Shown piece after piece: positions 1 to 64,000 of a DNA stretch of 64,000 nucleotides. The stretch is from Opitutales bacterium (lineage in GTDB: Bacteria; Verrucomicrobiota; Verrucomicrobiia; Opitutales; UBA9783), in assembly GCA_016286235.1 (NCBI GenBank), contig JAEESJ010000013.1, positions 1,950 through 65,949 on the forward strand. Reading direction: 5' to 3'. Under the pieces are notes generated by a model. That model saw only the letters and a program-made list of their open reading frames with translations. It did no database searches and was not told the DNA's origin. A program made the position numbers and the translations under genes. Numbering within the stretch: position 1 is the stretch's first letter; each line of letters begins with the position of its first letter.

Positions 1-514
1 TTTGCTTCCGTCTTTTCTCCTTCGTCTGTCGGCGTTACAACCTACTCCGGCAATAAAAAACAACATCGGGAACTCCAACAACTTGCTTTAGATGAGCACA
101 CCTTCGATGCCGTCTGCCTCCGATTGTTCTCGATGTGCACGGATAACTAAGGGTAGGGAAGGAAAAACAAAGGTAAAAAGCGACAATAACGCCCTCACAC
201 CCTGCCTGCTTCCGTTCCCTTCACTCGTCCTGACCTCCTTTAACAACACACGCAATCGATACTCCTCCGCAATACCACCCTCGCGAAACCCGACTTTACA
301 ATCCGACAGATTCTTCCGTCACAATGCACGGCAGACAAACGGGGAGACCGGAATAAAGAGCATACCCGCAGATTAAATACAGACCGCTACGACACTTAAC
401 CACTGATATGATGCACCTCCTCGTTTAAACTCCGACCCGTCGACCCTTCACTCTTCCCGCCACAGCGGAAGAGCACACCCCGCATAAATCGCCGCGTTTT
501 TCGGCAGTAAATAC

Positions 515-982
515 CTAGGCGGATGCGTCGCCTGCTTCGACCTTTTCGGTACCCGCTTTCACGGACTTCTTTGCTGATTTTTTCGCTACAGGCTTTGAAG
601 AAGCGGAAACATCAACCTTTGAAGTCGTTTTGCACGCTTTCAAGACTTGTTCGATTAAAGCTTTGAAGCCCTCTTCGTTGCGGATTGCCAATTCGCTCAG
701 TTGCTTGCGATCCAGCTCGATGTTGCACTTTTTGAGACCGTTAATGAAGCGGCTGTAAGAAACGCCCGCCGCGCGACAGGCGGCATTGATGCGAACAATC
801 CACAAGCGGCGAAATTCGCCTTTCTTCTTGCGTCTGTCGCGAAACGCATATGCTCCCGCGCGCCAATAAGCATCGTTCGCATAGCGGAAAAGGCGGGATT
901 TATTGCCAAAATACCCGCGTGTTTGTTTCAGTATCCGCTTACGACGTTTCCGTGTTGCAACTCCGTTCGTTACTCGTGTCAT
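515..982 (-). CDS. rplT: 50S ribosomal protein L20 with a K/A/S-rich C-terminal extension
   Basis: 155-aa ORF. The N-terminal ~118 aa read as bacterial L20 (RVTNGVATRKRRKRILKQTRGYFG...FRRLWIVRINAACR). It lies directly downstream of rpmI on the same strand. The tail KVDVSASSKPVAKKSAKKSVKAGTEK is additional. Confidence 0.9.
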   Translation of the reverse strand: MTRVTNGVATRKRRKRILKQTRGYFGNKSRLFRYANDAYWRAGAYAFRDRRKKKGEFRRLWIVRINAACRAAGVSYSRFINGLKKCNIELDRKQLSELAIRNEEGFKALIEQVLKACKTTSKVDVSASSKPVAKKSAKKSVKAGTEKVEAGDASA

Positions 983-1051
983 TGTATTTTCCTCCGTTCA
1001 AGCCAAGGCAAGGTCGTCGTTAAAACCCTGCCCCGAACCGTTAAAATTTAC

Positions 1052-1252
1052 CTAGAAATTCGCAAAAGGCATCGCCGCCTTTACCGTCGCAACCTGTTTG
1101 GCATTATCCAAACAAACGTCCTTGCCGGCACGCCGCGACTGACTGTTGGATTTGTTGCGCAAAAAATGCCGATAACCGGGTTTGCGAAGCATCACCTTAC
1201 CCGTTCCCGTAATTTTAAATTTCTTCGCAATCGATTTCTTCGTCTTTTGCAT
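1052..1252 (-). CDS. rpmI: 50S ribosomal protein L35
   Basis: Internal ATG (complement of 1250-1252) of ORF 1052..1453 gives 66 aa: MQKTKKSIAKKFKITGTGKVMLRKPGYRHFLRNKS..., the typical L35 pattern. Canonical rpmI-rplT order. Confidence 0.85.
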   Translation of the reverse strand: MQKTKKSIAKKFKITGTGKVMLRKPGYRHFLRNKSNSQSRRAGKDVCLDNAKQVATVKAAMPFANF

Positions 1253-1301
1253 ACCCTGAGCGAATATCTTTTTCTGCCGTCTGTAAAGCGAAAAAATAAC
1301 A

Positions 1302-3812
1302 TTACGGTTTCTTTTGCGGTCGCTTCGCCTTCGGCAACACCCAACGGATGGGATTGAAGGTAATAAAATACTTCGGGTCTTTGAGTGAACCGTTGACCGA
1401 AGCCGAAAACGCGCGCGTGACGGGCGTGAAAATCTGAAATGCATGACGGACAATCGGTATCCCCATTTGTCGATGATCGAGGAACGAAAAGTTTAAATCG
1501 CCCTTCAGCCAATGATTTTCAAGATCCACAACACCCGCAATATCGGCTTGTGCGGTATCGCCCGACAATTCCGCTTTTTGCGTGCGGATTTCGCGTTCGT
1601 TGAAGGAAAATCCCGACGTAAAACGGTCAAAGTTGACAGTCGGAAAGAACGGAATTTTTGCGAAAAGCAATTTTTGCAACGGTCCGAGAAGGTGAATTTT
1701 GGATAATTCCGGATTTTTGAAATCCGCAAATCCTTCGCCCTCAACGGAAAATTCGGGGTGCCGACGCCCTTTCGCCTTAATGTTGAGATCCAACAGCCCG
1801 CTGTAGGTTTTTAAATTGTCGGGCGGAATATCGGCAACCCATTTGGCAAACATCGGTTGTTGCAACAAAGAGCCCGTCGGCAGTTGCTCACCTTCGGCTT
1901 CGATTTCAAACGTCTCTTTGCGTAGAAGAAGGTTTGCCTTGAAAGGTGCCGTATGAAACAGCTTTCCCTGAAAGTTTGCCTGCGTTTTTTCGACATCCCG
2001 TCGGTATGTAATCTCCAAATCCTCAACGGGCATTGCATCGATTTTGTGCATCGGCGATTGAGCAGCAACCTCCAGGTAATCTTTCGGCAGTTCGGGGAAG
2101 GAAACGCAACCTTTGAAAGAAGCCTTCATCGGTATCAACGGATGCAATCGCTTCAAATGCTCTATGTCGGAAACACCGATAAAATCCTCAATCAACGTCT
2201 CCCAACGTTGTACCGAAAACGTCCCCGATCCGTTAAAATCAAACTGTTCATGTTGTTCGTCTCTCGGATCGTACGGCCAACGAATGAAACAGGAACCTTC
2301 GCCGTCGAGTGTTTGCAATCGATGCAGTTTGATGTTCGCATAACCGGGTTGATGTGAAAACGTAACGGCAAGTTTTTTAAAATCCGTCTGTTTGTAACGC
2401 CCGTTTTGCGCTTCCGCATACCCAAAAAGACGATTGAAGTGTTGCTTAACATCCCATTGAAATGCCACATCGGCACAGGGATTTTTGTCGAAAAAACGAA
2501 AATTGTTCGCAAAATCATGCCACCACGGCGGCAAATACGGTTCCAAGACATTTATCAGAACGGGCGCGACGGTTCCGTTGCAAAAAACTTGCCCTTTTTG
2601 TTCCGAAAAATCGCAAGTGCCATAGGTGTGAAGATCGACTTTGTTTTTTTCAACATTTGATGCCAAATCGTTTGGCGGTTGGAAAGTTGCATCCCACGAA
2701 AAAACATCGGCGTCTTTGGAAAGTTTTGCTTCGGCTCTTTGAAACGGCTGACCGTTAACAGTTAAATCGGAAGTATTCAACCGCACCGTCGCTTGTTGCA
2801 AATTACCTTGAATTTGCGCGGCAAGCGGTGCGTTAAATAAAATGCGATACGGGTTTTGAGGCACATTCGCCGTTTGATTGCAAAAGTTCGGACTTGCGAT
2901 AAATAAACCCTTCGACAGTGTTCCTTGTTTTCGAGGCAGATGAAATAAAAATTCTCCCTTCGCGTCTAATCCTTCACCGTCGACGGAAAATTGCACCGTA
3001 TTTTCGGAATACGGCTGAAAATCCTTTAAACGCCCGTAAAACCTCGGAGGTTGCGGAAAAACGTCCGTATAACCTTGGAATTCTACCGATGAACAAGCAT
3101 TTTCAAAGGTATAGGTGCCGTCCGCCAGAGGATGATAAATTGAGAAAAACCTCGGTGTATCGATTTGTTGCGCCTGCAAAAAAACGGACGCACTTTTTTC
3201 GTCGAAACAAGTTTGCCCGAAAACATCTGTTGCCCGAATATGTCCGAAGTGCAATGCATCGGTTTTAAACAGCAGCGAAAACTTTCCCGCAGCACCCTCC
3301 GTATGCAGTTGTAAATTTTTTAATGAAAAACCCTCCGCTTTTACACCCGAAGAAGGCAGATTTTCAAGCATCTTTTTATATTGTTGTAACGCGCGGAGCG
3401 AATGAAAATTTCCTCGCAATAAGCCTAAGGTTTCGTGATGCGCCGACAGTAATGCGCAATAATCGTCATTGTTTTTTCGAATAAGACCGTCCAATGCATC
3501 GAATTTTCCGAAAGATGTTCCCAAAATGCCGTCTTGAATTTCGCACTGCCATCGTTCGAGAAACTTTTCATTTTTTAAAGGCGAGAAATCGATGCAGGAA
3601 GCTTCAAACGGCGTTTTCTGAAATTGACCTTTAACATCGTATAATGTTAATCGTTGTCGCAACAAAACAGCCTTGGACGTACGAAGCGGAAATTTTAAAA
3701 GACGACAAATCGGATCGACGGGGATAATCAGGGAGGAATTAAAAAACACGTACACCAACCAACCGATACCGAGCGACAACAAAAACAGCTGTACGTAAAA
3801 GAAGCGTTTCAT
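1302..3812 (-). CDS. large membrane-anchored protein of unknown function (possibly AsmA-like)
   Basis: 836-aa uninterrupted ORF with an N-terminal hydrophobic anchor (FFYVQLFLLSLGIGWLVYVFF). The C-terminal segment (...VNGSLKDPKYFITFNP) resembles AsmA-family C-termini. This assignment is by recall only. Confidence 0.45.
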   Translation of the reverse strand: MKRFFYVQLFLLSLGIGWLVYVFFNSSLIIPVDPICRLLKFPLRTSKAVLLRQRLTLYDVKGQFQKTPFEASCIDFSPLKNEKFLERWQCEIQDGILGTSFGKFDALDGLIRKNNDDYCALLSAHHETLGLLRGNFHSLRALQQYKKMLENLPSSGVKAEGFSLKNLQLHTEGAAGKFSLLFKTDALHFGHIRATDVFGQTCFDEKSASVFLQAQQIDTPRFFSIYHPLADGTYTFENACSSVEFQGYTDVFPQPPRFYGRLKDFQPYSENTVQFSVDGEGLDAKGEFLFHLPRKQGTLSKGLFIASPNFCNQTANVPQNPYRILFNAPLAAQIQGNLQQATVRLNTSDLTVNGQPFQRAEAKLSKDADVFSWDATFQPPNDLASNVEKNKVDLHTYGTCDFSEQKGQVFCNGTVAPVLINVLEPYLPPWWHDFANNFRFFDKNPCADVAFQWDVKQHFNRLFGYAEAQNGRYKQTDFKKLAVTFSHQPGYANIKLHRLQTLDGEGSCFIRWPYDPRDEQHEQFDFNGSGTFSVQRWETLIEDFIGVSDIEHLKRLHPLIPMKASFKGCVSFPELPKDYLEVAAQSPMHKIDAMPVEDLEITYRRDVEKTQANFQGKLFHTAPFKANLLLRKETFEIEAEGEQLPTGSLLQQPMFAKWVADIPPDNLKTYSGLLDLNIKAKGRRHPEFSVEGEGFADFKNPELSKIHLLGPLQKLLFAKIPFFPTVNFDRFTSGFSFNEREIRTQKAELSGDTAQADIAGVVDLENHWLKGDLNFSFLDHRQMGIPIVRHAFQIFTPVTRAFSASVNGSLKDPKYFITFNPIRWVLPKAKRPQKKP

Positions 3813-5521
3813 GGATTAAGAAAGGTACGAAGCGCATTATTCTGCTCTTTTTGATGCGTAATGCGGAACAGAAAATCAATCCATTCGGGCGCAAAGGTGA
3901 ATTTTTTTCCCGCATAACCGCCGATTTGAAAACGACCGCCGATGCGTTCCGAAAACGTTAATTCGTACGTTTTCGGGATGTGCGCATCGTTTTCCGTTGT
4001 GATAAAGAGCGTATATATGTCGATCGGGAATGTCGGTAAATCTTTATCTTCAAGCCAACAGTCGGCCGTCAAATGCGCCAACGGTACGTCTTTGTAATCG
4101 GCGGAATTTATCGGTTCGACGACTTTATTAAAGGGCGATTTTAGTTTTACCTGAACAACACGTTCATTCGAATTGAACTTCCAAACGGTTTTGTCTTCCG
4201 AAAATTCAAAGTACGTTTGAAAAATTTCGGGATCGAAGGAAGTCAGTTGCATCCATAACGGTTGGTTCGATAATTTAACATATGCAGTATCTTCATCGCA
4301 ATAAACGGTCGCCGACAGCGTGCCGTTCGACGTCGTAATTTCAAGCTCTGTCTGCTTTTTTCCCGTCAAATCGGGCGCACTCGGCAAAAAATCCTTCACA
4401 CACAGCATGTTCAATTTATCCGTAAGCGATTGCAGACACGCTGTAGAAACTTTCTGCGTTTGAACGGGAGCACCAGCTTCCGTATGAACCGACCGCTCCC
4501 ATTCGTTTTTATCCAACGGGCGCAGGACGGTTCGTGTGCCTTGCCGGCGACAGGCAATTTGACGGATTTGCGAAAGTTCCAAGTCAAAAATCATCCGTTT
4601 ACACAACGTTGCAGGCGCATGCAACAATCGATCGACGGTTTCGGTTTTGATTAAAAACAGCGACGCATCATTGTTACGTTGAACAATATAAGTATGCGGT
4701 TCATTTTCTCTCAATAACAGCTGAAGCGTCTCCGTTGTTTTCCCGTCGCTTAATATCAATCGAAGCATTGGTTCGGCACCCGAAAAACTTTGCCGATAGG
4801 TTTGTGCCTCTTTGGCCGTCAAAAAACGTTCGACGGTCAAATATCGCAGTTGTTGCGAAAGTGCATCCGCCTTTTGCGTATCAATCGGGACGGGAAGCGG
4901 TAATTTCAACGACCATGTTGCTCCCGTTCGATCCAAAAGCACTTTTTGTTGCACCGTTTCCAGCGCGATGGTTTTCAAAGTCGCCAAATCCAACAAATAA
5001 GGGAAACACCAATGTTCCAAAGGTGTTTTTAAAAACCTTGCAAGTTCATCGTTGACGGAGAAAATTTCGCGCGTTTCGGGAATAAGCAGGTACGTTTCTT
5101 CACCGTCATCCGTCGCTTCACCGACCGCCAATTGATACGTTTCATCCGATGTTTGCAACATGATCGTGCAGGACGGCAGATCGAGACCATACTTTGAAAG
5201 ATCCGTCACAGAGGCACATTTTGCAATAAACTCCGGTTTTAATCCAAAAAGCACTTGCAAGAAACGATCCATAACCAAGGGATGCGCCTCCCAATCGATG
5301 GGAGCGTTCATATGCCACTCGGAACCCGTTTTTTCGAAATACATCGATGTACCATCGCGAAATTTAACATCAACGGACTGTAGATCCAAAAGATGACGTT
5401 GAAAGTTAAGTGTATGGATTTCTGGAGAAGACGAAGTATCACCAAACCGTTGATACGCGAATAACGCTATCCAGAGGGTATTTAACAGAGTTAAAACAAT
5501 CGAAAAACAGAAACGAAGCAT
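3809..5521 (-). CDS. membrane-anchored protein, possible DUF4340-like
   Basis: 570-aa ORF with an N-terminal TM segment. Its stop overlaps the start of the downstream 836-aa gene (ATGA, 3809-3812), which suggests co-translation. The domain call is by recall only. Confidence 0.4.
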   Translation of the reverse strand: MLRFCFSIVLTLLNTLWIALFAYQRFGDTSSSPEIHTLNFQRHLLDLQSVDVKFRDGTSMYFEKTGSEWHMNAPIDWEAHPLVMDRFLQVLFGLKPEFIAKCASVTDLSKYGLDLPSCTIMLQTSDETYQLAVGEATDDGEETYLLIPETREIFSVNDELARFLKTPLEHWCFPYLLDLATLKTIALETVQQKVLLDRTGATWSLKLPLPVPIDTQKADALSQQLRYLTVERFLTAKEAQTYRQSFSGAEPMLRLILSDGKTTETLQLLLRENEPHTYIVQRNNDASLFLIKTETVDRLLHAPATLCKRMIFDLELSQIRQIACRRQGTRTVLRPLDKNEWERSVHTEAGAPVQTQKVSTACLQSLTDKLNMLCVKDFLPSAPDLTGKKQTELEITTSNGTLSATVYCDEDTAYVKLSNQPLWMQLTSFDPEIFQTYFEFSEDKTVWKFNSNERVVQVKLKSPFNKVVEPINSADYKDVPLAHLTADCWLEDKDLPTFPIDIYTLFITTENDAHIPKTYELTFSERIGGRFQIGGYAGKKFTFAPEWIDFLFRITHQKEQNNALRTFLNP

Positions 5522-5807
5522 GCTATGTGTTTTTTAGATGTTTTCCAAAGAAAAGCTCCGTGAATAAACGCTCTTCTTCTATAAAACACAGCCGTATATC
5601 CTGCCAAAAAAAGGACATTTTTGAATAAAAAACACAATCATCCACGCCATACATATTGTGGCATATGCAATGCAACGTAGGCAATTTATAAAACCGAAGG
5701 CGGCGAAAAATCTTGTCTGTTGCACAAAAAAAGGACACCATCGGCGTGGTTGTTTTAGTGTGTTTTAGGTTTTCGGACGGGTTTTTAGAGAAAAGCATCA
5801 GAGCGAG

Positions 5808-7793
5808 GTGAGTAATCGTCAAATCATCATCATAGGCAATCCGAACTGCGGGAAAACGACCCTGTTCAATGATTTAACGGGGGCGCACGAGCGGGTTGCC
5901 AATTACGTCGGAGTCACACACGGCATTCAGAACGGAAGTTTTTTGGATAATTTCGGGCAAAAAACAACGGTGTACGATCTGCCCGGAACTTACGGGCTAT
6001 CGGTTGGCACATCGGAAGAGCGGGAAATTTTCGATTTATTGTATCATTCCGGTGAACAAACGCGACTCTTGTGCGTTCTGGATGCGCGTTCTTTGGAGCG
6101 CAGTTTGTTCTTGGGAACACAGCTTTTGGAATTGGGCTTGCCGATTTGTTTTGCCGTTCATTTTTCGTTTCGCCTGCAAAAACAGGGGCATATGCTTGAT
6201 AAAGCTTCACTGGAACGCGTACTGCCGGCACCCGTAATTTATTTGTCTTCACGGACGGCGGTGCGACGCCGGCAGCTGCGCGATGTCGTGACGCGTGATT
6301 TATTTGAAAAAACAAATAACTTTCATATTTCATTCCCGAACAAAGGCGAAAAATTACGGGATGAATTGGCGGAAAAAATAAATCTGTCAAGCGGATGGTG
6401 CGGTCTGTTGTTGTTACAGGATTGCGCGCAACGAAAAGCATTCACTACGGAACACGAGGAACGTTTCGTTCAAACGGAGGACGCTTTAAATCAAACCGTT
6501 ACGAATTGGAAAACGCAAGCAACGACCGCGCGTTACCGTTGGATTGAAAATGTAGTTTCACAATGCATTCGTCACGTTTCGGGGCAACATTCGTCCTTTG
6601 ATTGGGATCGGGTGTTTCTGCATCCGTTTTGGGGGTTGGTAACAATGGGGATGATTGCATTTTCGATGCTTCTGACGGTCTTTACGCTTTCGGAATATCC
6701 GATGCGACTGTGCGAATGGGGCATCGAAGCACTTCAAGGCGGACTTAAAGCGTGGTTGCCCGATACGTGGTGGCGTTCGTTGCTGATCGAAGGTGTCTTA
6801 GGCGGTTCGGGAAATGTTTTGCTGTTTTTGCCGCAATTTGTTCTGGTGATTGCCTGCCTCGGGATTTTGGAAAACACCGGCTACCTGGCGCGCGTTATGT
6901 TTTTGTTGGATCGTTGGATGAAAAAAATCGGTCTGTCGGGATCGTCGTTCGTGGCACTCGTCTCCTGTTATGCCTGCACTGTCCCGGGGATTATGCAAAC
7001 TCGTTGTGTTGCCAACCGACAAGAGCGTCTCACAACGCTTTTCGTGGCACCCTGGGTCAACTGCGCCAGTCGCGTCCCTATCTATCTGTTGCTGATTTCT
7101 CTCCTCTTCAAAGATATGACGCCGTGCGGCAAAACGCTGTTGGTGATTGCCATTTACCTGACGGGTTTGGCAGCAGCATTGGCATTGGCGGCGGTGATAC
7201 GCACGTTTTTCTTTAAAACCCGCGGCTCGGTATCCGTTGCCGAAGTTCCGCCGCTTCTCAGCCCGCAATGGACATACATTTTGAAGTTGATGAGGGCGCA
7301 AACGCTCTTCTTTTTACGAAAAGCGGGCACGGTGGTGTTGGCGTGCAGTATTATCCTTTGGCTTTGTCTGCATGCGAAGATAACGCGTTCAGGCGAAACG
7401 GTCGATTGCGTCCATTGGGTCGGTGAAAAATTGGAAAAAATTCTGAAGCCTATCGGCTTTGACGGCAATTTGGGCATTGCATTGCTTAGCTCCTTCGATG
7501 CGCGCGAGAATTTTATTTCCACCTTGGGCGTGTTGTACAATGCTGATGCAAAGGAACCCGGTTGTTTGCGCGAATATCTGCAACAGGCAAAGGACGCCGA
7601 AGGCAAGCCGATTTATTCGTTTGCGACCTGCGTATCGCTGATTTTGTTTTTCATGTTTTCCCTGCAATGCATCGGCACTTTAATGCTTGTAAAGGCGGAG
7701 GCTCAAACGTGGCACTTGCCATTGTTGCAATTTATTTTCATGAACGGCTTCGCTTATGCGCTGTGCTTTGTTGTTTATCAGATACTGCGATGA
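5808..7793 (+). CDS. feoB: ferrous iron transporter FeoB
   Basis: 661 aa with a GTG start. N-terminal G-domain (IIIIGNPNCGKTTLFNDLTG, DLPGTY) followed by a polytopic membrane domain typical of FeoB. No feoA ORF was seen upstream. Confidence 0.9.
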   Translation: MSNRQIIIIGNPNCGKTTLFNDLTGAHERVANYVGVTHGIQNGSFLDNFGQKTTVYDLPGTYGLSVGTSEEREIFDLLYHSGEQTRLLCVLDARSLERSLFLGTQLLELGLPICFAVHFSFRLQKQGHMLDKASLERVLPAPVIYLSSRTAVRRRQLRDVVTRDLFEKTNNFHISFPNKGEKLRDELAEKINLSSGWCGLLLLQDCAQRKAFTTEHEERFVQTEDALNQTVTNWKTQATTARYRWIENVVSQCIRHVSGQHSSFDWDRVFLHPFWGLVTMGMIAFSMLLTVFTLSEYPMRLCEWGIEALQGGLKAWLPDTWWRSLLIEGVLGGSGNVLLFLPQFVLVIACLGILENTGYLARVMFLLDRWMKKIGLSGSSFVALVSCYACTVPGIMQTRCVANRQERLTTLFVAPWVNCASRVPIYLLLISLLFKDMTPCGKTLLVIAIYLTGLAAALALAAVIRTFFFKTRGSVSVAEVPPLLSPQWTYILKLMRAQTLFFLRKAGTVVLACSIILWLCLHAKITRSGETVDCVHWVGEKLEKILKPIGFDGNLGIALLSSFDARENFISTLGVLYNADAKEPGCLREYLQQAKDAEGKPIYSFATCVSLILFFMFSLQCIGTLMLVKAEAQTWHLPLLQFIFMNGFAYALCFVVYQILR

Positions 7794-7989
7794 CAATTAT
7801 CGCCGTGAACAGTGTAATAGGAGATGTAATGTTTAAGGCAGGGTGAGGGATAAAAGTGCTCTGTTTAAAAAATCACATGCGTCGTTTAACGAAAATGCGA
7901 AATTTTCGGAGAAAAACAGAGGTTGTTCGGAAAAGATTTTTGTATCGATGTTTGAAGTTTTGACACGGACGCATTTACAATGATTAAAG

Positions 7990-8727
7990 ATGGAGACGGT
8001 CGGGCAACAAAGTTCTTCGGAGCAGATTAATGTCAATCTTCCGTGGCACTCGAACGTTTTTATCGTCAAATCTCTTTCATCGATATTTGCCGTTTATAAG
8101 CCCTGTGGCGTTCGGTCGCATCCCAATGATAATGAAATTTGTCGGCAGGCGTTATTGGAAGCGCCGTATGTTTCAGAAAAGGAAGCTTATAAAATCGGTG
8201 AAAATTATGTCTATCTCCTCAATCGCTTAGACAGTCCGACATCGGGATTGATGCTGTTGAGTACGGATTTTGAAACAACACAACAGGTGCGCGCACTTTT
8301 TAAAGCGCATCGCGTGCAAAAAATTTATCATGCAGTTGTTAAAGGATTTTTTTCCGAAAAACCGCTTGTTTGGCGCGATTGCCTGGATATTCAACATAAA
8401 GGGACTTATGTACGAACGCATCGCACCAAAGATCATGGCGTATGGGCAAAAACAAGGGTACGCCTCTTAAAAATCATACGCCTACAGAACGAAACCCTAA
8501 ATTTAATCGAACTGCAACCGCTCACGGGGCGCACACACCAACTGCGTGTGCAATGTGCCGCCCGCGATTTCCCGATTTTAGGCGACAAAACGTACGGCGA
8601 CTTTGCATGGAATAAACGTTTAAAAGCGGAACGGCTTTATCTACATGCGGAAAAGGTTTCCTTTAGTTTGGACAACATAACTTTCGAAGCCAAATGCCCT
8701 TCGGGATGGGATTTTGGAGATAAGTAA
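7990..8727 (+). CDS. RluA-family pseudouridine synthase
   Basis: 245 aa. Catalytic-Asp motif NRLDSPTSGLMLL and C-terminal GRTHQLRVQCA...PILGDKTYG, typical of the RluA/RsuA superfamily. Confidence 0.85.
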   Translation: METVGQQSSSEQINVNLPWHSNVFIVKSLSSIFAVYKPCGVRSHPNDNEICRQALLEAPYVSEKEAYKIGENYVYLLNRLDSPTSGLMLLSTDFETTQQVRALFKAHRVQKIYHAVVKGFFSEKPLVWRDCLDIQHKGTYVRTHRTKDHGVWAKTRVRLLKIIRLQNETLNLIELQPLTGRTHQLRVQCAARDFPILGDKTYGDFAWNKRLKAERLYLHAEKVSFSLDNITFEAKCPSGWDFGDK

Positions 8728-9046
8728 TCGAATACAATCGGTGATAAATGCAAAAATAACAAAGCAGCTTTTAACAGAATTTTATAAAATTGTCAATACT
8801 TTTCATAGGTTTTTTTAAATTATTCATAGGTGTTTTTTTAGTTATTGTTTAAAAAGGTTGTTTTTTGCAATACCGACGCGGATAATTGTGGGATTTTGGA
8901 CTTTTAGGCAGATATTTTAAAAACAGTCGTACCGCGCAGGGATACATATATGCAACAAATATGTACCACGCAGGTATTGCCTAAAACAGTGAATTACGCC
9001 TTTTGGTGAAAAAATCCGCTAAACGTACCGCTTTTCATCTCAGATG

Positions 9047-9649
9047 TTAAATACTCGATGACGTTTTTTCTCCTTGTTTCACCAACCAACACCGCAACAG
9101 CCCCAGCGCGGTTACGGTCACGGCATTCTGAAAAATCTGACGATCCATGGCATCATCCAAATGTTCGATCGGCAACAGATACGTGGCACAATCTTCCGTC
9201 GGATCAAAATCCGTATCGCACGTTTTTTCGCAATTTTGCAATAAGTAAAAGTAAATGTGCGAATTAAAACAGGCGGGATTGAAATAACAAGCGTAGAGCA
9301 AAATCGGATTTTCTCCCGTGTAACCGCTCTCCTCACGTAACTCACGGTGCAGGGCGTGCACGGGATCTTCGCCTTTTTCAATACCGCCGCCCGGAACTTC
9401 CAAAGACAAATCCCTGCATCCCGGACGAAATTGGCTGACAAGCACCAGTTCGTTTTTAGAGGTAATTGCAAGGCAGATGACGACGTCTTTTCCATCGATA
9501 ACATCGAAATCAACCGAACTTTTGGAATTATGCGCGCGGCAGGTGTACAAATCGCCGAAAAAATACGAACCTCTCGTCGTTTCGGCGTCCACCGTCCACG
9601 GTTCGGGACGCTTCTTATCCCACGTCCATGAAGAATTCTCCTCAGTCAT
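9047..9649 (-). CDS. NUDIX hydrolase
   Basis: 200 aa. GGGIEKGEDPVHALHRELREESGY fits the Nudix box GX5EX7REUXEEXGU. Confidence 0.85.
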   Translation of the reverse strand: MTEENSSWTWDKKRPEPWTVDAETTRGSYFFGDLYTCRAHNSKSSVDFDVIDGKDVVICLAITSKNELVLVSQFRPGCRDLSLEVPGGGIEKGEDPVHALHRELREESGYTGENPILLYACYFNPACFNSHIYFYLLQNCEKTCDTDFDPTEDCATYLLPIEHLDDAMDRQIFQNAVTVTALGLLRCWLVKQGEKTSSSI

Positions 9650-10319
9650 CGCGCCTGCGGGATAATATCGACAAGTAGTAAAAGAGCGTTCCCAGGGAAG
9701 CGATGAACGCCGCGACGTAAGTGAATGCCGCTGCGTTTAAGGTTTCGCTGACACCGACTTGTTCTTCCTCGTCGATAATCGATAATCCCGCCAAGGCTTT
9801 TTTGGCACGGCGACTGGCGTCAAATTCCACAGGGAGTGTCACGAGTTGGAAAATTGCCAAAATGAGATAAATCCATACTGCAACTTTAATGAGACCGAAG
9901 AAATTGAGGAAAAATCCGCCGAAAATCACAAACGGCAACAGTTGGCAGGAAAAATTTGTTACGGGAATCAACGCCGAACGCCACTGTAATGGCGCATAAG
10001 CTTCTTTATGCTGAACGGCATGCCCGGCTTCATGCGCCGCAACACCCAATGCCGCCAAGGACGTGCCGTTGTAATTATCTTCACTGAGCGCCAACCGCCG
10101 ATGGATTGGATCGTAGTGATCGGTCAATTTTCCTTCGATGCGAACAATTTCCACATCGTGAATGCCAGCTTGCTCCATAACCGCCGCCGCCGCATCTTTC
10201 CCGCGAACACCGCTTTTACAACGCACCTGCGACCATTTCGAGTACTTGGAATGCACCTGAAACTGCGCCCATAAACCGAGAACAAGCGGAAGAATGATGT
10301 AATATAGATACTCCTGCAT
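9642..10319 (-). CDS. YugP-type membrane zinc metallopeptidase
   Basis: 225 aa with an HEXXH motif (AAHEAGHAVQH) and flanking hydrophobic segments. Overlaps the NUDIX gene start by 8 nt. Confidence 0.8.
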   Translation of the reverse strand: MQEYLYYIILPLVLGLWAQFQVHSKYSKWSQVRCKSGVRGKDAAAAVMEQAGIHDVEIVRIEGKLTDHYDPIHRRLALSEDNYNGTSLAALGVAAHEAGHAVQHKEAYAPLQWRSALIPVTNFSCQLLPFVIFGGFFLNFFGLIKVAVWIYLILAIFQLVTLPVEFDASRRAKKALAGLSIIDEEEQVGVSETLNAAAFTYVAAFIASLGTLFYYLSILSRRRDD

Positions 10320-10599
10320 GCCTTTATTATACTTCCCGCGTTGCCCGCGTTCGCAAGATTTTTTTCAAAACCTGGCGTATTCATTCTTATCAAAGGTATC
10401 GATAAGTAATTTTCGATAAATTCGGCAGATTTTTTGAAGTACCGTTTTGACTGATTAAAACACAGTTTTTTCGAATACGAACCACAGGGTACATGCTCAT
10501 TTTTCCCCGAAACAGTGCTCTAAATTTCCATTTTTCCACAATGCCGAAGTACCCGAAAAATTTTTGATGTTTGTTTTTAAAAAAAACGGGTCGATATTG

Positions 10600-10641
10600 T
10601 TGACAGGTGGGAGATTGTGGGGGACAATGCAACAAAGTGGT
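10600..10641 (+). promoter_or_regulatory. putative mraZ promoter with overlapping GTGG[GT] direct repeats (MraZ-box-like)
   Basis: TTGACA (10600-10605), a 17-nt spacer, then GACAAT (10623-10628). GTGGG occurs at 10607 and 10617 and GTGGT at 10637, giving a 10-bp phasing. Located about 40 nt upstream of the mraZ ATG. Confidence 0.5.
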
Positions 10642-10666
10642 GAGCTTATAAGGCGTCGATATCCGC

Positions 10667-11125
10667 ATGGGGATTTTGGGAAACATTTTTGTCGGTGAAT
10701 TTTCGCATCAGTTGGATGCGAAAAACCGCCTGTGTATCCCATCAAAATGGCGATTTGTCGGCGACGATACCGATGTATATCTCGCACTTCCGAACCCCGT
10801 CGGTTGCATTACGATTTATCCGCCGAAGATGGTGGCGCGTCTGGAAGAAAAAGTGTCGGCAGTGAGTTTGGGAGACACAAAAGGGCAAAAAGTACTCGCG
10901 AAATTATTTTCGCAGGCCGACACATTCGGTTGCGACAAACAGGGGCGCATTACGTTATCCGAAAAGCTCATCCGACATGCGCATTTGGAGAAGAACGCGC
11001 TGTTGGTCGGCAGTTATGCGACGTTCAACATTTGGGAACCGCAGCGTTATCGCACGTACAGCGAAGGTTCGTTCGAAGACGAGGAGAATGAAATGAGCAA
11101 CTTACTGCAACAGCTAGGATTGTAG
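10667..11125 (+). CDS. mraZ: division/cell-wall cluster transcriptional regulator MraZ
   Basis: 152 aa. N-terminus FVGEFSHQLDAKNRLCIPSKWR and second-repeat DKQGRITLSEKL are the duplicated SpoVT/AbrB-like MraZ motifs. First gene of the dcw cluster. Confidence 0.9.
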   Translation: MGILGNIFVGEFSHQLDAKNRLCIPSKWRFVGDDTDVYLALPNPVGCITIYPPKMVARLEEKVSAVSLGDTKGQKVLAKLFSQADTFGCDKQGRITLSEKLIRHAHLEKNALLVGSYATFNIWEPQRYRTYSEGSFEDEENEMSNLLQQLGL

Positions 11126-11126
11126 G

Positions 11127-12038
11127 ATGGAAGGGCACACACCGGTTTTAAAAACGGAAATTCTGCAGGCGTTTAAGGACGTTTGCGGGACGGTGTGGGA
11201 CGGGACGTTCGGCGGCGGCGGGCATTCCGAAGCTCTGCTGAAACAAAATCCTTCTCTATATATTTTTGCGACCGATACAGATCCCGAAGCGGCAGGGCGT
11301 TCGGAATATGTGAAAAAGGAATTTCCGACGCGCTTTGAGTTTTTTCAAATCAACTTCTCGGAAATTGCCGATCTGCATCGAATCTTCGACGGCATTTTGC
11401 TGGATTTGGGTGTTTCTTCGTTCCAGCTGGAAACATCAAAGCGCGGGTTTTCGTTTCGCAACGAAGGTCCGCTCGATATGCGGATGAACCCGAACGTCGG
11501 TTTGTCGGCGCGCGATTTTTTGAAAAAAGCCTCTCCTGAAGCATTGACGCAAGCTATTCGCGAATACGGCGAAGAGCCGCAGTGGCGATCGGTCGTGCGG
11601 GCAATTTTGGAACATCGGGAGCGCGAAGACTGGGAAACAACGACCGATTTTGTTGCCTTCCTGGAACATCATACGTCGATTCCAAAATCCAAAAAGCCGA
11701 ACCTGCACTCGGCGACGCGCGTATTTCAGGGACTGCGCATTGCCGTCAATGATGAACTGAACCATTTGGAACGCGGACTGAAAGCGGCTTTTGAGTGTTT
11801 AAACTCCAACGGCCTGCTGGCGGTGATTACGTTTCATTCGCTCGAAGATCGCATCGTGAAGCGGCATTTCTACAATTGGTGCGGTCGCAGTCTGACGCGC
11901 GACGATGCACAACCGCGGCAGTTGAAAACGGTGCGTGCGACATTGATGACGCGCAAACCGATAACGGCGACGGAAGCGGAGATTTCGTCCAATCCGAGAG
12001 CGCGTTCGGCGAAACTGAGAATTTTAAAAAAGTTATGA
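11127..12038 (+). CDS. rsmH: 16S rRNA (cytosine1402-N4)-methyltransferase RsmH
   Basis: 303 aa. HTPVL..., DGTFGGGGHS and LLDLGVSSFQL motifs. Conserved position after mraZ. Confidence 0.92.
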   Translation: MEGHTPVLKTEILQAFKDVCGTVWDGTFGGGGHSEALLKQNPSLYIFATDTDPEAAGRSEYVKKEFPTRFEFFQINFSEIADLHRIFDGILLDLGVSSFQLETSKRGFSFRNEGPLDMRMNPNVGLSARDFLKKASPEALTQAIREYGEEPQWRSVVRAILEHREREDWETTTDFVAFLEHHTSIPKSKKPNLHSATRVFQGLRIAVNDELNHLERGLKAAFECLNSNGLLAVITFHSLEDRIVKRHFYNWCGRSLTRDDAQPRQLKTVRATLMTRKPITATEAEISSNPRARSAKLRILKKL

Positions 12039-12334
12039 ATATGAAACTCCTGAAATATAAATACGGCATTGTTGCCTTTTTTTGCCTGGCGGCAACGGGT
12101 GTCTTCAGTCTGTTCGGTATGCGTTATGCCGCTTCTAAACAGGCATTGCAGATAAAAACATTGGAACGGGAACTGCAAAAGTTGCGGACGCTCGATCGGC
12201 GCATGGATCTTTGTTTGGCGCATTGGCAACAGCAACAGAGAATTTTTTACGCGAAACATTCGGCACGGCGTATGCTTTGGATTAACAACGATAACCGCCT
12301 TCCGATGAAAATTTCTTTGGCTTATAACCGCTGA
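12035..12334 (+). CDS. ftsL: FtsL-like cell division protein (positional call)
   Basis: 99 aa from the ATG at 12035, which overlaps the rsmH stop (ATGA). Short cytoplasmic N-terminus, one TM (YGIVAFFCLAATGVFSLFGM), then a coiled-coil-like segment. Its stop overlaps the ftsI start. It occupies the canonical ftsL slot. Confidence 0.6.
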   Translation: MNMKLLKYKYGIVAFFCLAATGVFSLFGMRYAASKQALQIKTLERELQKLRTLDRRMDLCLAHWQQQQRIFYAKHSARRMLWINNDNRLPMKISLAYNR

Positions 12335-14034
12335 TGTCACCGCTGTTTTCAAAACGCTGTTATGTCGTCGTTGCACTGTTTGCGGCGGGATTTGCGGTCA
12401 TTGCTTCGCGTTTTCTTTACCTGGGATATTACGGACATCGGTTTGACGGATTTCTAAAAAGCGCGCGCCAACGTACCCGCATTATTCCCGCTTCGCGCGG
12501 AACCATTATTGATTGCCAAGGGCACGCCCTAACGTCGCAGCAACCCGTCTATGACATCGGCGTCGATTTAACGCAGATTTTGAAGAAAGATCGCGAAAAA
12601 TTGCCGTTATTGGCGGATATTTTAAGGCTTCCGCCGTCCGACTTGGCAGTTCTTTGGAAACCGTCGCAAATTCGCTGGAAGTCCCTGGCGAAAGAAGTAT
12701 CCGAAGTATCTTACGAAAAGATCAAAGCTCTGCGCATCAAAGGCGTGTACGGCAATCGCAAATTTCAACGGCATTACCTGCATGCGCCGAGCATGAGTTA
12801 CATTGTGGGTTTCATCAATGTCGAAGGACAGCCCGTTTGCGGCATCGAAAAGTTGATGCAGTTTTTCCTCAAAGGGCAGGACGGTTGGGTGGCATACGAG
12901 GTGAACGGAAAAGGCGACGAAATGCGACAGTATCGCAAACACGCTCTCGAGCCGACAGACGGTTATACCGTTGAACTGACATTGGACGACCGCATTCAGC
13001 AGTCGACGGAAGCAATTTTGTCGGAAGCGCGGGAACGTTTGCAAGCGCAATCAATTCAGGCGTTGGTGACGCGTCCAGCGACGAGCGAAGTATTGGCGTG
13101 CGTAACGGTTCCGTTTTTCGATTCCAATCACTATCGACAATATAAAACGGAAGCATTGACCAACGCTGCGCTTTCGAATGTCTACGAACCCGGGTCGGTG
13201 TTTAAAGCAATCACCGTTGCCGCGGCACTCGATTGCGGTGCTGTCAAAACGACCGATACCTTCAACTGCGGATTATCGAAAGCACTTTACCGCGGGAAAG
13301 AATTGCCGTTGCCGAAAGATTGGAAGACGTTCGTTCAAACAATGAACGTCGGCGAAATTTTGCATCATTCCAGCAATCGCGGAACGGTACAAATCGGGTT
13401 CAAACTCGGTGCCGAACGTCTGTACGACTACGGAAGGCGTTTCGGTTTCGGCGAAACAACCCGAACGGAATTTGCGGGTGAAACACGCGGCATTTTTCAT
13501 CCCCTCAACCGTTGGGACGGTTTAACGATTACGCGACTTCCGATGGGGCATGCTCTCGCCTGTTCGATTTTCCAGATGCATTACGCCATGGGAGCGATTG
13601 CCAACGGCGGCACTTTGATGTACCCGCAATTCGTTAAGCGCATTTACAACCCGAAAGGAGAAATCGTTCATACCTTTGAACCGAAAATGCGGCGGAAAGT
13701 TTTAAAAGAAACAACCGCCAAAACCATGCGCGATTTATTGTTGCTCGATGAACATTCGAAGGCATTTGTGCGCGGTTATGCGGTTGCCGGAAAAACGGGG
13801 ACGTCGCAAAAGATTGTCAACGGTCAGTATTCACACACGCAACACGTGGCGTCGTTTTCGGGATTTTTTCCGAATAGACGACCGCAATTCCAAATCACGG
13901 TTGTCGTTGATACGCCGCATGTACAGGGAACGGGATACGGCTCCATCGTAGCGGCACCGATTTTTAAAGAAATTGCCGACACCGTTATCGCGTGTACGGG
14001 AGTACCGCCGCAAACAAACATTTTGAAATTATGA
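12334..14034 (+). CDS. ftsI: peptidoglycan D,D-transpeptidase FtsI (class B PBP)
   Basis: 566 aa with an N-terminal TM. Motifs SxxK (SVFK), SxN (SSN) and KTG (AGKTGTS). Confidence 0.9.
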   Translation: MSPLFSKRCYVVVALFAAGFAVIASRFLYLGYYGHRFDGFLKSARQRTRIIPASRGTIIDCQGHALTSQQPVYDIGVDLTQILKKDREKLPLLADILRLPPSDLAVLWKPSQIRWKSLAKEVSEVSYEKIKALRIKGVYGNRKFQRHYLHAPSMSYIVGFINVEGQPVCGIEKLMQFFLKGQDGWVAYEVNGKGDEMRQYRKHALEPTDGYTVELTLDDRIQQSTEAILSEARERLQAQSIQALVTRPATSEVLACVTVPFFDSNHYRQYKTEALTNAALSNVYEPGSVFKAITVAAALDCGAVKTTDTFNCGLSKALYRGKELPLPKDWKTFVQTMNVGEILHHSSNRGTVQIGFKLGAERLYDYGRRFGFGETTRTEFAGETRGIFHPLNRWDGLTITRLPMGHALACSIFQMHYAMGAIANGGTLMYPQFVKRIYNPKGEIVHTFEPKMRRKVLKETTAKTMRDLLLLDEHSKAFVRGYAVAGKTGTSQKIVNGQYSHTQHVASFSGFFPNRRPQFQITVVVDTPHVQGTGYGSIVAAPIFKEIADTVIACTGVPPQTNILKL

Positions 14035-15578
14035 TACTCAATGCCGCTCTTTTATCCTACGCACCGTTACTGCAACGGTTCGCTTTCCCTTTGTTAAACA
14101 GTATGAATGCATCGGTTGATTTGAAAACGTTGTTGCGCGCGACGCAGGTAAAAAAGCGGTGCGGTTCCGACACCAATCCCGATATTACCAACATCGCTCT
14201 GCATCATCGACAAATTCGACCGAACGGTTTATTTTTCGCCGTTCCGGGATACGAAAATGACGGTTGCGATTACGTCCATGCGGCGATTGCCAACGGCGCG
14301 GAAGTCATTGTTACGGAAAACATTATTCCGCATTTGCCGAACGTCATTCAAATCCAAGTACCCGACGTACGTGTCGCCGTTGCGCAAATTGCGCGCGCGT
14401 TTTACGGCTTCCCCGATCAACAACTGCGCCTGACGGGTGTAACGGGAACAAGCGGGAAAACCACGACGACCTGGCTGTTGCACCACCTTTATCAGGCGGG
14501 ATTAAAGCAAAAAACGGGTCTTGTCGGCAGTCTGCATAACGATTTGGGACGGCGCGTTTTGCCTTCGGTTCGAACGACGCCCGACGCGGTAACGTTGATG
14601 AGTTATTTAAGCGAGATGGTTGCGGAGAACGTACAAAATGCCGTTATCGAAGCTTCTTCGCAAGGCATCGATCAAAAACGAACGTACGGCGTGCATTTCG
14701 ATACGGCGGTTTTCACAAATCTCGGACACGACCATCTGGATTATCATAAAACAACGGAAGCTTATTACCTTGCGAAACGTTCTTTATTTGAAGTTGCGAC
14801 TTTGAAACATGCCGTTATCAACATCGACGATCCGTATGGGCGGCGTTTATTAAAGGAACTCCCCGCATCGGTTCAAGCCGTCACGGTCGGTACCGACCAA
14901 ACGGCGGATTTGCGAGCAACCGACATTCGTTGGGATGTGAACGGAACGTGCTTTACGCTTGTATCTCCGCGAGGGAGCGCAACGGTACGTACGCGGTTAC
15001 TCGGGAAGTTTAATGTGTATAATGTCCTGACGGCGTTGGGCATATTATACGCGCAAGGCTACAACTTGTCGGAAGTTCTGCCGGCATTGGAACATTTTGC
15101 AGGTGTTCCGGAACGCTTGGAAGCGGTTGAAAATTCAAAGAAAATCAACATTTTCATCGATTTCGCCCATAAGCCCGAAGCATTGGAAAATGTTTTGCAA
15201 ACGTTGCGCGCCTGTACAAAAGGCAAGCTTTATGTTGTTTTCGGTTGCGGCGGCAATCGGGATCGTTCCAAACGTCCGCTGATGATGCATATCGCCGAAA
15301 CATACGCCGATCACGCGTGGGTAACGAGCGACAATCCGCGTTTTGAGCCGCAAGATCAGATCTTTGAAGACATACGCGGCGGGTTAACGGATGCAACGAA
15401 GGCGGATTTCATCACCGATCGGACGGAAGCGATTTATCGTGCGTTGAGGAAATGCAAAGAAGGCGATTGTATTTTGATTGCCGGGAAAGGTGCGGAGGAA
15501 ACGCAGGAAATCAACGGCCAGCTGCTGCCTTACAACGATCGCAAAACGGTCGAAGCGTATTTTCGTGCCGAAGGATAA
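14031..15578 (+). CDS. murE: UDP-N-acetylmuramoyl-tripeptide synthetase MurE
   Basis: Mur ligase P-loop GVTGTSGKTTT and a MurE-type C-terminus. The ATG at 14031 overlaps the ftsI stop (ATGA). An alternative ATG at 14103 is possible, and the ORF track starts at 13992. Confidence 0.9.
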   Translation: MILNAALLSYAPLLQRFAFPLLNSMNASVDLKTLLRATQVKKRCGSDTNPDITNIALHHRQIRPNGLFFAVPGYENDGCDYVHAAIANGAEVIVTENIIPHLPNVIQIQVPDVRVAVAQIARAFYGFPDQQLRLTGVTGTSGKTTTTWLLHHLYQAGLKQKTGLVGSLHNDLGRRVLPSVRTTPDAVTLMSYLSEMVAENVQNAVIEASSQGIDQKRTYGVHFDTAVFTNLGHDHLDYHKTTEAYYLAKRSLFEVATLKHAVINIDDPYGRRLLKELPASVQAVTVGTDQTADLRATDIRWDVNGTCFTLVSPRGSATVRTRLLGKFNVYNVLTALGILYAQGYNLSEVLPALEHFAGVPERLEAVENSKKINIFIDFAHKPEALENVLQTLRACTKGKLYVVFGCGGNRDRSKRPLMMHIAETYADHAWVTSDNPRFEPQDQIFEDIRGGLTDATKADFITDRTEAIYRALRKCKEGDCILIAGKGAEETQEINGQLLPYNDRKTVEAYFRAEG

Positions 15579-15590
15579 CAAGCAGTACGC

Positions 15591-16931
15591 ATGCCGAAAT
15601 TCGATCCGAACGACCTGCAACGTTGGACAAACGGCGTTTGGTCGAAAGTTCCGCAGGTTCCCGTTGAAGGATTTTGCTTTGATACGCGGAAATTAACGAA
15701 AAATGCGTGTTTTTTGGCGTTAAAAACCGCAACCAACGACGGGCATTTGTATGTAAAAACGGCTCGCAATTGCGGTGCGGCGGCGGCGATAGTGAAGCAT
15801 TTTATTGAAGATTGCGATTTGCCGCAGTTGAAAGTTGGAAATACGCTGTCGGCATTTCAGACGATTGCGCGCACGTATCGCCGAACGCTATCGACAAAAA
15901 TCATTACCGTAACGGGAAGTGCCGGGAAAACATCCGCAAAAGAGCTTTTGTCACTCCTTATCGGCGAAAGAACATTCAAATCGCACGAAAATTTAAACAA
16001 CACCCTCGGCGTTCCGTTTTCCTTGATGCAAATCGACAACTCCGTTCATAAAATTGCCGTTTTGGAAGCAGGCATCAGCGAAAAAGACGAAATGGACACG
16101 CTTGCGTCGATGTTGCAACCCGATGTATCTATTTTAATTAACGTCCAACCCGTTCATTTGGAACATTTCGGAACGCTTGAAGGTATTGCGACCGAAAAAG
16201 CAAAACTCTTAAATGCCGCGCAGGAACGTGCCTATTGTCCGAAGGAATTTTCTCATCTGTCAAAAAAAGTCCCGACGTACGTTTTTTCGGAGGATGCATC
16301 CGAAAAATTCGGGAATACCATTCTTTACTGCGTAACACCGACGAAAAGCGGATGGCAGTGCATTGTGCAATCGAAAACGTTTGATGTACCGTTTCCGCTG
16401 GGGCATCGCATGGCGCAAACGTTTACCATGATGATCGGCGTCGCGCTTAACGAAGGCATTTCGGCAAGTGACATCCAAACGCGCCTGTTACATTGGAAGC
16501 CGCTTGCGAACCGAGGCGCTTGGCAGCACATCGACAATCGTCGATATTTTGTCGACTGCTACAATGCCAATCCGTCGTCGTTCGAAAACAGTTTAGAGCA
16601 ATTTTATCGCGAAGTTTCGAAGGATATTCCGATTGCTTATGTTATCGGAAGTATGGAGGAACTCGGGGCGCAAAGTGTCGCTTTCCATCGGGCACTCGGA
16701 AAGAATTTTCACATCCAAAAAGAAGATGTATTCGTGTGTATCGGCACTTTTGCAGAGAACATCAAAGAAGGTTTATTACAACACGGCGCACATGTTTCGC
16801 AAATTTATACGTTCCAATCAACGGAAGAAGCGCGTTTGTGGGTCGAAAAACTTCCGCATACATACTTTTACCTAAAAGGGAGCCGAAAGTACCAACTGGA
16901 GAATGTAATTGTCCCGACGGATCGTCAGTGA
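15591..16931 (+). CDS. murF: UDP-MurNAc-tripeptide--D-Ala-D-Ala ligase MurF
   Basis: 446 aa. P-loop TVTGSAGKTSAKE and the conserved position after murE. Confidence 0.88.
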   Translation: MPKFDPNDLQRWTNGVWSKVPQVPVEGFCFDTRKLTKNACFLALKTATNDGHLYVKTARNCGAAAAIVKHFIEDCDLPQLKVGNTLSAFQTIARTYRRTLSTKIITVTGSAGKTSAKELLSLLIGERTFKSHENLNNTLGVPFSLMQIDNSVHKIAVLEAGISEKDEMDTLASMLQPDVSILINVQPVHLEHFGTLEGIATEKAKLLNAAQERAYCPKEFSHLSKKVPTYVFSEDASEKFGNTILYCVTPTKSGWQCIVQSKTFDVPFPLGHRMAQTFTMMIGVALNEGISASDIQTRLLHWKPLANRGAWQHIDNRRYFVDCYNANPSSFENSLEQFYREVSKDIPIAYVIGSMEELGAQSVAFHRALGKNFHIQKEDVFVCIGTFAENIKEGLLQHGAHVSQIYTFQSTEEARLWVEKLPHTYFYLKGSRKYQLENVIVPTDRQ

Positions 16932-17174
16932 TACTCTTCAACAGAGGCATTGGAGTACATGAAAGCCCCGAAGGATATTACCAACTGTTTTGCATTCGAC
17001 AAAAAGAAGCACGTTGCCGATATGCAACGGCGTCCCGTGAATTTTTTCATGAAATTCACCTTTGGGTTGGTGCTTTTGGTGTTTTTGGCACAAATCGTTT
17101 TCTTTTTCCTGTAATTCGGCGTACACAGTGATTTTCTTTTTGCCTTTTTCCAAAAAAATGCTTTCATAAAGAGC

Positions 17175-17768
17175 ATGTGCGAGGAGGAAGGTTGCGACTG
17201 CAAAAAAGAGAATGAATCCGTCAGCGGTGTTATCGAAAAGCAATTTCTAAAAGATCGGAAGGTTTTCCTCTGGGGCGAAGTCAATGACAAATCCGCAAAG
17301 GATGTCACGGAGAAGTTCATCTATCTGGAATTGCAGGATCCCGGGAAGCCGATCACGTTTTACATTAATACGCCTGGTGGTTCCATCACGGCAGGTATGG
17401 CGATTTACGACACAATGCGCCTGGTTCAATCGCCGATCTCGGTGGTTGTAACGGGTCTGGCGGCGAGCATGGGTTCCATTCTTCTCAGCGGTGCCCGAAA
17501 AGGTCTGCGTTTTCTTTACCCGCATGCGCGCGTTCTTATTCACCAGCCGCTGATTATGGGGCACATTGAAGCTTCTGCGGTGGATATTCATATTCAGGCG
17601 CAGGAAATGGAAAAATCCCGTGCGGAACTGAATAAAATTCTTGCCGAAGCTTCGGGGCAGACGATTGAAAAGATTACGCATGATACCGACAGGGATTTTT
17701 ACCTGAACGCCCAAGAAGCCATCGATTACGGTCTTGCGGACGAAATTATCGCGCAGGGGCTGAAGTAA
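17175..17768 (+). CDS. clpP: ATP-dependent Clp protease proteolytic subunit
   Basis: 197 aa. YINTPGGSITAGMAIYDTM, the active-site Ser in GLAASMGS and His in LIHQPL. No clpX follows. Confidence 0.9.
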   Translation: MCEEEGCDCKKENESVSGVIEKQFLKDRKVFLWGEVNDKSAKDVTEKFIYLELQDPGKPITFYINTPGGSITAGMAIYDTMRLVQSPISVVVTGLAASMGSILLSGARKGLRFLYPHARVLIHQPLIMGHIEASAVDIHIQAQEMEKSRAELNKILAEASGQTIEKITHDTDRDFYLNAQEAIDYGLADEIIAQGLK

Positions 17769-17829
17769 GCAGGTTTCGGAGCATCGAATTCCATGCGGTT
17801 TTTTGCCGGATAATTTCGGGTAAGATGTT

Positions 17830-18909
17830 ATGTTTATCGATGAGGCGGAAGTGTTTTGGAAAGCCGGGAACGGCGGCAACGGTTGTTGCAGTTTTCGGCG
17901 CGAGAAGTATCTTCCGAAGGGCGGTCCCGACGGCGGTGACGGCGGGAAAGGCGGAGATGTTGTTCTGGAATGTTCGCCGCACGTCAATGATTTAAGCGAA
18001 TTTCGTTATAAGCCGCAGGCAAAGGCGCAAAGCGGGCAGGACGGCATGGGTTCCGATTGCTACGGGCGCGGCGGCGAGGATTGTGTTTTAAAAGTTCCGC
18101 CCGGAACGCAAATCCTTGACCGTTACACGCAAACGCTTGTGGCGGAAGTTTTAAACCCGAACACACGCCTGGTCATTTTGAAAGGCGGGCGCGGCGGTTT
18201 GGGGAATTTACACTTCAAATCTTCCGTTAATCAAGCTCCGCGAAAAACAACGCGCGGTCAGCCGGGCGAAGAAGGTCGCTTTAAGTTGGTTTTGAAAACA
18301 ATCGCCGATGTCGGTTTGGTCGGCTTTCCGAATGCCGGCAAATCCTCGCTCATCCGTTGTCTTACCAACGCCCAGCCGAAGGTCGCAAATTATCCGTTCA
18401 CAACCCTGCATGCCAATGTCGGCGTGCTGACGGAAGAAAATCGGAATTTGTTGATTGCGGATATTCCGGGTCTCATCGAAGGAGCTTCGCAAAACAAGGG
18501 GCTCGGGTATCGTTTTCTGCGCCACATCGAACGTTGTCAGGCGTTGTTAATGGTGTTGGATGTCGGCAGTGAAGAAAGCGAGCCGTGGAAAGATTTTGAA
18601 CAGTTGCGCAACGAATTATCGCTCTACGGCATGGGATTGAGCGAAAAACCGTTCATTATCATTGCCAATAAGCGTGATTTGTCGGGTTTTGAGGAAAATT
18701 ACAGAATTTTCATGCAAAAATTCCCGAAATTAACCGTATTGCCGATTTCCTGCAAAAACGGTGACGGTTTGGAAGCTTTGAGGACGTATTTATTCGAACA
18801 TTTTTTGCCGAAAACTGCCGAAAGCGAGGAAGAAAACGCCTCGAAAGCGAAGGAACCCTTGGATACTGCGACTTCGGATGGAAAAGATCCTGGCGCATGT
18901 GCATCGTGA
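17830..18909 (+). CDS. obg: GTPase Obg/CgtA
   Basis: 359 aa. Glycine-rich Obg fold (AGNGGNGCCSFRREKY..GGPDGGDGGKGG). G-domain motifs GFPNAGKSS, DIPG and NKRD. Confidence 0.92.
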   Translation: MFIDEAEVFWKAGNGGNGCCSFRREKYLPKGGPDGGDGGKGGDVVLECSPHVNDLSEFRYKPQAKAQSGQDGMGSDCYGRGGEDCVLKVPPGTQILDRYTQTLVAEVLNPNTRLVILKGGRGGLGNLHFKSSVNQAPRKTTRGQPGEEGRFKLVLKTIADVGLVGFPNAGKSSLIRCLTNAQPKVANYPFTTLHANVGVLTEENRNLLIADIPGLIEGASQNKGLGYRFLRHIERCQALLMVLDVGSEESEPWKDFEQLRNELSLYGMGLSEKPFIIIANKRDLSGFEENYRIFMQKFPKLTVLPISCKNGDGLEALRTYLFEHFLPKTAESEEENASKAKEPLDTATSDGKDPGACAS

Positions 18910-18990
18910 AATACAAAGTAATACCTCATCGCCGTGTTGCTTTTAAAGACAGGCAAAGCGAAGAGACTTAGTATTGCACCATAATCAGCC

Positions 18991-19548
18991 ATGACGGAAC
19001 GTTTGTTTTTACACGCAGGATTTTCGGATTTTTGCGTCGGTTGGGCAAAAAACGACACATGGGCGTATGAACATATCGGCACGGAACCGATTACCGATCG
19101 ATTGTTTTCGGCGTTACGCCCGTGCACGGATGAAATTTCTTGGGAAAATACGGAAGTTTATTTGGTGAACGGCCCCGGTTCGACGTTGGGTATCCGCACC
19201 TTTTGCGCCTTCATACGTACGTTGCTTGTTCTGAAAAAACTCAATCCTTCGCAGGTTTTTGTCTGCGATGCGTTGCATTTTACACAGCTGATTTTAACAA
19301 ACCGAAACCCTCAACAACCCGTCTGTGCGCGCCTGAATGTTACGCAGGTGTTGTGTTTGAATTCGCTTAAAGATACCTTCCATACGCCGTCGGAAACGGA
19401 ACAACAACAGGCATTTTGGTTACCGCACCCGTGTTTATCAAAAGAAGTACAACTGTTTCGCTTTGAAATGAAGGAAATTCTCCCGTTATTGTCTCCGCAA
19501 TCCCCATGGGGAACAACGGATGTGCCCGATGTATTTCAGGCAAATTGA
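18991..19548 (+). CDS. TsaB-like protein (t6A biosynthesis, short form)
   Basis: 185 aa. VNGPGSTLGIRTFCAF matches the GPGSFTGxRIG core of TsaB/YeaZ. It is shorter than typical TsaB. Confidence 0.5.
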   Translation: MTERLFLHAGFSDFCVGWAKNDTWAYEHIGTEPITDRLFSALRPCTDEISWENTEVYLVNGPGSTLGIRTFCAFIRTLLVLKKLNPSQVFVCDALHFTQLILTNRNPQQPVCARLNVTQVLCLNSLKDTFHTPSETEQQQAFWLPHPCLSKEVQLFRFEMKEILPLLSPQSPWGTTDVPDVFQAN

Positions 19549-19570
19549 AAAAACGGCGTTGCCGGCAACG
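19548..19570 (-). terminator. possible rho-independent terminator for the transporter gene
   Basis: On the minus strand: CGTTG-CCGG-CAACG hairpin (19557-19570) followed by CCG TTTTTT. It lies about 210 nt downstream of the 19783 stop. The stem is short. Confidence 0.35.
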
Positions 19571-19782
19571 AGCTTCGGAATTCTAAAACACATCGACATG
19601 CTCCGAATGTTGAAGTTGTTTGCACGAAGTTGTATGCGGACTTAATTTATCGGCTTTTACCGATGTGGCACAATGCTTTCGACATCTCTTTCGAATGAAC
19701 GGATCGGCACGGATCATTCACACGATGCCTCTTGCCGTACCGTTCAATATGTGTTGAACCTGAAACATTCAATGCAAACATT

Positions 19783-21087
19783 TTACACCCAACCGAATAC
19801 GATTGCCAACAGCGCGCCCAAAAACAGCGGGATGTTGTAGTGCAAAAACGTCGGAATGCAGGTATCGCGCATGTGGTCGTGTTGCCCGTCGATGTTTAAT
19901 CCCGATGTCGGACCGAGAGCCGAATCGGAAACGGGCGCGCCCGCATCTCCCAAAGCACCCGCGGCGGCGATCAAGATCACAATCTCCGGAACCGTGTAAT
20001 TCAACTTAACGCACAACGGAACAAAAATTGCGGAGATAATGGGAACGGTGCTGAAGGAAGATCCGATGCCGACGGTTACGATTAAACCGACGAACAGAAC
20101 GAGAAACGCGGAGACGCCTTTGCTTTCCGGAAGCAACGGCAACAGCTCGTTCACAAGGCGTTCAACGCTTTTGGTTTCCTTCAAAACATTGGCAAAACCG
20201 CCTGCCGCCAGCATCACAAACGCCACAAAACCCATCATAAAAATCCCCTTGTGGATCAGTTGATCGCTCGAAACCACTTTAAACGTAATCAAAACGCCAA
20301 GCCCCGTCAACGCACCCAACGGTAACGAATCCGTAATCAACTGAATGGCGAAGGCGAAGATAATCGACAAAAATAAAACAACACCTTTTCCCTTAGAGGT
20401 TGCTTCCACCTCAGACGGAGCATCGGCGGTTAAAGGTTTGTCTTCGTAAAGGCGCGGTTTGCGGTAAGAAACGAAGACGGCAATCAAAAGACCGAAAAAC
20501 ATGGAAACACCGAGAAACGTGAAGCAGTGGCGGTTTGCGGCATAGTCTATTGCCACACCGTTCCGTTGAAGATTATTGACGATCAATTTTTGATAAATCA
20601 GACCAAAACCCGCCGGGACGGAAATGTAAGTTCCTACCAAACCGAAGGTCAGAATACAGGCGATCAGCCGACGATCAATGCGCAATCGGTTCATCAACGG
20701 CAACAGCGGCGGCATCAGCATCGGAATAAAAGCAATGTGAATAGGGACGATATTTTGCGACGCCATCGCCATGCAAAGCAAAACAACGAACAAAACATAT
20801 TTTTTGTCTCCGATACAACGCGCCGCCGTTTGCGAAAGTGTTGCAGACAGTCCGGTATGTATCATGGCGGCGGCAAACGAACCCAGCAAAATGTAACTGA
20901 GCGACATTTCGGCGTTATTGCCCATCCCCTGAATGAAGGTATCGATGACATTCTTAACGGGGACGCCGGCGCAAATCCCCGCCGTCAAAGCGGCGACGAG
21001 TAAAGCGAAAAGGACGTTGGTCTTTCTTAAACAAAGGATATATAAAACAAAAACGGAAATAACGACCGGGTTTGTCAAAACAGCCAT
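19783..21087 (-). CDS. NhaC-family antiporter/permease (YuiF-like)
   Basis: Polytopic membrane protein whose N-terminus resembles YuiF/NhaC-family proteins (by recall). The ATG at 21087 (MAVLTNPVV...) is preferred over the TTG at 21108, which lies inside a tandem repeat. Confidence 0.7.
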   Translation of the reverse strand: MAVLTNPVVISVFVLYILCLRKTNVLFALLVAALTAGICAGVPVKNVIDTFIQGMGNNAEMSLSYILLGSFAAAMIHTGLSATLSQTAARCIGDKKYVLFVVLLCMAMASQNIVPIHIAFIPMLMPPLLPLMNRLRIDRRLIACILTFGLVGTYISVPAGFGLIYQKLIVNNLQRNGVAIDYAANRHCFTFLGVSMFFGLLIAVFVSYRKPRLYEDKPLTADAPSEVEATSKGKGVVLFLSIIFAFAIQLITDSLPLGALTGLGVLITFKVVSSDQLIHKGIFMMGFVAFVMLAAGGFANVLKETKSVERLVNELLPLLPESKGVSAFLVLFVGLIVTVGIGSSFSTVPIISAIFVPLCVKLNYTVPEIVILIAAAGALGDAGAPVSDSALGPTSGLNIDGQHDHMRDTCIPTFLHYNIPLFLGALLAIVFGWV

Positions 21088-21088
21088 A

Positions 21089-21131
21089 CAAGCAAAATTT
21101 TTAAGCAAGCAAAATTTTTAAGCAAGCAAAA
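21089..21131. repeat. 17-bp tandem repeat, about 2.5 copies (AGCAAAATTTTTAAGCA)
   Basis: Read directly: units at 21091-21107 and 21108-21124, plus a partial third copy to 21131. Immediately upstream of the transporter ATG. Confidence 0.8.
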
Positions 21132-21287
21132 GACTTATAAGCCGACAAAAGAACGGTTCCGATCGCTTCGTGTGTTTTACGAAAAATGTTCCTGTTTTTC
21201 ATATTTTTCCAACTTTTGCACCTTGTGTACGTAAAATCGGAAAAAACTTGATAAAACAAGTCGCTTATGAGCGAATAAGAACAATTC

Positions 21288-21719
21288 ATGGCAATCACAA
21301 CCCGAAAGTTGGGACAGGTTTTAAACATTTACGAAGGCAAAAACGGTACGTTGATGTGCCAACTGTTGATGAAGCGTGCCGAATGTTACAACAACTTCGA
21401 AGGTTCGGACGAAAACGGCGAACGCGTGGTTTCTTCGGAGTTAGCGTTAACGATTGAAGTTATTTCTCTTGATGCAAATCGCTGTCGGTTAAAAGGAATT
21501 ACGGAGAAAACTTTCACGGTGCACGCAGGTAATCGGATTGAATTCATTGATCCGAAGGACAAAACAATCGCAAGAGTAAAGGTGAAAACAATTAATTTCA
21601 GCTCGTCGGCGAACAACCCGAAAGACAGTGATATTATTGAAATACAGGCAGGTTGCGCAACCGATTGGGTTATTGAGTGGGATACCGAATCTTGTTCGGT
21701 CAATTTCAAAGAGAAATAG
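21288..21719 (+). CDS. hypothetical protein
   Basis: 143-aa ORF with no recognisable motif. It precedes the 83-aa FLAREIAFG-family gene on the same strand. Confidence 0.45.
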   Translation: MAITTRKLGQVLNIYEGKNGTLMCQLLMKRAECYNNFEGSDENGERVVSSELALTIEVISLDANRCRLKGITEKTFTVHAGNRIEFIDPKDKTIARVKVKTINFSSSANNPKDSDIIEIQAGCATDWVIEWDTESCSVNFKEK

Positions 21720-21814
21720 TTTAAAAAATTTTTAAAAAACCATTGACAATACAAAAAATTATGAAAGAATAACAGGGTGTTGCGACGGCATTCGCCGGAG
21801 CGGAAGAGTTCTTT

Positions 21815-22066
21815 ATGAATGATAAAAATAATGCGGGCGGCGTTCCGTCACGGGAATTTCTCAACGGTGCCCTTCGAAATCTGACGGAAGCGAGTAATCG
21901 GTTGGCGTGTCTGCAAGGCGAGATTTCAAGAGCTTCAAAAGCACTTACGGATGCGGGTGCTGAACTGGAACATTTGTTAAAAAGCGTTTCGACTATCCAC
22001 GAAACAGTTTCGGAAGCCAACAGTTTTCTCGCAAGGGAGATTGCTTTCGGCGATCAAATGCGGTAA
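21815..22066 (+). CDS. small helical protein, FLARE[IA]AFG family (copy 1)
   Basis: 83 aa and full-length alignable to the 86-aa ORF at 51999..52259. Shared elements are MN..NN..VPS, LEHL and the C-terminal FLAREIAFGDQ versus FLAREAAFGQN. Conservation between the paralogs supports coding. Confidence 0.6.
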   Translation: MNDKNNAGGVPSREFLNGALRNLTEASNRLACLQGEISRASKALTDAGAELEHLLKSVSTIHETVSEANSFLAREIAFGDQMR

Positions 22067-22269
22067 CGTGTCAACCTCGGATACACGCCGATTGTTGCAA
22101 GGTTCAAGACGTCCGTTGTGCCCGTGTTATCGTGCTTTGCGAAGCACAGGCAACGGTTTCGGGCGAATAAAAAGGATCGTTGCATGTTAATGACAGGGGT
22201 TCGGAAAAATTTTCCCGGTAAATCGTTATTTTAATTGCATCCTGCCGTCAAAACCGGCATCTTGGGGAT

Positions 22270-22776
22270 GTGGAGAACGACTTAAAGCACATCCTGGCAG
22301 GCATACGGCTGATGGTTTTTGACGTGGACGGCGTGCTGACCGACGGGAAGATTTACTTTTCGGATCAGGGCGAAACCATGAAGGTTTTTAACGTCAAAGA
22401 CGGCTTGAAGGTTTGGAAAATGAGTTTGGAGGGCTATCAATTCGGCATTATCACCGGCGGAACCAGTCCGATTGTGACCAAACGCGCCGAGTACATGGGC
22501 GTACAACACATTTTTTTGGGTGTTTTGGACAAAAAACCCGTGTTTGACGGTTTGATTAAAAAACTGAATCTACAACCGCACGAAGTCGCATTTATGGGCG
22601 ATGATTTGATCGATTTGCCCGTTTTAAAAGCGGTCGGTTGCGCCGCCTGCCCGAACGATGCGATTTCCGAAGTGAAAAGCGTGTGTAATTTTATTTCGCA
22701 CCATAACGGCGGTTGCGGCGCGGTTCGGGAATTGTGCGACGCCGTTTGGGAGGCACAACATCCGTGCGCTGGTTAG
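22270..22776 (+). CDS. kdsC: KDO 8-phosphate phosphatase (HAD family)
   Basis: 168 aa with a GTG start. HAD motif I FDVDGVLTDGKIYF, then GDDLIDLPV... typical of KdsC. Confidence 0.85.
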   Translation: MENDLKHILAGIRLMVFDVDGVLTDGKIYFSDQGETMKVFNVKDGLKVWKMSLEGYQFGIITGGTSPIVTKRAEYMGVQHIFLGVLDKKPVFDGLIKKLNLQPHEVAFMGDDLIDLPVLKAVGCAACPNDAISEVKSVCNFISHHNGGCGAVRELCDAVWEAQHPCAG

Positions 22777-23837
22777 CCCTCGAAAGTTCGTGCGATGAAA
22801 CGGCACTCGCCGTTTGGGATACCGAGCAGCGACGAGTGTTGTATGAAAGTGTTTTATCACAAATCGATATTCATGCTTCCTACGGCGGCGTGGTTCCGGG
22901 CATTGCCATCCGCGAACACTTGAAGGGCTTTCCGATTTTACTGGAAGAACTTCAAAAGAATTTCGATTTATCGACGATTGACGCACTTTGCGTAACACAC
23001 GGTCCGGGATTGATCGGCTGTCTCGGCATGGGTGTTGCATACGCACAATCGTTGCAATTATTGCTAAAATATCCGCTGTACGGCGTCAATCACCTGCACG
23101 GACACGCACTGTCGCCGTTTATAGAAACATTTGAAGAAGATAAAAATTTTACGTTTGAAGCCGTTTGTCCGCACTTGGGGTTGTTGGTTTCGGGGGGTAA
23201 CACGCTGTTGTTTGAAATGAATGTTGAAGGTATCCCGGACGGTTCAGGTTCAAAAGATGCCGTTCAAACAGGCACATTTTCTCAAAAACTTACCTTTCGC
23301 ATTCTGGCGCAGACAGTCGATGATGCGGCGGGTGAGGCGTTGGATAAAGGCGGGAAATTATTGGGTTTTCCATACCCGGGAGGACCACTCGTCGAACATT
23401 GTGCACAGGGCGGAGATGAGGATTTTGTTCAATTTCCGCGCGCCTTTTCTCAAACATCGGAGTTGAAATTCAGTTTTTCGGGCTTAAAGACAAGTTTGCG
23501 CTATTTTCTGGAAAAATTATCCCAAGAAACGATCGAAAAACAAAAAGCCTCAATTTGCGCCTCCTACCAGGCGGCGGTTATCGATGCGCTTGTTTGCAAA
23601 GTCCGACAAGTATTGCGCATGAAAACATTTAAAAGCCTCGGTGTCTCGGGCGGCGTTTCCAACAATCAACGTTTGCGGCAACAACTGCAACAGACGGCGG
23701 ATCGGGAAAAAATTCCGCTGTTTATGCCGAAGCAAAAGTATTGCGGCGACAATGCTGTGATGATCGCCTTTGCCGCGCCTTGGGTCGCTTCGGCGGTACA
23801 TCTCAATCCCAATCGGACGTTGAACGAAGCCGTTTAA
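22764..23837 (+). CDS. tsaD: tRNA N6-adenosine threonylcarbamoyltransferase TsaD
   Basis: LALESSCDETALAV and the metal-binding NHLHGH motif. The GTG at 22764 is chosen as the start. The ORF track extends to 22713, inside kdsC. Confidence 0.9.
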   Translation: MRWLALESSCDETALAVWDTEQRRVLYESVLSQIDIHASYGGVVPGIAIREHLKGFPILLEELQKNFDLSTIDALCVTHGPGLIGCLGMGVAYAQSLQLLLKYPLYGVNHLHGHALSPFIETFEEDKNFTFEAVCPHLGLLVSGGNTLLFEMNVEGIPDGSGSKDAVQTGTFSQKLTFRILAQTVDDAAGEALDKGGKLLGFPYPGGPLVEHCAQGGDEDFVQFPRAFSQTSELKFSFSGLKTSLRYFLEKLSQETIEKQKASICASYQAAVIDALVCKVRQVLRMKTFKSLGVSGGVSNNQRLRQQLQQTADREKIPLFMPKQKYCGDNAVMIAFAAPWVASAVHLNPNRTLNEAV

Positions 23838-24142
23838 CAGGGCAGGGGGCAAAGCAGGACGGGGTACCCCCGTGTACGTACGAAAAAATAATATCAAGCT
23901 TCCATTGCATACTTCTTCCCTCTTTCTTCCGTTGCCGGAATACTTGGAATTACGTTCTGTCATGTAATGAAAAATAAAAAGGTTGTGGCTTGATTTCGAA
24001 ATATGTACTTCAAGACACGTATGACAACATTTTCTTCTTATCCATATTGAGGACTGTTTTCTATTCAAAGTACGCCGCTTACATTCCTGTCTGTTCGTTG
24101 ACAAAAGTGCCGAAACAGGCAAAAATACGAGCAAGCGGTTCT

Positions 24143-24427
24143 ATGGAATTAAAGCATTTAACGGTCGGGTTGCGTCCTGATTTATATCAATACCTTGAAG
24201 AACGCGCGGAACACGCAGGCGTTTCGACGGATCGATACGCGGCAATGAGTCTGGAATGGATGCGCGCAAAGGATACGGGAGGAGTAGAGAAAGGAGAGGA
24301 AGAGGTTGAACCTTATCGTGTTGAAGAATTGTATCGTGAGATTGATGAAGCACGAAGGGATCTTAAAAACGGCAAATTGAAGGTGTATCATTCCGCCGAC
24401 GAAGTTTTTAAATCCTTGGGAATATGA
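24143..24427 (+). CDS. ribbon-helix-helix antitoxin (family copy A1)
   Basis: 94 aa from the ATG at 24143 (MELKHLTVGLRPDLYQYLEERA...). Paralogous to the ORFs at 50221, 53756 and 59771, sharing [LF]RPxLY near the N-terminus and ..EE[MV]F..LG at the C-terminus. Its stop overlaps the YoeB start by 4 nt (ATGA). Confidence 0.75.
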   Translation: MELKHLTVGLRPDLYQYLEERAEHAGVSTDRYAAMSLEWMRAKDTGGVEKGEEEVEPYRVEELYREIDEARRDLKNGKLKVYHSADEVFKSLGI

Positions 24428-24677
24428 ATGCGGTTTATCGAAATCATTTTATAAAAGATCTCGAAAGAGCGAGATATACACCGCTTCTTGCGGAGATAAA
24501 ACGACTTATTGCGCTTGTTCTTGAAAATCCCTTTCAAACGCCGCCGCCTTACGAAAAACTTTCGGGTCGCAAGCGAACGTATTCATACGGAGAATTAACC
24601 GACAGCATCGATTGGTGTATTCTTTGGAGACAAATGACACCGTGCTTTTTGTAAGCTGCTGGAGCCACTATAAATAA
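24424..24677 (+). pseudogene. yoeB: YoeB/Txe-family toxin, frameshifted
   Basis: The N-terminal part (..ENPFQTPPPYEKLSG..TYS) is in frame 1. The YoeB core RRINRQHRLVYSLETNDTVLFVSCWSHYK* continues in another frame from 24588 to the stop at 24675-24677. There are two extra nucleotides (ta, 24586-24587) relative to the intact copy at 59526. Confidence 0.75.
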
Positions 24678-24780
24678 ACGAAAGCGGTAAAAAGCGGAAT
24701 TGTTATATACCTTTGGTTGTTAGGGAAGCATACCGATTTATATCCTTGCATTTGAAAGAAAGAATTTTTAGAAGGAAGAC

Positions 24781-25524
24781 ATGAGGCGGCTGGAAGGACA
24801 TACGGCGGTTGTGACGGGTGCCGGACGCGGCATCGGGAAAGCAATCGCGGAAGCCTTTGCAAAAGAAGGCGCGGCTGTTTTGTGTGTCAGCCGCAATCCG
24901 GAAAATTGCCAATCGGTTGCCGAAGGTATTCGCTCTTCGGGCGGGAAAGCGGATGCGTTTCCGATGGATGTTTCCGATAAGGCAAATATCGCGGAAGTTT
25001 GCCAAACGCTTTTGGAACGCTATCCGAAGGTTGATATTTTGGTGAACAATGCGGGCATCATTCGCGACAAATTGTTCATCAAAATGAGCGATGACGATTG
25101 GGAGCAGGTGCTTTTCACGGATTTGTTCAGTGCCTTTTATATTTGTAAACAATTTGTACCGTCTATGGCACGCAATCGTTGGGGACGTATTATCAATATG
25201 GCGTCGGTTTCGGGTGTAATGGGAAATGCAGGGCAGACGAATTATGCGGCGGCGAAAGGCGGTTTAATCGGTTTCACGAAATCGCTGGCAAAAGAACTTG
25301 CGGGGCGTGCCGTCACGGTTAATGCCATCGCGCCGGGTTTTGTCGACACCCAAATGGCGCAAAGTCTAGGCGAAGAAACGTTGGAACAGGTAAAAAAGGT
25401 TATTCCGGCGAAACGTTTGGGAACAACGGAAGATGTTGCAAACGCCGCTGTTTTCCTGGCTTCCGACGAGGCTTCTTACATAACGGGGCAGGTGTTGCAC
25501 CTGAACGGCGGTTTGTACATGTAG
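24781..25524 (+). CDS. fabG: 3-oxoacyl-ACP reductase
   Basis: 247 aa SDR. TGAGRGIG, NNAG and YAAAKGG motifs, upstream of acpP-fabF. Confidence 0.9.
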   Translation: MRRLEGHTAVVTGAGRGIGKAIAEAFAKEGAAVLCVSRNPENCQSVAEGIRSSGGKADAFPMDVSDKANIAEVCQTLLERYPKVDILVNNAGIIRDKLFIKMSDDDWEQVLFTDLFSAFYICKQFVPSMARNRWGRIINMASVSGVMGNAGQTNYAAAKGGLIGFTKSLAKELAGRAVTVNAIAPGFVDTQMAQSLGEETLEQVKKVIPAKRLGTTEDVANAAVFLASDEASYITGQVLHLNGGLYM

Positions 25525-25584
25525 AAACGGCTTGCTTCCCCGCAGAAAACTTTTATCGTAGAAGTATAGAATTTGACGGATTTT

Positions 25585-25869
25585 ATGGCAGAAAATACAT
25601 CAAACAATGCATCCGATTTGAGCATTCGGGAGCAGGTTAAAAATGTCATCACGGAAGTCCTCGGCGTTAAGCCGGAGCAAGTAACGAATGAAGCTTCCTT
25701 TAAGGATGATTTGGGTGCGGATTCTCTGGATCAGGTTGAATTGGTGATGAAGTTGGAAGAAGTTTTTAAAGAAAAAATCAACGGCGAAATTTCCGAAAAA
25801 GATGCCGAACAGCTGACAACCGTTGGCAGTGTCATTAAATATATCGAAAACGGCGGAAAACTCGCTTAA
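25585..25869 (+). CDS. acpP: acyl carrier protein
   Basis: 94 aa from the ATG at 25585. Phosphopantetheine site [14 protein letters not shown]. Confidence 0.9.
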
Positions 25870-26094
25870 TGTTTGAACGGTTCAAGACGATTTTTTCCAT
25901 AGGAAACCCCTGTCCGCTCGGCGGGAAGCAGGTTCAGATATGTTTCTGAAGGAGAAAGTTTGCACGTTATCATGGTTCCCCTGCGGGTTTTGTTGGCGAA
26001 TGCATGTGTATTGCGGATCGGTCTTGGGAGCGTGTGCTCCGCGATTTACGATTGAGTTGTCGGTTTAATTCGATCGAAAACCGTTATTTTTGAC

Positions 26095-27345
26095 ATGAAC
26101 AGCGGTCGTGTTGTTGTTACCGGATTGGGGACTGTAAATGCCCTTGGGCATAATGTTGAAGAATTTTGGTCGGCTCTGATTGCGGGTCGTTCGGGAATAC
26201 GAACCGTATCACACTTTGATGCGTCCAAATTGCCGTGTAAGGTAGCTTCGGAGATTGTCGGTTTCGATCCGTCGCCGTACATGGATGCAAAGGAAGTCGG
26301 TCGCACCGATCCCTATGTTCAATATGCGGTTGCCGCCGCTAAAATGGCGATTAAAGATGCGCAATTATCAATTTCCGATGCCGAATCGGAACGTTGCGGC
26401 GTGTTGATCGGTACCGGCATTGGGGGCATGCAAAATATCCAGGAACAGTCGTTTAAACTTTTTTCCAAGGGTCCCAAGTATATTTCGCCGTTCATGATCC
26501 CATCCATCATTTGCAACATGGCTTCGGGAACGGTTGCGATTGCATTGGGAATGCGCGGACCGAGTTTCGGTATCGTCAGTGCCTGTTCGTCGGGTTCGCA
26601 CGCCATCGGCGAGGCATATCGTTGCCTGCAATGCGGCGACGCGGACGTAATGGTGGCAGGCGGTACGGAAGCGGCAGTTCAAATTCTGGCGTTTTCGGGC
26701 TTTTGTTCCATGAAAGCTCTAAGTACACACTTTAACGATTGCCCCGAAAAAGCCAGCCGACCGTTTGATGCACAACGCGACGGCTTTGTGATGGGGGAAG
26801 GGGCGGGTGTCCTGGTATTGGAAACCTTGGAACACGCACAGAAACGCGGCGCACATATCTACTGCGAACTGACAGGTTATGCAGCTTCCTGCGACGCTTT
26901 CCATATCACGCGCCCCGAACCGTCAGGACGAGCATTGATTTCGTGCTTTAAAACTCTGCTGGAGAAATCAAAAACTCCCGTCGATGCGGTTGATTATATC
27001 AATGCCCACGGTACATCAACGCACTATAACGATTTATTGGAAACACAGGCAATCAAAGCAGTTTTCGGTGAACATTCCAAGCATTTAAACATCAGTTCTA
27101 TTAAATCGATGCTGGGGCACTTACTCGGTGCGGCAGGTGCGGTTGAAGCTGTCGCCACTGTCAAAACTCTGGAAACGGGCATTATTCCACCGACGATCAA
27201 TTACGAACATCCCGATCCCGAGTGCGATTTAAATTACACCCCAAACAAAGCCGTTAAACGTGATGTCGAAGTTGCGATTTCCGATAATCTGGGCTTCGGC
27301 GGTCAAAACAGCGCGCTGTTATTTAGAAAATTAGGGCAGGGGTAG
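26095..27345 (+). CDS. fabF: 3-oxoacyl-ACP synthase II
   Basis: 416 aa. Active-site Cys in SACSSGSHAIG and His residues in AHGTST and GHLLGAAG. Confidence 0.92.
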   Translation: MNSGRVVVTGLGTVNALGHNVEEFWSALIAGRSGIRTVSHFDASKLPCKVASEIVGFDPSPYMDAKEVGRTDPYVQYAVAAAKMAIKDAQLSISDAESERCGVLIGTGIGGMQNIQEQSFKLFSKGPKYISPFMIPSIICNMASGTVAIALGMRGPSFGIVSACSSGSHAIGEAYRCLQCGDADVMVAGGTEAAVQILAFSGFCSMKALSTHFNDCPEKASRPFDAQRDGFVMGEGAGVLVLETLEHAQKRGAHIYCELTGYAASCDAFHITRPEPSGRALISCFKTLLEKSKTPVDAVDYINAHGTSTHYNDLLETQAIKAVFGEHSKHLNISSIKSMLGHLLGAAGAVEAVATVKTLETGIIPPTINYEHPDPECDLNYTPNKAVKRDVEVAISDNLGFGGQNSALLFRKLGQG

Positions 27346-27675
27346 GAATTCCAAGAGAAAATAGTCGATTTTTATCCTATTCGGTGGTTGTATGTGCTTC
27401 GAACTTAAGAAACGTTGTAATAGCCGAAAGGCATCGGACGATTAACGAGGCTTAAAAGTCGGTAAAAAACAAGACAGCAGAACTTGGCTTTCTATACGTA
27501 CGCTCAACAGACAACCAAGGATCTTCTTGAACAGAGCACTTCGCATCGTACAATTTTATGCAAATACAACACCTGCATCAGCACGTGGCATATCGAGCAC
27601 ACACGACGCAGGTACACAAAAACACCACACCCATACCTCTCGCAGCACGTCATCCATGGCAATCGCTCGGAGTAC

Positions 27676-28788
27676 TCACATTTTTAAAACATCGTGTTTT
27701 ATCTTCTGCAACCACTTCCATGCTCGATTGTAAGGATAGTCGGTATGTTGATGTGTTTCGGCTGCCATAATTTGATCAAATTCCCGATCCGTAATTCCAA
27801 ATCTTTCTTTTATGAGATCAATGTAGCCGTTCATTTGTTCCGTATCATACAGCGGCTCCTGTAATTCCTGCATCGCCTGTTCGCGCGTGATTTGCCCCGA
27901 AACAATCATACTCGACAAGTGCGAAGTGCGTTTATCGACACCGAACTTTTTTGGGAACCAGTAACATTGAATAAACGCCGTTAAAATGTTTTCCAAGTGC
28001 TTTCGACCGTAATATTCAAAATCGCAGAATTCATTCAATTCTCTTAGCACTTTATCCCGATTATATTCAAGGTAATCCAAGGGTGTAAATTTACCGACGG
28101 TTTTTATTAACTTTTGCCACTGCAATTGCGATATAAATTTTAATTTATCAATCTTTTGCGTACCAAAACGACTGTGAATGGCTTGTAAATTGATTAAATC
28201 TTTGCAATCAAAAATAACACCTTCTTGTAAAATACTTTCCGTTGAAAAATTACCCCCTGACAGTAAATAACCAACCTTCTCTTGTTTAAAGATATCACAT
28301 AAAAAACCAAAAAGAGTGTTATCCTGTGGTATATCTAAATTGGCAACTCCGGCTTTCATGTACGCCAATGTAAGGGCATTGAATTGCTCCGCATCGGGTG
28401 TAACGGTTCGGAGTTCAACATGAGCCACGTTGCACAGTTTTTTGATATTCTGCTTGGAAATTTCCGTATCAAAACCGTCGTCAATATGAACGGCTAAAAT
28501 CCTCAATCCCCACGTATAACACAAATACGTCAAGTACGATGAATCCAGCCCACCCGAAAGTCCTATAATGCAGTCATAAGGCTTATCCTTGCCGTCACGC
28601 TTGATTTGTTCAACCATTGCCTCAATTTTGCGCTTCCCGATTTCGTTCGGGAAATAAACTTTAGGCATAATTCTCAAAGCACGCGTGCAATAGTTGCAGT
28701 AACCGTTCTCATCAAAACGGATTTCTTTATCCGATGCGTCGTTCATCACGCACCGCTTGCACCATCTTACGTTTTTTTGTTCGTTCAT
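27676..28788 (-). CDS. N-acetyl sugar amidotransferase (PP-loop ATPase, LPS/glycan modification)
   Basis: 370 aa. N-terminal Cys cluster (CKRCV...CNYC) and PP-loop GLSGGLDSS, as in the WbuX/PseA-type family (by recall). Confidence 0.75.
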   Translation of the reverse strand: MNEQKNVRWCKRCVMNDASDKEIRFDENGYCNYCTRALRIMPKVYFPNEIGKRKIEAMVEQIKRDGKDKPYDCIIGLSGGLDSSYLTYLCYTWGLRILAVHIDDGFDTEISKQNIKKLCNVAHVELRTVTPDAEQFNALTLAYMKAGVANLDIPQDNTLFGFLCDIFKQEKVGYLLSGGNFSTESILQEGVIFDCKDLINLQAIHSRFGTQKIDKLKFISQLQWQKLIKTVGKFTPLDYLEYNRDKVLRELNEFCDFEYYGRKHLENILTAFIQCYWFPKKFGVDKRTSHLSSMIVSGQITREQAMQELQEPLYDTEQMNGYIDLIKERFGITDREFDQIMAAETHQHTDYPYNRAWKWLQKIKHDVLKM

Positions 28789-28815
28789 AACTCTTTTTGT
28801 AAAAAAATCCGATTT

Positions 28816-29259
28816 TCACTCCTTCATCTTCAAAAAATTCTCCAACAAATCGCCCGCATCCGACAAAGATTGAAACAAACCGCCGTCGATCGCAATCGGT
28901 TTGCTTGTTGCCAAGCTTAAAAGAATAGCATCGCTGGGGCGAACATCCAATTCCGTAATGTGTGTCACGGAACCACAGGATTGTTGGCAAATGACCTTTG
29001 AAAAAAAAGTTTCTTTTTCGGCGCTGTAAAGAACGATATGCTGTACCGAAACATCCAGTCCGAACAGCAGGTAACGCATGAAGTCAAAGGTCAACGGACG
29101 CGACGGAGTTTGTTTCGAAGACGCAAGGCGGATTTGTTCCCCCATTACCGGATCGACGTAGATAATAAACGTTTTTTGGTCGTTCCCTAAAAAGAGACAG
29201 GTCCCGGATGAGGTCATGACGACCTGTTTCAGACGAATGAAGGTATCGGCAATTTTCAT
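28816..29259 (-). CDS. bifunctional nuclease family protein (DUF151)
   Basis: The ATG at 29259 overlaps the upstream gene stop (ATGA). RPLTFDF...VRPSDAILLSLATSKPIAI matches the DUF151 signature RP.THDL...RPSDAIALA. Confidence 0.7.
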   Translation of the reverse strand: MKIADTFIRLKQVVMTSSGTCLFLGNDQKTFIIYVDPVMGEQIRLASSKQTPSRPLTFDFMRYLLFGLDVSVQHIVLYSAEKETFFSKVICQQSCGSVTHITELDVRPSDAILLSLATSKPIAIDGGLFQSLSDAGDLLENFLKMKE

Positions 29260-30200
29260 GGGATGCGAATCCAACCGCGCCCAGACGTTTGAGGGCGAAT
29301 GGCGGTACCGTCCGAATGCTCAATAACCAAGTTTCCGCCTTCGGAAAAAGAAACCTGCAATGCCGCTTCTTTCGGAACCGATTGTCGTGCGCCCGCTTCG
29401 AGCGTTCCGAAAAACACGCGCCTCTTATCCCGTTCGGTACGTACAAAAACCCGAACCGTTCCGGAAGCGACCAGGGTGATGATTTCGGAAGAAATCACGC
29501 CTATTGGCATATCCGTTTCCGAATTCGATAAGGTACGATCGGTTGTTGTTTGTAAATCATCGGCAACCCATCTCGGCGAATTGTCGACAACCGTCTTGGA
29601 TGAAGCACCAACGTCTGTTTCCTGCGACAAAAACATCTGGGGTTCCGTTCGGGTCACAACGGTCGCACTTTCTTCCGTCAGTGCCGGAATGATTTCCACT
29701 TCATTGACCACCGACGGCACCGCCTTTGTATCAGCGGAAGGCGTTTTTTTGCGGGCTCGACAGCCGAATAAAAGCAAGAGGACTACGCCTACAACGGTAA
29801 AAGATATAAAATACCTGTTACGGAGAGCGACACGAAAATCTACCTTCAAACGTTTCGGCGGGTTCTCCGAAGTGTCGGGCAAAACTTCGGTATCCTGCAC
29901 CGTTTCTTCTCCCGTTTCAAATTGTAAACGCCCCAAGGACGGGAATCCCGTTTTTTTGGAAGTTCCTCTTAGCGTCTCATACTCCGCCAAAAGTGCCGAC
30001 GTGTTCAAGTTCAAGAGTTTAACGTAAGCGATGAAAAAACCGCGTGTGTAAATTTCCGGCAATTTAACGGAAAACTCACCTGCCTCAAAACCCGCCAAAA
30101 TTTCCTTGGAGATATTCAGCTTGCCGGAAACATCCTCCAACGACAAACCAAGTTGTTGACGCGTCTGTTGCAAACGCTCTCCGAGGGTCGATTGCATCAT
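29256..30200 (-). CDS. RodZ-like protein (HTH + TM + DUF4115-like C-terminus)
   Basis: N-terminal XRE-type HTH (LGERLQQTRQQLGLSLEDVSGKLNISKEIL), a central TM (FISFTVVGVVLLLLFG) and a beta-rich C-terminus. The start is set at the ATG at 30200, because the longer ORF would run across rpsU. Confidence 0.65.
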   Translation of the reverse strand: MMQSTLGERLQQTRQQLGLSLEDVSGKLNISKEILAGFEAGEFSVKLPEIYTRGFFIAYVKLLNLNTSALLAEYETLRGTSKKTGFPSLGRLQFETGEETVQDTEVLPDTSENPPKRLKVDFRVALRNRYFISFTVVGVVLLLLFGCRARKKTPSADTKAVPSVVNEVEIIPALTEESATVVTRTEPQMFLSQETDVGASSKTVVDNSPRWVADDLQTTTDRTLSNSETDMPIGVISSEIITLVASGTVRVFVRTERDKRRVFFGTLEAGARQSVPKEAALQVSFSEGGNLVIEHSDGTAIRPQTSGRGWIRIP

Positions 30201-30339
30201 CCGCTCCCATGATACGTCATAGGGTGCCCGTCGCAAGATATTTCTGACATCAAAGCGGCTTAATGGCGGAAAAATTCGCGAAAAACGCTTGACGGTACCA
30301 TACCGAACATGTTCCATAAAAGCATCAGGAGAGTTTGGC

Positions 30340-30540
30340 ATGCCCGTTGATGTTAAAGTTCGTAAAGGCGAGACCGTTGAAAAGGCGTTACGTCGGTTAA
30401 AGCGCAAGTTAATTTATGAGAACATTCTGCGCGACGCAAAGGACAAGCGTTATTTCGAAGCACCAAGCGAGAAGCGTCGCCGCAAGAAAAAAGTTGCCGC
30501 GTTTAACAATATGTTGCGCCAGAAGCACGACTTTTTATAA
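30340..30540 (+). CDS. rpsU: 30S ribosomal protein S21
   Basis: 66 aa: MPVDVKVRKGETVEKALRRLKRKL...KRYFEAPSEKRRRKKK, the classic S21 pattern. Confidence 0.9.
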   Translation: MPVDVKVRKGETVEKALRRLKRKLIYENILRDAKDKRYFEAPSEKRRRKKKVAAFNNMLRQKHDFL

Positions 30541-30554
30541 GTCGGGTTGTTTCG

Positions 30555-31412
30555 ATGGCGTTTTCGCTTTCCGAAACACGGGAAATCCTGCGAAGGTTGA
30601 GGGTTCGTCCGAAGCGTAAGCTTGGGCAGAACTTTTTGCTCGACCCGCGAGTTACAGAACGGTCGGTTCAGTGGGCGCAAATTGCACCTTTGGGGGTTGT
30701 GATTGAAGTCGGTTCCGGTTGCGGGACGCTGACGGATGATTTGGTAAAAGCAGGCGCGCGGATATTTGCCGTCGAAAAAGATCCTGTTTTCGCGCAACAT
30801 GTTTCGGAACATTTTCCCGTTAATATCCTTCAAGCCGATGCGGTTGATTATCCCGTTGGAAATTTTGATTTAACGCAACCTTATAAGGTTGTTGCCAACC
30901 TGCCGTACGCGATTGCAAGCGTTTGGTTGGATAAAATTCTCGAACTGTCGCGGTTGCCGGATGTTTTGGTGCTGTTGGTTCAGAAAGAAGCGGCAGACCG
31001 TTGGTTCTCCGAAAGCGGCAATAAATCCTTTAGCGCGATTGGTATTTATTTACAGGCAATGTATCGGTTGGAACAAAAATGCAATGTTTCCAAGCGATGT
31101 TTTTATCCGCAACCAAAGGTCGATTCCGTACTGCTTCATATTCAAAAACGCGCCGACGGCTGTCTTTTCCCGAAAGAATTTAAGCAATTTATACGTACGA
31201 TTTTCACGCATCGACGGCAACAGATCGCACACGCCTGCAATGGAAGTAACGCACCTTTTGCGGATGATTTTCTTCATTTTTTGGAAAAACAAAAGCTTCC
31301 GAAAACCGTACGCGCCGAAGCCGTTCCCTTGGAGCTTTGGATTGCGTTTGCGAAGGCATATTTTTCGGAACATTCGGGCAAAACGGAATTTCATCACGAT
31401 ACCAGAAGTTAA
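30555..31412 (+). CDS. rsmA: 16S rRNA (adenine1518/1519-N6)-dimethyltransferase
   Basis: 285 aa. KKLGQNFLLD and the SAM motif VIEVGSGCGTLT. Confidence 0.9.
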   Translation: MAFSLSETREILRRLRVRPKRKLGQNFLLDPRVTERSVQWAQIAPLGVVIEVGSGCGTLTDDLVKAGARIFAVEKDPVFAQHVSEHFPVNILQADAVDYPVGNFDLTQPYKVVANLPYAIASVWLDKILELSRLPDVLVLLVQKEAADRWFSESGNKSFSAIGIYLQAMYRLEQKCNVSKRCFYPQPKVDSVLLHIQKRADGCLFPKEFKQFIRTIFTHRRQQIAHACNGSNAPFADDFLHFLEKQKLPKTVRAEAVPLELWIAFAKAYFSEHSGKTEFHHDTRS

Positions 31413-31462
31413 AAAACGATATTGACGTTTTTTCGGTTTTCCCATCGAATAAGGATAATCGG

Positions 31463-31538
<76 letters not shown>

Positions 31539-31994
31539 AAGTTTTTTTTGGGGTAATGTGCTCGGGCATGTAGGTGCGGGGGTGTGAGGTGTCTTTCTTA
31601 AAAGCGGGAAAAGGTTCGTTTTTATTTAAGGGTTTTCACGAATGCCATATTATGGTACATGCTGATTTGTTCCACTGAAAACGGCTTTTGAACATTTTTT
31701 TCGAAAGTAGAGTTGCTGTTTTTTAAGTTGCGATGTACATAAAACGGTTCCGGTCGCAACATTCTTATGTCCTGGAGCACGTTGGTATTTACCTCTCGAT
31801 GGTGTTTCAAAAGAAGCATCGGAGTACACCGGATGATAGAAATGCAACCGATGTCAACGAACAAAACACATTTTTTTGTCGTTTTCGCAACAACCATCGG
31901 CACGAGCATTTCGCAGGCAACAGCAAACAGTCATATAAACATTTGCACAACCGCTTTCGAAAAATCACCGCTCCGATTCCCTAAACATTGTTAT

Positions 31995-33104
31995 TTAATC
32001 AACATACCGCCAATCCATTTCTTTAAAATTGCATAAAATTTCGCAATCCGAACGATCGGCATCGATACAAAGATCGTTGATGGTATAGCGTTCGTCCAAA
32101 ATCATTGCATTTCCCGTCCAAACCGCTTCGGAAGGAATATCCGTCACATCGCAGGTAATCAATCCCATCGAAATGCGCCCGATAACGGAAGCGGGGTAAC
32201 GATCGGAGCCTTTCCGAAACCACACCGTTCCGCAGTTGCTTAAACTGCGCGGAAGTCCGTGCGAGTAACCGATGCCCAAAACCGCCACGACGGTATCACG
32301 TTTCGCTTCCCATGTGGCACCGTAACCGACACGCTCGCCCTTTCGGATGAGTTCCGTCTGCAAAACGGGCACTTCCAGTGTGACGGTCGGCTGCAGGCTT
32401 AATTTTTCAGGAAATACGTTGATGCCATACAAAGCCGCCCCGGTACGAATTTGCGCAATTGGAAGGTTTGTCGAATTTTGCACAAAGGCATCCAGCGCAA
32501 CGCTTCCGGGAAGTTGAAACCGTTGAAGTGAGCGACCGTACGCGTCGTACTGCCGGCGGTTTTGTTCCTCAATAGTGCGATTGCGTTCGATATCATCGGA
32601 CTGAGATTCGGAAACACACGAAAAATGGGTCATGATAACGGAGACGTGCGCATTTTTTAAACGCTCCGAAGTACATAATGACCAATCCTTTTCTGGAAGC
32701 CCGAGACGGTTAAAGCCTGTTTCGACATCCAAAATACAGGAAGTTTTAACCTCCGACAGCAAATCTTCCCAATTTTTCAGCTGTTCCAAACTGTTAATCA
32801 CGGGTGTCAGTCGATAATTTCGGAATAATTCCCGCGAACCGTTTTGAAGACCGTTCAAAACATTGATTTGGATATCTGAAAATTTGTCGCGCAACTCAAT
32901 ACCTTCGAGTGCGGTTGAGACGTAAAAATTACGGCAACCGCAGGCAATCAATGCGCGAACGATTTCAACGGCTCCCAATCCGTACGCATTAGATTTAACA
33001 ACGGGGCAGATTTCGGCGTTCGGTGCATATTTTCGAATTCTCGCGTAGTTTTCGCGAACGGCATTTAAATGAACAGTTATTTGCGGTCGAAGTAAGGTTC
33101 CCAT
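31995..33104 (-). CDS. alr: alanine racemase
   Basis: PLP-lysine motif PVVKSNAYGLG. The start is taken at the ATG at 33104 (MGTLLRPQITV...). The ORF track extends to 33143. Confidence 0.88.
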   Translation of the reverse strand: MGTLLRPQITVHLNAVRENYARIRKYAPNAEICPVVKSNAYGLGAVEIVRALIACGCRNFYVSTALEGIELRDKFSDIQINVLNGLQNGSRELFRNYRLTPVINSLEQLKNWEDLLSEVKTSCILDVETGFNRLGLPEKDWSLCTSERLKNAHVSVIMTHFSCVSESQSDDIERNRTIEEQNRRQYDAYGRSLQRFQLPGSVALDAFVQNSTNLPIAQIRTGAALYGINVFPEKLSLQPTVTLEVPVLQTELIRKGERVGYGATWEAKRDTVVAVLGIGYSHGLPRSLSNCGTVWFRKGSDRYPASVIGRISMGLITCDVTDIPSEAVWTGNAMILDERYTINDLCIDADRSDCEILCNFKEMDWRYVD

Positions 33105-33304
33105 GACTGTCGTTATTCTTGTGCGTTTCGTATTCAAATACAATTTTTAATGTTTGCGGAAAATACAAAAAAGTCGATTTTTGCAAATATCATAAAGCAC
33201 GTACTGCAGTACTCGAAGAACTTCACGCCATGAGCTTATAGAGATAGGAAAAAATTCTTATAAAGTTGTGCATTACGGAATAATCTCTCGCGCACCGAAG
33301 CACA

Positions 33305-34495
33305 TCATCCCTTAAACCAATCGCACATTCGTTTCCACACGGAAGTTGCGGTTGTTTTCGGAGCCGTCGGATCGGGTTGTAAGGTATATTGCAACAGTCC
33401 GAGGCACGTAGCATATGTCGGTGATTTTAACGTTTCATTGACGGGTGCAACGGAACCGCGAACGCAACAATCGCAACAAAAAGTTTCGGCGGCAATTTTT
33501 TCGATATTTTTCAACAACGCACCGCCGCCCGTCAGAACTACGCCCGACAAAAGTTCTTTTTCGTTGCCGATGCACTTTGAAACATATCCGAATAATTCCT
33601 GCGCGCGCGCCAAAAGGATCGTGCGAAGATTTTTTGTTTTAACCGCCTTATCCCCGATGGAGCGGTCGCCGACCACCCAAATTTCCTCGGGTGTTTCGGG
33701 AGTTAAATTCGGAATGCCGTATTCGCACTTTAAACGTTCCGCGTCTTGGTCCAAAATGCGCAAGCCCGAACACACATCGCGGGTAAAATTTTGCCCGCCG
33801 ACGGGGAAAGTTCCCGACGCTACAACGGTGTGACGTTTATAAACCACGTAATCGGTCATTTGCGCACCGATATCGATCGCGCACACGCCGTTTTCGCGCT
33901 CGACGGGCATTGTAACGGCAAGCGCGGATGCCATTGCCGAAAAAACCAAATGCCGAACGCTGAAACCGAATTGATTAACGGCATGAAGCTGATCGCGGAT
34001 CGGTTGCGCTTTTCCGAAAAGCAAATCACAGTGAGCCGTTATTTGGTTCGCCTCTTGACCGATCGGTTGCTCAACGCGGGCGCCGTTGACGGTGTAAAAT
34101 TTCGGAGAAATATGCAACGAAACGACTTCGGGTGGTAATTCCTTTTCGGCAATCAACCGATGCAGGCGCTCCAAATCGTTTTGTTCAATGCGATGCCGAA
34201 AATCCGAAAACGGCAACAACAGCTCGAAGGAAGTGCTTTGCAGATGCGTTCCGCTCTGGGAAAGAGTCAAATCCTGCGGCAAGGTTCCGAAGCGTTTGGA
34301 TAAATCCGTGAATAAATCCCGAAGCACCGCGCTCAATGCCTTTGCGTCTTCGATGCGCCCTTTCTGAACGCCTGCGGACGGAACTTGCGCGTGCCCGATG
34401 AGGTTAAATTGCGCTCCGACGCGCTCGCCCAACAAAAACGTAATACTTTGCGAACCGATATCCAACGCACCGAAGCGGTTCCGTCGCGAGACCAT
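33305..34495 (-). CDS. ftsA: cell division protein FtsA
   Basis: 396 aa actin-like ATPase (ALDIGSQSI..., VLTGGGALLKNI). The C-terminal amphipathic tail SVWKRMCDWFKG resembles the E. coli FtsA membrane-targeting helix. Confidence 0.8.
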   Translation of the reverse strand: MVSRRNRFGALDIGSQSITFLLGERVGAQFNLIGHAQVPSAGVQKGRIEDAKALSAVLRDLFTDLSKRFGTLPQDLTLSQSGTHLQSTSFELLLPFSDFRHRIEQNDLERLHRLIAEKELPPEVVSLHISPKFYTVNGARVEQPIGQEANQITAHCDLLFGKAQPIRDQLHAVNQFGFSVRHLVFSAMASALAVTMPVERENGVCAIDIGAQMTDYVVYKRHTVVASGTFPVGGQNFTRDVCSGLRILDQDAERLKCEYGIPNLTPETPEEIWVVGDRSIGDKAVKTKNLRTILLARAQELFGYVSKCIGNEKELLSGVVLTGGGALLKNIEKIAAETFCCDCCVRGSVAPVNETLKSPTYATCLGLLQYTLQPDPTAPKTTATSVWKRMCDWFKG

Positions 34496-34510
34496 GGCTG
34501 CAAAATAATT

Positions 34511-36445
34511 TCAACGAACGGCGGCAGATTGGGCGGGAATCGCGGGATCAGAGGCGTTTTTATCGTCTTTGGGCTTGTCGGTCGTCGAAACGTCAGGTGA
34601 TTGCACCGAAGTATCCGTTGCGTCATCTTCCGTCGTTTTTTCGGTTTTTTGCCCGACTTCCGATGTATCTCTTGCATCAGGTTCTTCGGAAGATGCACTC
34701 TCAAAGAAAAGAACACAAACGGTTTCAATCGCCGACAAAGGAACTCTTATCGTTGTCACAAACACCTCGGGATCGACTTCGACTTCGGAGGAAATTCCTA
34801 CAACGGCATCCTTCGAAAATTCGATACCGAAGTCATTAAAAATATCCAGTTGCAGGCATACATCATAGTTTTGTTTTTGATTTTGAATGTAAGAAAACGT
34901 CCGCACGTCTTTCATTCGTTCAATGGATTTTTTAAACCCTTCCAAACTCGTCGCCCAAAAAAGGTATCCTCTACCTAAACAGCAATACAACCTAAGGGTG
35001 CCCGGATGCTTTGCATCATTTGAACCAAAAATAAGTTTATGCACCAAAGAACCTTTATCGAAGCAACAACCGCCGTCAAAAATTTCGCTTCCCGGAAGGT
35101 TCTTGCAAGCGGCAGATGAAAATTGTTGACGGCAGATTTTGCTCAAATCCTCCAGAAAAGAACATAACCGGTTATCCGTCATTGACGGCTTCATTTCCTC
35201 GAAAGAAAAAGAGACGCTTTTGCTTTTGCCGTCTCCTAAAATATCATACCTTTGACTGTTACCTGTCGAAAATTCTCTTCCGAATCGCAGACATTCGGTA
35301 ACAACCGGATAAATGATTTGCGCCCATCGGTACACTTGATGCGCGATCGGATCGCATTCCCACTCCGATGGTTTTTTTATACGCGTCGAAAGTGCCGAAA
35401 AAAGTGTTTCGAGAGCCGTATAATCGCAAAACGAAAACACTTTCAACATGGTTCCTTTCGACGGAAAATCCAAAATATGATGCTCTCGCATACGCTCGCT
35501 TAGAGATTTCCCGTAAATCGACCAGGGCGTTTTCGGCTTCGCCCGATGCCGCAACGAAACGCGTAACTCGTCTCCCTCCGTATCCAAAGTTAAAGTGATT
35601 TTGTCGAAGTCATCTTTGATGTACGCATCGTAAGCCAGTTTCAGCATCGGCAGGGGCATAAAAGCACTCAAACTTTCGACGTCAAAATCAACGGAAAGCA
35701 GATGATGAACACATTCCTTTGCTGGATCGAATAATGTCGTAACAATCGAAAAATCTTTAAAATCCGAAAGCAAATCTTTCGGAGCCGCGACCCAAATTCC
35801 GTAAGTTTTTTCCGGAATTGGAGACGGAGCAATCAACTGCCAATCACCCTTTCGGTTTGCCTCGGATTGCAGATTTTTAACAATCAAACTTTCGGGCGTT
35901 GCTTTGAAACCGATCAAAGGCGCAACCCCGTTTATCTTATCGGGAAACAACAAAACGTAACACGGTGCGGTCGGGTCGACGCCGGGACAATCGGAACCGC
36001 CAATCGAACCGCTGATAAACAGTTGCGCCAGAGTTGAAAATCCCGGATAAACTTTATCTCCGATCAAAAAAGCTTTTTTCAAACCGTCCTGGAGATTTGA
36101 AATCGCAATCGTTGCAATCGGTTTCAACGGCAAAGCTGCAATGTTTTTGGCTAAATCACGCTCCAAAAAATCGGACAGTTGCTCTTTAATAATTTTGCCG
36201 TAATCGACGGTCGACGGGGGAGATTCCTTCACGATTTCCGCAGGCGAATTTTGAGCACTTTCTCTTTTCTCGTTTGCGGGATCGGCAGTCTTTTTTGAAT
36301 GTTTCGAATTTTCCTTGTCGGCTTCCGCACTGTTTTTCTCAACTATTTTCGGAACAGGTACCGCCATGATGGTACAAGGCGGAATGTTCTTAAAAACGCC
36401 CGAAATTAAGGAAAAGCCGACGACAAAAACATAAGGGAAACGCAT
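34511..36445 (-). CDS. secreted or membrane-anchored hypothetical protein
   Basis: 644-aa ORF with an N-terminal hydrophobic segment, a K/E-rich linker and an acidic/T-rich C-terminus. It ends 15 nt upstream of the ftsA start and so occupies the ftsQ-like position. Confidence 0.5.
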   Translation of the reverse strand: MRFPYVFVVGFSLISGVFKNIPPCTIMAVPVPKIVEKNSAEADKENSKHSKKTADPANEKRESAQNSPAEIVKESPPSTVDYGKIIKEQLSDFLERDLAKNIAALPLKPIATIAISNLQDGLKKAFLIGDKVYPGFSTLAQLFISGSIGGSDCPGVDPTAPCYVLLFPDKINGVAPLIGFKATPESLIVKNLQSEANRKGDWQLIAPSPIPEKTYGIWVAAPKDLLSDFKDFSIVTTLFDPAKECVHHLLSVDFDVESLSAFMPLPMLKLAYDAYIKDDFDKITLTLDTEGDELRVSLRHRAKPKTPWSIYGKSLSERMREHHILDFPSKGTMLKVFSFCDYTALETLFSALSTRIKKPSEWECDPIAHQVYRWAQIIYPVVTECLRFGREFSTGNSQRYDILGDGKSKSVSFSFEEMKPSMTDNRLCSFLEDLSKICRQQFSSAACKNLPGSEIFDGGCCFDKGSLVHKLIFGSNDAKHPGTLRLYCCLGRGYLFWATSLEGFKKSIERMKDVRTFSYIQNQKQNYDVCLQLDIFNDFGIEFSKDAVVGISSEVEVDPEVFVTTIRVPLSAIETVCVLFFESASSEEPDARDTSEVGQKTEKTTEDDATDTSVQSPDVSTTDKPKDDKNASDPAIPAQSAAVR

Positions 36446-36577
36446 ACGTTTTCATTATGTCGCGGATACATTTTTCGGTAAAGCGTTTTTACGGGATTTT
36501 TACCAAACACAACCTTCGGTCGAGCGAGTTTAAACTGGACGAATAAAAGGAATTTTCTCAGGATCAAAACGTCATTT

Positions 36578-39205
36578 ATGGAGAAAACCTACCTGCCGAC
36601 CGCCATTCAAAAAAAGTGGAACCGACGATGGTCGGAAATGCACTGTTTCGAAGCCAAAAACGACGGTCGAACGACGTTCACGATTTTCATGCCGCCGCCC
36701 AACGTAACGGGAATTTTGCATATGGGGCATGTGCTGAATAATACGGTTCAGGACGTATTGTGTCGTTGGGCGCGCATTTGCGGGAAGGATGTTCTGTGGC
36801 TTCCGGGAACGGATCACGCGGGTATTGCGACGCAGAGTAAGGTCGAAAAGGTTCTCAAAAAAGAGGAAGGTCTCACGCGACATCAGTTGGGGCGCAAAGC
36901 GTTTCTGCAACGCGTTGAACAGTGGCGCGAAAAACACGGGCACATTATATTTGACCAACTGAAACAGCTGGGTATGTCGTGCGATTGGTCGCGGGCAACC
37001 TACACGCGGGATGCGGATTATTCACGTCGGGTTTTGGAAGCGTTCGTAAAACTGTACGAACGCGGGTATATTTACAAAGGGAAACGGCTCGTGAATTGGT
37101 GCCCCGTATCTCAAACGGCACTCAGCGACGAAGAAGTCATCATGAAGCCGACGAAGGGCTTTCTTTGGACGTTTCGCTACGAAATCGTCGAAAAACCGAA
37201 TACCTTCATTCCCATCGCCACCACGCGCCCCGAAACAATCCCGGGCGATACGGCACTGGCGGTACATCCGAACGATCCGCGTTATCAAGTGCTTATCGGC
37301 TTGCACGCGCGTTGTCCGTTTGACGAAAAACGAACCATTCCGATTATCGCGGACGAAGCGGTGGAAAAGGATTTCGGAACGGGTGCATTGAAGATTACTC
37401 CGGCACACGATCCCGTCGATTTCGCAGTAGGGCAACGCCACAATCTTCCGTTCATCGAAGTGTTGGATGCAGGCGGGAAAGTGAATGCCAACGGTGCGCC
37501 GTTCGAAGGATTGGATCGCGCGGAAGCACGAAAAGCCGTCGTCGAAGCGTTGCGCGAAAAGGGGCTTCTTGTAAAGGAGGAACCGTACGAACACAATGTC
37601 GGTTATTCGGAGCGCGCCGACGTTCCCATCGAACCGCGTTTGTCGGAACAATGGTTTTTGAGTTATCCGCAAACGGAGGCGGCGAAGCGGTTGGCGGAGG
37701 AGAAGTTAATTCGTTTTTATCCGCAACATTGGGAAAAGGTTTATCGACATTGGCTGGATAACCTACAGGATTGGTGCATCAGCCGGCAGCTCTGGTGGGG
37801 GCACCGCATCCCCGTTTGGTACCGTAAAGACGATCCGTCGAAGTTGCATGTGTCCGTCGAACCACCGACCGACATTGAAAACTGGACACAGGATCCCGAC
37901 GTATTGGATACGTGGTTTTCATCCTGGCTGTGGCCGCTCGGAACATTGCACTATAAAGAAAATACGGATAAAAACCTTTTCGATCGTTATTTTCCGAGCG
38001 ATGTGTTGGTTTCGGGCGCGGACATTCTCTTTTTCTGGATTACGCGCATGATTATAGCGTCATTGGAATTCGTTGACGATCGACCGATTGAGCAACGCAT
38101 TCCGTTTAAGAATATCTATTTAACGGGGATTGTGCGCGACGCAAAAGGGCGAAAGATGTCCAAAAGCCTCGGTAATTCGCCCGATCCGTTGGATCTCATC
38201 CAAACGTACGGCGCGGACGGCGTACGCATCGGTCTGTTGTCGATTGCACCGCAGGGGCAGGATATTCGTTTCGACGAACACGCGCTGTTGTCGGGACGCA
38301 ATTTCTGCACGAAATTGTGGAACGCCTGCCGTTTTCGTCTGATGCAGGGCAGAGCAGGGGAGTATCGGACGTTGGATGATTATTTCGACGCGATGACCGA
38401 CCTGACACCTTTCGACGGCTACCTGTTGCATTCCCTGCTTCAAACGGCGGAAACGTATGAAAAGCACTTGAAGCAATATGAATTCAATGCCGCCGTTAAA
38501 GATTTACAGGCGTGTTTTCGGGATGTTTTTTGCGATTTCTATCTGGAGGTGCAAAAACATCAATCGAAATCTTGTTTGGCGGTTCAGGATCTTTTTTTAC
38601 GGCAAATGTTACAGATGTTGCATCCGTTTATTCCCTATATCACAGAAGAATTGTGGGAACAGATGCATCTCGGAACGGGAATGCTTCATGAAAACACTTG
38701 GAATTTATCGGCTTTTAAACGGCGTTTTGAGCAACTGAATGTTCCCGAAAAAGAATGTTCGGAGGTTGGTCGTCTCGTCGATCTCATCGGGCAGTTGCGA
38801 ACCTTAAAAGCGGAGCACGGCAAGGGCAGTAAGTCGGTTGTGATGCACATATTATCGGAGAAACACTGCGAAGATTTCGAAAAATATCGCGAACTTTTGG
38901 TACGTTTGGTCGGCTTAAAGGCGTTGGAAATGACGCAAAAACCGCTTTCGGGCTTGCCAAACATTGTGACGCACTGCGGAACGTTTTTCATCGAAACCTC
39001 ATCCGCGAATAACGCGGCGAATACGGACAAAACGCAACTTCGGCAACAACTTGAAGAACTGTCGAAGCACATCCAAACGGCGGAGACCAAGCTTTCCAAC
39101 GAAAAATTTTTGTCGCATGCGGCACCGAACGTCGTCGAAGGCGTGAAGCGGCAGTTGGAGGAAAATCGCCGAAAATACGAAGCTTTGAAGAAATTGATGG
39201 GGTAG
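36578..39205 (+). CDS. valS: valine--tRNA ligase
   Basis: 875 aa. HIGH-type motif (ILHMGHVLN), KMSKS and a C-terminal coiled coil. Confidence 0.95.
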   Translation: MEKTYLPTAIQKKWNRRWSEMHCFEAKNDGRTTFTIFMPPPNVTGILHMGHVLNNTVQDVLCRWARICGKDVLWLPGTDHAGIATQSKVEKVLKKEEGLTRHQLGRKAFLQRVEQWREKHGHIIFDQLKQLGMSCDWSRATYTRDADYSRRVLEAFVKLYERGYIYKGKRLVNWCPVSQTALSDEEVIMKPTKGFLWTFRYEIVEKPNTFIPIATTRPETIPGDTALAVHPNDPRYQVLIGLHARCPFDEKRTIPIIADEAVEKDFGTGALKITPAHDPVDFAVGQRHNLPFIEVLDAGGKVNANGAPFEGLDRAEARKAVVEALREKGLLVKEEPYEHNVGYSERADVPIEPRLSEQWFLSYPQTEAAKRLAEEKLIRFYPQHWEKVYRHWLDNLQDWCISRQLWWGHRIPVWYRKDDPSKLHVSVEPPTDIENWTQDPDVLDTWFSSWLWPLGTLHYKENTDKNLFDRYFPSDVLVSGADILFFWITRMIIASLEFVDDRPIEQRIPFKNIYLTGIVRDAKGRKMSKSLGNSPDPLDLIQTYGADGVRIGLLSIAPQGQDIRFDEHALLSGRNFCTKLWNACRFRLMQGRAGEYRTLDDYFDAMTDLTPFDGYLLHSLLQTAETYEKHLKQYEFNAAVKDLQACFRDVFCDFYLEVQKHQSKSCLAVQDLFLRQMLQMLHPFIPYITEELWEQMHLGTGMLHENTWNLSAFKRRFEQLNVPEKECSEVGRLVDLIGQLRTLKAEHGKGSKSVVMHILSEKHCEDFEKYRELLVRLVGLKALEMTQKPLSGLPNIVTHCGTFFIETSSANNAANTDKTQLRQQLEELSKHIQTAETKLSNEKFLSHAAPNVVEGVKRQLEENRRKYEALKKLMG

Positions 39206-39273
39206 GGGGCGTATTTTTTCCTTTCTTTTTCGGAAAAATTTTTTAGTATAAAGGCGTTGCTGAAAATTTTTTG

Positions 39274-40512
39274 ATGGAGTGGTCGCAGCGAATTGTGATT
39301 ACAGGCGTCGGTTTGGTCGCGCCGAACGGGAATTCTCTGGCGGAATTCCGCAAACATTTGCTGGAAGGATGCGCGCGCATTCAACGCATCGACATGCGTT
39401 ACATGGGACTCGTTTTGGCGGGCGTCTGCGCTTTTAACGCGACCGATTATCAAACCAAAAAGGAAATTCGCACCGGAACGCGCGCCGGATCGATCGGTAT
39501 TTATTGCGCGCACAAAGCGATTGAATCGAGCCGTTTGCCGTGGGAACTGCTCGATAAAAGCCGCGTTGGCGTCTACATCGGTATTACGGAACATGGAACG
39601 GTTGAAACGGAAAACGAAGTCTACCAGCTGTCGCAATTCGGTTACGATACCAAATACTGGAATCATCATCATAATCCGCGAACGGTTGCCAATAATCCCG
39701 CCGGGGAAATTTCCATCAACCTCGGCATTACGGGACCGCATTACACCCTGGGCGGTGCCTGCGCCGGCGGAAATCTCGGGATTATTCAGGGGGTTCAAAT
39801 GTTGCGCCTTGGCGAAGTCGATTATGCGCTCGCCGGCGGGGTAGGGGAGAGTACCGGCAGTTTCGGGATTTTTGCCGGCTTCAAAAACCAGGGAGCGTTG
39901 GCGGAATATGCCGATCCAAATAAAGCCAGCCGACCGTTCGACCGCGACCGCAACGGAATTGTGATCAGCGAAGGCGGTTGTTTATTTACCCTGGAACGGT
40001 TGAATGATGCACTGGCGCGGAACGCCAAAATCTACGGAGAAATCATCGGATACGGCATCAATTCGGATGCGACGAATACGGTTCTTCCCGACAGTGAACG
40101 ACAGGCGGAATGCATGCGGCTTGCGTTGAAAAAAGCGGAACTTCAACCGAATGACATTGATATCGTCAGTACGCATGCAACGTCGACCGTCGAAGGCGAT
40201 CGGCGCGAATGCCAAGCACTGAGAGACGTTTTCAAAGACGCGCCGAATACACATTTCAACAACACCAAAAGCTTTATCGGACACACCATGGGGGCGGCGG
40301 GGGCGTTGGAATTGGCGGGGAATTTGCCGTCTTTTGAAGATAAAATCATCCATCCGACCATCAACGTCGATAACCTCGATCCCGAGTGTGAACTTCCGAA
40401 TTTAGTCATCCGTACGCCGAAACAATTACAACGGGCGAATACGATTTTAAGCAATTCTTTCGGTATGTTGGGGATCAATTCGACGGTGATTGTACAACGC
40501 TTTAATTCTTAA
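39274..40512 (+). CDS. beta-ketoacyl-ACP synthase (second, FabF/FabB-like KAS)
   Basis: About 412 aa. Cys-His-His triad contexts GGACAGGN, STHATST and GHTMGAAG. Distinct from the fabF at 26095. Confidence 0.85.
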   Translation: MEWSQRIVITGVGLVAPNGNSLAEFRKHLLEGCARIQRIDMRYMGLVLAGVCAFNATDYQTKKEIRTGTRAGSIGIYCAHKAIESSRLPWELLDKSRVGVYIGITEHGTVETENEVYQLSQFGYDTKYWNHHHNPRTVANNPAGEISINLGITGPHYTLGGACAGGNLGIIQGVQMLRLGEVDYALAGGVGESTGSFGIFAGFKNQGALAEYADPNKASRPFDRDRNGIVISEGGCLFTLERLNDALARNAKIYGEIIGYGINSDATNTVLPDSERQAECMRLALKKAELQPNDIDIVSTHATSTVEGDRRECQALRDVFKDAPNTHFNNTKSFIGHTMGAAGALELAGNLPSFEDKIIHPTINVDNLDPECELPNLVIRTPKQLQRANTILSNSFGMLGINSTVIVQRFNS

Positions 40513-40526
40513 AACTTAAAACATAC

Positions 40527-40814
40527 ATGAACGATCATAACCAAAAGACGGCGGCGGACGTGCGCCAAATCGTGTTGGACATCATTGCCGAAATTGCTCC
40601 CGATGCGGATTTAAGCAATTTGAAAGGCGGCGTGTCGGAAGCGGATCAAGCGCCGTTGCGCGATTTGCTCGGTCTGGATTCCATGGACTTTTTGGATATC
40701 GTCATGGAACTGCGGAAGCAACATCACATCGATGTACCGGAAGCCGATTATCCGCGTTTAAATACGTTACACTCGTGCGTTGAGTATTTGTTGCCGAAAT
40801 TTAACGGAAAATAA
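40527..40814 (+). CDS. acyl carrier protein-like (second ACP)
   Basis: 95 aa. The LGLDSMDFLDIVMEL phosphopantetheine-attachment motif. Located 14 nt downstream of the KAS. Confidence 0.8.
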   Translation: MNDHNQKTAADVRQIVLDIIAEIAPDADLSNLKGGVSEADQAPLRDLLGLDSMDFLDIVMELRKQHHIDVPEADYPRLNTLHSCVEYLLPKFNGK

Positions 40815-40975
40815 CGGAACGGTATCCGACGGTAACTTGACCGTTCGGCTACAGACTTGAATTTTGCCGTCGGTTATCGGTGACAGGGTTGGAGATTTAC
40901 GAAAATCGGACGGTCGCAAGTCGATTATTCGAGGAAAGTTGAACGTTTTCTTTAGTTGCAAGAGAAGAAGTAAAT

Positions 40976-41149
40976 ATGAAATATCAAATTATATTATTTG
41001 TGATTTTATTTACGGTTGTTTGGATAATGCACAAACCTTTTGATATTCATTCTTCAAAAACTTGGATTAACAGATTTCACGAATGGCTTGAGTATGTTTT
41101 GGTGTTTCAGGGAGTGATTATTGTCAATGAATGGTTGAAATTAATTTAG
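40976..41149 (+). CDS. possible small membrane protein (57 aa)
   Basis: ATG..TAG ORF read by hand in a visibly AT-rich patch (MKYQIILFVILFTVVWIMHK...). It is below the ORF-track cutoff and has no homology support. Confidence 0.3.
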   Translation: MKYQIILFVILFTVVWIMHKPFDIHSSKTWINRFHEWLEYVLVFQGVIIVNEWLKLI

Positions 41150-41196
41150 ATTGTTTTTTCTTGTCATGTTTTTGATGTTACGCACCGAATAAGATC

Positions 41197-42066
41197 ATGG
41201 GGAAGTTCCGTTTGATTTCATTTTTCTGTCTCGAATTTGCGTGCGGTCTGTTTCGTGCGCATGCGGGCGGCATGTTTGTTGTTCAAGATGATTGTTATCT
41301 GCCGCTGTTTGAGAACAACAAAGAAATACGTTCGTTCGAAAGGGGTAAGAAAGGATGCAACTGCGATGATTTAGACACGGTATTGTTACCCGGAAGCGTC
41401 ATAGAGGTACTTGGGTACAAGGAAAACGGCATGGCGGAAGTAACATGCGAAATAGCGGAAAAAGTGAAACATAAAGGTTTTATTTATGCGTCTTTCATAA
41501 AAGATTCTTGCAAAGAGTTTTGCGAAGGAGATGTGAAACGAACGCGTTCTCCGATATCGTTGGAAAAAATTCGAAAGGTTTTTGAACGTTGTCTTTCTGA
41601 AAACGTTCCGTACTGCTGGGGTAGTAATCAATTTGAAACCGTTCCGTTGCCGGGAGTGATTTTTAAGTCCGCGGACGGAAGCACGAAACCTTACGAATTG
41701 CGCGGTTTTGATTGCTCGGGATTGTTATATTATATTTCCGATGGAACGTTGCCGCATGCCACGGGCGCATTGAAAAATTTCGGCAAGCTGCTTTTTACCG
41801 TTGAAGCGGCGAGGAGGTTGGAAGTATCGAATGAGGATTTGAAAAGAGTAGTCGCTGATTTGAAAGATACGGATTTCATCGCTATCAGAGGACACGTTAT
41901 TGTGGCATATAATAAAGGTCTTATTGAATTTCGCTCGAAGGACTTAGGTTGTTGCTTTACACCCGAAGGGAAAGCAGTACAGAGAATAACGGAACTGATT
42001 GAAGCGGCTAAGAAGAAAAACAGCGATGTTTGGTTTGTGCGTTGGCATCCGAAGTATTTGCAGTAG
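41197..42066 (+). CDS. NlpC/P60-family (C40) peptidase, secreted
   Basis: 289 aa with a signal-like N-terminus. Catalytic-Cys context GFDCSGLLYY and a downstream His (IRGHVIVAY). Confidence 0.7.
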   Translation: MGKFRLISFFCLEFACGLFRAHAGGMFVVQDDCYLPLFENNKEIRSFERGKKGCNCDDLDTVLLPGSVIEVLGYKENGMAEVTCEIAEKVKHKGFIYASFIKDSCKEFCEGDVKRTRSPISLEKIRKVFERCLSENVPYCWGSNQFETVPLPGVIFKSADGSTKPYELRGFDCSGLLYYISDGTLPHATGALKNFGKLLFTVEAARRLEVSNEDLKRVVADLKDTDFIAIRGHVIVAYNKGLIEFRSKDLGCCFTPEGKAVQRITELIEAAKKKNSDVWFVRWHPKYLQ

Positions 42067-42718
42067 GAGTAAAATAAGGTCGACAAGGATCGTGATGAAT
42101 TGCTAATGAGGGTGTTTCCTAGCCGCAATTAAAGTCCTTCAAACGGTACGGTGTCGCCTTCCGGATTTAACTCCTTCATTGACCTGTTCAGGCGAAGCAT
42201 CAGAAAATTTTCTGTTGTCTTTTTCCGTTTAACCTAAACCGCATTTGCTTTTTCTTTGATACTTCCGACAATTTTGCGCGCTTGCCGATCTTCATTTTTC
42301 TTTTAAAGTGCTTTTTCGGTGTTTTTGAAGTAATTTTATTTTCTTGCGGTACGTAGAATCGCACTGTTTCCCAGGCTAGGAATTGTGTCGTTTTAAAAAA
42401 CACTGCTCGGAGCAGATGCAACAAATTTCGGATTATCGATCCCGTTTTTCTCTTGCGTGCATTTGCTCGCATCAATCGGGATAAAAAATTACCTACTCGA
42501 AACCGCATTTGATTAAAACCAGAGACAGCTTTGAACGCGCAAATTATACGACGAAACGGAAACGGTTTTTCACAGGATTGTTTAACAACTACCAACGACG
42601 TCGTGATATACATAACCGAAAGAAGAAAAGAAAAAAGGAAACGCCCGCAACTCTGCACAATCACTACCTTAACTTTGGCAAAAACCAAACCACAAAACCG
42701 CTCTTTCCGAAAAACCTC

Positions 42719-42795
42719 TGGCGGGATGGACGAGACTCGAACTCGCGACCTCCTGCGTGACAGGCAGGCGTTCTAGCCGGCTGAACTACCACCCC
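42719..42795 (-). tRNA. tRNA-Asp (anticodon GUC)
   Basis: Hand-folded 77 nt. Acceptor GGGGTGG/CCATCCC, anticodon stem CCTGC/GCAGG with loop CTGTCAC, T-arm GCGAGTTCGAGTCTCGT, and an encoded CCA. Confidence 0.9.
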
Positions 42796-43070
42796 AGTGC
42801 CAAAACTTTACGCCCTCAACATAAGAAATAAAAATAAATGTTGTCAATGTTTTTGAAGGAAAATTTTGTGCAAAGGGAAATTTTGTACATTTCGACAGCG
42901 GACGATAAACGCCGTGTACCGGAGAGATCAAAAAATGATGCCGAAATTTCTCCGAAAGGTAATAAAACCGCGAAAATTTTCCTTGCGACAACGCCAAAAT
43001 CCCTCACAGTAGAAGTGTTCTTTTTTTGTTTAACCCTTAACCCTCACGCGGAAATGCGGGAGACACAACT

Positions 43071-44744
43071 ATGACAAACGTAATGGAAGGTCTGCTGAAG
43101 GCGGACGCTTTGAAATGCCTGCGGGCGAATAAAATTGTGAGCGGTACGATTTCCGAAATTCGTCCCGACGAAGTTGCAATCGATATCGGAGCAAAAGCGG
43201 AAGGCATTGTTCCGGCAAGTGAATTTGATAATTTGGATGAGCTTTCGGTCGGCGAGACCGTTGAGGTGTATGTGGAGCGCGTTGAAAACATCGACGGTCG
43301 TCCCGTACTTTCCTACAACAGGGCGCAACAGCAGAAGAATTGGGCAACGATTTTGGAGAAGTGCACCGAAGGCGGCGAAATTTCGGGGCGCGTGAAAGGC
43401 AAGACCAAAGGCGGTCTCATCGTGAATATCGGCGTGGATGCGTTTTTGCCGTCGTCTCAAATCGATACGCAGGCACCGCGCGATTTGGATCAGTACATCG
43501 GGCAAACGTTCGATCTGAAAATCGTCAAAATCAACAAAGAGCGCCACAACATCGTTGTTTCGCGTCGGGAATTGATTGAAACGCAACGTCAGCAAAAGCG
43601 GCAGGAGGTTTTGGATACCGTTAAAGTCGGTTCCGTCGTCAGGGGCGTTGTGAAGAGTATTACCGATTACGGCGTTTTCGTGGATTTGGACGGTCTGGAC
43701 GGCTTGGTGCACGTAACGGATATCAGCTGGAAGCGTGTCAGCCATCCGGGCGATGTTCTCAAAGTCGGCGAAGAAGTGGAGGTTGTCGTGACGGAAATCG
43801 ATCGCGAAAAAGAGCGCGTTTCGCTGAGCATGAAGAAGCTCCACGGTAATCCGTGGGACGGGATCGAAAGCAAATATCCCGTCGGTTCCAAAGTGCGCGG
43901 AAAGGTCACAAACCTGACGCAATACGGTGCGTTCGTTGAGCTGGAAGAAGGCGTTGAGGGGCTGGTGCACCTGACTGAATTTTCCTGGATTAAGCACGTC
44001 AGCAAACCGGGTGAAGTGCTCAAAGTCGGCGACGAGGTGGATGTCGTGGTGTTGGAAATCAAGAAGGACGAACAACGCATTTCCCTCGGTATTAAGCAAC
44101 TGACCGACAATCCGTGGGATATGGCGGCGCACAATTATCCCGTCGGCGCACGCGTGCACGGACAGGTGCGGAACCTGACGAATTACGGTGCTTTCATCGG
44201 GTTGGAAGAAGGCATTGACGGAATGGTGCACGTTTCGGACATGAGCTGGACGCGAAAAATTAACCACCCGAGCGAGCTTCTTAAAAAAGGCGACGAAGTG
44301 GATGCGATTGTATTGGAATGCGATCCGTCGAACCAGCGTATTTCTTTGGGCATTAAACAACTGACCGATGATCCGTGGGCGGTGGTTGACACGATGTACA
44401 AAATCGGGGATATCGTTAAAGGGAAAGTTACAAAAGTTGCTTCCTTCGGTTTGTTTGTCGAGCTGGAGAACGGCATCGAAGCTCTCGTGCACATCAGCCA
44501 GGTCAGCGAAGAGCGCGTCGAAAAGTTGCAAGATCACTTCAAGGCAGGCGATATCGTTGAAGCACGCATCGTAAAGATCGATAAGGCGGAACGTCGATTG
44601 GGGCTTTCCATTAAAGCGGCGAAATATGACGAAGCGCGTTTGGCGGAAGAAATCAAGCAGTACGAAACGATTTCGGCAGATCGGGAGCTGAATAACGCCA
44701 TTGGTGAGGCTTTTGCGAGGGCGGAACGGGAAAGTTCCAAGTAG
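43071..44744 (+). CDS. rpsA: 30S ribosomal protein S1
   Basis: 557 aa with six tandem S1 (OB-fold) repeats, each containing a G.V......GAFV.L..G..GL.H.S-type motif. Confidence 0.93.
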   Translation: MTNVMEGLLKADALKCLRANKIVSGTISEIRPDEVAIDIGAKAEGIVPASEFDNLDELSVGETVEVYVERVENIDGRPVLSYNRAQQQKNWATILEKCTEGGEISGRVKGKTKGGLIVNIGVDAFLPSSQIDTQAPRDLDQYIGQTFDLKIVKINKERHNIVVSRRELIETQRQQKRQEVLDTVKVGSVVRGVVKSITDYGVFVDLDGLDGLVHVTDISWKRVSHPGDVLKVGEEVEVVVTEIDREKERVSLSMKKLHGNPWDGIESKYPVGSKVRGKVTNLTQYGAFVELEEGVEGLVHLTEFSWIKHVSKPGEVLKVGDEVDVVVLEIKKDEQRISLGIKQLTDNPWDMAAHNYPVGARVHGQVRNLTNYGAFIGLEEGIDGMVHVSDMSWTRKINHPSELLKKGDEVDAIVLECDPSNQRISLGIKQLTDDPWAVVDTMYKIGDIVKGKVTKVASFGLFVELENGIEALVHISQVSEERVEKLQDHFKAGDIVEARIVKIDKAERRLGLSIKAAKYDEARLAEEIKQYETISADRELNNAIGEAFARAERESSK

Positions 44745-45200
44745 GTCGCTTCCGAACAAGGCGCGGATGCAGTCGGGTGGAACAATCTCGATGCGTCGCG
44801 TACTTGGGCGAAGGTGTGTATCGGTAACGGGTGTGTTAAGGTTCTCCCTCTTCGTTTTTGTTAACGAAACAATGACAACAAAGGCGTTTTTTACCCGAGA
44901 AGCATCGCGGCTTGATTTCTTGTAGACTTGTTTTCTTGTAGTGATGATGCCTTTAAAGGAGAGGTTTATTCGTAAGAAAAAGGGCGATTATTGTGCTTAC
45001 GGTGGGACAAATGTACGTTGTTTTTGAGAGAACGGATGCAATACGGGAACGTCGGATGTGTTTATGGTTTCGCTTTATGTAAGATTGAAAAATGTGCCGT
45101 GAGGGAAAATTCGATGCTTCTTTTCTCGGGGCGTTTTTTTCGTTTTCGCTTCGAGAATAAAACGGAAGAGGGGGCGCGTTTTTTTGATTATCTTTAAAAC

Positions 45201-47054
45201 ATGGAGAAATTGACGAGTTCTTTGAAGCCTTTTGTTGTTTTACTGCTGAAAATCGGCGTTTATTTCTTTTGCCTGTCGGCGAGTTTGGTACTCGCCTATA
45301 ATTTAAAGTACGGTTTTCTTATTCCCGATACTGTCCAGCAAACGATGTGGCAAACGGTCGGTTGGCTGGTGAGTCTGAAAATTATCATCCTGGTACTCAT
45401 CGGTGAATTTAAGGGCATTTTTTCCTATTTCCGTCTGCCGGATTTATTCAAAATCATTGTCTGTTTTGTAGCCGTTTCGGCGGGGCTCGCCGTGTGTCAC
45501 TACTTCATTCGAGCGCCGTGGTTGCCGGGGCGGGATATTCTCATTGCCGATTTACTGTTTTCGATACTGTTTATTTTTTTCTTTCGGGCGAGTTTGCGCA
45601 TTTTAAATACCTCCTTTTTCTCCGCATCCTCTGCGGGCAACGTTGCGCACGAAAAAATGAAAGTCGCCGTCATCGGAACCGATGAAGCGGCATCGCAAAT
45701 TATCTCCAATCTGAAAACAAATCACCTGTGCAACATGCAACCGATCGCGGCTCTGGACGACAATCCAAAATATCACGGTCGAAAGCTACATGGCGTACCC
45801 GTTGTCGGAACGCCGGAACGATTGAGCGATTTGGCGGAACGGCAGGATCTTCAAGGGGTGATTTTCACGGGCAATTTGTCGCAAAAACGATTTTCCGAAT
45901 GTGTGCAGCTGGCGCAGTCGCTTCATTTGAAGGTTTTTAATGTGCCGTCGCTCGGCGAATTTTTAAACGGTCGCGCGTTTGCTTCCAAACTGCGTCCGTT
46001 GGAAATTGAAGATTTTTTGGCGCGCGATCCCATTCGCCTGAATACGGAGGAAAGCACGAAGCAAATCGAAGGAAAAGTCGTTTTCATAACGGGTGCCGGC
46101 GGCTCCATCGGAAGCGAATTATCCCTGCAGATTGCCAAAAAACATCCAAAAGCCCTGGTTCTTATCGACCATTGCGAATATAATTTATTTAAAATACAGC
46201 AAACTTTATTGGCACAAGGGTATGCCTGCGAACCCGTTTTGCTGAACATCACGCATCGTGAGTCGTTGCGCGCTTGTTTTGAGAAATTTAAGCCGCATTA
46301 CGTTTTTCATGCCGCCGCCTACAAACATGTACCTCTGTTGGAAAATCAGGCGTTGACCGCCGTGCAGAACAATGTTGGCGGAACCCTTCTGTTGGGACTT
46401 TATGCCACCGAATACGGCGTTGAAAAGTTCGTTCTGGTTTCGACGGATAAAGCGGTGCATCCCTCGAACACCATGGGCGCAACAAAACGCATTTGCGAAA
46501 TGCTCTGCATAGCGTTGCAACAGCGTTCGGGAAACATAACACAATTTATGGCGGTTCGCTTCGGAAACGTGCTCGGATCCGCGGGAAGCGTTTTACCGAC
46601 GTTTAAGGAACAGATTGCCCGCGGCGGTCCCGTCACGGTGACGCACCCGGATATGACGCGCTATTTCATGACCATTCCAGAAGCGGTGAGTTTAATTTTG
46701 GAAGCATTCACGTTTAAAGACGGCGACGGGAAGATTTATATCCTGGATATGGGGCAGCCGGTTAAAGTTTTGGATATTGCCAAACGCATGATTGAATTGA
46801 GCGGTGCAGCTGATGTTCCCATTGTTTTTACGGGCATCCGTCCCGGCGAAAAATTGCACGAAGAACTGTTCGGTGATATGACTTCTCTCGTTTCCACAAG
46901 CCATCAACTGGTGAATGTTTATAAAGAAGATACGTCGTATGTTTCAAAGTTGGAGTCTGTAGAAAGTTATTTGGATGCTATTCAGGAGTTGAAAACCGAA
47001 GAGGAGGCGTTGAGGTTTATTCGGGGGTTTATTAAGGAGTTCAAGAATTCTTGA
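45201..47054 (+). CDS. polysaccharide biosynthesis protein, CapD/PglF/WbpM-type NDP-sugar 4,6-dehydratase
   Basis: 617 aa. An N-terminal 4-TM region, then VFITGAGGSIGSEL (Rossmann fold), YKHVPL and RFGNVLGSAGSV motifs. Confidence 0.85.
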   Translation: MEKLTSSLKPFVVLLLKIGVYFFCLSASLVLAYNLKYGFLIPDTVQQTMWQTVGWLVSLKIIILVLIGEFKGIFSYFRLPDLFKIIVCFVAVSAGLAVCHYFIRAPWLPGRDILIADLLFSILFIFFFRASLRILNTSFFSASSAGNVAHEKMKVAVIGTDEAASQIISNLKTNHLCNMQPIAALDDNPKYHGRKLHGVPVVGTPERLSDLAERQDLQGVIFTGNLSQKRFSECVQLAQSLHLKVFNVPSLGEFLNGRAFASKLRPLEIEDFLARDPIRLNTEESTKQIEGKVVFITGAGGSIGSELSLQIAKKHPKALVLIDHCEYNLFKIQQTLLAQGYACEPVLLNITHRESLRACFEKFKPHYVFHAAAYKHVPLLENQALTAVQNNVGGTLLLGLYATEYGVEKFVLVSTDKAVHPSNTMGATKRICEMLCIALQQRSGNITQFMAVRFGNVLGSAGSVLPTFKEQIARGGPVTVTHPDMTRYFMTIPEAVSLILEAFTFKDGDGKIYILDMGQPVKVLDIAKRMIELSGAADVPIVFTGIRPGEKLHEELFGDMTSLVSTSHQLVNVYKEDTSYVSKLESVESYLDAIQELKTEEEALRFIRGFIKEFKNS

Positions 47055-47398
47055 GTCTTTAGGGTTATATTTGAAAATTGTAGATGTATCGCCCCCGACG
47101 GCATGCTGTTTTTTTGGTCAATCAGTCGTTGGATTTCGTTGTGGATTTCTTCCTGCTTTCGGTTTTTCTCTTCCCACAGTATCTCATAGTATCCCTGAAC
47201 GGCTTCCATATCGTAATCGATGACGTTTTTGCCTTTCGGGTCTTTCCGCGTCATTAAAAAGACGCTTTCTTCATCCTTGGCTTTTTTCTTTAAGTAGTGC
47301 GCCTTCGCTTCCGTTGTGTCATACGCACGATTGAACGGTACGGGTTGCGCCTGCCGTTGCGCATGACGTATAAGAAAATCCAAATTAAACAACTGCAT
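46982..47398 (-). CDS. hypothetical protein (remnant gene P6)
   Basis: 138 aa. The last ~24 codons run antisense through the 3' end of the capD-like gene. This suggests the native C-terminus was lost at the element boundary. Confidence 0.45.
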   Translation of the reverse strand: MQLFNLDFLIRHAQRQAQPVPFNRAYDTTEAKAHYLKKKAKDEESVFLMTRKDPKGKNVIDYDMEAVQGYYEILWEEKNRKQEEIHNEIQRLIDQKNSMPSGAIHLQFSNITLKTQEFLNSLINPRINLNASSSVFNS

Positions 47399-47903
47399 AC
47401 AGGTTTCCTAATCCTTCTTCCAACTCTTCGGCGTCATTGCGTTCCACGAGCTCGGCAAACTGCCGCGCCGCATTGATACGTTCGTCAACGGATTTTGCTT
47501 TAACGCTTCCGATGCCCATTTTCGCCATCTCTTTATCGAGAGCCGCCTTGTCTCTTTCCAGTTGCGCTTTGAGTAAGCTTTCATTTGCCCGTAAGGCGTT
47601 TTGTTGTGCCTGTTGTTCGCGCATGAGACGTTTGCGTTCCGCTTCAGACGTCCCTGCCGAATAACCCGCCATCGCTCCGGCAATCCCCGCATACAGCGTT
47701 GATTTCGCCATTTCCGTACCGAATACGGAAACCGTAATGCCGGTCGCACCCGCACCGCCTGCCACGAAACCGCCGATACCGCCCGTTGCTCCACCGAATA
47801 ATGCGCCTTTGAGCGGGTCGCCGCCTTTAATTGCCGCAACGGTTGCGCCCGTTGCCGCGCCAACCGCCATGCCGATACCGATGGTTACAGGATCGAAACC
47901 CAT
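47385..47903 (-). CDS. glycine-zipper membrane protein with coiled-coil C-terminus (P5)
   Basis: 172 aa. The N-terminal ~95 aa are G/A-rich (GMAVGAATGATVAAIKGG...GGATGGIGGFVAGGAGATG). They are followed by a charged helical region (AERKRLMREQQAQQNALRANE...). Confidence 0.55.
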   Translation of the reverse strand: MGFDPVTIGIGMAVGAATGATVAAIKGGDPLKGALFGGATGGIGGFVAGGAGATGITVSVFGTEMAKSTLYAGIAGAMAGYSAGTSEAERKRLMREQQAQQNALRANESLLKAQLERDKAALDKEMAKMGIGSVKAKSVDERINAARQFAELVERNDAEELEEGLGNLYAVV

Positions 47904-47919
47904 CAGTCGTCACCTTCCG

Positions 47920-48342
47920 TTAACGCCAAAAAGCCTCATCGTCTTCAACAGTCGGCTCTTCGGCAATTTGCTTCGGCAGTTCGGCGATTTGCCCGAACAT
48001 GCGGAACAGATACGAAACGTACTTTTTAAAATCAATCCTGTCCCAAATGTTGGCATCTTCCAGCCACATGCGGGAATAACTCTTCGCTTCTTCGTTGCAA
48101 CGAATAAAATGCTCTTTCGGGTTATTGCCGTGAATACCGAGCCACCGATTGATAAGATCTTCCGTCAGATTGTGTTTCATCAGCAATCCGAACCAGGGAA
48201 AGCGTTTCAGCGTGAGTTCATCCATGGTCAGCACTTTTATTTCTCCTTTCGCGAATGCGACCAAATCATTGCCGTATTCTTCCTTGTAACGAGTACTGAG
48301 CGAAACCAGCCTGACATCAACACTCTCGTGCTCTTTCGACAC
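47920..48342 (-). CDS. hypothetical protein (P4)
   Basis: 140-aa ORF, tightly spaced in the co-directional block. Confidence 0.5.
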   Translation of the reverse strand: MSKEHESVDVRLVSLSTRYKEEYGNDLVAFAKGEIKVLTMDELTLKRFPWFGLLMKHNLTEDLINRWLGIHGNNPKEHFIRCNEEAKSYSRMWLEDANIWDRIDFKKYVSYLFRMFGQIAELPKQIAEEPTVEDDEAFWR

Positions 48343-48351
48343 ATTTTCGAA

Positions 48352-48849
48352 TTACTCTTTTTTGACTTTTTCTTTTAAAAGAGCGTCGACTTCTTTGCGC
48401 TTTTGGATAATCTTTTCCAGCACCGCTTTCTGTTTTTCGCGGTATTCAAGCAACTGTTCGAAACGCTTCACGACGGTATCGCTCAACGCAAGAACGGTTC
48501 CCGACGCGTCAACGGCACCGCCCCATTGTTTCAAAGCGTCAATGACGGGCGTAAGCTGTGCGTTTTGCTTCTCAAAGCTTTCCAAGATTTGCTTATGCCG
48601 CTCCACAACTCCGTTGACCGCCCAAATCAAAGCCGTCAAATACGGCGTCAGTTCTTCCGTCGTGCATCCGATTTGCGCGCTTTGAAGAAAACGCTTATCG
48701 GCTATCAAGACCTTGACGTTGTTGTTGTGTTTTTCGGTCGTGTCGTCTTTGATGTGCCCTTTAAAGGCATCGTTCATCTTTTCAATCACCTGAACGGCAT
48801 TGACGCCCTGTGCGTCAATCTTCGGTAGGTCTGTTACGTTGATACTCAT
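48352..48849 (-). CDS. hypothetical helical protein (P3)
   Basis: 165-aa ORF with a K/E-rich coiled-coil C-terminus. Confidence 0.5.
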   Translation of the reverse strand: MSINVTDLPKIDAQGVNAVQVIEKMNDAFKGHIKDDTTEKHNNNVKVLIADKRFLQSAQIGCTTEELTPYLTALIWAVNGVVERHKQILESFEKQNAQLTPVIDALKQWGGAVDASGTVLALSDTVVKRFEQLLEYREKQKAVLEKIIQKRKEVDALLKEKVKKE

Positions 48850-48867
48850 ATTATCCCTTTAAATAAT

Positions 48868-49110
48868 TCAAACAAACAACAATGCGACGATTGCCGCCGA
48901 ATATAACAACACCTGCGGTAAATCGCGCCGCCGCCAGTTATACACCAGCAGACCGCACGCACCGCATAAACTCACGGGAAGCCAAAGAAACGGAAAATGA
49001 TTGAGTTTCAACCCCATCCCGACAATCGCGATTACCGCCACGAAATACCCGAAGTTTTTCGTACGGCACAATTCCTCCAAAAACTTGATGAATGCTTTTA
49101 TTTTTTCCAT
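48868..49110 (-). CDS. small 2-TM membrane protein (P2, holin-like topology)
   Basis: 80 aa with two hydrophobic segments (FGYFVAVIAIVGMGL and WLPVSLCGACGLLVY) plus a third hydrophobic tail. Confidence 0.5.
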   Translation of the reverse strand: MEKIKAFIKFLEELCRTKNFGYFVAVIAIVGMGLKLNHFPFLWLPVSLCGACGLLVYNWRRRDLPQVLLYSAAIVALLFV

Positions 49111-49535
49111 GCTACTTGTTCAATTTTCTTTTCGTTACGCGACGGTTCTTCCAATGGCCCCTCTAAATGTTCATCCTGTTGCTCTTCAAGTTGAACCGTG
49201 AGTTGCTTTTCCAGAATTTTGTCCGTAATGCGTAATTGTTCGTTCCGAAGATGTTTTATGTTTTGCCACATAAGCAACGCATCCTGTCCCTGTTTCGTGA
49301 TTTTCGAAAGCTGTTCAACGATCTGCAACAGCTTTTCATAGTTTTCTTTTGCCGTTATATACTCGGGATCCGTAAGGTTTCCGTCCTGCATGAGCATTAA
49401 CTGTTCTTTTACCAGTCCGTATTCAAGCGTGAGGCTTTTGGAAATGCTCTGCTTCCTGTAAATCACATCGCGCAACCTGTCGGTAATATATCCCTGCTGT
49501 ATTGAAGACTGTTTTGCGTTCAGCGACGACGACAC
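49098..49535 (-). CDS. hypothetical coiled-coil protein (P1, start uncertain)
   Basis: 145-aa ORF with a GTG start only 4 nt from the divergent terminase fragment. Its 5' part is antisense to sequence that still reads like terminase, so the true start may be an internal Met. Confidence 0.4.
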   Translation of the reverse strand: MSSSLNAKQSSIQQGYITDRLRDVIYRKQSISKSLTLEYGLVKEQLMLMQDGNLTDPEYITAKENYEKLLQIVEQLSKITKQGQDALLMWQNIKHLRNEQLRITDKILEKQLTVQLEEQQDEHLEGPLEEPSRNEKKIEQVAWKK

Positions 49536-49539
49536 TTAT

Positions 49540-50184
49540 GTGTTTGATTTCCTGCTGATTGAGAAAGCCGTGCAGACGTTCCCTGTCGCAAACCGCGACT
49601 GTCGGCTTATTCTCGGGATTGACCCCGCGCGCAAAAACGACAACATCGCCATGGTGTGGCGGCGCGGGCAGAACGTTGAAAAGATTGTCTGTTTCAAACC
49701 GCCCTGCGGGGACGACCGCAAAACCGCGGACGAGCTCATCTGGGAACGAATTGCACGGGAAATCCGCAACCTTTTCCCCGATGACATTTATGTCGATGTC
49801 GGCGGTATCGGCGGAAATGTGCCGTATATTCTGCGGTCACTCGGCATCAACACCTACATACATGAGGTTTATTTCAACGAAAGCCCCGAGGACAAAAGCG
49901 CGTATCACGACAAACGCGCCGAAATGTACGCCTACGCGAAAGCGTGGCTGAAACGCGGGGCGCATCTCCCGAACGATGAGGCATTTCTCAAAGAACTGCG
50001 GATGATTAAGTACAATCCGAACAGCCCGAAATTCCGCCTGGTGGAAAAATCGGAAATTAAAAAGAACCTGAAACATTCACCCGATATTGCCGACGCTTTC
50101 ACACTGACGTTCCCGTATGAAAGAGATTACGATGCTTATTCGCCGCCCATGCGGCTCGTGTGCGAGAACCGCATATTTGAGTGA
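49540..50184 (+). pseudogene. phage terminase large subunit, C-terminal nuclease domain only
   Basis: LILGIDPARKNDNIAMV..., IYVDVGGIGGNV..., YHDKRAEMYAYAKAWL... and KHSPDIADAFTLTF match the RNase-H-like terminase nuclease half. No ATPase (Walker A) half is present upstream. An in-frame stop lies at 49459-49461. Confidence 0.7.
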
Positions 50185-50214
50185 TTGACGAACGGTGCGC
50201 TCCTGGTGTAATAT
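50185..50214 (+). promoter_or_regulatory. putative sigma70-type promoter for antitoxin A2 (implies a leaderless mRNA)
   Basis: TTGACG (50185-50190), an 18-nt spacer, then TAATAT (50209-50214). The A2 ATG is at 50221, 7 nt after the -10 element. Confidence 0.45.
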
Positions 50215-50220
50215 GGCACC

Positions 50221-50511
50221 ATGGAAGCAACACGACTGAGCATCACCTTCAGACCGAAGATTTACGATTTCATCAAGAAGTTGGCGGATGACCGTCAGGT
50301 TTCTTTCAATCAGTGCGTTCAGGACTGCCTTGAAGAAAAGATGAACCGAACGGAAGAGGAGCGGACGGCTTTTACGAGGGAAGAGCTCGATCGCATGATA
50401 AAGGAAGGAGACAAAGAATTGGCAAGAGGCGAAACAAGATCGTTCAATTCCGTTGAAGAAATGTTGAAGGCACTCCATAAGGAATGCGAACAAAAAAATG
50501 CAACAAAATGA
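50221..50511 (+). CDS. ribbon-helix-helix antitoxin (family copy A2)
   Basis: 96 aa: MEATRLSITFRPKIYDFIKK...REELDRMIKEGDKELARGETRSFNSVEEMLKAL. It aligns over its full length with A1, A3 and A4. Its stop overlaps the downstream ATG (ATGA at 50508-50511). Confidence 0.75.
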   Translation: MEATRLSITFRPKIYDFIKKLADDRQVSFNQCVQDCLEEKMNRTEEERTAFTREELDRMIKEGDKELARGETRSFNSVEEMLKALHKECEQKNATK

Positions 50512-51032
50512 CGGATGTTGATTTAACACAGGCAGAAGCGGATCGTTTGATTGTCATGGATAAATATCCGTTAAAAGCAAATGAACATCGTTGCTACACT
50601 TTCCCGAATGCAGACGGGACGCGTTTGGAAATTCCGTTTATATCATCCGATAGAAAAGAAGATTTCGTACTAAATTTTTGCCGAAGAAAAATTGTTTTGG
50701 AAAAAAGAAATCATTTACTTCGGGCAAAAAAGACTATTCTTTTGGTGAGGCTTGATGTTGCCAGTCCTCCTCATTTAAATCCCGACGGAGAAACGATTGG
50801 AGGAACGCATATTCATATCTATCGGGAAGGGTTTGGGGATCGCTGTGCATATCCCGTTCGTCCTGAGGATAATTTTTCGGATTTATCCGATCCTTTTATG
50901 ACGTTGGAAGATTTTATGCGAGAGAGTTTTTGCTTTGCGTGTTATTTCTTCACGCATAGGCTGACAAAGATTGCGTTCCTTACACTCTTGATACAGCTTC
51001 CGTATGATTTTCTTTTGTTCCTCCGTTGGTGA
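50508..51032 (+). CDS. unknown protein with HLNPDG...THIHIYREGFGD motif (candidate toxin/effector; 3' end probably non-native)
   Basis: 174 aa from the ATG at 50508. The conserved-looking core is LLVRLDVASPPHLNPDGETIGGTHIHIYREGFGDRCAYPV. From about 50925 onward the frame reads antisense through the ERF C-terminus (F/L/C-rich), so the native C-terminus is probably lost. Confidence 0.55.
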   Translation: MTDVDLTQAEADRLIVMDKYPLKANEHRCYTFPNADGTRLEIPFISSDRKEDFVLNFCRRKIVLEKRNHLLRAKKTILLVRLDVASPPHLNPDGETIGGTHIHIYREGFGDRCAYPVRPEDNFSDLSDPFMTLEDFMRESFCFACYFFTHRLTKIAFLTLLIQLPYDFLLFLRW

Positions 51033-51525
51033 ATTATCAAACCCCTGCTGTTTGTATGTTGCGGTACTCGCAGGCGTTGCGGTATAGGAAGTATTTCCCG
51101 CACCCGCATCAATTTCATCGGGCTCGCAAATATCCAACACAAGCAGGTACAAATACCGCCGCGAATACGTTTGCATCTTTCCGAACATTTGAACTTCCGT
51201 GTCGGTCTTCGGGTTCAACGTCAGCGGAATACCCGTATTAAACACGACGGCATCCTTCGGATTGTCCATATCCACCACGCGGGCACACATGCATTGGTCT
51301 TTGCGGTCTTTTTTCAAATTGAATGCTCAATCCTTCGGCGGTGAGCACCTCCCGCGCCGCTGGGATAATATCGTCCAATGTGAAGTAATCAAACTTCAGG
51401 AAACCATTGTGCCCTGACTTTTTGATATTCTTTTTCGCAAACGCAATGCGCGCACGGTTTAAACGCTTGGAAACCGTTTCGACGGGCTTCGTTGTTTCGG
51501 GAATTTCCACGGTGTTGGTTGCCAT
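50883..51525 (-). pseudogene. ERF-family single-strand annealing recombinase, frameshifted
   Basis: The N-terminal part (MATNTVEIPETT...GHNGFLKFDYFTLDDIIPAAREVLTAEGLSIQFEK) and the C-terminal part (KDRKDQCMCARVV...MQTYSRRYLYLLVLDICEPDEIDA...) are in different frames. They join at an A6 run (complement of 51309-51314). A good RBS (AGGAGG) precedes the ATG at 51525. Confidence 0.7.
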
Positions 51526-51526
51526 T

Positions 51527-51944
51527 TTAATAAGCCTCCTTTCTTGCCTTAACCGCCACAAGGGTAGGGGACGTTTCCTCCGTCATCACATACGGCTCCA
51601 ATTCTTTAAATGCCGCTGTGCCGATTTCCTTTTCAATGCTTGCAAGGGTACGCAACTTTTTCGGTTGCCACGGATCGACGCCTTTTTGTTCCAAAATATC
51701 CGCAACTGCTTCTTCGTTGACGAAAAAACCGCCGCTCCGAACCGTTGCGTAATTTAAAGCCCGTGAATTGCGTCTTGTTGTGAATGGCTCTGCAGGTTGC
51801 TTCCGCTTTCGCACGTTCAAAAAACTCTTTAATCGTATCGCCCTTTAATAAAATGTCGTTCAGCATGGTATCGGATAAGGTCGATAAAACCCTTTCCAAT
51901 GTCACGTCCGATATCGCCAGTTGTTCCGTTGCGACCGCAAGCAT
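51527..51944 (-). pseudogene. DUF2800-type (PD-(D/E)XK, Cas4-like) phage nuclease, C-terminal fragment, frameshifted
   Basis: Two overlapping ORFs (51633..51944 and 51527..51820) together read like the last ~140 aa of DUF2800 proteins (..FTGFKL.., NEEAVADILEQKGVD, ASIEKEIGTAAFKELEPYV, SPTLVAV). The N-terminal nuclease part is absent. The family call is by recall. Confidence 0.55.
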
Positions 51945-51998
51945 TCCGTCAACGGCTTTGTTCAGTTCCGTTTCGCTTATATTGAAACCTCCCTGTTT

Positions 51999-52259
51999 CT
52001 ATTTACAATTCTGACCGAATGCCGCTTCCCTTGCGAGGAAAACATGCATTTCCGAGAGCTTCTTCTGTATTTCTTCGAAACACTTCAGGTGTTCGAGCAT
52101 TTGGTCACCAAGATATTTCATTAACTTGGCATCATCGATCGCACGCTCGTGCCCTGCTTTTATTTGCCCCACAAGAGCTTCCACTTCTTGTGCCATGTTG
52201 GCGAGATTTTGATTTCCCTGTGAGGGAACCTCATTATTATTTTCATCTTGTATATTCAT
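51999..52259 (-). CDS. small helical protein, FLARE[IA]AFG family (copy 2)
   Basis: 86 aa and a paralog of 21815..22066. It heads the ERF/DUF2800 block. Confidence 0.6.
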   Translation of the reverse strand: MNIQDENNNEVPSQGNQNLANMAQEVEALVGQIKAGHERAIDDAKLMKYLGDQMLEHLKCFEEIQKKLSEMHVFLAREAAFGQNCK

Positions 52260-52303
52260 AGAAATGTTTTACCTTTTTGTTTGGAGGTTGTCTTGTACCT
52301 CCA

Positions 52304-52331
52304 GCCGCTGGATGCAACCAGCGGCTTTTTT
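52304..52331 (+). terminator. canonical stem-loop + T-run, oriented on the plus strand
   Basis: GCCGCTGG-ATGCAA-CCAGCGGC (52304-52325) followed by TTTTTT (52326-52331). It is preceded by a second hairpin, GGAGGT-TGTCTTGT-ACCTCC (52283-52302). No convincing plus-strand gene ends here. Confidence 0.5.
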
Positions 52332-52579
52332 ATTTAAATTATTTTAGTTTTCCTTTCATTTGTTTTGTTCCGTGCGTCGGGAGCGCGAGATGATTGTCCT
52401 TATTGCAAGAGTGAGACATCCTCTCAATCCCTTAAGCTTACAATCTTATTCTTGCGTATATATTTTTCCGTGTCAAGTGTTTTTTTAAAAAAAAGTTAAT
52501 TATTTTAACAAAAAATGCAACACATTGCCAGATTGAAATGTAAAGTGGAAAGCGGGGGAGAGGGGAGCAGGGGGAAAGG

Positions 52580-52918
52580 CTACTTCCTTTTAGGGAAGAA
52601 ATGATGCGCGGCGACAACAGGCAGACCGATAATGGCAAAGAATGTTGCTTTTAAGAGCGTACAGACAATCGTATCCGAAAGATAAAAGCCGTTACGGTAT
52701 TTCCCGACGAAGTACAAAATCAACCAAATCACTGCCGACCATGCCCATATCAAACGTATAATAATGCGAAAAAACTCTTTTTTTAACTTTGTATCCTGAT
52801 CGTAACGTTCGGCTTTCAGTTTTAAAAACCAATCTTGATTTTTCGAAATTTCATCCGCGGTTTCCCTGGGAAAGGATGACGTGTTTTCCAAATCGTCGAA
52901 AAAACGGCTTTCACGCAT
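52580..52918 (-). CDS. 2-TM membrane protein downstream of ImmA
   Basis: 112 aa from the ATG at 52918, overlapping the ImmA stop by 8 nt. A soluble N-terminal half is followed by two hydrophobic helices (IIIRLIWAWSAVIWLILYFV and LLKATFFAIIGLPVVAAHHFF). Confidence 0.55.
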   Translation of the reverse strand: MRESRFFDDLENTSSFPRETADEISKNQDWFLKLKAERYDQDTKLKKEFFRIIIRLIWAWSAVIWLILYFVGKYRNGFYLSDTIVCTLLKATFFAIIGLPVVAAHHFFPKRK

Positions 52919-53495
52919 ACCCAAGCGAATTGCGTCTTGCACTGAATGCGGCAAATGACACTCCCAACACTTTTGCCAATTTTTCCTCACCGGCAAACGC
53001 ATAATCCGAAAGAAGCATTTTCATTAAAAACTTTGGCATCAACAAGTTTGCCGCAAAACAGTTTGCTTCTTTTTCCCATGCCTCCTTATGGGGGCTGTTG
53101 TAAGAACTGCGAAACACTAACTGTCCATAGTCGTCTTCGTTTTTTGTGTGTCCCATAAACCAATGCCCCAATTCATGCGCGATTGTGAAACGCCTGCGTG
53201 TGTACGGATCGGCTTTATTCACACAAATAATTTTTGCTCTTGGGTTGATGTATCCCGAAATATACAAGCGGTCGGTTTTCTCTTTTGGCAAAAGCGAAAA
53301 ATCTTCCTTATAAACAGGCAAACCTTCTTCTTCGGCTATCGTAACAACATCAACAGGAGGTTCTTCAACGTGGTACTTTTCCAACAAATCCAACGCCAGT
53401 CGTTCGGCTTTATTGTAGTCAGGCTGTTGTACCGTGAATTCCGTTTCACTTGATTTCCGGTTCGAAAATACATCACCAATATGCACGGGTTCCAT
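52911..53495 (-). CDS. ImmA/IrrE-family zinc metallopeptidase
   Basis: 194 aa. HEXXH in FTIAHELGHWFMGH and a downstream EKEANCFAANLLMP, the characteristic COG2856/DUF955 pattern. Confidence 0.8.
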   Translation of the reverse strand: MEPVHIGDVFSNRKSSETEFTVQQPDYNKAERLALDLLEKYHVEEPPVDVVTIAEEEGLPVYKEDFSLLPKEKTDRLYISGYINPRAKIICVNKADPYTRRRFTIAHELGHWFMGHTKNEDDYGQLVFRSSYNSPHKEAWEKEANCFAANLLMPKFLMKMLLSDYAFAGEEKLAKVLGVSFAAFSARRNSLGYA

Positions 53496-53498
53496 AAT

Positions 53499-53759
53499 TC
53501 ATCCTTTCTTATTCGTAGTGGCTCCAACAACGAGCAAATTCAATCGTATTTCCGATGACAACAAGACCAAACGATGCTGTCCGTTGATGCGGCGCGAATA
53601 CATATGCTCATAGCCTTTTAATTTCTCGTACGGCGGTGGATTTTGGAACGGGTTTCGAATAACCAATTCCATTAACTTTTGAATGGTACACCCCAGCGAT
53701 GATTTCTCCGCCTTCTTCCAATCCTTCACGAATTGATGTGAGTATTTAACGGCAATCAT
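53499..53759 (-). pseudogene. yoeB: YoeB/Txe-family toxin, frameshifted (copy 2)
   Basis: In frame up to ..YSRRINGQHRLV. The conserved end VVIGNTIEFARCWSHYE* is in another frame, with its stop at 53509-53511. One nucleotide is missing in the expected Tyr codon of RLVY (around 53563-53564). Its start overlaps the A3 stop (ATGA). Confidence 0.75.
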
Positions 53760-54025
53760 TCGGTTTCTTCGGCAAGCGCGGCAAACATCTCTTCAGCACT
53801 CTTGAAGGATTTTCCTCTTCCGCTTCGTATATCCTCTTCCGCCTCTCGAATACTCTCATCCAGCTCTTCCTTTGAGTACGGCGTCGGATTTTCACAGGTA
53901 TCGACAGCTTCCTCAAGGTACGCTTCAACGCACTTATTGATTTGAGCAATCCCGCGACGTTCCGCTTCGGAGGAGAAAAATGCCTGCAATTTCGGCGTGA
54001 GGTTGATTTGAAGTTCCATTCGCAT
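53756..54025 (-). CDS. ribbon-helix-helix antitoxin (family copy A3)
   Basis: MRMELQINLTPKLQAFF...KEELDESIREAEEDIRSGRGKSFKSAEEMFAAL. The likely functional start is the second ATG at 54019 (MELQINL), given the promoter geometry. Confidence 0.75.
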   Translation of the reverse strand: MRMELQINLTPKLQAFFSSEAERRGIAQINKCVEAYLEEAVDTCENPTPYSKEELDESIREAEEDIRSGRGKSFKSAEEMFAALAEETE

Positions 54026-54026
54026 C

Positions 54027-54056
54027 TATTCTGCAACACATTCCCGCACCTGTCAA
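54027..54056 (-). promoter_or_regulatory. putative promoter of the A3 operon (leaderless geometry)
   Basis: On the minus strand: TTGACA (complement of 54051-54056), an 18-nt spacer, then AGAATA (complement of 54027-54032). The ATG at 54019 begins about 7-8 nt after the -10 element. Confidence 0.4.
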
Positions 54057-54079
54057 TGAACTGCCTCTAAAACAAAAAA

Positions 54080-54099
54080 GGGAAGTGTTGACACTTCCC
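54080..54099. promoter_or_regulatory. perfect 8-bp inverted repeat around a TTGACA (candidate operator)
   Basis: GGGAAGTG-TTGA-CACTTCCC, read directly. It lies in the 106-bp divergent region between the A3 operon and the wHTH gene. Confidence 0.45.
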
Positions 54100-54131
54100 C
54101 CAAAGTTTTACTCTTTGACAAAGACACCCCT

Positions 54132-54686
54132 ATGGTCACGCTATCATCCGAGACAACGAAGTCAAGCCCAAAAGGCAAGACAATTTACATGAGAGACATT
54201 CCGATTAACCTGTTCAAAGGCAGGCATCCGAGCACGTTCATCAAGTTCGTGAATTTAATCAACCGTTTAGACCGCGACGGCAAGGGCTGTTACGCCAAAG
54301 ACGAATGGTTTGCAAGGAAGTTGGAGGTATGCGCGAACACCATCACAAATTATTTCGCATGTGCAAAAGCTCTCGGTTATTGTTCGGTCATCAACAGCGA
54401 CAAACGCAATCGCCTTGTTATCGGTTACGACAGTATCAAAAAACGTATGCAACAGGAGCAGGAAAGCTCACAACAAACCGACGAAACAAAATCTTCGGCA
54501 ACCTCGACCGACAACGGAAAAGGTTGGGGATTTAATCCACAAGCCGTTGGGGGTCGTAACACTATAGAGAATGATCCAAAAAATTTAAATAAATCAGAAG
54601 AAAGAGAAAAAGAGAAAGAAGAGGTTGCTGGTATTCGCACAATGGATATTATGTCTAATCTTTATATTAAGAGAATCTTGGACTGA
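54132..54686 (+). CDS. winged-helix/HTH DNA-binding protein (phage/plasmid regulator or replication-initiator-like)
   Basis: 184 aa (an alternative ATG lies at 54189). The segment CYAKDEWFARKLEVCANTITNYFACAKALGY reads as an HTH. The C-terminus is low-complexity and acidic/polar. Confidence 0.5.
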   Translation: MVTLSSETTKSSPKGKTIYMRDIPINLFKGRHPSTFIKFVNLINRLDRDGKGCYAKDEWFARKLEVCANTITNYFACAKALGYCSVINSDKRNRLVIGYDSIKKRMQQEQESSQQTDETKSSATSTDNGKGWGFNPQAVGGRNTIENDPKNLNKSEEREKEKEEVAGIRTMDIMSNLYIKRILD

Positions 54687-54803
54687 GTATCTGAAAAACC
54701 TACTCGCCAGTGTTGTAATTAGATTGCTTTTTACCCTAAAAAATTCCATAATAGAAGTGATTGTCGTTGTCAAAATTGTCAAAAAACCTAAAAAATAAGA
54801 AAA

Positions 54804-56078
54804 TTGCACCTCAAAACTTACCTTTTCATTGCCATTTATCGGTTACTGTTCCTACCGATCTTGCTGTGTGTATTGCCGTATTACTTACTGCGTATGCGGA
54901 AACGCGGTGGGTACAGAAAACACTTTTTTAATCGTTTCGGTTGGCTGCCGAAACCTCAACAACCGTCTCCCGTGTGGATACAGGCGGTTAGCGTCGGGGA
55001 AATCGAATCATTGCGACCGCTTTTGGTTACATTGAAACAACGAAACATTCCCGTTTATTTAACGACTACAACTTCAACGGCGTTTCGGATTGTTGAAAAA
55101 AAATATGCTTCCCTGGTCGATACATTCGGTTATTTTTCGCTCGATTTTTGGGTATTTTCCGCTCTCGCTTGGCGGCGCATTCGTCCGAAAGCCGTTCTTT
55201 TGACGGAATCCGAACTGTGGCCGGAGCATCTTTTTCAGGCTAAAAAACACTCTGTTCCCGTTTATCTCATCAATGGTCGTGTTTCCGACAGAACGTTTTC
55301 GCGTTATCAACGCTTTTTGCCAATCGCACGCATACTGTTCGGTTTTCTTACAAAGATCTTTGCCGCAAGTCATGCCGATGCGGAGCGCTTCCGGGCGTTA
55401 TGTCCGAAGGATATTCCGATTATCCAGGCGGGAAATTTAAAAATCGATGCCGCTGTCAAATCTGGCGCGAGTGTTTCCGTTATTTCGCGAAAAGAATTAG
55501 GTGCTCAATGGCACAACGCAACTGTTTTACTGGGAACTTCCACCTGGTCGGGCGAAGAAAAAATGTTGGTTGAATTCTTTTTAAAAGCACGAAAAGAATT
55601 TCCGCAGTTGAGGCTTATTTTGGTTCCGCGCCATGTCGAACGCACACACGAAGTTAAAACCTTACTGCAAACCTACCCTGTTACGTTTTGCCTGCGAACA
55701 CAACCGACTCAAAATGTCGATATTTATGTCGTCAATACCACGGGTGAATTGCGTTCCTTCCTCCCGACGGCTGATTTGGTTTTTATCGGCAAAAGCTTTT
55801 CGCCGCATTACGGCGGGCAAACCCCCATCGAAGCGGCAGTTTTCGGGAAACCAATGGTGTATGGTTCTCATATGGAAAATTTCGTCGATATTTGTGCCGA
55901 ATTCGAACACCTGCACGCGGCGGTTCGTTGTGCCGATGTCGAACATTTGGAACAACAATTGTTATTTTGGTTAAAGCATCCGGAAAATGCCGTTTCCTGC
56001 GGTCAGGCGGCTCGGCAATGGATTCACGCTCATCAGGGAGCCGTGAAAGCCGTTATGGATGATTTGTTCCCTCAATAA
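54804..56078 (+). CDS. waaA: 3-deoxy-D-manno-octulosonic acid transferase
   Basis: 424 aa with a TTG start. An N-terminal TM, then VWIQAVSVGEIESLRPL (the WaaA signature) and a GT-B C-terminal half. Confidence 0.88.
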   Translation: MHLKTYLFIAIYRLLFLPILLCVLPYYLLRMRKRGGYRKHFFNRFGWLPKPQQPSPVWIQAVSVGEIESLRPLLVTLKQRNIPVYLTTTTSTAFRIVEKKYASLVDTFGYFSLDFWVFSALAWRRIRPKAVLLTESELWPEHLFQAKKHSVPVYLINGRVSDRTFSRYQRFLPIARILFGFLTKIFAASHADAERFRALCPKDIPIIQAGNLKIDAAVKSGASVSVISRKELGAQWHNATVLLGTSTWSGEEKMLVEFFLKARKEFPQLRLILVPRHVERTHEVKTLLQTYPVTFCLRTQPTQNVDIYVVNTTGELRSFLPTADLVFIGKSFSPHYGGQTPIEAAVFGKPMVYGSHMENFVDICAEFEHLHAAVRCADVEHLEQQLLFWLKHPENAVSCGQAARQWIHAHQGAVKAVMDDLFPQ

Positions 56079-56181
56079 ACAGATAACATACTAGAGAAGA
56101 ACGCTGATAAAGCCGAACGAATGAGTTTCTTGTACGCATTCGTTCGGCACATGAAAAGAGTTGCACTCTTTTTTCCGTGTT

Positions 56182-57918
56182 TTACTTATCTATCAGATCT
56201 CTTAATTTTTCGCCCTTATCGAAGTAGAATTGATATATACCTACTTTTTTGTTTAGTACTTCTATTGTTAACGATGATGTTTCATCGGCAGAATCCATAT
56301 GTTCCTTTCCTATTCCCTCACTGTGTGTTGTTCTTACAACACGCCTCTTTTCTCCATCGATAATTTTGCACTCCGAATCCGCAACGGCTTCATTGATGGG
56401 ATCGTAGTAGAATTCATACTCTTCCGGCTTCTGCTTATCTTTGCAGATAAAAATCCCGTACATTGTCCATGTTTCAGAGCCCGTATCGTATAAATTTCTC
56501 AATGCTTCTTCAAGTTTACCCTGTATATCTTCAAGTTTCTCCTTGTCAAATTCCTTATCAGACTCTTCATGCTCTTCTTCTTCCTCGCTTTCCTTCTTTT
56601 GCTCCTCTGGGTAAATGTCCTCCTTTGAAAACTCCAATTTTGAAACAACACCAGTATCTTCGATAATATTTGTTTCTGGGTTTCTAACGTAGATGTTCTT
56701 ACTTTCCTCCTGACCATCGAAACTGTCGATGGTATTCATAAAATGCATCAATTCATGCAAAAGAAAACTATATCGATCTCCTTTAAAAGCCGAAAACTCA
56801 CCAGAGGAATTTACATGACAGTTCTCGAACTTATCAACCTCTTTTCTCAAACCGATCGATAACGTTTCCGACACAAAAACGCAAAATTCATCATCATTTT
56901 CCAACTTCAAAGCACGGTACAAAAATTTATTAACGGTTTTGATATCGGAGTATTCGGAATCGTTTTTCACAAAAAAATGCCGGTACAAAATCGCGAGATA
57001 ACATGCGGGCATGACCGATCGTCTGATACAGGAAAATTTCTCTTCGTTTGCTTTCTCTGTTTCTTTTTTGTACGCTTCCTCCAACATTTTCCCAAGCTTA
57101 ATAAATTCCCGTTTACCGGAATCCGAGTTTTTGTTTTCTTGTTCCGCTTCTTTGCACAGATCGGATAGTGCTTTCAATTCATCCTTACATTCAGGACCAA
57201 AATACCTTCGGATGTTGTATGACCGCTGTTTGTGAGAATTGATAATTTCGTCCGGAAGGGGTATTTTACCTTCGAATAAATTTCTATCCTTCTGACCCTG
57301 GCACCACTTGGATAACTTTACAAGATCCTCTCGGGAGATTTCCACTTTTACCTTACTGTGTTTATGCGGGTCGGTTTTGAGATCGAATAATTCCTTCAAT
57401 TTTTCTTCCAACTCAAAAATCTGCCTTTCTTTCTCATAAAGCTCTTTCCCCCCTTCCGTCTGACTGAACTCATAACACGCTTTCAGCTCCTTTTTATGCT
57501 CTTCGCAAAATTGCTTAACCCGATCATAATCACGCATGTAATTCGCTGTGATGACTTTTAATGCCGCCATTCCGGCTTGACTCTGGCAACATTCGTCCAC
57601 GAATTTCACTATATCCTCCTGCGGGACATTCGCCTGTTTCAGAGAATCCGTACTAAGGACATACTTTATGAAATTCTCCGCCAACACTCCTTTGTCATAT
57701 TCGTTTTCCAACAGAGGCTTGTTCGGGTCTTTTACCTTTGTATGATAAAAATCAATGTCCTCCTTATGGGATATGACTTTCATTTCACCGAATACCGGAT
57801 GCTTAATCTTTTCCTTGTCAATCAGTTTGATACCATTGGGCGGATCAGCCATGATGCCGGTTGTTGATGCAACGACCAATGTCGTGCCTGTTAACAGTGA
57901 TTTTATGTTTATTTTCAT
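56182..57918 (-). CDS. secreted protein with HEXXH zinc-metalloprotease motif
   Basis: 578 aa with a signal-like N-terminus (MKINIKSLLTGTTLVVASTTG). HELMH lies at residues 388-392 (complement of 56743-56757), next to an acidic E/K-rich tract. The gene is visibly more AT-rich than its neighbours. Confidence 0.55.
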   Translation of the reverse strand: MKINIKSLLTGTTLVVASTTGIMADPPNGIKLIDKEKIKHPVFGEMKVISHKEDIDFYHTKVKDPNKPLLENEYDKGVLAENFIKYVLSTDSLKQANVPQEDIVKFVDECCQSQAGMAALKVITANYMRDYDRVKQFCEEHKKELKACYEFSQTEGGKELYEKERQIFELEEKLKELFDLKTDPHKHSKVKVEISREDLVKLSKWCQGQKDRNLFEGKIPLPDEIINSHKQRSYNIRRYFGPECKDELKALSDLCKEAEQENKNSDSGKREFIKLGKMLEEAYKKETEKANEEKFSCIRRSVMPACYLAILYRHFFVKNDSEYSDIKTVNKFLYRALKLENDDEFCVFVSETLSIGLRKEVDKFENCHVNSSGEFSAFKGDRYSFLLHELMHFMNTIDSFDGQEESKNIYVRNPETNIIEDTGVVSKLEFSKEDIYPEEQKKESEEEEEHEESDKEFDKEKLEDIQGKLEEALRNLYDTGSETWTMYGIFICKDKQKPEEYEFYYDPINEAVADSECKIIDGEKRRVVRTTHSEGIGKEHMDSADETSSLTIEVLNKKVGIYQFYFDKGEKLRDLIDK

Positions 57919-58013
57919 GATAAATCTTATCTAAGGAGATACTTTATGTTGTCAAGCAAAAAAATAAAAAAGCAGCCAAGAAAGGCGTTAGTATAAAGTT
58001 GCAAAACCCTACC

Positions 58014-58667
58014 CTACTTCCACTCCGACAATTCTTTGATTTGTTTCCGTTTCATCGCCACAAACTGCTCGTAATTCATCAGAGAATTTCGAATGAGGCG
58101 TTTGTGAATTCTGCAGGAAACAAAGGCACAAATACAGCCAATTAACGTACCGCCAATGCAACACAATACAAAACCGCCCAAGCCGATTGAAAATAACTGT
58201 TCCCAAGAGCCGCTCTTGACGGCGGTCAGCATTCCTTTCAGACTGGCTTTTTCGATCCACTCAATTTGAAACGGTAATAGATCCGCAATCCGCTTCCCGA
58301 CATAAAATTCCAGCGGGTACATCAACGGAACGGTCAAAGGGTTTGAAACAAATTGCAATGCCGCCGTCAGCAACAGGTTTGCTTTGAAAAGAACGGCGAG
58401 CACCGTCGCAAGCGGGATTTGGATGCCCATCACCGGCCACCACGTTATAATCCATCCTACATAATAAGCGGAGCACATCGGTTTGTAGGCAAAAGACCAC
58501 AGTTGCGGTATTTTATTCAGAAACAAACCGCCGAATTTTCTGAAAATAAAACTTTTTCGAAGCGTCGCGCGCGAAGGGAGGTAACGCAACCACTTCTTAA
58601 CAACCCGAAAACGCCGCGCACGAAAATCTTCCCATTCCTGCTTAAACGGCTCCATAAACGGGTTCAA
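58014..58667 (-). CDS. DUF2062-family membrane protein
   Basis: 217 aa. The pattern of a basic N-terminus plus the conserved GIQIPLATVLAVLFKANLLLTAALQFVSNPLTVP resembles DUF2062 (by recall). Confidence 0.55.
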   Translation of the reverse strand: MNPFMEPFKQEWEDFRARRFRVVKKWLRYLPSRATLRKSFIFRKFGGLFLNKIPQLWSFAYKPMCSAYYVGWIITWWPVMGIQIPLATVLAVLFKANLLLTAALQFVSNPLTVPLMYPLEFYVGKRIADLLPFQIEWIEKASLKGMLTAVKSGSWEQLFSIGLGGFVLCCIGGTLIGCICAFVSCRIHKRLIRNSLMNYEQFVAMKRKQIKELSEWK

Positions 58668-58688
58668 ACGGCTTTACAAACGAACCGA

Positions 58689-58763
58689 TGGAGGCACGGG
58701 TCGGAATCGAACCGACGCATAGAGGTTTTGCAGACCTCGGCCTTACCACTTGACTACCGTGCC
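58689..58763 (-). tRNA. tRNA-Cys (anticodon GCA)
   Basis: Hand-folded 75 nt. Acceptor GGCACGG/CCGTGCC, anticodon stem GAGGT/ACCTC with loop CTGCAAA, T-arm GTCGGTTCGATTCCGAC, and an encoded CCA. Confidence 0.9.
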
Positions 58764-58885
58764 GACACCTTCAATTTTTCAAAAAAAACCAAGCAACGCA
58801 AGCGCGTTTTCACAAAATTCCAGTTGTCCGTTACTGCCGAAAAAATCTTACGCTATAGGTCGAGCCCAAAAATCGACCGCGCGCA

Positions 58886-59479
58886 TTACGCACACTCTGA
58901 CGAACGGATTTCAAAGCCGCTCGGAACATAATTCAGAATATCGCTTATTTCCCGAAACACATGCAAACTTGCGCCTTCGAAATACAAAGAACGATGCGCG
59001 TCATCCAGCATTTCTTTAACCTCATCCGCCGAAAGTTTTCGGACAAAATTGATATGATCGTTTAAAAGTGCGGTGCGTGCTTTGATAAGCTTATCCAGAA
59101 AATCCACATACGGATGGCAATCCTCTTCAACCTCGTTCGGCAATGCAAACAACGGCTCTGCCTTGCTTTCCTCGGATGCTTTCTGGCTTTCTTCGATTTT
59201 AAGTCGTTCAACCGTACGAACCAACCGCACGCATCCGTCATTTAAACGCTTATCAACTCTAAAACGATAAAACGCCTTATTCCAATCGTCCGCCGAAATG
59301 CCGTACGGTTCAAGTTCCGTCTTAGATTGCTTTAAAAATTGCTTAATTTGCTCGGGTGACAAAAGGCTCGGCACATCAAAGTCCCAATTCCGATCCTCGC
59401 TAACCTCCTTAATCCACCAATTCCCCTCACTTCCGAGATGGGCAATACACCAGGCGAATTTCGGTAAGAGGACGACCAT
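58886..59479 (-). CDS. hypothetical protein downstream of the intact YoeB module
   Basis: 197-aa ORF starting 46 nt downstream of yoeB on the same strand. No recognisable motif. Confidence 0.5.
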   Translation of the reverse strand: MVVLLPKFAWCIAHLGSEGNWWIKEVSEDRNWDFDVPSLLSPEQIKQFLKQSKTELEPYGISADDWNKAFYRFRVDKRLNDGCVRLVRTVERLKIEESQKASEESKAEPLFALPNEVEEDCHPYVDFLDKLIKARTALLNDHINFVRKLSADEVKEMLDDAHRSLYFEGASLHVFREISDILNYVPSGFEIRSSECA

Positions 59480-59525
59480 GGAGGTAACGAAAATAATGCT
59501 CTAAGAAAACAAGCAACCCGTTCAA

Positions 59526-59774
59526 TTATTTATAGTGTCCCCAGCAGCGCGTAAAAGCGATTTGCCCATCCTGCACAACATAGACAAGACGATGCTGTTC
59601 GTTGATACGGCGCGAATATACACCTTCTTCGCCTGCCAATTTTTCATAGGGTGGCGGTGTTTGAAACGGATTATTTTGAACCAACCGCACCAACTGTCTG
59701 ATTTTCGGCAACAAAAGCGACCCGCTTGCTTTTTTGAGATCCTTTTGAAAGGAATGCTTGAAGGTTATTCTCAT
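59526..59774 (-). CDS. yoeB: YoeB/Txe-family toxin (intact copy)
   Basis: 82 aa: ...NNPFQTPPPYEKLAGEEGVYSRRINEQHRLVYVVQDGQIAFTRCWGHYK. This matches the YoeB C-terminal signature SRRI..EHRLVY....C..HY. Confidence 0.8.
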   Translation of the reverse strand: MRITFKHSFQKDLKKASGSLLLPKIRQLVRLVQNNPFQTPPPYEKLAGEEGVYSRRINEQHRLVYVVQDGQIAFTRCWGHYK

Positions 59775-60040
59775 ATCCCAAGTGCTTCAAACATCTCTTC
59801 CGCAGTATCGTACATCTTCAATTTACCTGCCTTCATCTCCTCTTTCGCCTCGCGAGCTTCCCGAAGCACATCTTCGATCGGATAAGCTAACTCGTCATCG
59901 TCATCGCCTCTTTTTTCCTCAACACACCTTTCAATGTAGCGACTGATCGACATCTGACGGCTTTCCGCCTGTTCTTTAACCCATTGATAGAGTTTCGGAC
60001 GAAGAGAAACACTCGCGCGAACGGATTGCATATACCTCAC
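59771..60040 (-). CDS. ribbon-helix-helix antitoxin (family copy A4)
   Basis: 89 aa (GTG at 60040, or ATG at 60031). VSLRPKLYQWVKEQAE...KAGKLKMYDTAEEMFEALGI. Its stop overlaps the yoeB start (ATGA). Confidence 0.75.
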   Translation of the reverse strand: MRYMQSVRASVSLRPKLYQWVKEQAESRQMSISRYIERCVEEKRGDDDDELAYPIEDVLREAREAKEEMKAGKLKMYDTAEEMFEALGI

Positions 60041-60180
60041 TTATGCGTCAAAATCGCATCAGTGTCAATCGCGGTTTGTACGTTTTTGTTTGCCGTAAAA
60101 GCTTGCTTTTAACAAATTTTGTACTTACACTCAGGCATGATTTTTTTAAGGGATAATTGTAGTAGCGAAGGAATAAAACA

Positions 60181-61287
60181 ATGAAAACCATCAAAGGAAC
60201 ATATAACAGTGCCGTGGTTTTTACGGATGATATTGAAACAAAAGCGGAAGAACAACTCATCGAGCTTCTTAGTCAGGAAATGGTTTCCGAAAGTAAGATT
60301 CGCATTATGCCGGATTGTCATGCGGGAACCGGATGCGTTATCGGGACAACCATGACGATTACCGATAAAATTTGCCCCAATCTTGTCGGAGTTGACATCG
60401 GATGCGGCATGCTGACCGCGAGAATACCGGCTTCCGGAATGGATTTCAAAAAGCTGGATGACGTCATACACCAAACCATACCGTCCGGTTTTTGCATCAG
60501 AAGCTGTCCTATTGAAGATCCGACATTTCACCAAAAAGCGGCCGACGTGTTGTATCCGTGCGAGGGCTTAACGGAAGAAGAGAAAAGAAAAGGCTTTAAA
60601 AGCGTCGGTACGCTCGGCGGCGGGAACCATTTTATTGAAATCGATAAGGATGAGGACGGCAGGTATTACATTGTCATTCATTCCGGTTCAAGGAGTCAGG
60701 GTGCTCAGTGTGCGCGTCATTATCAGGATCTCGCCGCAAAAATACACCCTGAATTACCGAAAGACCTGGCATATCTCGAAGGCGGATTGGTAACGGCATA
60801 CATAAGAGATATGCATCGTATGCAACAGTTTGCTTCTTTGAATCGTGAAGTGATGTTGTCAACCATCCTCAACGGAATGGGTTGGGTTACCATGGAGCTG
60901 TTTGAAACCATCCATAATTACATTTCCGGCGAAGAAATGATTCTTCGAAAAGGAGCCGTATCGGCAAAAGAAGGCGAAACTTTGCTGATTCCGCTCAATA
61001 TGAAAGACGGAAGTCTTATTTGCAGGGGTAAAGGGAATGCCGATTGGAATTATTCGGCACCGCACGGAGCAGGGCGTGTCATGTCGCGAGGGGAAGCGAA
61101 AAAATCCTGCAACGTTCAAGAATTTAAGAAGCAAATGAACGGAATTTTTTCAACCTGCATTTCCGAAGCAACATTGGACGAAAGCCCGATGGCTTACAAA
61201 TCCGCCGAGAGTATCATTCATAATATCGGCGATACGGTGGAAATTGTTAAGCACATCAGACCCGTTTATAACTTCAAGGCAAAATAA
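60181..61287 (+). CDS. rtcB: RNA 3'-phosphate/5'-OH ligase RtcB
   Basis: 368 aa. MPDCHAGTGCVIG, GGGNHFIEI, HSGSRSQG and the C-terminal APHGAGR are the hallmark RtcB metal/GMP-histidine motifs. No rtcA or rtcR is adjacent. Confidence 0.88.
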   Translation: MKTIKGTYNSAVVFTDDIETKAEEQLIELLSQEMVSESKIRIMPDCHAGTGCVIGTTMTITDKICPNLVGVDIGCGMLTARIPASGMDFKKLDDVIHQTIPSGFCIRSCPIEDPTFHQKAADVLYPCEGLTEEEKRKGFKSVGTLGGGNHFIEIDKDEDGRYYIVIHSGSRSQGAQCARHYQDLAAKIHPELPKDLAYLEGGLVTAYIRDMHRMQQFASLNREVMLSTILNGMGWVTMELFETIHNYISGEEMILRKGAVSAKEGETLLIPLNMKDGSLICRGKGNADWNYSAPHGAGRVMSRGEAKKSCNVQEFKKQMNGIFSTCISEATLDESPMAYKSAESIIHNIGDTVEIVKHIRPVYNFKAK

Positions 61288-61414
61288 AAGGGTATGCAAA
61301 GTCGACGGAAGTACATAAAGCGGTTGATGATACCTGCGGATGTTTCCGGCGAAAGTCGTCCGGATTTCGAAGTAAATCGTCCGCAGGGATGTAATCCCGC
61401 CAAAGTCCCCTGCC

Positions 61415-63618
<2,204 letters not shown>

Positions 63619-63886
63619 AAATTTATGATAAGAGATTTTTGAGGGATATGCAAACTGCGAAGGGGGAAATTTGCTTTTCGATATAACGAACGGCGAATTT
63701 TGGGAAAATTATTACACATGGAACAATAGCGAAAAATACATTGTACCTGACTGCCCGTTTTCATGGAAACTTCACACTTTTCTCAAAACACTTCACGAAT
63801 GTAGCCAATCAAGCACACCGTTCGTATTTCGATTTTAATCTTTACTTTCAACAAAATACACACTGAACTGAGCTTGTTGATTTCAT

Positions 63887-63988
63887 ATGGGAAACCTTAA
63901 AAAGAAGCGTATTTTGAAGATGAATAAGCATAAGCGGCGGAAAAAATCCAAAGCGACGCGGCATCGGAAACGCACCTGGTCTTTGTAG
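63887..63988 (+). CDS. possible bS22-like / AURKAIP1-COX24-type small basic protein
   Basis: Hand-read 33-aa ORF: [33 protein letters not shown]. It resembles the MGS..KKRR.RM.KKKHRK small ribosomal protein pattern (by recall). It is below the ORF-track cutoff. Confidence 0.4.
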
Positions 63989-64000
63989 AGGGTTCGTCCC

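Follow-up and report, generated by a model that had tools for sequence, protein, structure and literature searches.

A probable RosmerTA D25:D5-type pair of ImmA peptidase and membrane toxin behind a decaying RHH–YoeB cassette in an Opitutales prophage remnant

When four small genes follow one another with hardly a nucleotide between them, do they form one system or more than one? The question is raised by a locus in contig JAEESJ010000013.1 of an Opitutales bacterium (Verrucomicrobiota), within a stretch of 64,000 nucleotides that is called the window below. Here the genes for an RHH-type antitoxin (A3), a YoeB toxin, an ImmA/IrrE peptidase and a small protein with two transmembrane helices (2TM) stand in a row. 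A sequence-only reading of this DNA had proposed one integrated, protease-gated module, in which ImmA might process the RHH protein and thereby release or activate a membrane effector, and had not recognised the arrangement as a described system. The explanation that we consider clearly the most probable is a different one, namely that two independent toxin–antitoxin (TA) modules lie head to tail, a decayed RHH–YoeB cassette and an ImmA/2TM pair of the RosmerTA D25:D5 type.

The layout itself is as it had been described. All four open reading frames (ORFs) are co-oriented on the minus strand, and the gene calls, coordinates and overlaps were confirmed. A3 and yoeB share 4 nt (ATGA), the ImmA and 2TM genes share 8 nt (ATGCGTGA), and the gap between yoeB and the ImmA gene measures 3 nt as read and 13 nt once the yoeB frame is repaired; no internal terminator interrupts the run. 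Just upstream of A3 stands a sigma-70-like element, TTGACA-17-CAGAAT (54028..54056, minus strand; 10/12 matches), from which a transcript would be near-leaderless, starting at about 54019-54022. In the earlier reading this one element drives the operon; such sites are not rarer in the region than expected by chance (5 found, 3.5 expected). Just upstream of the element, a GC-rich inverted repeat followed by a T-run (GGGGGAAGTGTCAACACTTCCC-TTTTTT; 54078..54101, minus strand) looks like a terminator and could also act as an operator. An Rfam search of the window returned tRNAs only. Neither an XRE-type gene nor an HTH_3-type domain was found among the neighbouring ORFs scanned, in agreement with the earlier statement that no XRE gene is present.

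The two upstream genes resemble an ordinary TA cassette. A3 (53756..54025, minus strand) encodes 89 aa, although homologs point to the second ATG, at 54019, as the true start, which would give 87 aa. Against Pfam no match of A3 passes the threshold, and a profile made from eight paralogs and orthologs gives a weak best match to the RHH regulator AvtR (4hv0, E 0.002). The C-terminal half of A3 is common to many RHH antitoxins of the lineage, which have differing toxin partners. Since the RHH family is followed in this lineage by at least five different genes (YoeB, RelE-like, DUF6978, DUF1828/1829 and ImmA), it behaves as a generic cassette antitoxin. A3 evolves under constraint, with dN/dS of 0.15-0.30.

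Its partner yoeB (53499..53759, minus strand) is a pseudogene. The 86-aa product as read still scores above the cutoffs of TIGR02116 (53.2 bits, cutoff 51.8) and PF06769 (31.5, cutoff 27). Its frame A ends in ...RINGQHRLV, while the canonical C-terminus VVIGNTIEFARCWSHYE is found in another frame; with the catalytic His-Tyr tail ...CWSHYE out of the yoeB frame, the reading frame is not intact, and the frameshift called previously is real. It is consistent with the loss of one base in a Tyr codon near 53562-53565, and the repaired gene would stop at a TAA at 53511..53509. The identical frameshift occurs at a related locus on an independent short contig (L001; related loci carry L numbers), and in L011, L012 and L018 the gene has been cut down to a 51-nt remnant. 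The RHH gene is intact after the loss of yoeB, with an omega of 0.30 between L011 and L012. The cassette is similar to YefM/Axe–YoeB/Txe type II systems in its TIGR02116-family toxin and overlapping upstream antitoxin gene, but its antitoxin is RHH-type (by the weak profile match) instead of Phd/YefM-type, and its toxin is a pseudogene.

The third gene (52911..53495, minus strand) encodes an RmrA-like antitoxin candidate of 194 aa, an ImmA/IrrE M78 metallopeptidase with a HELGH motif (PF06114, E 3.6e-20). The HEXXH residues H107, E108 and H111 are accompanied by conserved E141/E143, and none of the catalytic columns varies among 25 homologs. The protein has no N-terminal HTH by Pfam and no C-terminal GAF-like domain. 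Its AF2 model (pLDDT 88) has IrrE, PprI and CapP as top PDB matches. Among PADLOC models capP fits best, covering positions 3-149 of 242, and the RmrA models match in the peptidase core alone (model positions ~125-291). Within the GTDB representative genomes the nearest ImmA, from Melainabacteria, is only 40% identical. For the ImmA gene of the locus, dN/dS of 0.07-0.34 indicates purifying selection.

The fourth gene (52580..52918, minus strand) encodes 112 aa, assigned to the RmrT_D5 family as a putative toxin by a family HMM and by hhalign to a phage protein discussed below. A charged, cytosolic N-terminal helix is followed by two C-terminal transmembrane helices, with hydrophobic segments at residues ~49-73 and ~79-107; the AF2 model (pLDDT 67) places helices at 21-73 and 82-107. 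The conserved C-terminal motif ...LSD...GLP...HFFPK is intact, and dN/dS is 0.20-0.36 (0.20 against L005). A 140-aa reading from 53002 is unsupported by the homologs P0002 and P0003, and the 124-aa gene call of the homolog P0001 was likewise rejected; orthologs begin at the 112-aa position. No model in Pfam, PADLOC or NCBIfam matches 2TM. It had appeared to be an orphan, with three matches in a word-index search, which an exhaustive profile search exposed as a sensitivity artefact: the family comprises 1826 cluster representatives at 50% identity, from many phyla and from phages. As this RmrT_D5-like family has no Pfam, NCBIfam or PADLOC model, such pairs go unannotated. Other search routes yielded little. 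An alignment-based scan for relatives in genome, metagenome and viral contigs confirmed none; tblastn of two family members against phages gave no match and that of a third matched phage c-st; and Foldseek of the 2TM model against viral structures gave nothing significant. A kinship with SLATT/KwaA-like proteins, resting solely on PADLOC E ~0.01 for two relatives, was dropped.

A probable identity for both proteins is provided by Gordonia phage Kita, whose gp32 and gp33 are the RosmerTA D25:D5 pair, composed of an HTH-less M78 peptidase antitoxin and a small transmembrane toxin, that was validated by Ernits et al. (2023, PNAS; PMC10440598). ImmA is 35% identical to gp32 (RmrA_D25, YP_009301393) over 151 residues (BLASTP, E 6e-14). 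The 2TM family HMM matches gp33 (RmrT_D5, YP_009301394) with 48 bits (E 4.7e-11, Z = 1e6), and hhalign gives 91% probability (E 9e-7). This homology is remote, with ~18-23% identity, and the strong score depends on the broadened family profile, a narrow 10-sequence HMM reaching E 0.0017. The architecture agrees as well. In both pairs a gene for a standalone Peptidase_M78 protein of ~180 aa without an HTH overlaps a second gene, whose product of ~115 aa has C-terminal transmembrane helices after a soluble N-terminus, gp32 and gp33 sharing 4 nt; the Pfam and PADLOC picture is the same, and both pairs lie on phage or prophage DNA. They differ in that the Opitutales host is Gram-negative and carries kdtA, whereas the Kita host side is an actinobacterium, and in that the pair described here is fused behind an RHH–yoeB cassette, apparently sharing its promoter, and is known from sequence alone. 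When expressed alone, Kita RmrT_D5 is toxic, forms pores and depolarises the membrane, and the pair defends against Bas54 and Bas59; the antitoxin neutralised its toxin only partly, and AlphaFold predicted no complex (PMC10440598). By homology to this pore-forming toxin, 2TM most likely acts on the membrane as an effector or toxin, as had been surmised. The arrangement is, however, not an undescribed one: ImmA/2TM is a diverged member of a published pair beside an ordinary decaying YoeB cassette, and the claim of novelty is removed.

Whether the RHH gene belongs to this pair can be judged from related loci. A Peptidase_M78 gene lies directly upstream of 2TM in every close homolog with upstream DNA (L001-L011 and L013-L018), with junctions from a 14-nt gap (L014) to overlaps of 4 nt and 11 nt, so the proposed ImmA–2TM linkage proved to be conserved. 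The pair is found beside kdtA, beside metK, in phages and in many phyla. The order RHH-(toxin)-ImmA-2TM did not prove conserved, as RHH/YoeB may be present, absent, downstream or partly deleted. No RHH/YoeB precedes the pair in L002, L003, L006-L010 or, probably, L014; L002 and L004 have a TA cassette on the downstream side of 2TM; RHH-ImmA-2TM without YoeB occurs in L011 and L016-L018, and RHH-ImmA occurs in L012. DNA homology to L002 and L006 is lost at 54153 and picks up again at 53430, which indicates that a block of ~720 bp, holding the promoter, the RHH gene, yoeB and the first 21 ImmA codons, was inserted or replaced. Because the promoter-like element lies inside this segment missing from L002 and L006, it belongs to the TA cassette. 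By their sample names, the relatives apparently come from host-associated metagenomes.

A single system, in which ImmA cleaves the RHH protein so as to de-repress or release the 2TM effector and YoeB is a dispensable passenger, could draw on the co-orientation, the overlaps and the uninterrupted run of the four genes, on the loci that keep RHH with ImmA in the absence of YoeB, and on the purifying selection that RHH still experiences there. Moreover, established substrates of ImmA-type proteases include the DNA-binding repressors ImmR, DdrO and CapH. To our knowledge, however, the known substrates are of the XRE type and none is an RHH protein. RHH is absent beside ImmA-2TM in most relatives and in all distant ones, and a family with so many downstream partners is hardly a dedicated one. 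Even the adjacency of RHH and ImmA in L011 and L012 arose by deletion, because the spacer between them is the yoeB remnant. There is no indication of ImmA acting on RHH, and with ImmA-2TM occurring without RHH/YoeB, and RHH occurring with yoeB deleted, we regard the integrated four-gene system as unlikely.

A modified form of the idea has a similarly low standing, in which the orphaned RHH was captured as the DNA-binding part of an HTH-less Rosmer pair. In such a three-part RHH–RmrA–RmrT unit the shared promoter would be under autoregulation by RHH, which would be a target of ImmA besides or instead of the toxin; if true, this would be a protease-gated circuit of the kind first proposed. We consider it improbable, and the purifying selection on RHH in three lineages after the frameshift or deletion of yoeB is compatible with it. 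A narrower statement accompanies the two-module explanation: as RHH is intact and under purifying selection after the loss of yoeB, it may by now serve a function within the ImmA-2TM operon.

What, then, does such an ImmA act upon? In 41 of 74 short-ImmA loci, drawn from many phyla, the ImmA gene is followed in tight coupling by a transmembrane ORF, and 20 of these 41 match the 2TM family HMM (E<0.01). In another 20 of the 74 the ImmA gene is instead preceded by an ORF, which in every case encodes an HTH_3 (XRE) protein. No locus has both an upstream XRE and a downstream transmembrane gene (0/74; Fisher p = 1e-9), and thus the XRE-partnered and membrane-toxin-partnered classes split cleanly. 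From this mutual exclusion it follows that the TM-linked ImmA does not simply lack an annotated repressor. The same absence of overlap suggests that the cytosolic N-terminus of the toxin stands in for the repressor as partner of the protease.

The split also bears on the possibility that the pair is a remnant of prophage immunity or lysogeny, with ImmA an anti-repressor whose repressor was lost and 2TM a membrane protein for superinfection exclusion or lysogenic conversion instead of a toxin. The setting is indeed phage-like: capD and kdtA flank a decayed prophage remnant, and the locus lies inside it. On the plus strand, divergent from the four genes, lies a phage replication-initiator fragment (54132..54686; 184 aa, the N-terminal part alone; phrog_2880 E 1.6e-6, phrog_270 E 1.6e-5). 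ImmA-2TM has this same neighbour in L002, L006 and L009, and DNA homology to these loci extends over 54153-54331. Further phage genes around the locus include a terminase fragment and the genes for Erf and exonuclease, which are split. No repeats that would mark the ends of the element turned up in a search around the island. The position of the pair at this divergent junction, upstream of the Erf and exonuclease genes, the moron- or immunity-type positions of homologous or analogous pairs in Kita, Che9c and c-st, and the large size of the XRE-partnered class of short ImmA would all suit an immunity function. Against it speak the mutual exclusion of XRE and transmembrane partners, the toxicity and pore formation of the Kita 2TM homolog on its own (PMC10440598), and the pairing of one 2TM family member with a Panacea antitoxin, and we rate it as less probable than either role for RHH considered above. 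That all four ORFs are inactive debris of a dying element is the least credible account. In its favour are the frameshift in yoeB, the fragmented state of the adjoining Erf, exonuclease, terminase and replication genes, and the damage to 2TM in L009 and L010. Against it, both ImmA and 2TM have their full length here, with intact catalytic residues and C-terminal motif and with dN/dS of ~0.2. Decay of the ImmA-2TM module does occur in some lineages, as seen from in-frame TM2 deletions in L009 and L010 and from L012, where no 2TM was called.

According to the two-module explanation, the first module (54025..53499) would be an RHH–YoeB type II cassette with its own promoter, whose toxin gene was inactivated by the frameshift and whose intact RHH antitoxin probably still autoregulates the promoter, which would now also drive the downstream genes. 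The second (53495..52580) would be the RosmerTA-type D25:D5 pair, with the 112-aa protein as toxin and the translationally coupled, HTH-less ImmA/M78 protein as its antitoxin. As in Kita RmrT_D5, the toxin would insert into the inner membrane via its two C-terminal helices, oligomerise, form pores and depolarise the cell. ImmA may neutralise it by proteolysis or binding of its cytosolic N-terminal region, a mode that is favoured because transmembrane and XRE partners of short ImmA are mutually exclusive. A phage-derived cue would then relieve neutralisation, leading to abortive infection or growth arrest. Expression, toxicity, neutralisation and defence in this organism are inferred by analogy with the Kita pair.

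Comparison with other described systems places the pair further. Canonical RosmerTA (RmrT/RmrA; Millman et al., 2022) is likewise a TA-type abortive defence system that combines an ImmA/Zn-peptidase antitoxin with an otherwise unknown toxin family; however, canonical RmrA, at ~360-400 aa, carries an XRE HTH at its N-terminus and additional sequence at its C-terminus, which the 194-aa ImmA lacks, and the PADLOC RmrT models do not match 2TM. The M78 peptidase fold is shared with ImmR/ImmA of ICEBs1, DdrO/IrrE and CapH/CapP, as reflected in the structural matches, but the partner here is a membrane protein and no XRE was found in the scanned flanking ORFs. In comparison with CapH/CapP, the GAF-like C-terminal domain is also absent, as is an HTH partner in those ORFs. 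A last likeness is to PanAT, since the gene of a distant 2TM family member, P0147, follows a SocA_Panacea antitoxin gene at a distance of 1 nt, whereas in the window the antitoxin is ImmA and not Panacea. TA toxins typically exchange partners in this way, and the Panacea pairing of the 2TM family fits the partner-swapping picture of TA evolution. In PanAT, a Panacea/DUF4065 antitoxin accompanies membrane-depolarising PanT toxins, among them PanT_D11, the control toxin of the published study (PMC10440598).

On the reverse strand of the window, four co-oriented genes encode an 89-aa RHH-like protein (54025..53756), a YoeB-like ORF (53759..53499; TIGR02116, 53.2 bits; PF06769, E 1.8e-7), a 194-aa ImmA/IrrE peptidase (53495..52911; PF06114, E 3.6e-20) and a 112-aa protein carrying two hydrophobic helices at its C-terminus, hereafter 2TM (52918..52580). 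Three-frame translation confirmed all the junctions described by the sequence-only reading: the overlap is 4 nt for RHH and YoeB and 8 nt for ImmA and 2TM, and YoeB and ImmA lie 3 nt apart as read (13 nt once the frame is repaired). The frameshift it saw in yoeB was also borne out, the body reading ...RINGQHRLV and the canonical C-terminus, VVIGNTIEFARCWSHYE followed by a stop, lying in another frame; the loss of one base in a Tyr codon near 53562-53565 would fit this. Neither the RHH nor the 2TM protein has a family in Pfam, NCBIfam or PADLOC. By motif match, a promoter-like site, TTGACA-17-CAGAAT, lies at 54056..54028 (reverse strand), and similar sites are no rarer than chance in the region.

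The four genes had been taken as one protease-gated unit, which fails because RHH and YoeB are variously present, absent, placed downstream or partly deleted in relatives. The proposed linkage of ImmA with 2TM holds: among the contigs with the closest homologs, an M78 peptidase gene lies immediately upstream of every 2TM homolog that has upstream DNA. The ImmA-2TM pair is the conserved unit, and RHH and YoeB stand outside it. One contig (L001) is arranged identically to the window. The genes for ImmA (178 aa) and 2TM (106 aa) overlap by 4 nt in L002 and L003, where they lie immediately downstream of the divergent gene that also flanks the window operon. The cassette of RHH and a RelE-like gene in these two contigs is found downstream of 2TM rather than upstream of ImmA; in L004 that downstream position is taken by an RHH and YoeB cassette. 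The order kdtA, divergent gene, ImmA, 2TM is found in L006-L008 and L009-L010, both RHH and YoeB being absent, and synteny of L009 with the window is preserved out to capD and S1. Further arrangements are metK-RHH-ImmA-2TM, lacking YoeB (L011, L016-L018), metK-RHH-ImmA (L012) and ImmA (167 aa)-2TM (L014, L015). In BLASTN, L002 and L006 each lose their homology to the window at 54153 and regain it at 53430; therefore, a block of ~720 bp, spanning the promoter, the RHH and YoeB genes and the initial 21 codons of ImmA, was inserted or replaced. Both members of the pair are genuine genes under constraint, with dN/dS of 0.20 for 2TM against L005 (dS 0.68), 0.24-0.36 in its other unsaturated pairs, and 0.07-0.34 for ImmA.

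The ImmA protease domain (node D25) is a hub antitoxin in the Rosmer zone of the toxin-antitoxin network (Ernits et al. 2023, PMC10440598). Its validated pair from Gordonia phage Kita consists of RmrA_D25 (YP_009301393) and RmrT_D5 (YP_009301394), whose sole annotations are Peptidase_M78 and transmembrane, respectively; RmrT_D5 stops growth immediately and leaves the membrane depolarised and permeable, RmrA_D25 partially neutralises it, and together they give E. coli protection from Bas54 and Bas59 (PMC10440598). We found these genes in KU963257.1 as gp32 (178 aa) and gp33 (119 aa), with a 4-nt overlap. Kita gp32 shares 35% identity with the window ImmA (E 6e-14). Against Kita gp33, the 2TM family HMM in its broadened form scores 48 bits (E 4.7e-11 for Z = 1e6), a 14-sequence profile built without Kita reaches an hhalign probability of 91% (E 9e-7, 80 columns), and the narrow 2TM profile gives E 0.0017. 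Both pairs give the same database picture, in which CapP and RmrA cores match the peptidase and nothing matches the toxin. The arrangement had been thought new, a claim that does not survive, as the pair matches the validated RmrA_D25/RmrT_D5; judged from sequence, the window ImmA-2TM appears to be a diverged member of the already described RosmerTA D25:D5 kind.

A 10-sequence profile, run exhaustively in HMMER (E<=1e-3), recovered 1826 cluster representatives, typically of 100-140 aa, with the common motif ...LSD.V..TL..TT...V.GL..I...(H/Y)(F/L)FP. The 2TM family is large, unannotated and coupled to short ImmA proteins. Short ImmA genes were sampled at 80 loci in GTDB representative genomes from many phyla, and 74 loci were analysed. 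In 41 of the 74, ImmA is tightly coupled to an ORF downstream for which one or more TM segments are predicted, the background of TM proteins among long ORFs of the same loci being 22% (TM calls were made by a simple hydropathy window, so that these counts are approximate), and the broadened HMM matches 20 of the 41 at E<0.01. An upstream ORF of ~100-140 aa, usually overlapping by 1-8 nt, is found instead in 20 loci, and all 20 encode HTH_3 proteins. No locus has both partners and 13 have neither (Fisher's exact p = 1e-9 for exclusion over the 74 loci). Two mutually exclusive classes of short standalone ImmA genes emerge, those with an XRE HTH gene upstream and those with a small TM gene downstream. 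About half of the TM partners, including an alphaproteobacterial group ending ...AYIFGKG, have no match to the RmrT_D5-like HMM, and these may be further toxin families.

The same architecture occurs in Clostridium phage c-st, mycobacteriophage Che9c (gp32-gp33) and a Helicobacter prophage, and the related families in PHROGs are all of unknown function. The P2-like phage OU784750.1 (L099, 2489-3665) carries a short ImmA gene (161 aa) near its right genome end and, 211 nt downstream, a gene whose 159-aa product has TM segments at both termini and no match to the 2TM family HMM. Panacea is another hyperpromiscuous antitoxin. The gene for a distant 2TM-family member, P0147 (135 aa), follows a SocA_Panacea (DUF4065) gene at a distance of 1 nt (L103, 775-1654); the 2TM family thus has antitoxin partners of at least two unrelated types, and the Panacea pairing supports a toxin role for it.

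Across 25 ImmA homologs, the HEXXH and downstream Glu columns do not vary, and the AF2 model of ImmA (pLDDT 88) has its best PDB matches in IrrE, PprI, CapP and the M. tuberculosis XRE-COG2856 regulator. The window ImmA comprises the peptidase-plus-helical core only, with neither an HTH nor a C-terminal GAF-like domain. In the 2TM model (pLDDT 67), a long helix (21-73) runs into TM1 and is followed by a short loop and a second helix (82-107). By homology, the 112-aa protein is most likely a pore-forming, depolarising toxin, the co-translated ImmA peptidase would most likely serve as its antitoxin, and infection would, in the most likely course, lift this neutralisation. The membrane effector of the sequence-only reading is retained as a prediction from homology to the Kita toxin, whereas RHH as the ImmA substrate is not. 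Because XRE and TM partners are strictly exclusive, we suggest that the charged cytosolic N-terminus of the toxin takes the repressor's place as partner or substrate of ImmA. In L009 (5536-5781) and L010, an in-frame deletion in the 2TM ortholog takes the loop and second TM helix, leaving 81 aa, and the ImmA gene upstream is intact; this is toxin-first decay, like that of yoeB in the window.

RHH-YoeB is an ordinary type II module in decay. In L011, L012 and L018, the 51 nt between RHH and ImmA align to ~17 nt at the start of yoeB and a few nt at its end; yoeB was deleted in that lineage and frameshifted in the window. RHH partners in the lineage include YoeB, RelE-like, DUF6978 and DUF1828/1829 genes. 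The family is mosaic (window 53756-54025; L002 1228-1500; L011 446-733; L012 953-1228): the cassettes have in common a C-terminal half, ...YSKEELD.SIREAE.DI..G..K.F.SAEEMFAAL, at 80-90% conservation, and the N-terminal, DNA-binding half is swapped. The best PDB match of the RHH profile is the RHH regulator AvtR (E 0.002). Since purifying selection on RHH outlasts yoeB (omega 0.30, L011 vs L012), RHH could conceivably be a secondary regulator of the fused operon, the surviving residue of the earlier proposal and, in our estimate, a quite improbable one.

The locus sits in a decayed prophage between capD (45201-47054) and kdtA (54804-56078), among debris comprising a terminase large-subunit fragment (49540-50184), the two ORFs of a split Erf-like annealing protein gene (50883-51561), overlapping ORFs from a split exonuclease/DUF2800 gene (51527-51944) and an N-terminal replication-initiator fragment of 184 aa (54132-54686). 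The forward strand carries a second RHH antitoxin-like gene (96 aa) and, overlapping it, a DUF6978 gene (both within 50221-51032; PADLOC PDC-M24A is the best match to DUF6978, E 1e-37). The C-terminal tail of the DUF6978 ORF is oddly hydrophobic, suggestive of a frameshift or fusion, and in L006 the RHH of this pair has a DUF1828/DUF1829 protein as its partner instead. A 24-nt direct repeat (52510-52533 and 50493-50516, 83% identity) has one copy just downstream of the 2TM stop, matching the RHH/DUF6978 gene junction; it may be the scar of another cassette that used to follow 2TM, like those of L006 and L012. A near-perfect palindrome with a T-run, GGGAAGTGT-CA-ACACTTCCC (54078-54101, reverse strand), sits between the RHH promoter and the divergent replication gene; it could be a terminator or operator, and a similar hairpin occupies the equivalent position in L002.
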